Source: Staphylococcus phage PI-Sepi-HH2. From it: a stretch of DNA of 36,164 nt. Numbering within the stretch: the stretch's first letter is position 1; every line of letters starts with the position of its first letter. Below, in pieces: positions 1 to 36,164 of this stretch. A program made the translations under genes and the position numbers. The notes below the pieces were generated by a model. That model was not told where the DNA came from. It did not search any database and saw nothing but the letters and a program-made list of their open reading frames with translations. The stretch lies in sequence record MT880871.1; one strand, given 5' to 3'.

Positions 1-428
1 AAATAAAAAAATAACAAAGAAATGATTATTCCATGGTTCCATAGCTATTGGTAAGTTTTTCTTAAATTCTTTATTATGATTTTCCAAAAATAATTTCGGA
101 AAATTAAACATCGATATAAATGTAGTATACAAGCCAGTTAAAAGAGTCAAAAAAGGCGATAGATTGTAAAAATTATCATAAATTTTATGCACCATTATAA
201 AATATAAGAGATCAAATATAAATGAAACTATTATAATGGATCCAATGTAAATAGCCAATACAGCTAAAGAAGTTTCAACATTTTCAATAAAAATAGGTTT
301 AATGATTTTATTTATAAACAAGATAAACAATTTATTAAAATTATATGAAATGAACACAAATGAAATTACATAAAATATAAACAATATATATTTTATTAAT
401 ATGTGGAATTCTTGTAAATAACTTTTCA
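1..428 (-). CDS. Hydrophobic multi-pass membrane protein, 3'-truncated by the window edge (at least 142 aa). Located downstream of the endolysin, outside the lysis operon.
   Basis: ATG at 428-426 is preceded by AAAGGGG 7 nt upstream. The minus frame stays open to position 1 (MKSYLQEFHILIKYILFIFYVISFVFISYNF...). A TATAAT box lies at 457-462 on the minus strand. The ORF is absent from the track because it runs off the edge. Confidence 0.4.
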
Positions 429-496
429 TCGACATACCCCTTTATTTTTAAATTATATTATACCCATTATTAATAAAAACAAACATTTATAAATTA

Positions 497-538
497 ACAA
501 ACATAAAAAAAGGGTAACCAAAAAAATGGCTACCCTTT
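497..538 (-). terminator. Rho-independent terminator ending the lysis operon.
   Basis: 8-bp perfect stem AAAGGGTA/TACCCTTT (509-516 / 531-538), followed on the minus strand by TTTTTTTATGTTT. It lies immediately 3' of the amidase stop at 542. Confidence 0.65.
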
Positions 539-541
539 TAA

Positions 542-1459
542 TTATTTATATTCTTCTTCTACTTCAATAGTGTGCTTATGCACCCACTCGTTATTGCTAG
601 GCGAATATGTTCTACACCAAATGTTACCTTGTGGATCTTGAATTTCTTCAAAAATATAAACTTCTGTACCCGCTTCAAGTATATCTTTTTCTCTCGCAAA
701 ACTATAGTTATCAAAACTACTACCTGCACGTTCACGTAATGACGCATCATATTTAATTGTACCTCTGTAATAAGGCTCTTCAGACCAAACTTTAACACGT
801 GTACAGCCTACTGGTTTCTTCTCAATAATTTCGTCATGTTCTTCAGGTTGATTCACAATTGTTTCTGTATCAACATCATCACCGTCAATATATCTTTGTA
901 CTAAATTATCAATAATATCAATTTCATTACGACCATAACCACACGCTTCAAGTGCGTTACCTGGATCACGTTTATCATCTTGTATATCTTGATGACCAGG
1001 AGCTTTATTAAAGTGGTCGATATTCCATGATTCGAATAATACTGCAAAGACACGTGCGAAATTATCTAAAGCTTTTAATGATTGTTCTCTATCATCAGGA
1101 AAATAACATAATTCTCCACCAAATGCAGCATCATTCGCATCATCTCCAAAATAATAGTTATCTGTTGGTGTATCATAGATTACATGCCACGCTTTCTCAT
1201 CTAAAGGAATACAAATAATACATTCCTCATCATCAACAAAGAAATGTGCTGAAGCCGTAGAAGCCCAATCTTGTAAGTATGTGTTTTTATAATAATTTAC
1301 ATTTTGTTGAGCTGTACTATCTGGATTACCTGTATCATGATACACTGCAAAAATAGGACTACCCGTGTCTAATGGTTGCCCTGTGCGTCTTGTTCCATAA
1401 GGTAAAAAGTCTGTATATACGGGTACACCGTTCCATTCTCCTAAAAATTCTTTTGTCAT
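542..1459 (-). CDS. Endolysin: N-acetylmuramoyl-L-alanine amidase (amidase_2/PGRP-like N-terminal domain) with a C-terminal SH3b-like cell-wall-binding domain.
   Basis: ATG start with GGAG RBS. The N-terminal sequence resembles zinc amidase_2. The C-terminal roughly 70 aa (VKVWSEEPYYRGTIKYDASLRERAGSSF...WVHKHTIEVE) looks like SH3_5. Position is directly after the holin. Confidence 0.8.
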   Translation of the reverse strand: MTKEFLGEWNGVPVYTDFLPYGTRRTGQPLDTGSPIFAVYHDTGNPDSTAQQNVNYYKNTYLQDWASTASAHFFVDDEECIICIPLDEKAWHVIYDTPTDNYYFGDDANDAAFGGELCYFPDDREQSLKALDNFARVFAVLFESWNIDHFNKAPGHQDIQDDKRDPGNALEACGYGRNEIDIIDNLVQRYIDGDDVDTETIVNQPEEHDEIIEKKPVGCTRVKVWSEEPYYRGTIKYDASLRERAGSSFDNYSFAREKDILEAGTEVYIFEEIQDPQGNIWCRTYSPSNNEWVHKHTIEVEEEYK

Positions 1460-1481
1460 AATTAATCAACTCCAATAATAA

Positions 1482-1505
1482 AAAGCCCCTATCACTAAGG
1501 GCTTT
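1482..1505 (-). terminator. Hairpin between holin and endolysin genes; a possible partial terminator or attenuator acting in both directions.
   Basis: Stem AAAGCCC/GGGCTTT with a 10-nt loop. T-rich sequence follows on both strands. Confidence 0.35.
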
Positions 1506-1512
1506 GTTAATT

Positions 1513-1899
1513 TTAATTTTTAATATTTTTATCGTCTTTAATACCTAAACGTTTTGTAAGTAATTCAGGTAGTGGTACACCAATTAATGAACAATTTTCT
1601 AAAATACTAACTGCTTCACCGATAATATAGAAAGCAACTGTACCATTAACAACCATTCCATCAGCTTTAAATACAATATCTGCAAGATTTGCAACTATAA
1701 CTACCATTAAGATACCTACTTTTTTAGCAAATCCTATGTTAGCTACAGAACTTTTAATTGTATGTTCACGAGTTGCTTTAATAACACCACTAATTACATC
1801 TAATCCAATTAAAATGATAAGTATATCTATAATTGTCCATGAGCCTGTAAAAAAGAAACTTGAGAAATTATCAATTTGAATGTTATTTACTTGTTCCAA
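1513..1899 (-). CDS. Holin (phage_holin_4 / LL-H-like family, multiple TM helices).
   Basis: 128 aa with hydrophobic helices and a charged C-terminus. TTG start at 1899 with GGAGGT RBS 8 nt upstream. Lies immediately upstream of the endolysin. Confidence 0.8.
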   Translation of the reverse strand: MEQVNNIQIDNFSSFFFTGSWTIIDILIILIGLDVISGVIKATREHTIKSSVANIGFAKKVGILMVVIVANLADIVFKADGMVVNGTVAFYIIGEAVSILENCSLIGVPLPELLTKRLGIKDDKNIKN

Positions 1900-1900
1900 T

Positions 1901-2182
1901 TTATGATACCTCCGAAGGACTATTATTTGTTACTTTAATCACTTTCACTTCTTCTTTAAAAACATCAACATATGCTTGTACTCCAGTTAATTTATATAGT
2001 GAATTCAATGTAGTTGCAATTGAAGTTGCACTTTCTTCAGTATCATAAAATGTTGGTTGTTCATCTTCTAAAGCCACTGCATAACCGTAGTTATAAGGAT
2101 TATACTTTAATTTTTGTTCTCCACTATATTCACTTGTACCTTTCGATGTTCTAACTAAGTAAAATCTTGTTTTGTTTGTCAT
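1901..2182 (-). CDS. Small phage protein of unknown function, sitting between the tail genes and the lysis genes.
   Basis: The true start is probably ATG 2182 (GGAGTGA RBS); the track start at 2188 is TTG. The stop abuts the holin start. Confidence 0.5.
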   Translation of the reverse strand: MTNKTRFYLVRTSKGTSEYSGEQKLKYNPYNYGYAVALEDEQPTFYDTEESATSIATTLNSLYKLTGVQAYVDVFKEEVKVIKVTNNSPSEVS

Positions 2183-2216
2183 TTTCAATCACTCCTATTA
2201 GATATATAAATGTGAG

Positions 2217-2627
2217 TTACTCTACATTAAATAACTCACATAATAATTCGTATGTTTCTGCTTTTTCCTTATCTAATTCAACATCTAATTCATATAACGC
2301 TTGTTGAATTGAATCATACACATTTGGATATTCATCTAAATTAATTTTAGAAAGTTCATTAATTAAAATGGTATCTTCCCTTTCAAACTCTATACGATTT
2401 TCCACATTATCAAATTCAACCATATTATCATTTATGATTGGATTACCGTTTTCATCTTTTTTTGCATATTGTTGAATAATTTCATTAGATGCGTCAGACA
2501 AGTCTTTTATCTTTTCATCAATTAACTTAACTAATTTAGTACGATGTCTTGATAATTTTGGTTTTAGTTTTAAATCATATAAAAAAGACTTAGCTTGTAC
2601 TAAGTCTGAATTCCTAATTTCTAACAT
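2217..2627 (-). CDS. Phage protein of unknown function, a typical post-tail-fiber small ORF.
   Basis: The internal ATG at 2627 has a strong GGAGGA RBS 9 nt upstream. The track start 2660 has a poor RBS. Confidence 0.5.
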   Translation of the reverse strand: MLEIRNSDLVQAKSFLYDLKLKPKLSRHRTKLVKLIDEKIKDLSDASNEIIQQYAKKDENGNPIINDNMVEFDNVENRIEFEREDTILINELSKINLDEYPNVYDSIQQALYELDVELDKEKAETYELLCELFNVE

Positions 2628-2647
2628 ATTTAATTGTCCTCCTATTT

Positions 2648-5600
2648 TTAAACTCTCCATGAATCACCACGTAAAATATCACCAAAAGAGTACCAATATT
2701 TACCGTATTGTACTCTTACATCATAATTACTAAATTGAATTCCATATTTCTCATTCCAACTTAATATTCCTGTATAGCCATCAGTATAATTAACGATTTT
2801 AATTCTATCGTTTAATCCACTCGTCCATACAGTATTAAATCTATAACCATCTTGACCTAATTCATATTTGTATTCTCTTGTATTATTACCATAAAATGCT
2901 CTTACTCTACTTCCACCTTTACGATAATTTTCTAATGTCCAACCACCTGTGTTTACATCTCCACCATGACTATCAAATTTAATGTTATCAGCTATAATAT
3001 CTACTTCTGAAAGTCCATCATCTGTTGCTTTAGCGGTATGACACTTAATACCCGAAAAACTACCTGTGTTGGAATCAGCATCTAAGTTACCACTCGTACC
3101 TATTGCAATTGAAGGATATTGTGTACCTGTTGTCCTACTAAAAGTTAGAAAAGCACATGTCCCATTATTACTTTGATAAATGGCATTATTAGTCGTATGG
3201 AAAAGTATTCTTGAATGTCCATAATAATTTGTTTCTGCACCGTCAAAATAATCTAAACTATTAGCGTTTAAATTCCAACGCATACTACCACTTGTTGAAC
3301 GTAATACACCACTAGTAATTCTTGATGCATCAATATCAATTGCTTTAATTGCATTAATGAATGCACTTTTTGCAGTGAGTGTATTAACAAAAGATTCATT
3401 ATTGATTAACTTATTCACTAAACCATAATCAACATTAATAGCGTTTGAAGTAATACTATTAGCAGTTATTAATCTAGTACGTAAATTGGAAATATTACCA
3501 TAAACTGATTCTAAGGCTTTAGATTTCATCTTTTCAGTTAATGTATAGTTTGATGTTAAGTTATTAACCAGTAAATTATTTGTCATTAATTTATCGATTA
3601 ATGCACGATCAACATTAACCATGTTTGCATTAACACTATCTGCAGTTAAAATGTTACTTCTTAAGTAGTTAATATCCCCTCTAACTGCCTCAATTGCTTT
3701 TGATGAAATACTGTCTGCGACAACATTAATTTGTTTTTCTAAATCATCTACATTAGGTGACCAATCACTTGCTACAGTACCTTTTTCCAGTTGTGGTTTA
3801 GCAATATAAACTAATTTACTAGGCCATGTAGATGTAAAATAAATACGTAAATTAGTCTGATTTCCAGTATTGAATTTAAATATTAATCTTTGCTTATCTT
3901 TAACTTCTTTTATCGTTTCATTTTTTAAAAGAAATTGTCTAGGTTTTAATGAATAACCATTTTCATTAACGATTTCAATTGGAGTATAAGCTCCACCTAC
4001 TTCAAATTTAGGGATAACGTCATAACTTAATACATAGTCGGTATTAGGTTCTAATTTTACAAATTGGTTTGTTTCCCAAAAGAAATAACCTTTACTATCT
4101 TCATGTTCTAATGCATATAACTGATCATTAATAACTTTTCCAAATTCCACTATCTTATTATGATTAAATGGTGTAGTGTAGTTTGAAGTACCTTTTAATA
4201 AATTTACTGCACCAATCTTCATATTATCTACTTTCCTATTAATCTGATTGATTTGTTCAAGTGTAGCACTATTACTAAAGTTAGTTGCTTGTAGAACTTC
4301 ACTTTTAGCCCTTTCTATACTCTGATTAAATTCATTCGTAACATCATTAGCCTTTGTATCTATATATAACTTTGATTCATTTTGCTTACTATATAATTCA
4401 GTTAGCTTTGATTGAACAACTTCTTTATCACTAGTATATGATGCTTGATTTATATTAATTTGATTTTGAGCATTTTGAAGTGATGTTCTAAATTCATTTT
4501 GAACGTTATTAAATTCATCAGTGAATTTATTATCAAGTACATTAATGCTGGCTTGTGATGTCTGATTAGATTCATTTATCTTATCTCTAATTAATCCAGT
4601 TTCTTGTTCAAAATGATTGTTAAAGTTTTCTCTTTCAGTATTTAATCTAAAATCAAGATACTGTTCTAGTTGACTTTGATAATCCCTTATAACCTTTTCA
4701 GTATTAGAATTTGATATACTGCTATTCTGACTTGTATAACTGCTTGTTTTAGAGCCGAAAGTAACTTCTAGATACTTTTTATCCATAGGACTATACTTCG
4801 TCGCTATGACACGATTACGCACATCTATATCTTGTTCAATATGTCTTACGATTACAGTATCTCCTAAATGCACCTCCTCATTCTGCAAAACCTCTAAACC
4901 TATCTTTGTAGACACATTAGGTTTATCTATGTTTTGTACACTAAAATAGTTTTCTGCAAATGTTGTTAATTCTTCAACTGTCTTAATATCGTTATTTTCT
5001 ATAGACATTTCATATACTTCAGGATATTCATTGATTAATGGACTATCAACAGTAACAGATAAGGTTATTTCTTCATTTAGTAATTCTGTTTCTTCTTTAT
5101 GTTTCGCTTTCAATTTAGCAATTTCTGCTTTTTGTTTTTCAGCATGTTCTTTTGCTAGTTGTCTTTGTATATCTGTTTTTTGTTGTTGTGCTTTATACTT
5201 TTCTCTAATTTCATTTTCTATTTCTTCAGATGACTTAAATACTGTAACTTGCATTGTTTTATGACTTCTTTTTTTCTGTTCTTTATAACGTATCTTTTTT
5301 AATTCTTCACGTCTTATTGCTTCTTTAATTTCTTTCTCAATTCGTTTTTGACGCTTTTCATCTGCTAATCGTTTATTAAATTCAGCTTGTTTTGTTTTTA
5401 AAGCTTCAACTTCTTCTTTTTGTTTTTTCTTTAATTTCTCTTTATCATATTCAGGTTTGAATTTTGAGTTTGCTATAATACGTGTAATAACTTCATCGTA
5501 ATTATCTTCTTGACCAAATGAGGTTATGTTTTTATTAGTCGTATACAGAAACTGTGTATCTCTACCTATACGCCCTAATGAAATACCATTCAAGTAAAAG

Positions 5601-6103
5601 TCTAAATCTAAATCAGATTGATTGGCCATTTCAACTAACACATTTAATGCATATCTAGGTTTTAAGTCATCTTGTTTGTTAGAGTAGTAAGTCACACGTT
5701 TGTCAGTTGTATCACTCCAATACTCAATAGATAAATTTGGTGGTTCATTGAATTTTTGTGACCACATCTTTAAAGCGTCTACTGGTAATAAATCATTAAC
5801 AAAAAAAGGATTAACGTACTTCTTAGCTAAATCAAAAATTATTTGATACGCCGTAAATTGTACATAATCCTCTTCTTTATCTATATATCTAACTCTAAAT
5901 ATGTTATAACCAATCTCTCTAAAATGTTCAGTCGCTTTTAACATGCTATCTTTTTCTACTAACTTGTGTTGGTCACTTTTATTTACTGGTAATTTAAATA
6001 TTAATTTATAAATACCGTTTAAATCACGTTCGATAACATCATCATAGGCTTGTGATAAAGGTAAACCATTATAGTAAAAATTTGTTTCTTGTAAATAAAT
6101 CAA
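2648..6103 (-). CDS. Large tail tip / receptor-binding protein (Tal-like minor structural protein, 1151 aa).
   Basis: Lies after Dit. The TTG start at 6103 overlaps the Dit stop (TTGA coupling), with a GGTGGGGTG RBS. It has a roughly 100-aa K/E-rich coiled-coil segment and a Gly/Ser/Thr/Asn-rich C-terminal domain. Confidence 0.7.
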   Translation of the reverse strand: MIYLQETNFYYNGLPLSQAYDDVIERDLNGIYKLIFKLPVNKSDQHKLVEKDSMLKATEHFREIGYNIFRVRYIDKEEDYVQFTAYQIIFDLAKKYVNPFFVNDLLPVDALKMWSQKFNEPPNLSIEYWSDTTDKRVTYYSNKQDDLKPRYALNVLVEMANQSDLDLDFYLNGISLGRIGRDTQFLYTTNKNITSFGQEDNYDEVITRIIANSKFKPEYDKEKLKKKQKEEVEALKTKQAEFNKRLADEKRQKRIEKEIKEAIRREELKKIRYKEQKKRSHKTMQVTVFKSSEEIENEIREKYKAQQQKTDIQRQLAKEHAEKQKAEIAKLKAKHKEETELLNEEITLSVTVDSPLINEYPEVYEMSIENNDIKTVEELTTFAENYFSVQNIDKPNVSTKIGLEVLQNEEVHLGDTVIVRHIEQDIDVRNRVIATKYSPMDKKYLEVTFGSKTSSYTSQNSSISNSNTEKVIRDYQSQLEQYLDFRLNTERENFNNHFEQETGLIRDKINESNQTSQASINVLDNKFTDEFNNVQNEFRTSLQNAQNQININQASYTSDKEVVQSKLTELYSKQNESKLYIDTKANDVTNEFNQSIERAKSEVLQATNFSNSATLEQINQINRKVDNMKIGAVNLLKGTSNYTTPFNHNKIVEFGKVINDQLYALEHEDSKGYFFWETNQFVKLEPNTDYVLSYDVIPKFEVGGAYTPIEIVNENGYSLKPRQFLLKNETIKEVKDKQRLIFKFNTGNQTNLRIYFTSTWPSKLVYIAKPQLEKGTVASDWSPNVDDLEKQINVVADSISSKAIEAVRGDINYLRSNILTADSVNANMVNVDRALIDKLMTNNLLVNNLTSNYTLTEKMKSKALESVYGNISNLRTRLITANSITSNAINVDYGLVNKLINNESFVNTLTAKSAFINAIKAIDIDASRITSGVLRSTSGSMRWNLNANSLDYFDGAETNYYGHSRILFHTTNNAIYQSNNGTCAFLTFSRTTGTQYPSIAIGTSGNLDADSNTGSFSGIKCHTAKATDDGLSEVDIIADNIKFDSHGGDVNTGGWTLENYRKGGSRVRAFYGNNTREYKYELGQDGYRFNTVWTSGLNDRIKIVNYTDGYTGILSWNEKYGIQFSNYDVRVQYGKYWYSFGDILRGDSWRV

Positions 6104-6870
6104 GTTAAGTCACCCCACCTACAATTAATTGTTATTTTGCTTATATTATCAGTTGCACTAATACCGTGTTCACCTGGTGGGATTTTAAAAAATTCACCAA
6201 TCATACACTCATTTCTTAATCCATTTTTATCACTGACATTTTGTTGACCTGGAAAGCATTCTATAGCTAAATAGTTATCTGGTGCTACAATATGAATTGT
6301 TTGTTCACCTATAGTAACTAAACTGTCATTGTGATTGAGTGTTTCAATTTCTAATTGAGGGTACATGTGTATGCCACTTGTATTTGTAATTGTTCTCACT
6401 TTAGGAAATACAACCGTTAATTGTTCATTGTCTAAACTACCGTCTGAATAGCTAAATGGTTGGCACGTAAATGTAACATCAAATTCATAACCGTCAAATT
6501 CATCAACATAAGCATTTCCAACAATCACTTTTAAAACATTATAATATCGACCTGGATTGTCATACGGTTTTAAATAATTCGTATGATGATTTGATAGTGA
6601 GAAACCATTATCGTTAATATTACTATTTAACCATTTGAATAAAGGTGCCATCTCTTGTAAAGTAGCTCCCTGTACATAAAATTTATATTTCTTTTCAATC
6701 GTTGAATAATTGTCACTAGATTTAATTAAAGCTCCGTGCATTTGGTCAGTTGTTATGATTTTAGTTTTACGTTGTGGGATATTAATCCCGTCATTCACTT
6801 CTACATATACTTTAAATGAAAAATCACTTGTTTTAACACCGTTATATTCTAATGCATTAAATTGTATCAA
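6100..6870 (-). CDS. Distal tail protein (Dit-like).
   Basis: 256 aa directly after the TMP. TTG start with GGAGGTG RBS 7 nt upstream. Position is conserved in siphoviruses. Confidence 0.6.
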   Translation of the reverse strand: MIQFNALEYNGVKTSDFSFKVYVEVNDGINIPQRKTKIITTDQMHGALIKSSDNYSTIEKKYKFYVQGATLQEMAPLFKWLNSNINDNGFSLSNHHTNYLKPYDNPGRYYNVLKVIVGNAYVDEFDGYEFDVTFTCQPFSYSDGSLDNEQLTVVFPKVRTITNTSGIHMYPQLEIETLNHNDSLVTIGEQTIHIVAPDNYLAIECFPGQQNVSDKNGLRNECMIGEFFKIPPGEHGISATDNISKITINCRWGDLT

Positions 6871-6872
6871 AA

Positions 6873-9800
6873 TTATGCACCTCCAATCATCTGTTGTTCG
6901 GAAAGCGAACGTCTTAAGTGTTGATCCATTTTCCTAATTAATCTATCTTCGTCTGCTTCTTCCTTAATCACAGTATCATTAAGATTAATATTAACTACTA
7001 CACCATTACCTGCATTGTTTCCATTTGTATAATCTTGTAACACACCTTCTATTCCTCTCATTTTCTCTCTACTATTTAAAGGTGTGATAGTAACATTACC
7101 TCTATTTACACTAAAAATCTCTGGTCCTGCTTCGCCTACAATACCAGTATAAGTACCAGGCACTGAATGAGATTGAATGTTTCCACCTTCTGCGTAAGCG
7201 TCAATGTGTCCACCTTCAGCATGCTCATTACTAAAGAAATTACGTACAACATTAATTGTAGACTGTACAAATCGAGGAATTGAATTTAAAGCGTCAATTG
7301 CACTATAGGCTTGTCTTTCTGCGTTTGAACTTACATTAATTCGTTTTGTTGGTATACCTGTATAGTTATATCTTTGAACAGCGTTTCTTGCACTATCTGT
7401 AAATGAACTTGCATTACCATTTGCCGATAAATTTTTAGTTGGAATACCTGTACCATTGAATAAGTTTAATTTACCCTGAGCAGTATCAGTGAACTTACTT
7501 GCATTTCCTGTTGCTAAAAGGTTTTTAGTTGGTGTTTTCGTATTGTTAAAGTTGTCTAACTTTCCTTTTGCTTCATCAGCCTTAGTCGATGCATTTCCAC
7601 GTGCTTTTAATTCTTTAACTTCCATTTTCAAATCATTTATTTGATTAAGCGCTGATTTTACTTTTTTAGTTAAAGCAGTAATTTCATCTTTCCCTTTTAA
7701 AATTTTCTTTTCAGCTTTAGCATTGTTATATTCCAAAACTTTAATTTTGGCCTTAAACGCCTTTTCTGAAGCTTCATCTTTCGCTTTTAATTTTTTTATA
7801 TCTGCTTTAACTTCTTTGTATTTCTTCATTGCATTTTCGGCTTTTTTAGTAGCTTTAGAAACTTCATCTTTTGCTTTTAACTTTTTAATTTCTACTTTTA
7901 AATCATCAATTTCCTTTAATGATGATTTTACTTTTTTAGTTAAATCAGAAATCTCATCTTTCGCTTTTAATTCTTTTTCATCAGCTTTCTTTTTATTATG
8001 ATCGTCTAATGATTTATCGGCTTTCTTTACTTCCTTTGTAGTTTTATCTTTAGCTTTTATCTCTTTTTCTTTAGTTTTTTTAGCATTATGATCATCAATT
8101 GCCTTATCAGCCTTTTTCACTTCTTTAGAAGTTTTATCTTTAGCTTTTATTTCTTTCTCTTTTAGCTTTTTATTATCATAATCTTCTAATGCTTTTTTTA
8201 AAATCTTGATAGCTTCTTCAGAATTTTTAGCTCCTTTAACTTGTTTTTGAGTTGTACTGTCAATAATCCCTGCATGTTTCAATGCTGCCAATCCACTGGT
8301 ACTAATCATTTCTTGTAAATTTTCACTAAAGAATTTTTGCGCTTGTACATTGTCAGTAACTGCTTGTCCTGTTGATTCTGATAATTTTAAATATGCTTGT
8401 GTAATCTCAGCAGTCTCTTCGGCACTTAACGCTCGATGTTCACGAGATGCGGTTGCCATAATGTTACTTATCTTTTGTTGATTATCTTGTACTGCTTCAA
8501 CACGCTTACTGTATTCTTGATCAATGGACTCTGTTTCTTTTTGTAATTGTTGTTGTGAGATAATACCTAATTGTTGTTTTTCTTTTAGGTCATTTATTCT
8601 TGCATCTTTTTCTTTATTTAAACTGTTTACAATTTCTTCTGTAACAGCTTTAGTAGCTTTAATTGTACCTAGTGCTAAGTCTTCAGTAATTACTTTATTT
8701 TTTTCTATATAACTTCCAACTTCTTTAAATGTAGATCCAACCATTGTGGCATAATTATCATAATTTGCTTTAGCAGCAGCAATCTCTTTTTGACTTAATC
8801 CTAAGTCCTTTAGTTTTTCTTTCAAACCTTCAATATGTTTTTTAGTTTCTTGAACAATACCAAAAGAAAGTATTTTTGCTTTTCCTATACGTTGTTCATA
8901 ACCGTCCCAACCCTTTTTCATAGTATCTTGAAGATCAGTGTTTTGTTTCTTCATACGCTCAGTCATTTGTTTATAGGTTTCACCAGTTTTTTTCGTCGCA
9001 TCTTGTATTTCTTTTTGTGAACCTGATGCTTTTTTAGAACCTTTCGTGACAGTATCAAACCAATCTTGATATTTACCTTTTGTTTGTTCAACTGCAGCTT
9101 TATGGTTATTATCATCTTTATGTAATTCGTTATAGATTAAATAACCAACACCTGCTGAAGCTGCAACTATAGCACCAAAACCTAATACATAAGGATTACT
9201 TAATAACGGTGCGAAACCTCCAACTTTTTGAGCCATAGAACCGAATTTACTTACTCCACCTGCTGCTTTTTCAGCACCACCTACAACTTTACTCGCTCCA
9301 CTTGTAATTTTTCCAAAACCACGTGCAAGTGTCCCTATACCTTTAACAGTTCCACCTATACTTCTAACAATACTACCTAACCCTAAAGACAGTGGACCTA
9401 TAGCTCCTGCAAATGCTGCAATTTTTAATATAGCTCCTTGTGTATCTTTATCTAATTGGCCAAACTTATTTGCTAAATCTGTAGCCTTATCAATTAAAGG
9501 TATAATAGCAGGTACGACTTGTTGTCCTAATGTTTCTGCTAAAACTTTAAACGATTCTTTCATTTTAGCTACATTTCTAGATGCTGATTCACCCATTTTT
9601 TTAGATAAATCATCTTGATACTTAGAAGCGTCTTTTGTACTTTTAGATAAGTCTTTAATTGACTTTGAACCAGCTTGAATAAGTGGGTTAATACCTTTCA
9701 TAGCTTGAGTGTTAAATATCGTATTTAATGCAGCGTTTTTCTGTTCGTCACTCATTCCACTAGTAGCCTTTTCTATATCTTCTAAAATGTCTGGGAATGA

Positions 9801-11054
9801 ACGCATCTTACCGTTTGCATCAAATGCTGCAACACCTAAATCTCGTAGTCCTCTAGCTTGTTCTTTTGTTGGTGTAGCTAGGTTCTGTAAAGCGTTCATT
9901 AAATACGTACCTGCTTCTCCACCTTCAATACCTCTATTTGATAAGATACCTAATGTTGAAGCCATATCCTCTAATGATTGGTTGTTATTTGCTGCCATCG
10001 GTCCAACATTTTGCATAGCTTCTCCTAAATCTGCAAAGCCTGCCGATGTTTTATTAGCAGTATAAGTTAATACAGATGTCACTCGGTCTGTATTTTTTAT
10101 CATTTGATTAGTATCATCAACTTTTAAACCAAACTGTTCAAGTACACTAGATGAAACACTCATAACTGAATTAAAGTCGTCTCCTGATGCAACAGTAGCT
10201 TTTAATATGCTAGGCATTGCTCCAGTAACTTGATTAAAAGTAAAACCTTTTTTGATTAACTCATTCATACCATTTCTAATAGATTCGCCAGCCACACCAT
10301 ACTGTTTAGCCATATCTTGAGACGTTTTACCTAATTCGCTCACTTGTTCTTTTAATTTTCCTGCTGATACACTACCGTCATCAAGTTGTACTTTCATTTG
10401 ATTCATCTGATCGTCAAATTTTACATAGGCTCTAGCAGCATATCCTAAACCTGCAACAATTGGTGTAGTAACTCTAGTTGTCATTGTTCTACCAAAATTT
10501 ACTGCTTTGGTGCCAGTATTATCAATGTTATTACCTATTGATTTCATCTTTTCTGAAACATCTGCAAAACGTCCACCTGCATTACGATACTCATTCGCCA
10601 TCTGATTCGCTGCACTTTTAGCTTTTAACATCTGTGTTTCAGTTTTCGCTATAGTTGCATTAAGTCGTGATAATTCTGCATTATTAAGCGATTCTTTTGA
10701 ACGTAACTCTGCTAAAGCACTTGATAATTGAGAAGTATTACCTTTCGCACCTTTTAATTGATTTTCTAACTTATTAATTTCACTCGCATAAACTCTTGAT
10801 GAATTTGCCAATTGTTTTTGCTTAGTATTTAAAACATCTAACTTCGCTTGTGCAAGCTTAGCAGTATTACCTAAATCTTTAATAGCTAAACCATATCTTT
10901 TTGAAGCACTTGCATTTTGACCTAATGCTGCAATATTACGTTTAGATTCTGCAGCCATTTGTTGAAGTGCTGCAGTTGCACTTTTCAAATCGGCTTTATA
11001 TTGTGCTGAACCCTCTGCAGTAAGTTTAATTCCTGCTCTTTTTAATTCTGCCAA
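6873..11054 (-). CDS. Tail tape measure protein (1393 aa).
   Basis: Size, position after the G/GT chaperones, hydrophobic central segments, and coiled-coil/KE-rich repeats. TTG start with GGAGG RBS 7 nt upstream. Confidence 0.9.
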   Translation of the reverse strand: MAELKRAGIKLTAEGSAQYKADLKSATAALQQMAAESKRNIAALGQNASASKRYGLAIKDLGNTAKLAQAKLDVLNTKQKQLANSSRVYASEINKLENQLKGAKGNTSQLSSALAELRSKESLNNAELSRLNATIAKTETQMLKAKSAANQMANEYRNAGGRFADVSEKMKSIGNNIDNTGTKAVNFGRTMTTRVTTPIVAGLGYAARAYVKFDDQMNQMKVQLDDGSVSAGKLKEQVSELGKTSQDMAKQYGVAGESIRNGMNELIKKGFTFNQVTGAMPSILKATVASGDDFNSVMSVSSSVLEQFGLKVDDTNQMIKNTDRVTSVLTYTANKTSAGFADLGEAMQNVGPMAANNNQSLEDMASTLGILSNRGIEGGEAGTYLMNALQNLATPTKEQARGLRDLGVAAFDANGKMRSFPDILEDIEKATSGMSDEQKNAALNTIFNTQAMKGINPLIQAGSKSIKDLSKSTKDASKYQDDLSKKMGESASRNVAKMKESFKVLAETLGQQVVPAIIPLIDKATDLANKFGQLDKDTQGAILKIAAFAGAIGPLSLGLGSIVRSIGGTVKGIGTLARGFGKITSGASKVVGGAEKAAGGVSKFGSMAQKVGGFAPLLSNPYVLGFGAIVAASAGVGYLIYNELHKDDNNHKAAVEQTKGKYQDWFDTVTKGSKKASGSQKEIQDATKKTGETYKQMTERMKKQNTDLQDTMKKGWDGYEQRIGKAKILSFGIVQETKKHIEGLKEKLKDLGLSQKEIAAAKANYDNYATMVGSTFKEVGSYIEKNKVITEDLALGTIKATKAVTEEIVNSLNKEKDARINDLKEKQQLGIISQQQLQKETESIDQEYSKRVEAVQDNQQKISNIMATASREHRALSAEETAEITQAYLKLSESTGQAVTDNVQAQKFFSENLQEMISTSGLAALKHAGIIDSTTQKQVKGAKNSEEAIKILKKALEDYDNKKLKEKEIKAKDKTSKEVKKADKAIDDHNAKKTKEKEIKAKDKTTKEVKKADKSLDDHNKKKADEKELKAKDEISDLTKKVKSSLKEIDDLKVEIKKLKAKDEVSKATKKAENAMKKYKEVKADIKKLKAKDEASEKAFKAKIKVLEYNNAKAEKKILKGKDEITALTKKVKSALNQINDLKMEVKELKARGNASTKADEAKGKLDNFNNTKTPTKNLLATGNASKFTDTAQGKLNLFNGTGIPTKNLSANGNASSFTDSARNAVQRYNYTGIPTKRINVSSNAERQAYSAIDALNSIPRFVQSTINVVRNFFSNEHAEGGHIDAYAEGGNIQSHSVPGTYTGIVGEAGPEIFSVNRGNVTITPLNSREKMRGIEGVLQDYTNGNNAGNGVVVNINLNDTVIKEEADEDRLIRKMDQHLRRSLSEQQMIGGA
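7330..8175 (-). repeat. In-frame 90-nt (30-aa) periodic tandem repeats inside the TMP gene, in at least three families.
   Basis: Unit starts near 7346, 7436 and 7526 encode GIPTKNL..NGNAS.FTD. A roughly 90-nt periodicity runs from 7590 to 7990 (catctttcgcttttaa... recurring at 7685, 7776, 7866 and 7957). Near-identical 90-nt units lie at about 8011 and 8101 and encode KEKEIKAKDKT.KEVKKADK..DDHN.KK. Confidence 0.6.
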
Positions 11055-11117
11055 CTTATTGCCTCCTTTCGAAATAAGTATAAATAAAAAGGGCTATAAA
11101 AATTCTATAGCTCTTCA

Positions 11118-11393
11118 CTATAAAAATTCTACAGCCCTCACTTCTTGATAATCTGATTCAGTTCGATTGTCTTTAATTTTATCAATATCTTGTGCAAATT
11201 CTTCAATAGATTTATCAGATAAGAATTCTCTACCTAACAATTTATTTTTAAAAGATTGTTCGTTGTATTGGTCAATCAACATGTAAATTGTAGATAAGTC
11301 ATAATCATATAAAAACGTTTCTCTTGTCATATTAAAGTATGTAATTGCACAATAAAAAAGAAAGTCCCAATTATGCTTTATTTCGACTTTCCC
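11118..11393 (-). CDS. gpT-like extension reached by a -1 frameshift from the upstream chaperone; the fusion product is about 203 aa.
   Basis: The -1 frame relative to 11378..11728 is open from 11396 down to the stop at 11118. The 70-aa ATG-ORF at 11118..11330 is its distal part. The synteny is that of G/GT. Confidence 0.6.
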   Translation of the reverse strand, partial: GKVEIKHNWDFLFYCAITYFNMTRETFLYDYDLSTIYMLIDQYNEQSFKNKLLGREFLSDKSIEEFAQDIDKIKDNRTESDYQEVRAVEFL

Positions 11394-11728
11394 TCTTTAT
11401 CCTTTTCGCTTTTATTACTCTCACTATCGCTTACATCTTCTAATAGTGTTTCTGTAAATTTAGCAACAAATTTATCTATGCTCACTTCATCAACATGTTC
11501 TGTAAGTTCTTGTAAAGTAACTTCTAATCCGTTTGCTTTCAAAATACTTGTAGCTATTTTTGCATTTGTTAAAGCATTTTCACTTTGATATAAATCAGTT
11601 AGATTACCCTGTTTAATCCCGTAATCTTCTTCTAAATGTAACCATAGCGCAGTGTTTACTTTATAAGTACGAGTTTCACCCGTGATGTCTGAAACGAAAG
11701 ATTTTAATTTAGTTTTGAAAATACTCAT
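11378..11728 (-). CDS. Tail assembly chaperone (gpG-like).
   Basis: 116 aa, acidic, between the major tail protein and the TMP. ATG with GGAGTG RBS. A frameshift site lies at its 3' end. Confidence 0.7.
   Translation of the reverse strand: MSIFKTKLKSFVSDITGETRTYKVNTALWLHLEEDYGIKQGNLTDLYQSENALTNAKIATSILKANGLEVTLQELTEHVDEVSIDKFVAKFTETLLEDVSDSESNKSEKDKEGKSK
11387..11393 (-). promoter_or_regulatory. Programmed -1 ribosomal frameshift slippery heptamer G GGA AAG.
   Basis: The minus strand reads gag GGA AAG tcg aaa taa. The heptamer is identical to the lambda G-T site, lies 2 codons before the G stop, and the -1 frame is open downstream. Confidence 0.6.
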
Positions 11729-11751
11729 AGTATATTCACTCCTTTAATTTA

Positions 11752-12456
11752 TTAGCTAGATAAACGAGAGTTATCGGTTGTTCTTGATGTTTCTGAATTC
11801 GATTCACTTGTTACAGTTTCCACTGTTTGACCTGATTTATTTAATGTAGTCAAAACAGTTTTATTGTAGAAACCTGTTTCTAACAGTTTGCGTTCATCTA
11901 ATGTTTTATTTTTACGTAAGTCTGCCTTGTAATAAATGTTTGATTCTTCTTCTTTACCAGTTGCTAAAGGCATAGCGATAATATCGAATTGTTGCATTTG
12001 TTCTTTTTTATCTTCACCCTGTGATTCAACGTTTAAGTCTGTTGGTTGTATTTGACATTTAGGGAAGTTAATAATAATCTTTTCGCCATTTTCATCAATG
12101 ATAGGGAATGCAAATCTAAAATATTTTTTAGTTCCTTTTCCACCCATACCATATACGCCATCTGCTAATTTCGTAGCACCTGAAACTTCTTCCTCAAAAC
12201 CATCTGGAAGATAACCAGCGTCTAATGTAATTGTTGCTTTTGATGCTTTACCTAACACACTATGTAATGTACTAGATAGGTATATGTCTTTTGATTTATA
12301 CTCAAGTTTCGTTTTTAATTTATCCAATGACGGTACTTCAAATACTTTCTCATCATAAACAGGTGCAGTTGTTGGTGTCTCTTCAGTTTTCATTACTTGG
12401 AAAAATCCATTACCAATACCTGTTAACAATGCTTTCTTTTCAAAAGTTGTTGCCAT
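11752..12456 (-). CDS. Major tail protein.
   Basis: ATG at 12456 with GGAG RBS; the track start 12465 is TTG. Size and position fit. The C-terminus is Ser/Thr-rich. Confidence 0.75.
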   Translation of the reverse strand: MATTFEKKALLTGIGNGFFQVMKTEETPTTAPVYDEKVFEVPSLDKLKTKLEYKSKDIYLSSTLHSVLGKASKATITLDAGYLPDGFEEEVSGATKLADGVYGMGGKGTKKYFRFAFPIIDENGEKIIINFPKCQIQPTDLNVESQGEDKKEQMQQFDIIAMPLATGKEEESNIYYKADLRKNKTLDERKLLETGFYNKTVLTTLNKSGQTVETVTSESNSETSRTTDNSRLSS

Positions 12457-12461
12457 AAATA

Positions 12462-12899
12462 TCAATCTCCTTCTATATACTTTTTAATATTATTTTGAAA
12501 TTTGTCTTTACCTCTATCGAAAGCAGGTCTTAAATGTGGTTTAGGTGGTACGTATACTGTTCCTGTCTTATACCTACGCTTTCGTTTACCTTTACTTGAT
12601 CGTGATGTATGTCTTTTACCTTTTTTACGCCCAGTAGCATGAAAGCCAAACTCATGAAAAAATAAATGAAAATTAGGTCGATTTGACCAACCAATCTCAA
12701 CACCATTAGAAACTCTTTCAATATCAATACCACTGACACCTTTACCAGTTTTATATAAGCCTAATCCACGTGCGATATTACGTGCATCGTCACGCATTTT
12801 GATGCCTTCTTGATACATCTTTTCATTTATATTATTAGCTCGTGATGAATATCGTTCTAAATCTTGTATAGCTTCATCAAAACCAAATACGTCACTCAT
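12462..12899 (-). CDS. Tail completion / tail-component protein (HK97 gp10-like position).
   Basis: ATG 12899 overlaps the upstream stop (TGATG coupling). Basic C-terminal half. Synteny. Confidence 0.55.
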   Translation of the reverse strand: MSDVFGFDEAIQDLERYSSRANNINEKMYQEGIKMRDDARNIARGLGLYKTGKGVSGIDIERVSNGVEIGWSNRPNFHLFFHEFGFHATGRKKGKRHTSRSSKGKRKRRYKTGTVYVPPKPHLRPAFDRGKDKFQNNIKKYIEGD

Positions 12900-13237
12900 C
12901 AAATAGATACCTCAATGATGTAATGAAAAATTGTATCATCTACTTCATCGTCGGTTTCAATGATTTCTATCCATTCAGTTGTATTTAAATTGGCTTTTTC
13001 TAATGCGTCTGAAATTGAATTAAGTATTAAGTCATCTTCAACGTCTCTAGGTGTCTTATCAAAATAACTTATTTGATACCGTATGTGTTTTAAATGCTTT
13101 CTATCCGATAAACGTATCGCTCTATGACTAACTACATTAGTAATGATTTTTGGTAATTCCATTTGATAAGAAAATCCGTGCGCCATATCTATATTTAAAG
13201 GTTGCAATGCTTCAAAAATTTTACTTTTAACGCTCAT
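12899..13237 (-). CDS. Head-tail joining protein.
   Basis: 112 aa. The ATG overlaps the upstream stop (TAATG). Synteny only. Confidence 0.5.
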   Translation of the reverse strand: MSVKSKIFEALQPLNIDMAHGFSYQMELPKIITNVVSHRAIRLSDRKHLKHIRYQISYFDKTPRDVEDDLILNSISDALEKANLNTTEWIEIIETDDEVDDTIFHYIIEVSI

Positions 13238-13566
13238 TATATATGCACCTCATATAAACTTAATTCAATTTCATTTTTACTGTAATTTTCATAAATGCGT
13301 GAAATACCATATTCCTTACCATCAATTTCAACTTTCATACTAGGCTCCAAATATTTCATTCTAGGTATCGCAACTCTCATCACTACCATAGTATCGACTT
13401 GCATTGATCTATATTGTTCTTCAGAAGTAATACCTAACTTTCTATACCATGATTTAAAAACCATGTATGAAAAGGTACCAATGACTGTATGATATTTATC
13501 ATACTTTACTCTTTTTTCTCTAAACTCTAATATTCCGTCATTGTACGTTTGATTCATTTTTTTCAT
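13237..13566 (-). CDS. Head closure / head-tail adaptor protein.
   Basis: The track ORF 13237..13635 overlaps the upstream gene by about 100 nt. The start is likely the internal ATG at 13566 or 13557 (MKKMNQTYN...). Synteny only. Confidence 0.45.
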   Translation of the reverse strand: MKKMNQTYNDGILEFREKRVKYDKYHTVIGTFSYMVFKSWYRKLGITSEEQYRSMQVDTMVVMRVAIPRMKYLEPSMKVEIDGKEYGISRIYENYSKNEIELSLYEVHI

Positions 13567-13846
13567 CTTGTTCACTTCTTTCAAAAAACAATTGCATCTG
13601 CAAGTCTGTGATTTCACGTGAGAAATTCTTTTCAAAATGTTCTAATACGTCATTATATGCATAACGTACACGCTCAAACACTAATTCTCTAGCTTGTGCA
13701 TTTTCTTGAATATTAAAGTCACCACATGTATTTTGTAATTTAACAATAGATGCTTCAATCATTTCTTCTAAATTTCTATCACTTTCAGAATTGACAATAT
13801 GCAAACGACTTTTTAATTTTTCTAAAACATCAATTGGAATATACAT
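13538..13846 (-). CDS. Head-tail connector (gp6-like DNA-packaging/connector protein).
   Basis: 102 aa immediately after the MCP. ATG with GGTAGGTG RBS. Confidence 0.55.
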   Translation of the reverse strand: MYIPIDVLEKLKSRLHIVNSESDRNLEEMIEASIVKLQNTCGDFNIQENAQARELVFERVRYAYNDVLEHFEKNFSREITDLQMQLFFERSEQDEKNESNVQ

Positions 13847-13872
13847 TACGTGAAATCACCTACCTTAATTTT

Positions 13873-15030
13873 TTATGATGATGTGTTTTTTCTACCAGTT
13901 GTTTTTGGAGTTGCAATGTTTAAGTCATAAACTAACGCTGCTTTGTTGTCTAATGGTAAACCATTCGCATATTGTTTAATGATATATAAACGTGCATCTT
14001 CCATTGCTAATGCTTCATCATAAGCTTGTAAACTTGCTTTGCCTCCTGCTCCAGCAACATATTGACCTTTTACAAAGAATAACGCCTTACCTTCTGTCAT
14101 TACTTCCGATTCAACAATTTCAATGTTTCCAGGAATTACTGTCACATACGTTCCATTCGCAGTTAATACTGTTGATGTCGCACTTACTGAAGCTACATCT
14201 GATGGATTAAGTACAAGCGTAACTTTTCCATCTACTTTTCTAGATACTCCTTTAGCATTTTTAGATAATGCTTTTTTAACTTCCTTAATTTCATTAACTA
14301 CTGTTGCACCAGGTTCAAAAGTTAATGTTCCAGATGAAGTTTTGTCTGATACTCCACCATTATCAGCTACATCTTTTGTTAATCCGATTGGTTGATGTTG
14401 TGTAGACCCTCCACCATTTAAGAAGCCAGTTTCTAAACCTGTAGCCATAACTTCACCTAATAATTTTTCCATGTAGTCGGCAATATACTTAGGCCCTAAA
14501 TCAAGCATATCTTTTGGAATAGCACCAAATGCAGTTAATTTAAGAATGTCAAAACGTTTTTTACTAAACGCAGCATTGACTTGTCCTTTAATATCTCCAA
14601 ATAAATCACCCCATACTGCAGCACCACTTGGATCAACAGTAATAATTTCAGTTACTGCTCCCATATTTGTTACACCAATAGCATTTAATAATGGGTGTTC
14701 TTTAACTAAGTTTTCAAATACTTTATCGATAAACGTCACTGGTAATACTTTTTCTTCTTTAAACAATCCGTCTTGTGCTACTTGGTTAAAATAACGCACT
14801 TCTTCAGATGTTAACGTTGACTGTCCACGTGATACGAGTACAGCATTGTCTGCAATTTGAGTATTAACATCGTTTTGAATTGTAGTTACTACATCATCAG
14901 ATAATGCTTGTACATAGTCTGAAACAATTTCCTCTCTCTTTTCCTCACTTAATTCACTATTCGTTAATGATGCTACAAATGCTTTTTTTGCATTTACAAA
15001 TTTTTCCGATTTATTAAACTTAATTGTCAT
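13873..15030 (-). CDS. Major capsid protein (HK97 fold).
   Basis: 385 aa after the prohead protease. ATG with GGAGG RBS. Composition is typical of an MCP. Confidence 0.9.
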   Translation of the reverse strand: MTIKFNKSEKFVNAKKAFVASLTNSELSEEKREEIVSDYVQALSDDVVTTIQNDVNTQIADNAVLVSRGQSTLTSEEVRYFNQVAQDGLFKEEKVLPVTFIDKVFENLVKEHPLLNAIGVTNMGAVTEIITVDPSGAAVWGDLFGDIKGQVNAAFSKKRFDILKLTAFGAIPKDMLDLGPKYIADYMEKLLGEVMATGLETGFLNGGGSTQHQPIGLTKDVADNGGVSDKTSSGTLTFEPGATVVNEIKEVKKALSKNAKGVSRKVDGKVTLVLNPSDVASVSATSTVLTANGTYVTVIPGNIEIVESEVMTEGKALFFVKGQYVAGAGGKASLQAYDEALAMEDARLYIIKQYANGLPLDNKAALVYDLNIATPKTTGRKNTSS

Positions 15031-15054
15031 ATTAAAACCTCCAATATTTAAGTA

Positions 15055-15801
15055 TTAAAAAAGAAGTGATTTAAGACGATTATCATTAACTGATTTGTCT
15101 TTCACTTCTTGATTTTTATTATTTTGATTTTGTAATTCTGAAATTTGATTTTTTATTTCTTTAATCTCATTTTCAACATCTATCTTTTGAGATATAGAAT
15201 AATTGCTATTTAAATAACTTGTAATTTCTTTTTCTTCTTTGGTTTGCGTTTCATAAGAGTCTGCAAAACCTTTTTCAAACGCTTCAGATGCAGTAAACCA
15301 TGTTTCATTGTTCAACATCTCCTTAATTTCATCAGTACTCAAACCAGTTTTTTCTTTGTATACATCAATGATAGAAGTATCAATCTTAGATAAATACTCA
15401 TGCACTTTTAACATTTCGTCTTTATTACCATATGTTATAGTTGAAGCGTTATGAATCATCATTGTAGAGCCCGTTCTCATGATAACTTCATCAGCACCCA
15501 TTGCAATAATAGATGCTGCACTTGCAGCTAATGCAGTTACTTCGACAATTACATGTGCGTCTAAATCTTTTAGATAGTTATAAATTTCTAAACCATCGAA
15601 TGCATTTCCACCTGGTGAGTTTAATTTAATTCTTATCGTCTTAGCTTTAACGTTTTCTAACGCTTTTCTCACGTCAGTTGCACTCGTACCTTCGTAAAAA
15701 TAGCCACCTTCACCAATTGCTCCAGAAATAACCAATACATGTTCATCTGATGTTTCTGACTTCATACTTGAGAAAGTATGTTCAATTTTGTTTAGCTTCA
15801 T
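15055..15801 (-). CDS. Prohead protease, ClpP family serine peptidase.
   Basis: ClpP-like motifs (GGNAFDGLEIYNYL, ASAASIIAMGADE..MIHNAS). Lies between the portal and the MCP. Confidence 0.9.
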   Translation of the reverse strand: MKLNKIEHTFSSMKSETSDEHVLVISGAIGEGGYFYEGTSATDVRKALENVKAKTIRIKLNSPGGNAFDGLEIYNYLKDLDAHVIVEVTALAASAASIIAMGADEVIMRTGSTMMIHNASTITYGNKDEMLKVHEYLSKIDTSIIDVYKEKTGLSTDEIKEMLNNETWFTASEAFEKGFADSYETQTKEEKEITSYLNSNYSISQKIDVENEIKEIKNQISELQNQNNKNQEVKDKSVNDNRLKSLLF

Positions 15802-16937
15802 TAGTTAACACCCTCTTTCAACTGTTTTAAAGTTTGATAGTTTTTAGTAACTAAATGTTCATTCATTAATGGATCTTTACTTTCTTCAAAACCTAATTCT
15901 CTTCTAATTTCATTTCCAACAAATACACCACTAGCAATAAGCTTGTCTATTTGGTTAGCAATTTCAAATATATTATCAAAGGTAATAGGTAAAGTATTAG
16001 CTATAATTTTTGAATCATTTAAATACTCTTCTTTATCAAACAATTTTGCATTTAGTTCAGTTACTATGAGATTTAATAATGGCTTAATTGTCATTCTAAT
16101 AAATCGCTTTGTATTTTGTTCTACTTCAGCAATATCTCCCGTAAGTAACTGAATAGGAATACCAAATTTAGTAGCGCAATGATTTAGGAATTGTTTACCT
16201 ACTTTTTCTACATCATCAACACTATTCGCAGCTTGTGATAAAGTTTGTTCTTTATATTGCAACCCTTCTTGTTCAGGTACAATCGCAAAAGACTTATTTT
16301 TAAAGTTGTCATATATACTTTCAATGAATTTATTTACCTTTTCCATTTTCTTTTTATCACTAGCCCACTTACTATCAATTTTTACAATTGAACGTACTTG
16401 AGATTTACGCATTTGAAACTCTATCAGTCGAGCAAACAAATCTCCATAATCACCGTATAAATCATTTAAAATCATTTCTGCATTTTCATTATTATATTTA
16501 ATATAAATGACTTCATCAGATTTAAATGTTCTTGCATATTCAAAGTTACCAATTCTCACATGCTCATAAATATTTGAAACATGAGCATACTCATTCACAT
16601 TAAAATCATCAGCTATTAGCAAATCTTCAGTGTCATTTTGAATAATAAGTAATTCGTTATCATATATAAGTTTATAGACTGCCTTTTGCCAAAATTGAGT
16701 GGCCGATTCATTCACGTTAGGTTTTACATTCAATTTGTAATACATTGAGTTTTTAGTGTATTTATTCTTATCCTTAACTTTGAATTCGACTTGACTAATT
16801 GTCTTTGATATAAGCTCTATACAACTATTAATGGCTAACCTTTTCATATGTGCTTTATTACTGACAGACGCAATTGAAAAACCTAATTCTTCAGCAGTTT
16901 TACGATTTGATTTAAATAAGTCATATAACAATCCCAT
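15801..16937 (-). CDS. Portal protein (HK97-type).
   Basis: 378 aa after terL. ATG with AGGAGGT RBS. Confidence 0.85.
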   Translation of the reverse strand: MGLLYDLFKSNRKTAEELGFSIASVSNKAHMKRLAINSCIELISKTISQVEFKVKDKNKYTKNSMYYKLNVKPNVNESATQFWQKAVYKLIYDNELLIIQNDTEDLLIADDFNVNEYAHVSNIYEHVRIGNFEYARTFKSDEVIYIKYNNENAEMILNDLYGDYGDLFARLIEFQMRKSQVRSIVKIDSKWASDKKKMEKVNKFIESIYDNFKNKSFAIVPEQEGLQYKEQTLSQAANSVDDVEKVGKQFLNHCATKFGIPIQLLTGDIAEVEQNTKRFIRMTIKPLLNLIVTELNAKLFDKEEYLNDSKIIANTLPITFDNIFEIANQIDKLIASGVFVGNEIRRELGFEESKDPLMNEHLVTKNYQTLKQLKEGVN

Positions 16938-16952
16938 TGTATTACCTCCTTT

Positions 16953-18587
16953 CTAAAAATGAAGTTCGTCTAAAAAGAAATCAACATCATCTGTTAATAC
17001 TTCAGAAGCTTTATACAAAGCATGTATCATAGCTTGAAAACCGTCTGTTTTACGTCTATGTTCATCTTTTTTTAGATATTGAACATTACCGTCTTTCGTT
17101 ACATTTTTATAAACATTAAACGTGTACCAATTCATTAAAGGATTTTTACCCCAATACAAATTATTATTAGCGAATAGCGATTCAACTCGTGGTGCTAGTA
17201 ATCCATGAATTGCTGAAGGTTTTCTGATTGAATGTACATTAAAACCTTCTGCTTCTAATAGTGGTCTAATAATGTCTAACTTGTAAATATCAGCAACTAT
17301 AATTTCAATGTTGTATATTTCTCTCATCTCGACAAACCAGTTCACTACATGTCTTGGGTCAATAGTAGGTTCATCAACAATTGTTAATAGCCCTTTATCT
17401 GCCCACTCGTGAATTGGGGGTTTTAACTTTGCTTTTTCTAAATAATCTTTTCTAGCAAACGAATGTGTTTTCCAATAGTAATCATCGCCCTCCCGAAAAA
17501 GTAAACCAACAGCAGTAAAGTCACGAACAGAACCGAAATCTAAACCTCCTACACATGTTTTATGTAGGAGGTCAGGAATTTCTTTATTTGTTTTATATAC
17601 TTCTTCTGCAGTTGCTACTGATTCAGTTAAGTCTGTTTCAGGTAAATTCATTCGCTTAGCCATGAATTCAGCGCGATATTTTAAATTATTGTCTAGCTTT
17701 TGATGTTCTTTAATTACACGCTTATATAAATTTTTAGCGTATGGTGTCATCGGTTTAGAAAATTGAGGGTTTGCTTTTTCCCATGAATACGGATCGTCTG
17801 CTTCTTTAACATCATCTATCTTACATAAGAAACAAAACATATGATCGTCTAACACTTCGCCTTTTAAAATCTTATTTGCTCTATCTAACATGTCATCAAT
17901 CACACCGCCGCGAACATGTCCGTTTGAACCAATAAAAATTTCTCGTGGATTGTCTTTCTTACCTAATCCTGAACCAAAAACATTAATAATGTCATAACTT
18001 TCCATTCTATGAATTTCATCATAAATAACCATACCGTCTTTCAAACCATCTTTGCTACTAGGTGCTGAAGTATGATATTGCAACTTACTATTGGTCGCTT
18101 TCCCTGTAATTTCTTTTAAGTTTCTTCTGAAATAGTCATCTAAATTATTACGTTCTATGCAGTTATATATCTCCATAAATGATGTTTTAGCTTGTTTTTC
18201 AGTATTAGCTACAATAGAAATATCATATTCATCAACTGGGTTATAATCACTTAAGAAAAAATGAGACCAAACAGATACAAGTCCATTTTTACCTACCCCA
18301 CGACCACCCATAATAAAAAATTGGTCATAAAAAATATCGTTATCTTCTTTATAATAAAGAAATAAGAAAGCACTTAAGAATTTTTGAAAATCATCTAATT
18401 CAAAGTAAAATTCTTTAGCAAAATTAATAAGATTTTCAATTTGTTCATCATTAAAATATAAATCATTTCTTGGAAAAATAAAGTCTTCCAAAAAGTCTAC
18501 AAGTTGTTTACGCTCCTCATTAAAAAGTATCTTCCCTTGCTTGTATTGATTGATATAATCAGTAACGTACTTATTTACTACTAGCAA
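16953..18587 (-). CDS. terL: Terminase large subunit.
   Basis: 544 aa with a Walker A-like motif (MGGRGVGKNG) and a C-terminal nuclease region. Follows terS. TTG start; there is no in-frame ATG before the ATPase motif. Confidence 0.9.
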   Translation of the reverse strand: MLVVNKYVTDYINQYKQGKILFNEERKQLVDFLEDFIFPRNDLYFNDEQIENLINFAKEFYFELDDFQKFLSAFLFLYYKEDNDIFYDQFFIMGGRGVGKNGLVSVWSHFFLSDYNPVDEYDISIVANTEKQAKTSFMEIYNCIERNNLDDYFRRNLKEITGKATNSKLQYHTSAPSSKDGLKDGMVIYDEIHRMESYDIINVFGSGLGKKDNPREIFIGSNGHVRGGVIDDMLDRANKILKGEVLDDHMFCFLCKIDDVKEADDPYSWEKANPQFSKPMTPYAKNLYKRVIKEHQKLDNNLKYRAEFMAKRMNLPETDLTESVATAEEVYKTNKEIPDLLHKTCVGGLDFGSVRDFTAVGLLFREGDDYYWKTHSFARKDYLEKAKLKPPIHEWADKGLLTIVDEPTIDPRHVVNWFVEMREIYNIEIIVADIYKLDIIRPLLEAEGFNVHSIRKPSAIHGLLAPRVESLFANNNLYWGKNPLMNWYTFNVYKNVTKDGNVQYLKKDEHRRKTDGFQAMIHALYKASEVLTDDVDFFLDELHF

Positions 18588-18909
18588 CTCTATCCCTCAA
18601 AGAAAACGTTTTAGGTTTGTCGTTACTAGATTCTTTTTTAACTTTTGAGCGTTTGAAAATTGCATCTTCCAACATTAACAGTTCTTTATTTATCTTAATA
18701 ACATCAGACATACTGGGGTGTGTTTTTATGTAATGCTGAGATGAATTATTTACATTAATTGTTAAACCTTCTTTATTAATTGCAGTAATCAGTTGCCTGT
18801 ATTTCTTAACAAGTGCAATGTATCTCTCAATCTTCTCAATTACCAAAAAATCGGTATCATCAACTCTAGCTAACATACTCTCACGAATTTTTTTAGTAGA
18901 AACCGGCAT
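18571..18909 (-). CDS. terS: Terminase small subunit (P27-like).
   Basis: 112 aa. Strong GGAGGTG RBS. Lies immediately upstream of and overlapping terL, and follows the HNH gene. Confidence 0.8.
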   Translation of the reverse strand: MPVSTKKIRESMLARVDDTDFLVIEKIERYIALVKKYRQLITAINKEGLTINVNNSSQHYIKTHPSMSDVIKINKELLMLEDAIFKRSKVKKESSNDKPKTFSLRDRVASSK

Positions 18910-18944
18910 TTTGACACCTCCTTAAAATTGTAAAATTACTCTTT

Positions 18945-19030
18945 CGTTCGACGAAAACGACCCCGCACCCGCTCAAGAGAAAAAATAAAATCTTAAATCA
19001 CTCACTCCGGGGGGTATTGGGACAGTCTTA
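18945..19030. other. Candidate cos (cohesive end) region: a GC-rich island in an AT-rich intergenic stretch between the HNH and terS genes.
   Basis: cgacgaaaacgaccccgcacccgctcaagag...ccggggggtattgggacagtc is the only GC-rich stretch in the window. The HNH-cos-terS arrangement is known for Staphylococcus cos phages. Confidence 0.3.
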
Positions 19031-19231
19031 ATTTTAATTATAAAAATAAAATTAATTTAAATTATATGTATAAATAAAACTACTAAAGTGTATGTGTCTG
19101 TCACTTAACTAAAAACGAAAAAAATGAAAATTAAAAATTAAATTTTAAAATTCATTTCAACAATCAATAATACAAGTTAACTATATGATCTATATATCAA
19201 AGACAGTCACACACACATCTATGTATATCAC

Positions 19232-19522
19232 TTACCATTGTTCATCATTCCATTGCTTACGACTTCCACCATACACACGACCATGAACCTTATTATGACA
19301 ATCAATACATAAAGTAATTAAGTTATCAATGTTCAAAGCTAAATCAGGTCTAAGGTCAATAGGTTGTATATGATGTACGTTCTGCCCTTTAACTACTTTA
19401 CCTTCTGCTTTACAATGTTGACATTCACGATTGTCACGCAAATAAGCTTTCATTCTTAATTGATTCCAGTCAGTACTGTGATAGAACTTATTACGTTTAT
19501 CCTTAGTATCTAACTCCAACAT
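19232..19522 (-). CDS. HNH endonuclease (packaging-associated in cos phages).
   Basis: 96 aa with the C..C....HH...C..CH zinc/HNH motif (CQHCKAEGK...VHHIQPI...CIDCHNKVHG). ATG with GAGGTGG RBS. Sits upstream of terS. Confidence 0.9.
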   Translation of the reverse strand: MLELDTKDKRNKFYHSTDWNQLRMKAYLRDNRECQHCKAEGKVVKGQNVHHIQPIDLRPDLALNIDNLITLCIDCHNKVHGRVYGGSRKQWNDEQW

Positions 19523-19730
19523 TGCTTAACCACCTCAAGTATTTAAGTTTATATAATTAATTACTAAATCAATTCTTTATGATCAATATCTAAAATTAAT
19601 TTATCCTAAAAAAATTTACTGTATAAATTTTTAAAACCAATTTTTATTTATCGTAATGCTTATTCAGTATAATTTTTACTATATCTTTTTAATATCTATA
19701 AACTAACCCACCTCTAATTTTTCTAGGGTA

Positions 19731-19790
19731 TACAAAAAACCACCAGACTATTTTATACACAGTATAAAAATCTGATGGGTATATTTTTGT
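19731..19790. terminator. Bidirectional intrinsic terminator downstream of the 205-aa moron gene.
   Basis: Imperfect hairpin (8-bp TTTTATAC/GTATAAAA core plus 4-bp CAGA/TCTG extension). It is flanked by an A-run upstream and a T-run downstream, giving U-tracts on both strands. Confidence 0.5.
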
Positions 19791-19803
19791 ATGGGTATTA
19801 TTT

Positions 19804-20421
19804 TTATTTATATGTATTATTAAACTGATTAAATAAAATCTTCTGTAACTCTTTATTTACACCATATTTAAAAAAAGATATGTTGCCTATTACTTCATTA
19901 ATCATTATTATATCATTCTTTTTAACTTTCCTATCTTCCAATGATTCTGCAATATAAGATAACCTACTACCCAATTTTTTTATTTCATTAAGGAGTTTCT
20001 CATTTGCTTTTTTTAGTAGCTCTGCATCATTGCTATCTAAATAGTAATTTAAAAACTCACTGAATGTTAGCATTTCATTATTAAAACTTCCTACATATGA
20101 AAGCATGCTATTTAATAACTTACGTTGTATTGCTTTATCATTCTCATCAATTATTTCAAAATAAATTTTAGATAAAGTTTCAAATCTATTATTTAATATT
20201 TTTATAGAATTATTAACTAAGTAAGATATCATTTCATAGTTTTTAACTCTTTTATCTAACTCATTCTGCTTTTCAATGTAGTCGTTTTGATTTTTATTCT
20301 GAAGATGTGCTACATATATAGCAATTCCACCAGCTATTACTGCACCTATTAATGCACCAAATAATGTTCCACAAAAGCTTAACCAATCACCTGGTTCTAT
20401 TCCTTTGCTTAAAGTCAACAT
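19804..20421 (-). CDS. Membrane-anchored protein of unknown function (205 aa). A moron between the late activator and the HNH/terS genes.
   Basis: ATG with AGAGAGG RBS. One N-terminal TM helix (LSFCGTLFGALIGAVIAGGIAIYVA) followed by a helical/coiled soluble domain. It has its own upstream TATAAT box and a downstream terminator. Confidence 0.6.
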   Translation of the reverse strand: MLTLSKGIEPGDWLSFCGTLFGALIGAVIAGGIAIYVAHLQNKNQNDYIEKQNELDKRVKNYEMISYLVNNSIKILNNRFETLSKIYFEIIDENDKAIQRKLLNSMLSYVGSFNNEMLTFSEFLNYYLDSNDAELLKKANEKLLNEIKKLGSRLSYIAESLEDRKVKKNDIIMINEVIGNISFFKYGVNKELQKILFNQFNNTYK

Positions 20422-20482
20422 ATAATATAGCCTCTCTTTATTTATAGTTATATTATATACTACACTATTTATTTAAATTTTA

Positions 20483-20510
20483 GAACGCCCGATTGTTCTA
20501 TCGGACGTTC
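20483..20510. terminator. Hairpin downstream of the late-activator gene; a possible terminator.
   Basis: 11-bp stem gaacgcccgat/atcggacgttc with one mismatch and a 6-nt loop. The flanking U-tract is weak. Confidence 0.35.
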
Positions 20511-20624
20511 TTCGTGTAGGATAAAATAACTTTTCAAAGGAGGAACATACCATGAGAATCACAACAGCTTGAGATAGTCGTCGTTAAAACTATCTCAATA
20601 ATGTATCATTCGTATAGCAAAAAT

Positions 20625-21116
20625 TTATAAAAACAAATTACACTGCATCTCACTATTAATTTTATTAACTGCTCTCTTTAAATAACTTTGTGCAGCACTT
20701 TTACTAATGTTTAATAATCCTGCAACATCATTTAAACTTAACTGTTCACATTTGTGCATTAAGAAAACATCTAGCTCTTGCTTAGTTAATTTCATTAAAG
20801 CGTAGTAAGATTGATGATTAACATCGTGAATAAAATCACTGTATTCATCTTCACTCTGTTTTTGGTACATTGACTGATTAATCATCTTTTCAATCGTTTC
20901 AGGATTAACTAAATAACATTGACGTTTATCTATCGCATTATAATTATTAGGCTCGTGTCCCTCTCTCAACCATTCAATCACATAATTAATATCACTTAAT
21001 ATCTGTCTATTTAATGCAAGTTCGTTAATGTCTACAACATCACACTGCATTAAACTTTTTATCCGTTTTAAAACTTTATTTTTACTTAATAGATACGACA
21101 TTAACAAATCTAACAT
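20625..21116 (-). CDS. Late-gene transcriptional activator (RinA/ArpU/sigma-like, C-terminal HTH).
   Basis: Position upstream of the packaging genes. The C-terminal region LSLNDVAGLLNISKSAAQSYLKRAVNKI is sigma region-4-like. The likely start is ATG 21116 (AGAGGTG RBS); the track start at 21125 is GTG. Confidence 0.6.
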   Translation of the reverse strand: MLDLLMSYLLSKNKVLKRIKSLMQCDVVDINELALNRQILSDINYVIEWLREGHEPNNYNAIDKRQCYLVNPETIEKMINQSMYQKQSEDEYSDFIHDVNHQSYYALMKLTKQELDVFLMHKCEQLSLNDVAGLLNISKSAAQSYLKRAVNKINSEMQCNLFL

Positions 21117-21169
21117 TAAAAGCACCTCTTTATTTTATACAGTGTAATAATACACTAAAATCTGGTATT

Positions 21170-21455
21170 TGTCTTATGTCATAAGACAATTTTCTGAGTA
21201 AAAAGACACCCAGCAAATCCTTTATTATCAAGGCTTTGAGTCAAATTTCAAGGCCATTTGTCTGTCTTATGTATTAATATTTTTCTTTTATATATATTAT
21301 TATATATAGTAGTCTTTTTTATATAAGAAGTTAAAAACACATAAGACACATAAGACACTTTATGAAAATATAGATTTAACTGTTGATGAATAAAGCTTTG
21401 AAGGTGTCTTATGTGTGTCTTATTATATTAAATTTTGTCTTATGTACATAAGACA
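21170..21455. repeat. Iteron array: about 9 copies of TGTCTTATG / CATAAGACA in both orientations, including two palindromes, flanking an AT-rich core. Candidate phage origin of replication.
   Basis: Sites at 21170-21188 (9+1+9 palindrome), 21263-21271, 21349-21366 (tandem ACATAAGAC x2), 21405-21413, 21416-21424 (degenerate) and 21436-21455 (perfect 10+10 palindrome). The AT-rich core spans 21280-21335. Confidence 0.6.
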
Positions 21456-23314
21456 TATATATGTTCTCTTATACCATTCACTCTAATTTGTTTTGATTCT
21501 ACTTTTTTTAAACGACATACCTCTTTAGTAAAAACTGCTCTACTCACAGACTTGTATCCATATTCAACACAGTATTCACTATATTGTGTATAGATATCTT
21601 TAGTCGATTCATTCTCTATTTTAGGTTCTTCATTATTAAGAAATGCTAAAACAGGATTGTTTCTTTCTTTGTATGCTTCTATTTCTTCTGTTACTGATTT
21701 AGGTTTGGTGAAGCGATTATTTTTTAACAATCGTTTTAATCCTCTTATAGCCATGACTAAACAATACTGTAATGAATCAGGACTTAGTAACTTATCAATA
21801 ATGAATGGGTCGTAATCATCGTCTTTATTCGTGAATTTAGCTTTAAAAGGTACAATCATTAAACGTCTGTTAAGTCCGTCTGTTTTATCATCAATTCTTG
21901 GTACTTCATTCGCACTAAAAATAAGCTTTGCATAGTTACGTAAATCAAAAGGGTCTTTTCCCTTACGCTCAACAACTAATGTTTCACCTGTAGCTAGATT
22001 TTTCAGTTCTGCACTATCTTTAATAAAACCTTTTCCAATATCATCGCCTAGATTGACTAACTTGCCGAATAATTCTGCTGTTTTAAAACGGCCGTTCAAA
22101 TCTTTAAGTGCGACGCTTGATGTATTGGTATCGCCGACTAATGAACGTAAAATCTTTAAGAATGATGATTTACCATTACTTCCACCACCCGTTAAAATGA
22201 AAAACTTACCATATTCATTACGTCTAAATAATGTGTAACCTAAAATCTCTTCAAATAAATTTCTTAATTCATGGTCATTTACTGCTAGCTTATTAAATGT
22301 TTTATCAGTGATTTCATGATAGCTATCTTCCATATATGGAACGGGTATTTTATTTTTTACAATTATTTCAGGTGTGAATGGTTGCATTGAATTAGTATTT
22401 AAATCATATATTCCATTTGCTAGTGTTAAATAATTCACTGGTGATAATTCTTTTTGTTCCGTCTGTAGCTGTAAATAAGATAGCGTTTCTTGTCGTTGTA
22501 TCTTTTTTAAACCAGGAATATGTTTAATCATTAATCTTTCTATATCGTCTTGTTTATCAGAATAATAACCGTCAATATAAATATGCAAAATATCTGCTAT
22601 TCTAATAATGTGATACTCATTAATAAGGTATTTAGCGAATAAATCATGTTGAAATTTACCATTAATAAAAAAAGATTCTTTTAAAAAAGCGTCATCACGT
22701 AAAACAATATCCAATTCTTTATCAGATATAGGTTCAAATAGCACATGTTTATTAATTAACCTTATTGTATTTCGTATTTCCTCCTTACTCATCGCTATTT
22801 GTTGTAATTTAAGAATGTAATTAAATAATGTTTGGTTTCGTCCGTCACCCTCTGCAAGTTCAGTGAAACCTGGATCTGTTTTAAATGACGCTTCTAACCA
22901 TTTTGGCAACTCATCAATTTCAGTTTCATCAACACGTTTAAGCCATTTTCTAAACTCTCCATTAATTTTTAAAGGGTCGCAACTATTTTTAATTCCTAAC
23001 TTATAATCGCACATAATACCAATAGCTGAAAAATTCTTAGTTTTATTATTGGTCATGTTATAACCTTTGAAATAAAAATGCATACCATTGTCAGTTTCTA
23101 GAATATTACATTTAATTTGTTCACCTTCAATGATGTTAAGTAATAACTGTGCTTCATTCATATCATCAACATCAACCATAATGTAATCTTCATCTAACAC
23201 ACCAACAAAACTTTTTAATGCTCTAGCTTGTTTATAGTCTAATAACGCATCTTTATTATCTTTAAAAGTTGTAATAGTACGCTTTCCACTCGACTTTAAA
23301 TAACCTTTATACAT
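21440..23314 (-). CDS. DNA primase / replication initiator: N-terminal Prim-Pol domain with a C-terminal D5/VirE-like P-loop NTPase.
   Basis: MVDVDD acidic primase motif; Walker A LTGGGSNGKSSF. 624 aa from ATG 23314 (GGAGG RBS 7 nt upstream); the track start 23341 is an upstream in-frame ATG. Confidence 0.75.
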   Translation of the reverse strand: MYKGYLKSSGKRTITTFKDNKDALLDYKQARALKSFVGVLDEDYIMVDVDDMNEAQLLLNIIEGEQIKCNILETDNGMHFYFKGYNMTNNKTKNFSAIGIMCDYKLGIKNSCDPLKINGEFRKWLKRVDETEIDELPKWLEASFKTDPGFTELAEGDGRNQTLFNYILKLQQIAMSKEEIRNTIRLINKHVLFEPISDKELDIVLRDDAFLKESFFINGKFQHDLFAKYLINEYHIIRIADILHIYIDGYYSDKQDDIERLMIKHIPGLKKIQRQETLSYLQLQTEQKELSPVNYLTLANGIYDLNTNSMQPFTPEIIVKNKIPVPYMEDSYHEITDKTFNKLAVNDHELRNLFEEILGYTLFRRNEYGKFFILTGGGSNGKSSFLKILRSLVGDTNTSSVALKDLNGRFKTAELFGKLVNLGDDIGKGFIKDSAELKNLATGETLVVERKGKDPFDLRNYAKLIFSANEVPRIDDKTDGLNRRLMIVPFKAKFTNKDDDYDPFIIDKLLSPDSLQYCLVMAIRGLKRLLKNNRFTKPKSVTEEIEAYKERNNPVLAFLNNEEPKIENESTKDIYTQYSEYCVEYGYKSVSRAVFTKEVCRLKKVESKQIRVNGIREHIYVLCT

Positions 23315-23343
23315 GAGTAAACCTCCTTTCATGAATGTCATTT

Positions 23344-23538
23344 CTAAGTTGTTTTGGGGTCTAAAATCTTATCAAGTACTATATCAGTCTCTTTTTCAAC
23401 TCTATCCAATACTTTTTGATAAAACATTAATAATTCACTAGTTTCATCAATAGTTAATTGATGATCTAAAGTATTATGAAGTTCTTTAAATTGTTCTGTG
23501 TAGTCAAAATTAGTTTGATAAGTTTCGTCTTTACTCAT
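23344..23538 (-). CDS. Small acidic hypothetical protein (64 aa).
   Basis: ORF with a weak RBS, tightly packed before the primase. Confidence 0.4.
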   Translation of the reverse strand: MSKDETYQTNFDYTEQFKELHNTLDHQLTIDETSELLMFYQKVLDRVEKETDIVLDKILDPKTT

Positions 23539-23564
23539 ATATTGATAAACCTTCTTTCTAAAAT

Positions 23565-23589
23565 AAGGCTAGTTTTAACACTAGCCTTA
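23565..23589 (-). terminator. Perfect 9-bp hairpin (AAGGCTAGT/ACTAGCCTT) between the two small genes; a possible attenuator or terminator.
   Basis: Seen directly in the sequence. The U-tract is weak. Confidence 0.3.
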
Positions 23590-23615
23590 AATTTCATCTA
23601 TATTAATTAAGTTTT

Positions 23616-23861
23616 TCACTTTTTATTTATGGTTTTCACTCGCTTATTAATATCTCCAATTGTGATAAAAACGAGTGCAAATAAGAATGTGAGTAATAAT
23701 TCTAAATAGTTATAACCAATTGCAAATGAAACTGTAATTGCTAAAGAAACTGTTAAAATAATCACATAAATATATGCTATAATGTTGTTCATTGTATTCA
23801 AAAATTGATAAAAACTTATCACACAAATTAAAGTTGATACAATTAATATTAATTCTGTCAT
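23616..23861 (-). CDS. Small integral membrane protein (81 aa, 2-3 TM).
   Basis: ATG with GGAGTG RBS. Almost entirely hydrophobic. Confidence 0.5.
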   Translation of the reverse strand: MTELILIVSTLICVISFYQFLNTMNNIIAYIYVIILTVSLAITVSFAIGYNYLELLLTFLFALVFITIGDINKRVKTINKK

Positions 23862-23928
23862 ATTTTCACTCCTTTATTATTTTGTTTTCTGATATACTTG
23901 GTTAAAATAACAAAATTGAGGTGATTTA

Positions 23929-24396
23929 ATGGATTGGTGGAAACTCACTCCAATTATTATTTCTGTTCTAGCCATGTTTATTTCAGCCATTAATTTTTTA
24001 TATAATTATTCTAGAAACAAGAAGAATTTAGATATTGAATTAATTAATTACTACAACATACCCTATAGCGGTACTTTCGTTAGAATAAATCTTATCAATA
24101 AATCGCTTAATAATATCACGATTACTAAAATGTGTGTTAATAAATACGAAGTTATAAGAAATAAAAAAATTTTTTTCAAATATGATACACGACTTAATTC
24201 CCTGGATTTTGACGTATTTCCTATAAAATTAGAAAGTTATGAAGCAAAAGAACTCTTACTTTATTTTCCAGAACTACATTTTGTTAAAAGTACTGATATA
24301 ACTAAAGATTTATATCAAATTTATAGTTCTAGAGGTAAAGTTAAAAGTAAATTAGTTAATAAATGTAAAGGTGAAAATTATACTTATTTATTATAA
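23929..24396 (+). CDS. Opposite-strand membrane-anchored protein (155 aa) inside the replication module. Candidate superinfection-exclusion or defence moron.
   Basis: ATG with GAGGTGA RBS. N-terminal TM helix (LTPIIISVLAMFISAINFLY) followed by a soluble domain of about 125 aa. It has its own TTGTTT...TAAAAT promoter-like sequence in the 67-nt divergent intergenic region. Confidence 0.6.
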   Translation: MDWWKLTPIIISVLAMFISAINFLYNYSRNKKNLDIELINYYNIPYSGTFVRINLINKSLNNITITKMCVNKYEVIRNKKIFFKYDTRLNSLDFDVFPIKLESYEAKELLLYFPELHFVKSTDITKDLYQIYSSRGKVKSKLVNKCKGENYTYLL

Positions 24397-24423
24397 ATAA
24401 TTAAAGGGTAACTCACATACATT

Positions 24424-24744
24424 TTATAAATTATATAAATCTTCATCTTTAACAAAAGTTCCGTTTATCATCTTACCAGTACGACCTTTAATTTCTTCAT
24501 AGGCGCACTGTAAACATTCTTCTAAACTCATATTATGTTGTTGGGCTAGAATAATTAATGTCACTACAGTGTCGCCTATACCGTCTTTTAAGGCTTCTTT
24601 ATCATTACGTGATAATGCTGCAGCAACTTCACCCGCTTCCTCATAAAATTTTAGTGCTTGTCTGTCTGAATTACCATTGTGTAAATTCTTATCAATACTC
24701 CATTGTTCTACTTTTTTTACTAATTGATCTAATGTGTTAGTCAT
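24424..24744 (-). CDS. MazG-like nucleotide pyrophosphohydrolase.
   Basis: 106 aa with the EEAGEVAAAL...DGIGD MazG/NTP-PPase motifs. GGAGG RBS. Confidence 0.75.
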   Translation of the reverse strand: MTNTLDQLVKKVEQWSIDKNLHNGNSDRQALKFYEEAGEVAAALSRNDKEALKDGIGDTVVTLIILAQQHNMSLEECLQCAYEEIKGRTGKMINGTFVKDEDLYNL

Positions 24745-24808
24745 TTATTTATCCTCCATTATTTTTACTCTTAATTTACTAAGTTGTCATTCTTCTTAGA
24801 TGTTTAGG

Positions 24809-25540
24809 CTAATTTTCTTTGACATTATTGTAATACTCATCTGACCATAAAAATGCTCTATAACCTAAGTTATGATAATTCTTTCTAGCGTTATTACAAG
24901 ATTCATTAATTGTTTGTCTGTTATATAAAGTAATTCTTTCAGCTTCTCTTGTACTCTTAAATTCTCTAATTAATTTACCTTCCTTTGAAACATGAACTAT
25001 TCCTTTACTTTTTGATTTATACCCTGTCAATTTACCTAACTCTGTCATTGATACTTTCTTTAAATTAGAAGGTCTAAAATCTTCTTTAATTCCATTTTTA
25101 GAATAAATTCGTTCATGATTTTCTAAAATACCAATAAACGTTTGGTAGACTAATCGTTTGACTACATATTCGTTACTTTGATATTTAATAGTCATGTGAT
25201 TTTTACGTAAGTAAGGGAACGTGTATGTATAACCAGTTAACGTTTTTCTTCTAAATCGACCCTCATTACTAATGAATAAACCACTTAAATTACTTTCTTT
25301 CCAAATTTCATTTTTAAATTTCAATTTAGCAATTCGCTTTCTTTTTTCTGAAACTGTCAAAGGTTCTTTTGAGATATAGCAATTTAGTTTTGGTAAGTAT
25401 GTTTCCTTTTTAATTGCATTAGCAATATACGATGAAATACTTTTCTTGTTGCCTATTAACTCTTTGAAATAATCTTTTGTAACTATTGTTGTTTTATTGT
25501 AGATAGGCTCCCATATATATAATAATTTTTTCTCTTTCAT
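24809..25540 (-). CDS. Free-standing HNH-family homing endonuclease (HNH_3 with NUMOD4- and NUMOD1/IENR-like motifs).
   Basis: NUMOD4-like EIWKESNLSGLFISNEGRFRR; HNH_3-like ENHERIYSKNGIKEDFRPSNL; C-terminal IENR-like GKLIREFKSTREAERI. Weak RBS, which is typical of homing endonuclease genes. Confidence 0.65.
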   Translation of the reverse strand: MKEKKLLYIWEPIYNKTTIVTKDYFKELIGNKKSISSYIANAIKKETYLPKLNCYISKEPLTVSEKRKRIAKLKFKNEIWKESNLSGLFISNEGRFRRKTLTGYTYTFPYLRKNHMTIKYQSNEYVVKRLVYQTFIGILENHERIYSKNGIKEDFRPSNLKKVSMTELGKLTGYKSKSKGIVHVSKEGKLIREFKSTREAERITLYNRQTINESCNNARKNYHNLGYRAFLWSDEYYNNVKEN

Positions 25541-25546
25541 ATATGA

Positions 25547-25765
25547 TTATTTCCAGCAGTTGATTGCAAACTCGATACTTTTTTTCGCTTTTTTTAGGTC
25601 TTCTAAACCATTTTTTCTAGGTGCACGTAATAAATATTTAAGAGCATTACCAACATGATAAAAAACTGCTGTTGAAGTATATGTTTTGGCTACTGTCTCA
25701 ATAATGGTATGCGCATTAAATTTTCCAAATTGATAATGTTTAGGTTGATTTACTTTATCGTTCAT
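25547..25765 (-). CDS. DUF3310-like small phage protein.
   Basis: PKHYQ...GNALKYLLRAPRKNGLEDLKKA motif resembles DUF3310. The start is ATG 25765 (the track start is GTG). Confidence 0.45.
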   Translation of the reverse strand: MNDKVNQPKHYQFGKFNAHTIIETVAKTYTSTAVFYHVGNALKYLLRAPRKNGLEDLKKAKKSIEFAINCWK

Positions 25766-25795
25766 ATATAACACCCTTTTTATTTTAATTTTTTA

Positions 25796-26146
25796 TTAGT
25801 CTATAATCTTTATCATGACTTTTTCATTACCTATAGTTATTTCTTTACTTTGACTATCCAACAATTGATTTAGTTCACTTTTACTTATGTGTAATTCAGG
25901 TATTTTAAATCTTCTGTCTACATAAGTAATTTCTTTAGTTATAAAAATATCCTCAAATTCAGTATTTAAATGTCTCATAATTAATTCTCTTATCCGTCCT
26001 GATACATAACATTTACCATTTGCTAATCTATACATGTACGTACGATCAATATAAATAGCATTAGCCAAATCTAACAGTGTCATATTATGTGCTAATAAAT
26101 ATTTATCTAAACCTTCACGATTTATAAGTACTTTTATTTTTTTCAT
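25796..26146 (-). CDS. Hypothetical phage protein (116 aa).
   Basis: ATG with GAGG RBS. No motif recognised. Confidence 0.5.
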   Translation of the reverse strand: MKKIKVLINREGLDKYLLAHNMTLLDLANAIYIDRTYMYRLANGKCYVSGRIRELIMRHLNTEFEDIFITKEITYVDRRFKIPELHISKSELNQLLDSQSKEITIGNEKVMIKIID

Positions 26147-26159
26147 TCACAAAACCTCT

Positions 26160-27908
26160 TTACATCTTAAATTCAAGTTGTTTTGTATGTTCACCTTTGA
26201 AGTCATTAATACGCTTCTTAGCAATTGCAATATACCATTCTTTATCTAAATGAGGGGGTGTTTTTTTCTGAGCAATATTTTTGTTATTAATAAAACATTT
26301 ATTAGGTGTATAACCAATCTTCTCAGGTTTATCATTTTTAACTTTCATCAATGCTTTATCGCTGCTATCTTTAGAAGCAAACACTCTAAATACTCTTTCA
26401 TTCATCACTTTATGACCATACAAAGCGTGTTTGTATTTCCCACTCACTTTAACTATCTTTTGAAATTGAATAAGTTCATCACATTCACGAATAGTTTTCT
26501 CAACGGGTATGTTTTTAATAAAGTAATTCACAACTGCTTTATTAACTATTGGTAAATCATTGTCTAGGTCATTTAGTTTCTTAACATAAGTTCCTTTTGA
26601 TTTATAAATATTCTTTCTATCGTTAACCAAAATATAGTTATTTACATCTTTCTGAATAACATGTGTAAAATGGTCGAATTCAAGTTCCATGTGTGTGCGT
26701 TCTTCCCACTCAAAACAAATATCATCAATTAATTCAAAATCATTTAAACTACTCATTTTAATTAAAATACCGTCTGTATTACTTTGAATAATTTCACAGT
26801 GTGCCTCTAATTTTTCTATTAAATCTAATAGCAATAGCATACCTGCGATACAAACGTTATTCGCTTGTCTAGGATCATATAACCCGTTATATTTATCTTT
26901 CATCGCTCCATAAGTACTATTAAGTACGATTTTAAAAGGTGCTTGTCTTTTATCTTTTTTAGCTTTCAATTCTAGGCGTTTATCTCGTATTTGACGGTAT
27001 TTTTTCTTATTAGGTACATTTCTACTCAAGTAGTCGTATTCAATCATTAAAGCAGGATAATATGAAGCTACATCGACATTTAAAAAATAACCTTTTGCAA
27101 AGTAATTTTTTCTTGCACCATGTAAACCTACCCAAGCAAATTCATGTGGCACTCCAGCAATAGTTGTTTTTAGTGATTTATCATAATCTCTAGTGGTTTC
27201 ATAAAATGTAACGACTTCTCTATACTTATTTATTTTCAAGTTATTAGGAATTGAGAATTCCATTTCATCATCACGTTTCACTTTTGGTTGTTTAGCATCT
27301 AGTATCATTGCACTTAATTGCGCTTTTGTTTTACTAATATTTTTCATCGGTAAATCAAAAGTTTGTATTAAAGCAATATGTGATTGGAATTCCTCAAAAC
27401 GTTTCATAAAAACTTGAATAGTTTGCTCTACATCGTGTTTACAATATTTAATAACTTCTTTTAACTGTTCATGCGTAAGTTTCTTTCTAGTATTAAAGTC
27501 AACACTAGTTTCTCTAATATCATTGCCCATAAAACCCTCTAATTGTTTAAGGGAATGAAAACTAGTTTGAACATCATAATTTAGCAATTTAATTTTGTGT
27601 AACAGTCGTGAGAATTCCCAACCTTTTTTCTTTTGTACAATTATAAAATCGTTTATTTCTTTAGGATTAAAACCGGATAATATACCTTTTAATATCCATT
27701 GGTCATAATCCCTACTATTGTAACCAATCCAAAAATCGCCTTTATGAATTTTATAAAACTGTTCTAATTCTTCTTTATCGTTAATAATCACATGTGTTTC
27801 TTTAGTTTCTGAATCAATAATCACAACTAACCAATCGTATTTAAATACTTCAAAATCATAAAATAGTATTGTAATCACGCTCCTTTTATAGAGAAAGCCC
27901 GACGTCAA
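26160..27908 (-). CDS. Family-B-like DNA polymerase with an N-terminal 3'-5' exonuclease region; compact at about 580 aa.
   Basis: Exo I-like YDFEV. Motif A-like DVASYYPAL. Motif B KIVLNSTYG (matches KxxxNSxYG). Motif C-like SNTDGILIK. The start is uncertain: the track uses TTG 27908 and no good ATG is present. Confidence 0.6.
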   Translation of the reverse strand: MTSGFLYKRSVITILFYDFEVFKYDWLVVIIDSETKETHVIINDKEELEQFYKIHKGDFWIGYNSRDYDQWILKGILSGFNPKEINDFIIVQKKKGWEFSRLLHKIKLLNYDVQTSFHSLKQLEGFMGNDIRETSVDFNTRKKLTHEQLKEVIKYCKHDVEQTIQVFMKRFEEFQSHIALIQTFDLPMKNISKTKAQLSAMILDAKQPKVKRDDEMEFSIPNNLKINKYREVVTFYETTRDYDKSLKTTIAGVPHEFAWVGLHGARKNYFAKGYFLNVDVASYYPALMIEYDYLSRNVPNKKKYRQIRDKRLELKAKKDKRQAPFKIVLNSTYGAMKDKYNGLYDPRQANNVCIAGMLLLLDLIEKLEAHCEIIQSNTDGILIKMSSLNDFELIDDICFEWEERTHMELEFDHFTHVIQKDVNNYILVNDRKNIYKSKGTYVKKLNDLDNDLPIVNKAVVNYFIKNIPVEKTIRECDELIQFQKIVKVSGKYKHALYGHKVMNERVFRVFASKDSSDKALMKVKNDKPEKIGYTPNKCFINNKNIAQKKTPPHLDKEWYIAIAKKRINDFKGEHTKQLEFKM

Positions 27909-27927
27909 TCGGGCTATTTCATTTTGA

Positions 27928-28410
27928 TTACTCTACGTCAAAAACTTCAGTTATTTTATATTGTTGATATCCTTTTTTATCTGTAGTAATTTCTAGTGCA
28001 AATTCTGCTTCGACAAGTTCTTCAGCTAAATCTAGTACCAAATCATTGTATTGTTTGAAGCCTTTAAAGAATACTCTACTCTCATCGTCTTCAGCTAAAT
28101 CGAGTAAGCTACGTAAAAACACATTGTTTTTATGTACTTGGAAACCGATTGCCTTTTCATTCTTTGGTTGCATTACACCGTTATACCAAATCTTATTATC
28201 TGCGAATTCCCCTTCTAAAATTACAAATGTAATTGTTAACATTGGATCGCCATTTTTACTTGTTTTAAGTACCATATCTTCTAAAGCTACTTCATATTCG
28301 CCATCAGGAATATCAGGAAAATCATTCTTTTTAGCATCTTCCACTGCACTTTTAATTTCTTCACTATCTACTTGTTTATCAAATTTATCCCAGTTAATTG
28401 TTTCAGTCAT
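27928..28410 (-). CDS. DUF669-like phage protein, possibly SSB-like, in the position typical beside AAA_24 ATPases.
   Basis: 160 aa, acidic. The call rests on synteny and on recognising the family by eye. Confidence 0.4.
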   Translation of the reverse strand: MTETINWDKFDKQVDSEEIKSAVEDAKKNDFPDIPDGEYEVALEDMVLKTSKNGDPMLTITFVILEGEFADNKIWYNGVMQPKNEKAIGFQVHKNNVFLRSLLDLAEDDESRVFFKGFKQYNDLVLDLAEELVEAEFALEITTDKKGYQQYKITEVFDVE

Positions 28411-28461
28411 AGTTAATTCATTCCTTTACTAGTTGTTATTCTTGTTGATTTTGTATAAATA

Positions 28462-28668
28462 TTATTCGTAAGCCATAATGTCTTTAGGTGTGTTGTAAGT
28501 AAATTTGAGTGTAACTACAAAATACTCACCGTATTTGTTGGTTTTACTATCAATTTTTTGTGATGTTAAGTTGCTTTTTTCTTCATCTCTTGCTTGTTCA
28601 ACAATGCGTTCTGCTTCACTTCTAGTTGTTGCAAAATGTTGTTCAGTTGTGTTTAATTCCTTTTTCAT
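28462..28668 (-). CDS. Small hypothetical protein (68 aa).
   Basis: The start is likely ATG 28668; the track start 28677 is GTG. Confidence 0.4.
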   Translation of the reverse strand: MKKELNTTEQHFATTRSEAERIVEQARDEEKSNLTSQKIDSKTNKYGEYFVVTLKFTYNTPKDIMAYE

Positions 28669-28686
28669 TTCAATCACTCCGATTTA

Positions 28687-30519
28687 TTATTCAGTTTTTT
28701 TACGTCTACTTCTACGAGTACGTTTTGGTTTTTCATCTAATGTTTCTTCTTTTTCTTCAGCTTTAGCTTCTTCTACTGCTTCTTTAGTTGATGATTTTCT
28801 TTTTCTTGTTTTTCTTTTAGGCTCTTCAATCACTTCTTCTTTATCGGTAATTGTTTCGCCTGGTGGTACTTCTTCAGTACCTTTAGTTTCTTCTTTAACA
28901 GTTTGTTTTACTGATTTATCTTCTTTAATTTCTTCTTTTATTGGTTTAATTTTAGCAGTGATTTTTGCATGTGATGCTTTTTGAGCATTTATTAATTCTT
29001 GAATAAATTCATCTTTACTTAATTCACATGTATCATTTAAGAAGTTAAATCGACCACCACCGAACACATTGCGTTGTTTAGATAGTTGAAGTAGTCTTAC
29101 ACCGTCACTATTCATAAATGCACGAATTGTTAAGTCTACTGTGCCTGTTGTAAAGTTAGCAGTTTTATCATCAATATTAGGTATAAAGTTTGTACGTACT
29201 GCCCCACCTTTTAGAGTTGTTTCTGATTTAACTTCTTTACTGATATAAATAATTTGGTAACCTAAATTTTTAAGTCGTTTGATAGCATTGTTAAATTCTG
29301 TTTTAACCATTGCCCAACCTTTACCATATCCACCGTCAGACTCGTGTTCCCACCCGTTCTTATCGAATACATAAATACGACAGTGTTCTCTTAAATCTTC
29401 AAATAAATCAATAGCTATTGCTTTAAAACCACTATCTTTATCTGTTTCAAGTTCACTTACTACATTTAAAAATTGTTCCCATGCAAATGTACGTTTGGTA
29501 ATGCGTCCCTCTTTTACTACTTCATCTTTGATATTGATAACTGGCGATGTAGTATTATCTGTGTTTCCGTCAGTGTTTAAAAATAGCAAATCGTCAAATT
29601 TATCTACAAATGTTGACTTTCCTACATATGAATCTCCGTATATCCAAAAGTCAGGTCGTTCATCAATTTTCTTTTCTCGTCTTATATTTTTAGGTAATGT
29701 CATTATTAATTCTCCTTTATCATCTCTTAGTTGTTCTAAATACTCTGGTGCAAATCTAGGATTACATGCAAAACATTCATCGTTAGGGTTTTTAATCCAG
29801 TTAAAAGTTTTTTCTTGAATAGCTTCTTTAATTTCTTTACATTCATTTAAGAAGTAGATAATTTCCATTTCTTGAGGCTCTATTTTTAAACATGTAGTTT
29901 TAAGCTTTCTCATAGTTACATTTAATCTTTTTCTAAATTGTATTAAGTCTTCATCTTTCTTTTGTCTAATGCTTGTTTTAGGTAAGAATAAATAGCCCAT
30001 TGCTATAACGTTATATCCCTCTTGTTCAAGATAGTACTTATATATTTGTAATTGAGGTGATTCTTTATATTTTTCAATCGCATTACTGTATTTAAAGTCA
30101 ATGATTGCAATATCATTCGTACCTTTTCTTTTTACGATTAAATCGACAAAACCAATAAATTCAGGTTTATTTATTTCATACTCATGTATAAATACATAAC
30201 CACCAGTGAAGCTAAAGCTGTTATTAAAATCACTTAACCATTCTTTAGCTTTTTCTAAATTATGTTCTAACTTAATGGCTTCATTAATCACATCATTAGT
30301 CACTAGTGGAAAAGCGTTATAAAACTCTTTCAGCATGGCTTTTTTACCTTTTTCAATTCCAGTGTGTAGTGCATGACCAACAATAAGTGGACTATTAGCT
30401 TCATAGTTTGGTAATTCTGTAAGCCTATCTATATACCGTAATTTGAAGTGATATGGACAACGTTTAAACAAATCAACTCTTGAATAACTGAATTGCATTA
30501 AAACCACGTCCTTTTCCAT
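28687..30519 (-). CDS. Fusion protein: an N-terminal PD-(D/E)xK (Cas4/RecB-like) nuclease joined to a C-terminal AAA_24 (Sak4-like) P-loop ATPase, with a K/E/R-rich C-terminal tail.
   Basis: N-terminal GFVDLIV...IIDFKYS (D...DxK) with flanking Cys residues. Walker A WIYGDSYVGKST and LNTDGNTD. The last 90 aa are about 60% K/E/R. Confidence 0.6.
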   Translation of the reverse strand: MEKDVVLMQFSYSRVDLFKRCPYHFKLRYIDRLTELPNYEANSPLIVGHALHTGIEKGKKAMLKEFYNAFPLVTNDVINEAIKLEHNLEKAKEWLSDFNNSFSFTGGYVFIHEYEINKPEFIGFVDLIVKRKGTNDIAIIDFKYSNAIEKYKESPQLQIYKYYLEQEGYNVIAMGYLFLPKTSIRQKKDEDLIQFRKRLNVTMRKLKTTCLKIEPQEMEIIYFLNECKEIKEAIQEKTFNWIKNPNDECFACNPRFAPEYLEQLRDDKGELIMTLPKNIRREKKIDERPDFWIYGDSYVGKSTFVDKFDDLLFLNTDGNTDNTTSPVINIKDEVVKEGRITKRTFAWEQFLNVVSELETDKDSGFKAIAIDLFEDLREHCRIYVFDKNGWEHESDGGYGKGWAMVKTEFNNAIKRLKNLGYQIIYISKEVKSETTLKGGAVRTNFIPNIDDKTANFTTGTVDLTIRAFMNSDGVRLLQLSKQRNVFGGGRFNFLNDTCELSKDEFIQELINAQKASHAKITAKIKPIKEEIKEDKSVKQTVKEETKGTEEVPPGETITDKEEVIEEPKRKTRKRKSSTKEAVEEAKAEEKEETLDEKPKRTRRSRRKKTE

Positions 30520-30815
30520 TCTTCAAAATCTTTCGGACGTAAAACATAAGCTTCTCCACCTGCTAACTTGATTTGTTTCATTCTCTCTTTTTGAATACCT
30601 CTCACAACACCAGTATTTGTTTTAAGTTCTATGCCATGAAATACACCATTAATACAAGCCAGTACATCAGGAATACCATTTACTGTAAACTTATTACCTG
30701 CCCAATATTTAACTGCAAACGCATTAGGATTATGCTTTAAAAATTGCATGACATCATTTTGAAACGCTGCTTCATTCTTATATGTTTTAGTCAATGGAAC
30801 CACCTTCATAATCAA
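30498..30815 (-). CDS. VRR-NUC domain nuclease.
   Basis: 105 aa with GIPDVLACINGVFHGIELKT (a PD...ExK core typical of VRR-NUC). Confidence 0.7.
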   Translation of the reverse strand: MIMKVVPLTKTYKNEAAFQNDVMQFLKHNPNAFAVKYWAGNKFTVNGIPDVLACINGVFHGIELKTNTGVVRGIQKERMKQIKLAGGEAYVLRPKDFEEWKRTWF

Positions 30816-31110
30816 AGTTAAATGATGTAGAAGGTTTATTTAATGCTTTAATTAATGATTTCCATAAAGTAGATTTGCGTATAACTTTTTGAAAGAAGTC
30901 TTCACCATTTAGATATACATCTATTAATGTAAAATCTCTACAACCTAACCAAAGTTGATCACGGTTTCTATATAAAAGACGCAATGTATTTTGTATGTGT
31001 CCTTCGTCCATTGAGATAGGATCTAAAATTTCACCATCTTTATTAATCCAATTCGTATTATTTAAAATATCTTCGGTATATCTTAAATTAAGATTTTCAA
31101 TCATTCTCAT
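30787..31110 (-). CDS. Hypothetical phage protein (107 aa).
   Basis: ORF in operon context with no recognisable motif. Confidence 0.45.
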   Translation of the reverse strand: MRMIENLNLRYTEDILNNTNWINKDGEILDPISMDEGHIQNTLRLLYRNRDQLWLGCRDFTLIDVYLNGEDFFQKVIRKSTLWKSLIKALNKPSTSFNFDYEGGSID

Positions 31111-32348
31111 TCCTCCTTAAATAGTTCATCGTTGTAATCTTTACCGTCTACTAAAGTTTGATAATTCTTCCATTCATATGTGCCTAGTGTTAGCATATAA
31201 TAATAAAAACACGGTCTCTCTTGTCCAATCCTATGTGTTCTTTTTCGACTTTGTTCAAAGAAAGATACTCTATTTGGTAATCCGAAAAAGATTATTTTGT
31301 TGGCTTTTTGTAAATTATGTCCAAAACTACCACTTTGATATTGGACTAACGTTATGCTGCTCTTTTTATTCTCATAGGCATTTTTATCAACTAAATCACC
31401 ATTAATATAAGATATTGGTTTGTTTAACTCTTTAACTACGTTTTCAATAGCTTCTTTTTCTAAATTGTATTGATAGAAAATAATCAACCTATCTTCAGTG
31501 CTTTCTAATAAATCTTTCAACATTGATAACTTATTTTGGTTAAATGCCGTACATAATAATCTAGCGTTCATAGTTCCTACTGACGCTGTTTCTGCGATAA
31601 GTTTTCTATCTTTTAATTGAACAATGCCCTCTCTAATAAATTCATCATATTCTTTAGTCTTTTTAGGCTTTAAGAAAATGTTAGTTTGTTTTGGTAAATC
31701 AAAAACTTCTTCAGTTTTCATAAATACACAACCATAATTTCTAAGTTTTCGTTTTAGTCTATCTATATTTTTGTAACCAACAATTTTATATTTCATTTCT
31801 TTTTCGTCCCACTCTCTATATGTATAGTGAGATAGAAACATCTTCTCTTTTATCTTCCAACCTAATAAATTAATTTGAGTAAGTAATTCTTCATATTTAC
31901 CATCAATCGGTGTACCACTTAAAAGAATAACGTTACTTGGTTTTAGTTCATTCATAATTAATTTAGTGCGTTGTGATTTAGGATTTTTAATATATTGAGA
32001 CTCATCTAAAAGTAATGTGAAATTACGTATCTTTTTGAGTTCAGGTCTCACGATTGCTTTTTCATAGTTAATAATTAAAATTGAATTTTCTTCTATATAC
32101 TCGAGCTTTTCTCTATCAAATAAAATCACTTTATAATCATCTGAATAATATTCTTTAAAATGTTGATACCAATCCTCTAGTTTAGATTTTTGGCAAATCA
32201 CTAAATTATATGGCGAATTTAATTCCCATAGCTTTTCAGATCCAACAAATGTTTTACCTAAACCCATATCAAGATAGTATGCAACATTGTTAAATTGTTC
32301 AGTTTGTTCTAATGCTCTTTCTTGGTGTGGAAATAATTGAATATACAT
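31107..32348 (-). CDS. SNF2/Rad54-family helicase.
   Basis: Q-motif LFPHQ. DExx motif LLLDESQYIKN. LLSGTP. RTHRIGQ (motif VI). The likely start is ATG 32348, coupled to a 29-aa upstream ORF. The track start 32432 is TTG. Confidence 0.8.
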   Translation of the reverse strand: MYIQLFPHQERALEQTEQFNNVAYYLDMGLGKTFVGSEKLWELNSPYNLVICQKSKLEDWYQHFKEYYSDDYKVILFDREKLEYIEENSILIINYEKAIVRPELKKIRNFTLLLDESQYIKNPKSQRTKLIMNELKPSNVILLSGTPIDGKYEELLTQINLLGWKIKEKMFLSHYTYREWDEKEMKYKIVGYKNIDRLKRKLRNYGCVFMKTEEVFDLPKQTNIFLKPKKTKEYDEFIREGIVQLKDRKLIAETASVGTMNARLLCTAFNQNKLSMLKDLLESTEDRLIIFYQYNLEKEAIENVVKELNKPISYINGDLVDKNAYENKKSSITLVQYQSGSFGHNLQKANKIIFFGLPNRVSFFEQSRKRTHRIGQERPCFYYYMLTLGTYEWKNYQTLVDGKDYNDELFKEE

Positions 32349-32349
32349 A

Positions 32350-32439
32350 CTATTTATTTTCGTTTCTATGTTCTGTATTTTTTTCAAATAACATTTCTTT
32401 GATTTTATTAATACTGTATATAAATTCTTCAATATTCAT
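32350..32439 (-). CDS. 29-aa upstream ORF translationally coupled to the helicase gene (TAGtATG).
   Basis: ATG 32439 with GGAGG RBS 9 nt upstream. Its stop lies 1 nt before the helicase ATG. Confidence 0.3.
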   Translation of the reverse strand: MNIEEFIYSINKIKEMLFEKNTEHRNENK

Positions 32440-32532
32440 TGTTGTGTTCCTCCATTGTTGTTATAATTTAGTTGGTTTTTAGTTTTTATAGACTGTTAAG
32501 CATTGCCGTGCTTAATGGTCTTTATTACTTTT

Positions 32533-32691
32533 CAAAAAAAGTATAAGTCATAAAATAGGAATGCAATAATTGCTATTAATGCACCCCAACCAATTGCAGT
32601 TGTAAAATACACGCCTAATAGTCCTAATAGAATAGACATAGTGATAAAAATAAAATCAGCGATAATAAATGCTAAAAACGACTTATCCATA
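32533..32691 (-). CDS. Small hydrophobic membrane peptide (52 aa, 2 TM), absent from the ORF track.
   Basis: ATG 32691 with GGAGGTG RBS 7 nt upstream. Sequence MDKSFLAFIIADFIFITMSILLGLLGVYFTTAIGWGALIAIIAFLFYDLYFF. Confidence 0.5.
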
Positions 32692-32705
32692 GTGTTGTCA
32701 CCTCC

Positions 32706-33029
32706 TTAAGATGTTCTAAAAATACTAGCTGATTCTCTAATAATGGAGTGATTTTCAATTAACCATTGCTTCATTTGCTTTGCTACCATTGAATAACCTT
32801 CACGATTATGTTTGGGATAGTAAACAATTTTCAACTTAGTTAATTCATTTTTAAATGGTGGATAATTAAGCATATCAATACACCATTGATTCCCTTTTTT
32901 ACATTCTCGTTTTAAATCTTCAATATCCCACCAGGCAGTTAATTCATCTTCTTTATTTTGTGGTGAATTCATCAAAATTCTTGAATCAATGATATTATTC
33001 AAAACATCTAGATTTAATAACTCAATCAT
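32706..33029 (-). CDS. Hypothetical early protein (107 aa).
   Basis: ATG with GGAGGTG RBS. It is the second gene of the early rightward operon, after cro. Confidence 0.5.
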   Translation of the reverse strand: MIELLNLDVLNNIIDSRILMNSPQNKEDELTAWWDIEDLKRECKKGNQWCIDMLNYPPFKNELTKLKIVYYPKHNREGYSMVAKQMKQWLIENHSIIRESASIFRTS

Positions 33030-33082
33030 TTCTAATCACACCTCCTTAAATGTTATATAAAGTAATATATATAACAAAAAAT

Positions 33083-33274
33083 TTAGACTTTAATTTGGTC
33101 AATCTCTATATTAAACAATTTAGCTAGAGCATAGACAGTTACATTACTAATGTTAGCGCCCTCTTTTTCCCACTCTCCAACAGTTTTTCTTGTTACTCCT
33201 AACTTATCAGCTACGTCCTGTTGAAGCATGTCATTCATAACCCTCCATTTTTTTATTGTTAATTGTTCTAGCAT
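33083..33274 (-). CDS. Cro-like HTH_XRE transcriptional regulator.
   Basis: 63 aa from ATG 33274 (AAAGGAGGTG RBS); the track start is GTG. HTH sequence QQDVADKLGVTRKTVGEWE. Divergent from the cI-like gene. Confidence 0.8.
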   Translation of the reverse strand: MLEQLTIKKWRVMNDMLQQDVADKLGVTRKTVGEWEKEGANISNVTVYALAKLFNIEIDQIKV

Positions 33275-33283
33275 ATTAACCAC

Positions 33284-33434
33284 CTCCTTTTGTCGAATAT
33301 AACTTTATATTACTTTTATATAGTTGTCAACTCAAAATGTAATTTATTTTATCAAAATGTTAACAAAAGTGTTGTCACAATTAATAACATATGATAACTT
33401 AATATTACATTAAGTAATATTAAGGAGTTTTACT
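33284..33434. promoter_or_regulatory. Divergent promoter/operator region of the genetic switch.
   Basis: Direct repeats TCAAAATGT at about 33329 and 33351. Odd palindrome TTGTCACAA at 33372-33380. Inverted repeat CTTAATATTA-N7-TAATATTAAG at 33398-33424, which overlaps the cI RBS. Confidence 0.55.
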
Positions 33435-33770
33435 ATGGGTACTAAAAGTGCTAGAAAAATTTTTTCTGAAAATCTTCAACGATTAATGAGAAATAAAAAT
33501 GTGGACCAAAAAGAGTTAGCAGAAGCTATTGGAGTTACTCAACCAACAATTTCCAATTGGATTAAAGAAGTAAAGTATCCTAGAATTAAAAGAATACAAA
33601 CATTAGCAGATTATTTTAACGTTCCAAAATCAGAATTAACAGAAGAAAATTTTGTAGTATCCAAAAATCAAATTGCTGCACATATTACACCTGATGTTAC
33701 TGAAGATGAAATGAGAGAAATCATAAATTTCATTGAATACATAAAAAGCAAAAGAAATAGCGATAAATAA
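33435..33770 (+). CDS. cI-like HTH_XRE repressor.
   Basis: 111 aa with HTH QKELAEAIGVTQPTISNWI. ATG with AAGGAG RBS. Co-oriented with int. Confidence 0.8.
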   Translation: MGTKSARKIFSENLQRLMRNKNVDQKELAEAIGVTQPTISNWIKEVKYPRIKRIQTLADYFNVPKSELTEENFVVSKNQIAAHITPDVTEDEMREIINFIEYIKSKRNSDK

Positions 33771-33835
33771 AGAGAACGCTAACTTACTAATAAATTAACC
33801 ATTAGTATAAGTGCGTTCTCTTTTTTATATAAAAA
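33771..33835 (+). terminator. Terminator-like hairpin after the repressor gene.
   Basis: 9-bp stem AGAGAACGC/GCGTTCTCT with a long, partly paired loop, followed by TTTTTTAT. Confidence 0.45.
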
Positions 33836-33925
33836 TTATGCATAATTTAAATTTTCATATAGGAGTTGATGTTATATATATAAAATCAATATACAATTTC
33901 TAAAACTAAATAAGGAGTGAGAATT

Positions 33926-34300
33926 ATGCATCAATATAAGGAGCTGATTGATGATATTAATATTAAATATATAGAGATGCCTAATAAATTAGAATGTTTA
34001 ATCTCAGGTAATGATTTATATATTAATGAACGCTTATCATCTTCATCTTATATTAGAGAAACATCTGAATCTTATTATTCACAAAGCAATAAAGTAACTT
34101 CATTAATCCCTTTAAATCAAATTGAAAATGCAGTTATTACACATAATTGCACTACCCTTCTTAAATTAAGTGAGTTTTTCAAACTTCCAACTACTTTTAT
34201 TTTTCTAAACCTTTATTTCTACTCTATTAAATATTCTAATTTATCTTTTCTCAATATATTTCAAATCAAAAGATTGAATTTTAATCAAATAGATACTTAA
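33926..34300 (+). CDS. Hypothetical protein (about 124 aa), first gene of a two-gene cassette between cI and int.
   Basis: ATG 33926 with AAGGAG RBS 7 nt upstream; the track start 33917 is GTG. The C-terminal third is low-complexity and hydrophobic. Confidence 0.45.
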   Translation: MHQYKELIDDINIKYIEMPNKLECLISGNDLYINERLSSSSYIRETSESYYSQSNKVTSLIPLNQIENAVITHNCTTLLKLSEFFKLPTTFIFLNLYFYSIKYSNLSFLNIFQIKRLNFNQIDT

Positions 34301-34340
34301 GGAAACTTGTTTACTTATTAACATCTAGGAAGTGACAACT

Positions 34341-35072
34341 ATGTTAACAAATTTATTTACAATTTTATGGTTAATAATATCTATTATATTTATTACTTTC
34401 ATAACTATAACTTTTGTTAAAGGCATAAAACAGAAAAGATATAAACCTTTTTTAATATTTTCAATTATAACTTTTATTGTTGGCCTAATATGTTTTATCT
34501 TAATGATGATTTTTTATAATATAAAGCTGGATAATTTTAAAACAATTACTCTAAAAGACGGTTATTACGAGGTTGGTAAAGACATTAAACCAGGACATTA
34601 TGAAATTAAATCAAAAGATAATAAAGGATATATAGCTATTAAAGGAAAATCTAATTATAGATCACTTAATGAAGAATTTGGAAATAAGTATGGAACTAAA
34701 AATAAACCTACAGTACCTTCTGTAACTACTTATTTATTTAAGGGAGATAAAATAAGTTTAGATAATACAGTGATAACCACATTTAAACAAGTAGAAAATA
34801 AAAAAATGAATAAATTATCTGCTGGTATGTGGATAGTTGGTAAAGATATTGAACCAGGTAAATATAAAGTTCATCTTACCTATCCACGTGAATATGGTGG
34901 AACCATAAATATTTTAACTTACAATTTTACCGATAAATCATACTTTTTATCAGGTGAAGAAGCTGAAGACATTGGAGTTAAAGAATTTGAGGTTGAATTA
35001 AAAGAAAATCAGGACTTTATAATTCATCATATATATTCAGTTACTTTAGATAAAGAAAAAACATCACAATAA
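34341..35072 (+). CDS. Membrane protein with two N-terminal TM helices and a duplicated GxYxVGKDIxPGxY extracellular module. Candidate superinfection-exclusion or lysogenic-conversion protein.
   Basis: ATG 34341 (the track start is GTG 34332). TM helices LFTILWLIISIIFITFITITF and FLIFSIITFIVGLICFILMMIF. Repeats GYYEVGKDIKPGHYEI (nt about 34560) and GMWIVGKDIEPGKYKV (nt about 34820). Lies between cI and int, co-oriented with both. Confidence 0.6.
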   Translation: MLTNLFTILWLIISIIFITFITITFVKGIKQKRYKPFLIFSIITFIVGLICFILMMIFYNIKLDNFKTITLKDGYYEVGKDIKPGHYEIKSKDNKGYIAIKGKSNYRSLNEEFGNKYGTKNKPTVPSVTTYLFKGDKISLDNTVITTFKQVENKKMNKLSAGMWIVGKDIEPGKYKVHLTYPREYGGTINILTYNFTDKSYFLSGEEAEDIGVKEFEVELKENQDFIIHHIYSVTLDKEKTSQ

Positions 35073-35117
35073 GGTAGCCTAGCCTACCTTATTTCTTTAT
35101 GAGGAGGAAACTACATC

Positions 35118-36164
35118 ATGAAAGTAACAAAACGAGGTAATAGTTGGCAATATGATTTTAGGTTTGAAGGTAAACGTTATAGAAAAACGTCATTTAAGAC
35201 TAAAAGAGATGCTACGCAAGCAGCAAATAAGCTATTAAATGATTTGACGAAAGGATTAATTACCAATAATAAGATTACTCTTACTAAATATTTAAATGAT
35301 TGGAAAGAAATTTACATAAAAGAATATGTTAGTAGTAAAACTTATAAAAATTATTGTCGATACTGTGAGAAAGTTGAATGTTATTTTAAAGATAAACCAT
35401 TAGATAAAATAACGAGAAATGAATATCAATTATTTTTAACTAATTTTAAAGATAATTTAAGTCAGGATCAACTAAGTAGATTAAATAAATTTATCACTAA
35501 GGCAATTAGTACGGCTATTTTTGATGGTTTAATAACAAAAGATTTTACATTTAATGTTAAGGTTGAATCTTCGAAACCCCCTATTAAACAAGAGAGTGAT
35601 AAATTTTTCAACATAGATGAATTAAAGAAAATTAAAGATTATTACTTAAGCAAGACTAAATATTATTCAGCTTCTACTCATTTGATATTATTAATGATTG
35701 AAACTGGTGGAAGATTTTCAGATTGTATTAATTTAACAAGAAAAGATATTAATGAATTTAAGTTAGAAATATTTTTAAACGGTACCAAAAATAAATCGGC
35801 ACCTAGATATGTATCAGTATCTAAAACGTTAATACAAATATTACTTAAATATATAGAAAATCATACTTCTTCAATTGAAGGATATGTATTTATAAATAAT
35901 GGTAAACAAATTACTAATTCATCAGTTAATAAATCGATTAGAGAATCATGTTCCAAACTAAATATACATAGAAATCTAACTAGTCATGCATTTAGACATA
36001 CACACGCTTCTATGCTAATACATGAGGGATTAAATATATATTATATATCTAAAAGATTAGGCCACTCATCTATAGATGTAACATTAAAAGATTACGGACA
36101 TTTATTAAAAGAAACATACGAACAAGACAATAAAAAAGCACTAAAATTGATTGAAAATTTGTGA
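35118..36164 (+). CDS. int: Tyrosine recombinase / phage integrase; complete, stop at the window edge.
   Basis: 348 aa. ATG with GAGGAGG RBS. C-terminal HAFRHTHASMLI...LGHSSIDVTLKDYGHL (R..H..Y catalytic region). Confidence 0.9.
   Translation: MKVTKRGNSWQYDFRFEGKRYRKTSFKTKRDATQAANKLLNDLTKGLITNNKITLTKYLNDWKEIYIKEYVSSKTYKNYCRYCEKVECYFKDKPLDKITRNEYQLFLTNFKDNLSQDQLSRLNKFITKAISTAIFDGLITKDFTFNVKVESSKPPIKQESDKFFNIDELKKIKDYYLSKTKYYSASTHLILLMIETGGRFSDCINLTRKDINEFKLEIFLNGTKNKSAPRYVSVSKTLIQILLKYIENHTSSIEGYVFINNGKQITNSSVNKSIRESCSKLNIHRNLTSHAFRHTHASMLIHEGLNIYYISKRLGHSSIDVTLKDYGHLLKETYEQDNKKALKLIENL

Follow-up and report, generated by a model that had tools for sequence, protein, structure and literature searches.

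The Rep proteins of the SaPI elements are self-loading SF3 helicases in which a C-terminal winged helix recognises the iterons (PMC9371898). The SaPI origin is found immediately downstream of the rep ORF and is made up of six to twelve iterons with an AT-rich centre (PMC9371898), the iterons being 5-6 nt long and arranged with at least two on each side, in opposite orientation (PMC9371898, summarising Ubeda et al. 2007, 2012). A SaPI5-like origin was predicted in silico in the Enterococcus phage Abitsa (Efquatrovirus), in work that reported no co-variation analysis, and the idea that phage origins are built like SaPI origins is already published (PMC13517437).

The DNA analysed here, referred to as the window and 36,164 bp long in full, is a complete 36-kb temperate siphovirus-type prophage with the integrase and repressor at its right end. 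Its replication module encodes an SNF2-type helicase, an exonuclease/Sak4-like protein, an SSB, a recombinase, a family-A polymerase (gene about 3 kb upstream) and MazG. An HNH endonuclease, the small and large terminase subunits, portal, protease and major head protein are also encoded, as are the tail proteins, tape measure, holin and endolysin. When the locus and 25 kb of the window were compared by megablast with 50,697 phage records, the locus had no match, and the single match obtained was a short one of 86% in the endolysin region of PhiSepi-HH1. There is no annotated close phage relative from which an origin annotation could be borrowed. Positions 21170-21455 are predicted to be the lytic replication origin of this complete temperate Staphylococcus siphovirus prophage, with a probability of roughly 85%. 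The original prediction, an iteron origin of the SaPI and phage type located 3' of a pri-rep gene, gains support from the homology of the adjacent protein to PriRep5, from its predicted winged helix, from the layout of the locus and from the co-varying relatives.

Architecture of the iteron array and the adjoining gap

The features of the locus are given below in their order along the minus strand, each with its source in brackets.

21440-23341, minus strand: gene of the primase-helicase, a Pri-Rep-like initiator of 633 aa (PHROG, Pfam, NCBIfam and PDB matches)
21443-21709, minus strand: coding region of the C-terminal domain, residues 545-633, putative iteron reader with wing QIRVNGIREHIYV (AF2, Foldseek)
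21436-21455, unstranded: iteron pair 1, a perfect 20-bp palindrome TGTCTTATGT/ACATAAGACA (repeat-pair analysis)
21405-21424, plus strand: two direct iterons 11 bp apart, TGTCTTATG at 21405-21413 and TGTCTTATT at 21416-21424 (repeat analysis)
21339-21357, minus strand: two abutting tandem iterons with a 9-bp period, adjoining the AT core (repeat analysis)
21272-21338, unstranded: AT-rich core, the proposed DNA-unwinding element, 10% GC over 67 bp (duplex stability, composition profile)
21259-21271, plus strand: far-flank iteron, TGTC-TGTCTTATG, plus a partial extra TGTC (sequence)
21224-21251, minus strand: sigma-70-like promoter, TTGAAA, 16 nt, GATAAT, aimed at the sigma-like gene (consensus match, 10/12)
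21226-21236, plus strand: second conserved motif TATCAAGGCTT, with the family consensus (G)TATCAAGGGTT (recurrence in the origin regions of relatives)
21200-21208, minus strand: degenerate iteron AAAAAGACA with 2 mismatches (read from the sequence)
21170-21188, unstranded: distal-end iteron pair, a 9+1+9 palindrome TGTCTTATG-T-CATAAGACA (repeat-pair analysis)
20625-21125, minus strand: gene of the sigma-like late regulator, outside the origin (PHROG, Pfam, NCBIfam)

When the entire 36,164-bp window was searched, 8 exact copies of TGTCTTATG/CATAAGACA were found on both strands, all of them within 21170-21455. The chance expectation for exact TGTCTTATG is 0.55 copies per whole window, and 8 copies were reached in 0 of 100 shuffles. 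No exact copy of TGTCTTATG was present elsewhere in the window, the regions upstream of the packaging and structural genes included; outside the 286-bp cluster there were only scattered matches with 1 mismatch, and the total count at 1 mismatch or fewer is not clearly above chance. The 1-mismatch copy TGTCTTATT constitutes the ninth iteron and the degenerate copy AAAAAGACA the tenth, and extension to the 10-mer TGTCTTATGT was seen in 7 of 9 iteron copies. Iterons of 9-10 bp are longer than those of the SaPIs, described as 5-6 nt (PMC9371898), and this difference counts against an origin.

The repeat cluster in both orientations on which the original prediction was built is borne out by these 8 exact copies together with the 1-mismatch and the 2-mismatch copy, and the 9+1+9 palindrome that it had placed at 21170-21188 proved exact on repeat-pair analysis. 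Equally accurate was the perfect 20-bp palindrome at 21436-21455, which covers the stop codon of the primase (complement of 21440-21442) and encodes the last 4-5 codons of the gene. The tandem ACATAAGAC x2 does exist, but its position had been given wrongly as 21349-21366; the true position is 21339-21356, off by 10. On the primase strand this tandem pair reads TGTCTTATG TGTCTTATG and is directed into the AT core, across which the iteron at 21259-21271 is inverted relative to it. Followed along the minus strand, the end of the primase ORF leads into a palindromic pair, two direct copies, the abutting pair and the AT core, and after the core come the inverted copy, the degenerate copy, the other palindromic pair and, after 54 bp, the next gene. 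Beginning in the last codons of the primase gene, the array finishes 270 bp past the stop of that gene. It is roughly symmetric around the core, the centres of the outer palindromes being about 140 and about 126 bp away; the primase side has six iterons and the opposite side three to four.

An AT-rich segment flanked by repeats had been predicted at 21280-21335 and was recovered as the core at 21272-21338. The GC content falls to 5% in the 40-bp window 21268-21308, and the nearest-neighbour free energy places the start of the duplex with the lowest stability in the whole window at 21266-21268, whether 40, 60 or 80 bp are considered. Among about 36,000 windows the AT core ranks 1 for low duplex stability.

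The gap between the primase and regulator genes measures 323 bp. No ORF of at least 40 aa lies wholly inside it, the others listed there being of 39 aa or less, and the sole ORF of at least 40 aa touching the gap (21435-21593, plus strand, 52 aa) is antisense within the primase gene. Rfam gave no match at E up to 1 in 20500-22000, and an RNA element is therefore not indicated. A reading as terminator was rejected, since the sole terminator-like hairpin (21232-21255) belongs to the plus strand, antisense to the genes, and is not conserved in the closely related staphylococcal loci (group B, below). The sigma-70-like promoter was recognised by its consensus only, and its -10 element lies across the conserved motif at 21226-21236. 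The presence of this promoter-like site inside the array counts against an origin, a regulatory role being possible, and because of its location some coupling of transcription to origin function is also possible.

The regulator gene probably has its true start at the ATG at 21116, after the RBS AGAGGTG; in relatives the gene is called as 163 aa. The protein matched PHROG 1190 'RNA polymerase sigma factor' (E=3e-47) and the Pfam families Sigma70_r4_2 and Sigma70_r4, and its best NCBIfam match was PRK06930 'positive control sigma-like factor', below the cut-off. RinA and ArpU models were absent from its 24 NCBIfam matches and from its Pfam matches. The earlier assignment of this neighbour as a RinA/ArpU-like activator must therefore be given up in favour of a sigma-70 region-4 protein, as indicated by Pfam, NCBIfam and PHROG.

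The predicted initiator and the variation of iterons among relatives

The 633-aa protein was matched by PHROG 864 'DNA primase' with E=4e-224, carries the Pfam domains DUF5906, D5_N and Pox_D5, and passed NCBIfam TIGR01613 (P4-family primase C-terminal region) with 227 bits against a cut-off of 109. Proteins of Staphylococcus sp., S. hominis and S. aureus share 85-96% identity with it. In a phmmer search of the PDB, residues 253-607 were aligned to residues 384-741 of the SaPI5 protein PriRep5 (7OLA/7OM0, E=2.4e-36), and as in the SaPIs an SF3 initiator, here of the D5/P4 type and homologous to Rep/PriRep, is encoded next to the array. The N-terminal ~250 residues showed no significant similarity to PriRep5, and Pfam gave nothing significant in residues 1-250. 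The full-length AF2 model matched the folds of the NrS-1 and pRN1 prim-pol, SaPI5 and D5; since this model is poor (pLDDT 55) the matches are weak hints only, and they lend weak support to a putative AEP-like nature of the N-terminal primase region.

The C-terminal residues 545-633 were modelled by AF2 with a pLDDT of 84 as four helices and a beta-hairpin. All top PDB matches of this domain in Foldseek were winged-helix DNA binders, with probabilities of 0.97-1.0 and weak E values of about 0.05, and RFX-DBD/DNA and archaeal Orc1/Cdc6 on origin DNA were among the fold matches. A winged-helix fold of the C-terminus is supported by this model, and from the co-variation described below we infer that the winged helix would recognise the iterons.

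Relatives were scanned with one genome per species, by which 80 loci were returned, 79 of them usable. An 8-mer occurred at least 4 times in the 730 bp after the primase gene in 31 of the 79 loci, as compared with 15 of 398 control windows of equal size, and at least 5 times in 18 of 79 loci as compared with 3 of 398. Repeats around an AT core after the primase gene were found in about 30 related loci across Bacillota, the core having 0-12% GC and lying inside the iteron array. The conservation in relatives that was expected of the motif holds for its layout, but the repeat sequence itself changes from locus to locus. The two closest phage records are those of Bacillus phage BMBtp15 (primase 58% identical) and Paenibacillus phage Wanderer (49% identical), where repeats in both orientations, GGTTACAG and GTAACAGA respectively, flank an AT-rich core; the stretch examined carries no replication-origin feature in either record. 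The consensus repeats share the scaffold GT-NNNN-(A/G)GAT with a variable centre, as exemplified by TGTCTTATGT of the window, TGTCTTAGAT of Facklamia, TGTCAAAGAT of Companilactobacillus, and TGTCCTAGAT, TGTGACAGAT, GTTCAAGAT, GGTAACAGAT and GGTTACAGAT. More distant homologues speak against an origin, in that no array directly follows the gene in Listeria phage P40 (25% identity) or in many high-GC Clostridia loci. In P40 the neighbouring genes abut the primase gene and leave no gap, hence the layout is not common to all D5-type phage primases.

A further comparison is with the staphylococcal loci L005, L009, L011 and L012, here called group B, whose primases are 85-86% identical to that of the window (the L011 product being truncated) and whose intergenic DNA can be aligned with it. 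In these relatives 9 of 10 aligned iteron positions are kept but carry TCTAGGACA or TGTCCTAGA in place of CATAAGACA or TGTCTTATG. The position aligned to the tandem pair reads TGTCCTAGA TGTCCTAGA, that aligned to the iteron at 21259-21271 reads TCTGGGACA, and in L005 the position of the degenerate iteron holds an exact group-B TGTCCTAGA. The window and group-B primases are ~90% identical along most of their length and 53-60% identical in the last ~45 residues. This C-terminal divergence was significant by the Fisher test (p=6e-6 for L005, 6e-4 for L009), also when the five residues encoded by iteron DNA were removed (p=1e-3 for L005, 0.03 for L009). Over 30 loci, iteron distance correlated with the distance between C-terminal domains once the remainder of the protein had been taken into account (partial Mantel r=0.24, p=0.01), and the reverse partial Mantel test gave r=-0.07 with p=0.74. 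The protein P0001, 96% identical to the window primase and with a group-B-like C-terminus, was considered as a natural chimera and rejected because its scaffold, L094, contains N gaps and combines two phage types; in this scaffold each C-terminus precedes its own iteron type.

The clearest example is given by the Bacillaceae loci L018 and L019, in which the origin DNA is ~90% identical and one and the same A/T transversion is found in all 8 iterons, GTTAC as opposed to GTAAC. Their primases, aligned over the last ~30 codons, differ there solely at the wing tip, GK-ST-RL as opposed to GK-NK-RI. Among the Bacillus-type loci, all 7 with a DGKNKR wing and an identified iteron of the GTNACAG type have GTAACAG, and both loci with a DGKSKR wing have GTTACAG. 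A DGKNKR wing in L026 is paired with the iteron GTAACGG, and for L017, also DGKNKR, the iteron was not identified since the top 8-mer there is a different repeat. Wings and iterons are further paired as GK-ST-R with GGTTACGC, NGIREH with TGTCTTATG and DGERNY with TGTCCTAGA.

An identical change at dispersed sites within conserved DNA is what would be predicted from a change of specificity in one trans-acting reader. The C-terminal coding region abuts the iterons, and linkage therefore contributes to the correlation. The concerted change at 8-9 dispersed sites argues against pure linkage, and a replacement of the whole module is possible. As judged by sequence comparison, initiator and origin would form cognate specificity pairs, and it is apparently the tip of the beta-hairpin wing that largely determines which iteron is recognised.

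The motif TATCAAGGCTT, present as one exact copy in the window, behaves differently from the iterons. Motifs of the (G)TATCAAGGGTT type recur in relatives from Staphylococcus, Bacillus, Paenibacillus and Listeria, within origin regions whose iterons differ. A loose pattern matched 34 times in the origin regions, as compared with 12 and 3 matches in control regions of equal size. In the Bacillus relatives the motif does not keep its orientation. A role of TATCAAGGNTT as a general promoter or late operator was discarded, since one exact copy is found in the window and the 1-mismatch matches are below chance. Across genera (G)TATCAAGGGTT stays constant while the iterons change. A tentative joint reading, which we consider somewhat doubtful, would be that the family presents a recognition code for a self-loading helicase initiator, in which iteron specificity lies mainly with two or three residues of the wing tip, read in the major groove as in RFX, and not with the recognition helix, and that the invariant (G)TATCAAGGGTT is in addition read by a conserved host or replisome factor not known from SaPI-type origins.

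Proposed initiation and alternative readings of the array

Binding, melting, helicase loading and initiation at 21170-21455 can be pictured as follows from the parts described. The C-terminal winged helix of the 633-aa initiator, a homologue of the self-loading PriRep5, would recognise the 9-10-bp iterons TGTCTTATG(T). The inverted iterons on both sides and the palindromic pair at each outer end suggest that initiator molecules would assemble on both flanks of the 67-bp core, whereupon the AT core, the least stable duplex of the window, would melt. Helicase rings would then be loaded, probably one per flank, for bidirectional synthesis, and the primase part of the same protein would make the first primers for the family-A polymerase of the phage.

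The array lies directly upstream of the sigma-like gene, the 10/12 sigma-70-type promoter within it aims at that gene, and palindromic sites are typical of dimeric regulators. The repeats could on these grounds be operators or promoter elements at the early-to-late boundary, bound by the sigma-like activator or another regulator and controlling its own gene or terminating primase transcription, an alternative already raised with the original prediction and one that we regard as very improbable. Operator sites find no support in the distribution of the motif, which is confined to the array and absent from the rest of the window, the upstream regions of the packaging and structural genes included, nor in the sigma-like nature of the regulator, since proteins of this type read -35 and -10 elements, whereas the array consists of ten inverted 9-mers distributed along 286 bp on either side of an AT core. 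The region-4 helix of the regulator is not the same in L005 and L009, whose iterons are of a single type, and the regulator therefore does not track the iterons. It is the C-terminus of the primase that tracks them, and this adjacent protein is homologous to a proven iteron-binding initiator.

If the primase-helicase is the protein that binds, the sites could still serve mainly in autoregulation, copy control or handcuffing, with the true origin elsewhere, after the model of P4 ori/crr or of iteron plasmids. Such a control locus would agree with the position of the iterons, which reach into the 3' end of the gene for the initiator itself, and with the P4-family signature in the protein, but only one cluster is present and the 36-kb window holds no second. 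The position of the least stable duplex, central between inverted iterons, is the signature of an unwinding element, and the pairing of iterons with an AT core is kept in relatives, which makes a pure control locus quite improbable. A packaging (cos/pac) or a centromere-like partition site is extremely improbable: some pac, cos and par sites do have repeats around an AT-rich segment and the terminase genes are ~2.2 kb downstream, yet in the Wanderer genome, deposited as linear, the equivalent array lies ~1.6-1.9 kb inward of the right end, and the physical ends are located between the HNH gene and the terminase genes, immediately ahead of the latter. The iteron changes moreover follow the primase C-terminus and not the terminase, and no ParA/ParB/ParR-like gene was seen among the scanned ORFs of the replication and packaging modules.

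Significance and comparison with known systems

The predicted origin and its initiator provide a precise, testable pair for an uncharacterised group of prophages of coagulase-negative staphylococci and S. aureus. By the layouts found in relatives, the SaPI-type self-loading replicon would be widespread in complete temperate phages of Bacillota, BMBtp15 and Wanderer included. About 20 iteron variants paired with C-terminal domains make up a data set on how this initiator family reads DNA. Such pairs could guide the design of orthogonal origins and initiators, and could help to foresee whether prophages and satellites that share a host would be incompatible in replication or cross-activate each other. 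The added value is in the breadth of the family and in the co-variation of wing and iteron; no new principle is involved.

The likeness to SaPI1, SaPIbov1 and SaPI5 comprises an initiator that is an SF3 helicase of the self-loading kind, with the primase fused to it in SaPI5 as in the window. It extends to the predicted C-terminal winged helix as iteron reader and to an iteron sequence that differs between specificity groups. With 9 copies at 0-1 mismatch and one degenerate copy 3' of the gene, the window falls within the SaPI range of 6-12 iterons, and oppositely oriented iterons on both sides of an AT-rich centre are likewise present. The carrier, in contrast, is a complete 36-kb temperate phage and not a satellite; the element is for this reason not a SaPI, and the locus would be a phage origin built like a SaPI origin. 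It further differs in having iterons of 9-10 bp as opposed to 5-6 nt, in the placement of the first iteron pair within the final codons of the gene, and in the second conserved motif TATCAAGGGTT that accompanies the iterons. To our knowledge this motif has no SaPI equivalent. Abitsa is, unlike the window prophage, a lytic phage and one of another genus, and the comparison with it is one of origin type.

The alpha protein of P4 combines primase, SF3 helicase and a C-terminal origin-binding domain in one polypeptide, as predicted for the window protein, and binds short repeats at two distant loci. P4 needs these separated repeat loci, ori and crr, which lie several kb apart, whereas the copies in the window form one 286-bp cluster, without a second. 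The N-terminal primase region of the window protein also differs in looking AEP-like, on weak evidence. In lambda, O and ori-lambda present the same combination of iterons and an adjacent AT-rich unwinding region, and initiator and iteron specificity co-vary among relatives. The lambda iterons lie inside the initiator gene and O recruits the host DnaB helicase through P, whereas in the window the iterons come after the gene and the predicted initiator is itself the helicase.

Recurrent elements of the proposed origin regions

A second motif, (G)TATCAAGGGTT, distinct from the iterons, recurs in the origin regions of related loci, and its positions in the window and in two relatives (L001 and L002) are as follows:

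Window, 21226-21236 (+): one copy
L001, 6026-6036 and 6179-6189: two copies
L002, about 5910 and about 6068: two copies

The motif is likewise present in the origin regions of the Bacillaceae pair L018/L019, and overall one or two copies were found per origin region in Staphylococcus, Bacillus, Paenibacillus and Listeria relatives, despite their differing iterons. A loose pattern of this motif matched 34 times in origin regions, compared with 12 and 3 times in the control regions. TTCAAGG, a shorter element, is often located immediately ahead of an iteron pair.

Bacillus-group relatives (L018, L019, L006, L007 and L001) carry additional inverted repeats, GTGACC / GGTCAC, whose spacers are T-rich, as in GTGACCGTTTTTTGGTCA; this set lies after the stop codon of the primase gene and upstream of the iteron array. 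A small additional ORF follows the primase gene in L006 and L007. Neither this repeat set nor a small post-primase ORF was found in the window.

Likely start codon and candidate operator of the sigma-like gene

The mechanical ORF of the sigma-like late regulator gene begins at GTG 21125 on the minus strand. ATG 21116 is the likely true start, since a ribosome-binding site, AGAGGTG, lies 6 nt ahead of it (21114-21125 region, minus strand) and the gene is called as 163 aa in relatives. Just upstream of this ribosome-binding site is a palindrome:

Window, 21141-21156: AGTGTA-N4-TACACT

Among the group-B staphylococcal relatives the palindrome is conserved in L005 and L012 and has one change (AGTATA) in L009 and L011. 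Because it is retained in these relatives having other iterons it is not an iteron, and it may be an operator of the sigma-like gene.

Primase and iteron loci in two further records

Two related loci come from the following records:

L013, NZ_JBICVX010000028.1: 37,029-bp contig filed under 'Streptomyces sp. NPDC048604'
L094, KV835168.1, 4790-6060: Staphylococcus sp. HMSC077H01

The L013 primase is 99% identical to that of the window and is followed by the same iteron layout, with 9 copies at identical offsets. The GC content of the window is about 29% and its other relatives are staphylococcal; the contig looks like contamination of the Streptomyces assembly or, alternatively, like the place from which the window sequence came. 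The L094 scaffold contains N runs and two joined phage types, the first part having a primase with a group-B-like C-terminus and then group-B iterons, and the second a duplicated 3′ fragment of the primase gene, whose C-terminus and iterons are both of the window type. These features suggest that P0001, the primase from this scaffold, may be an assembly chimera.

Endonuclease-like ORFs and a second AT-rich segment

HNH-type or endonuclease-like ORFs are scattered through the replication module of the window:

24809-25540 (-): HNH_3-like protein, 243 aa, between the polymerase and MazG genes
30498-30815 (-): endonuclease-like ORF, 105 aa

Both may be mobile insertions; the 243-aa ORF had no counterpart in the compared parts of L005, L009 and L012.

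At 19027-19088, with 2-7% GC, lies the duplex that ranks second in the window for low stability; it is flanked by two genes:

18571-18909: small terminase gene
19232-19522: HNH endonuclease gene

In HNH-dependent packaging systems, the cos site is usually found between the HNH and small terminase genes.
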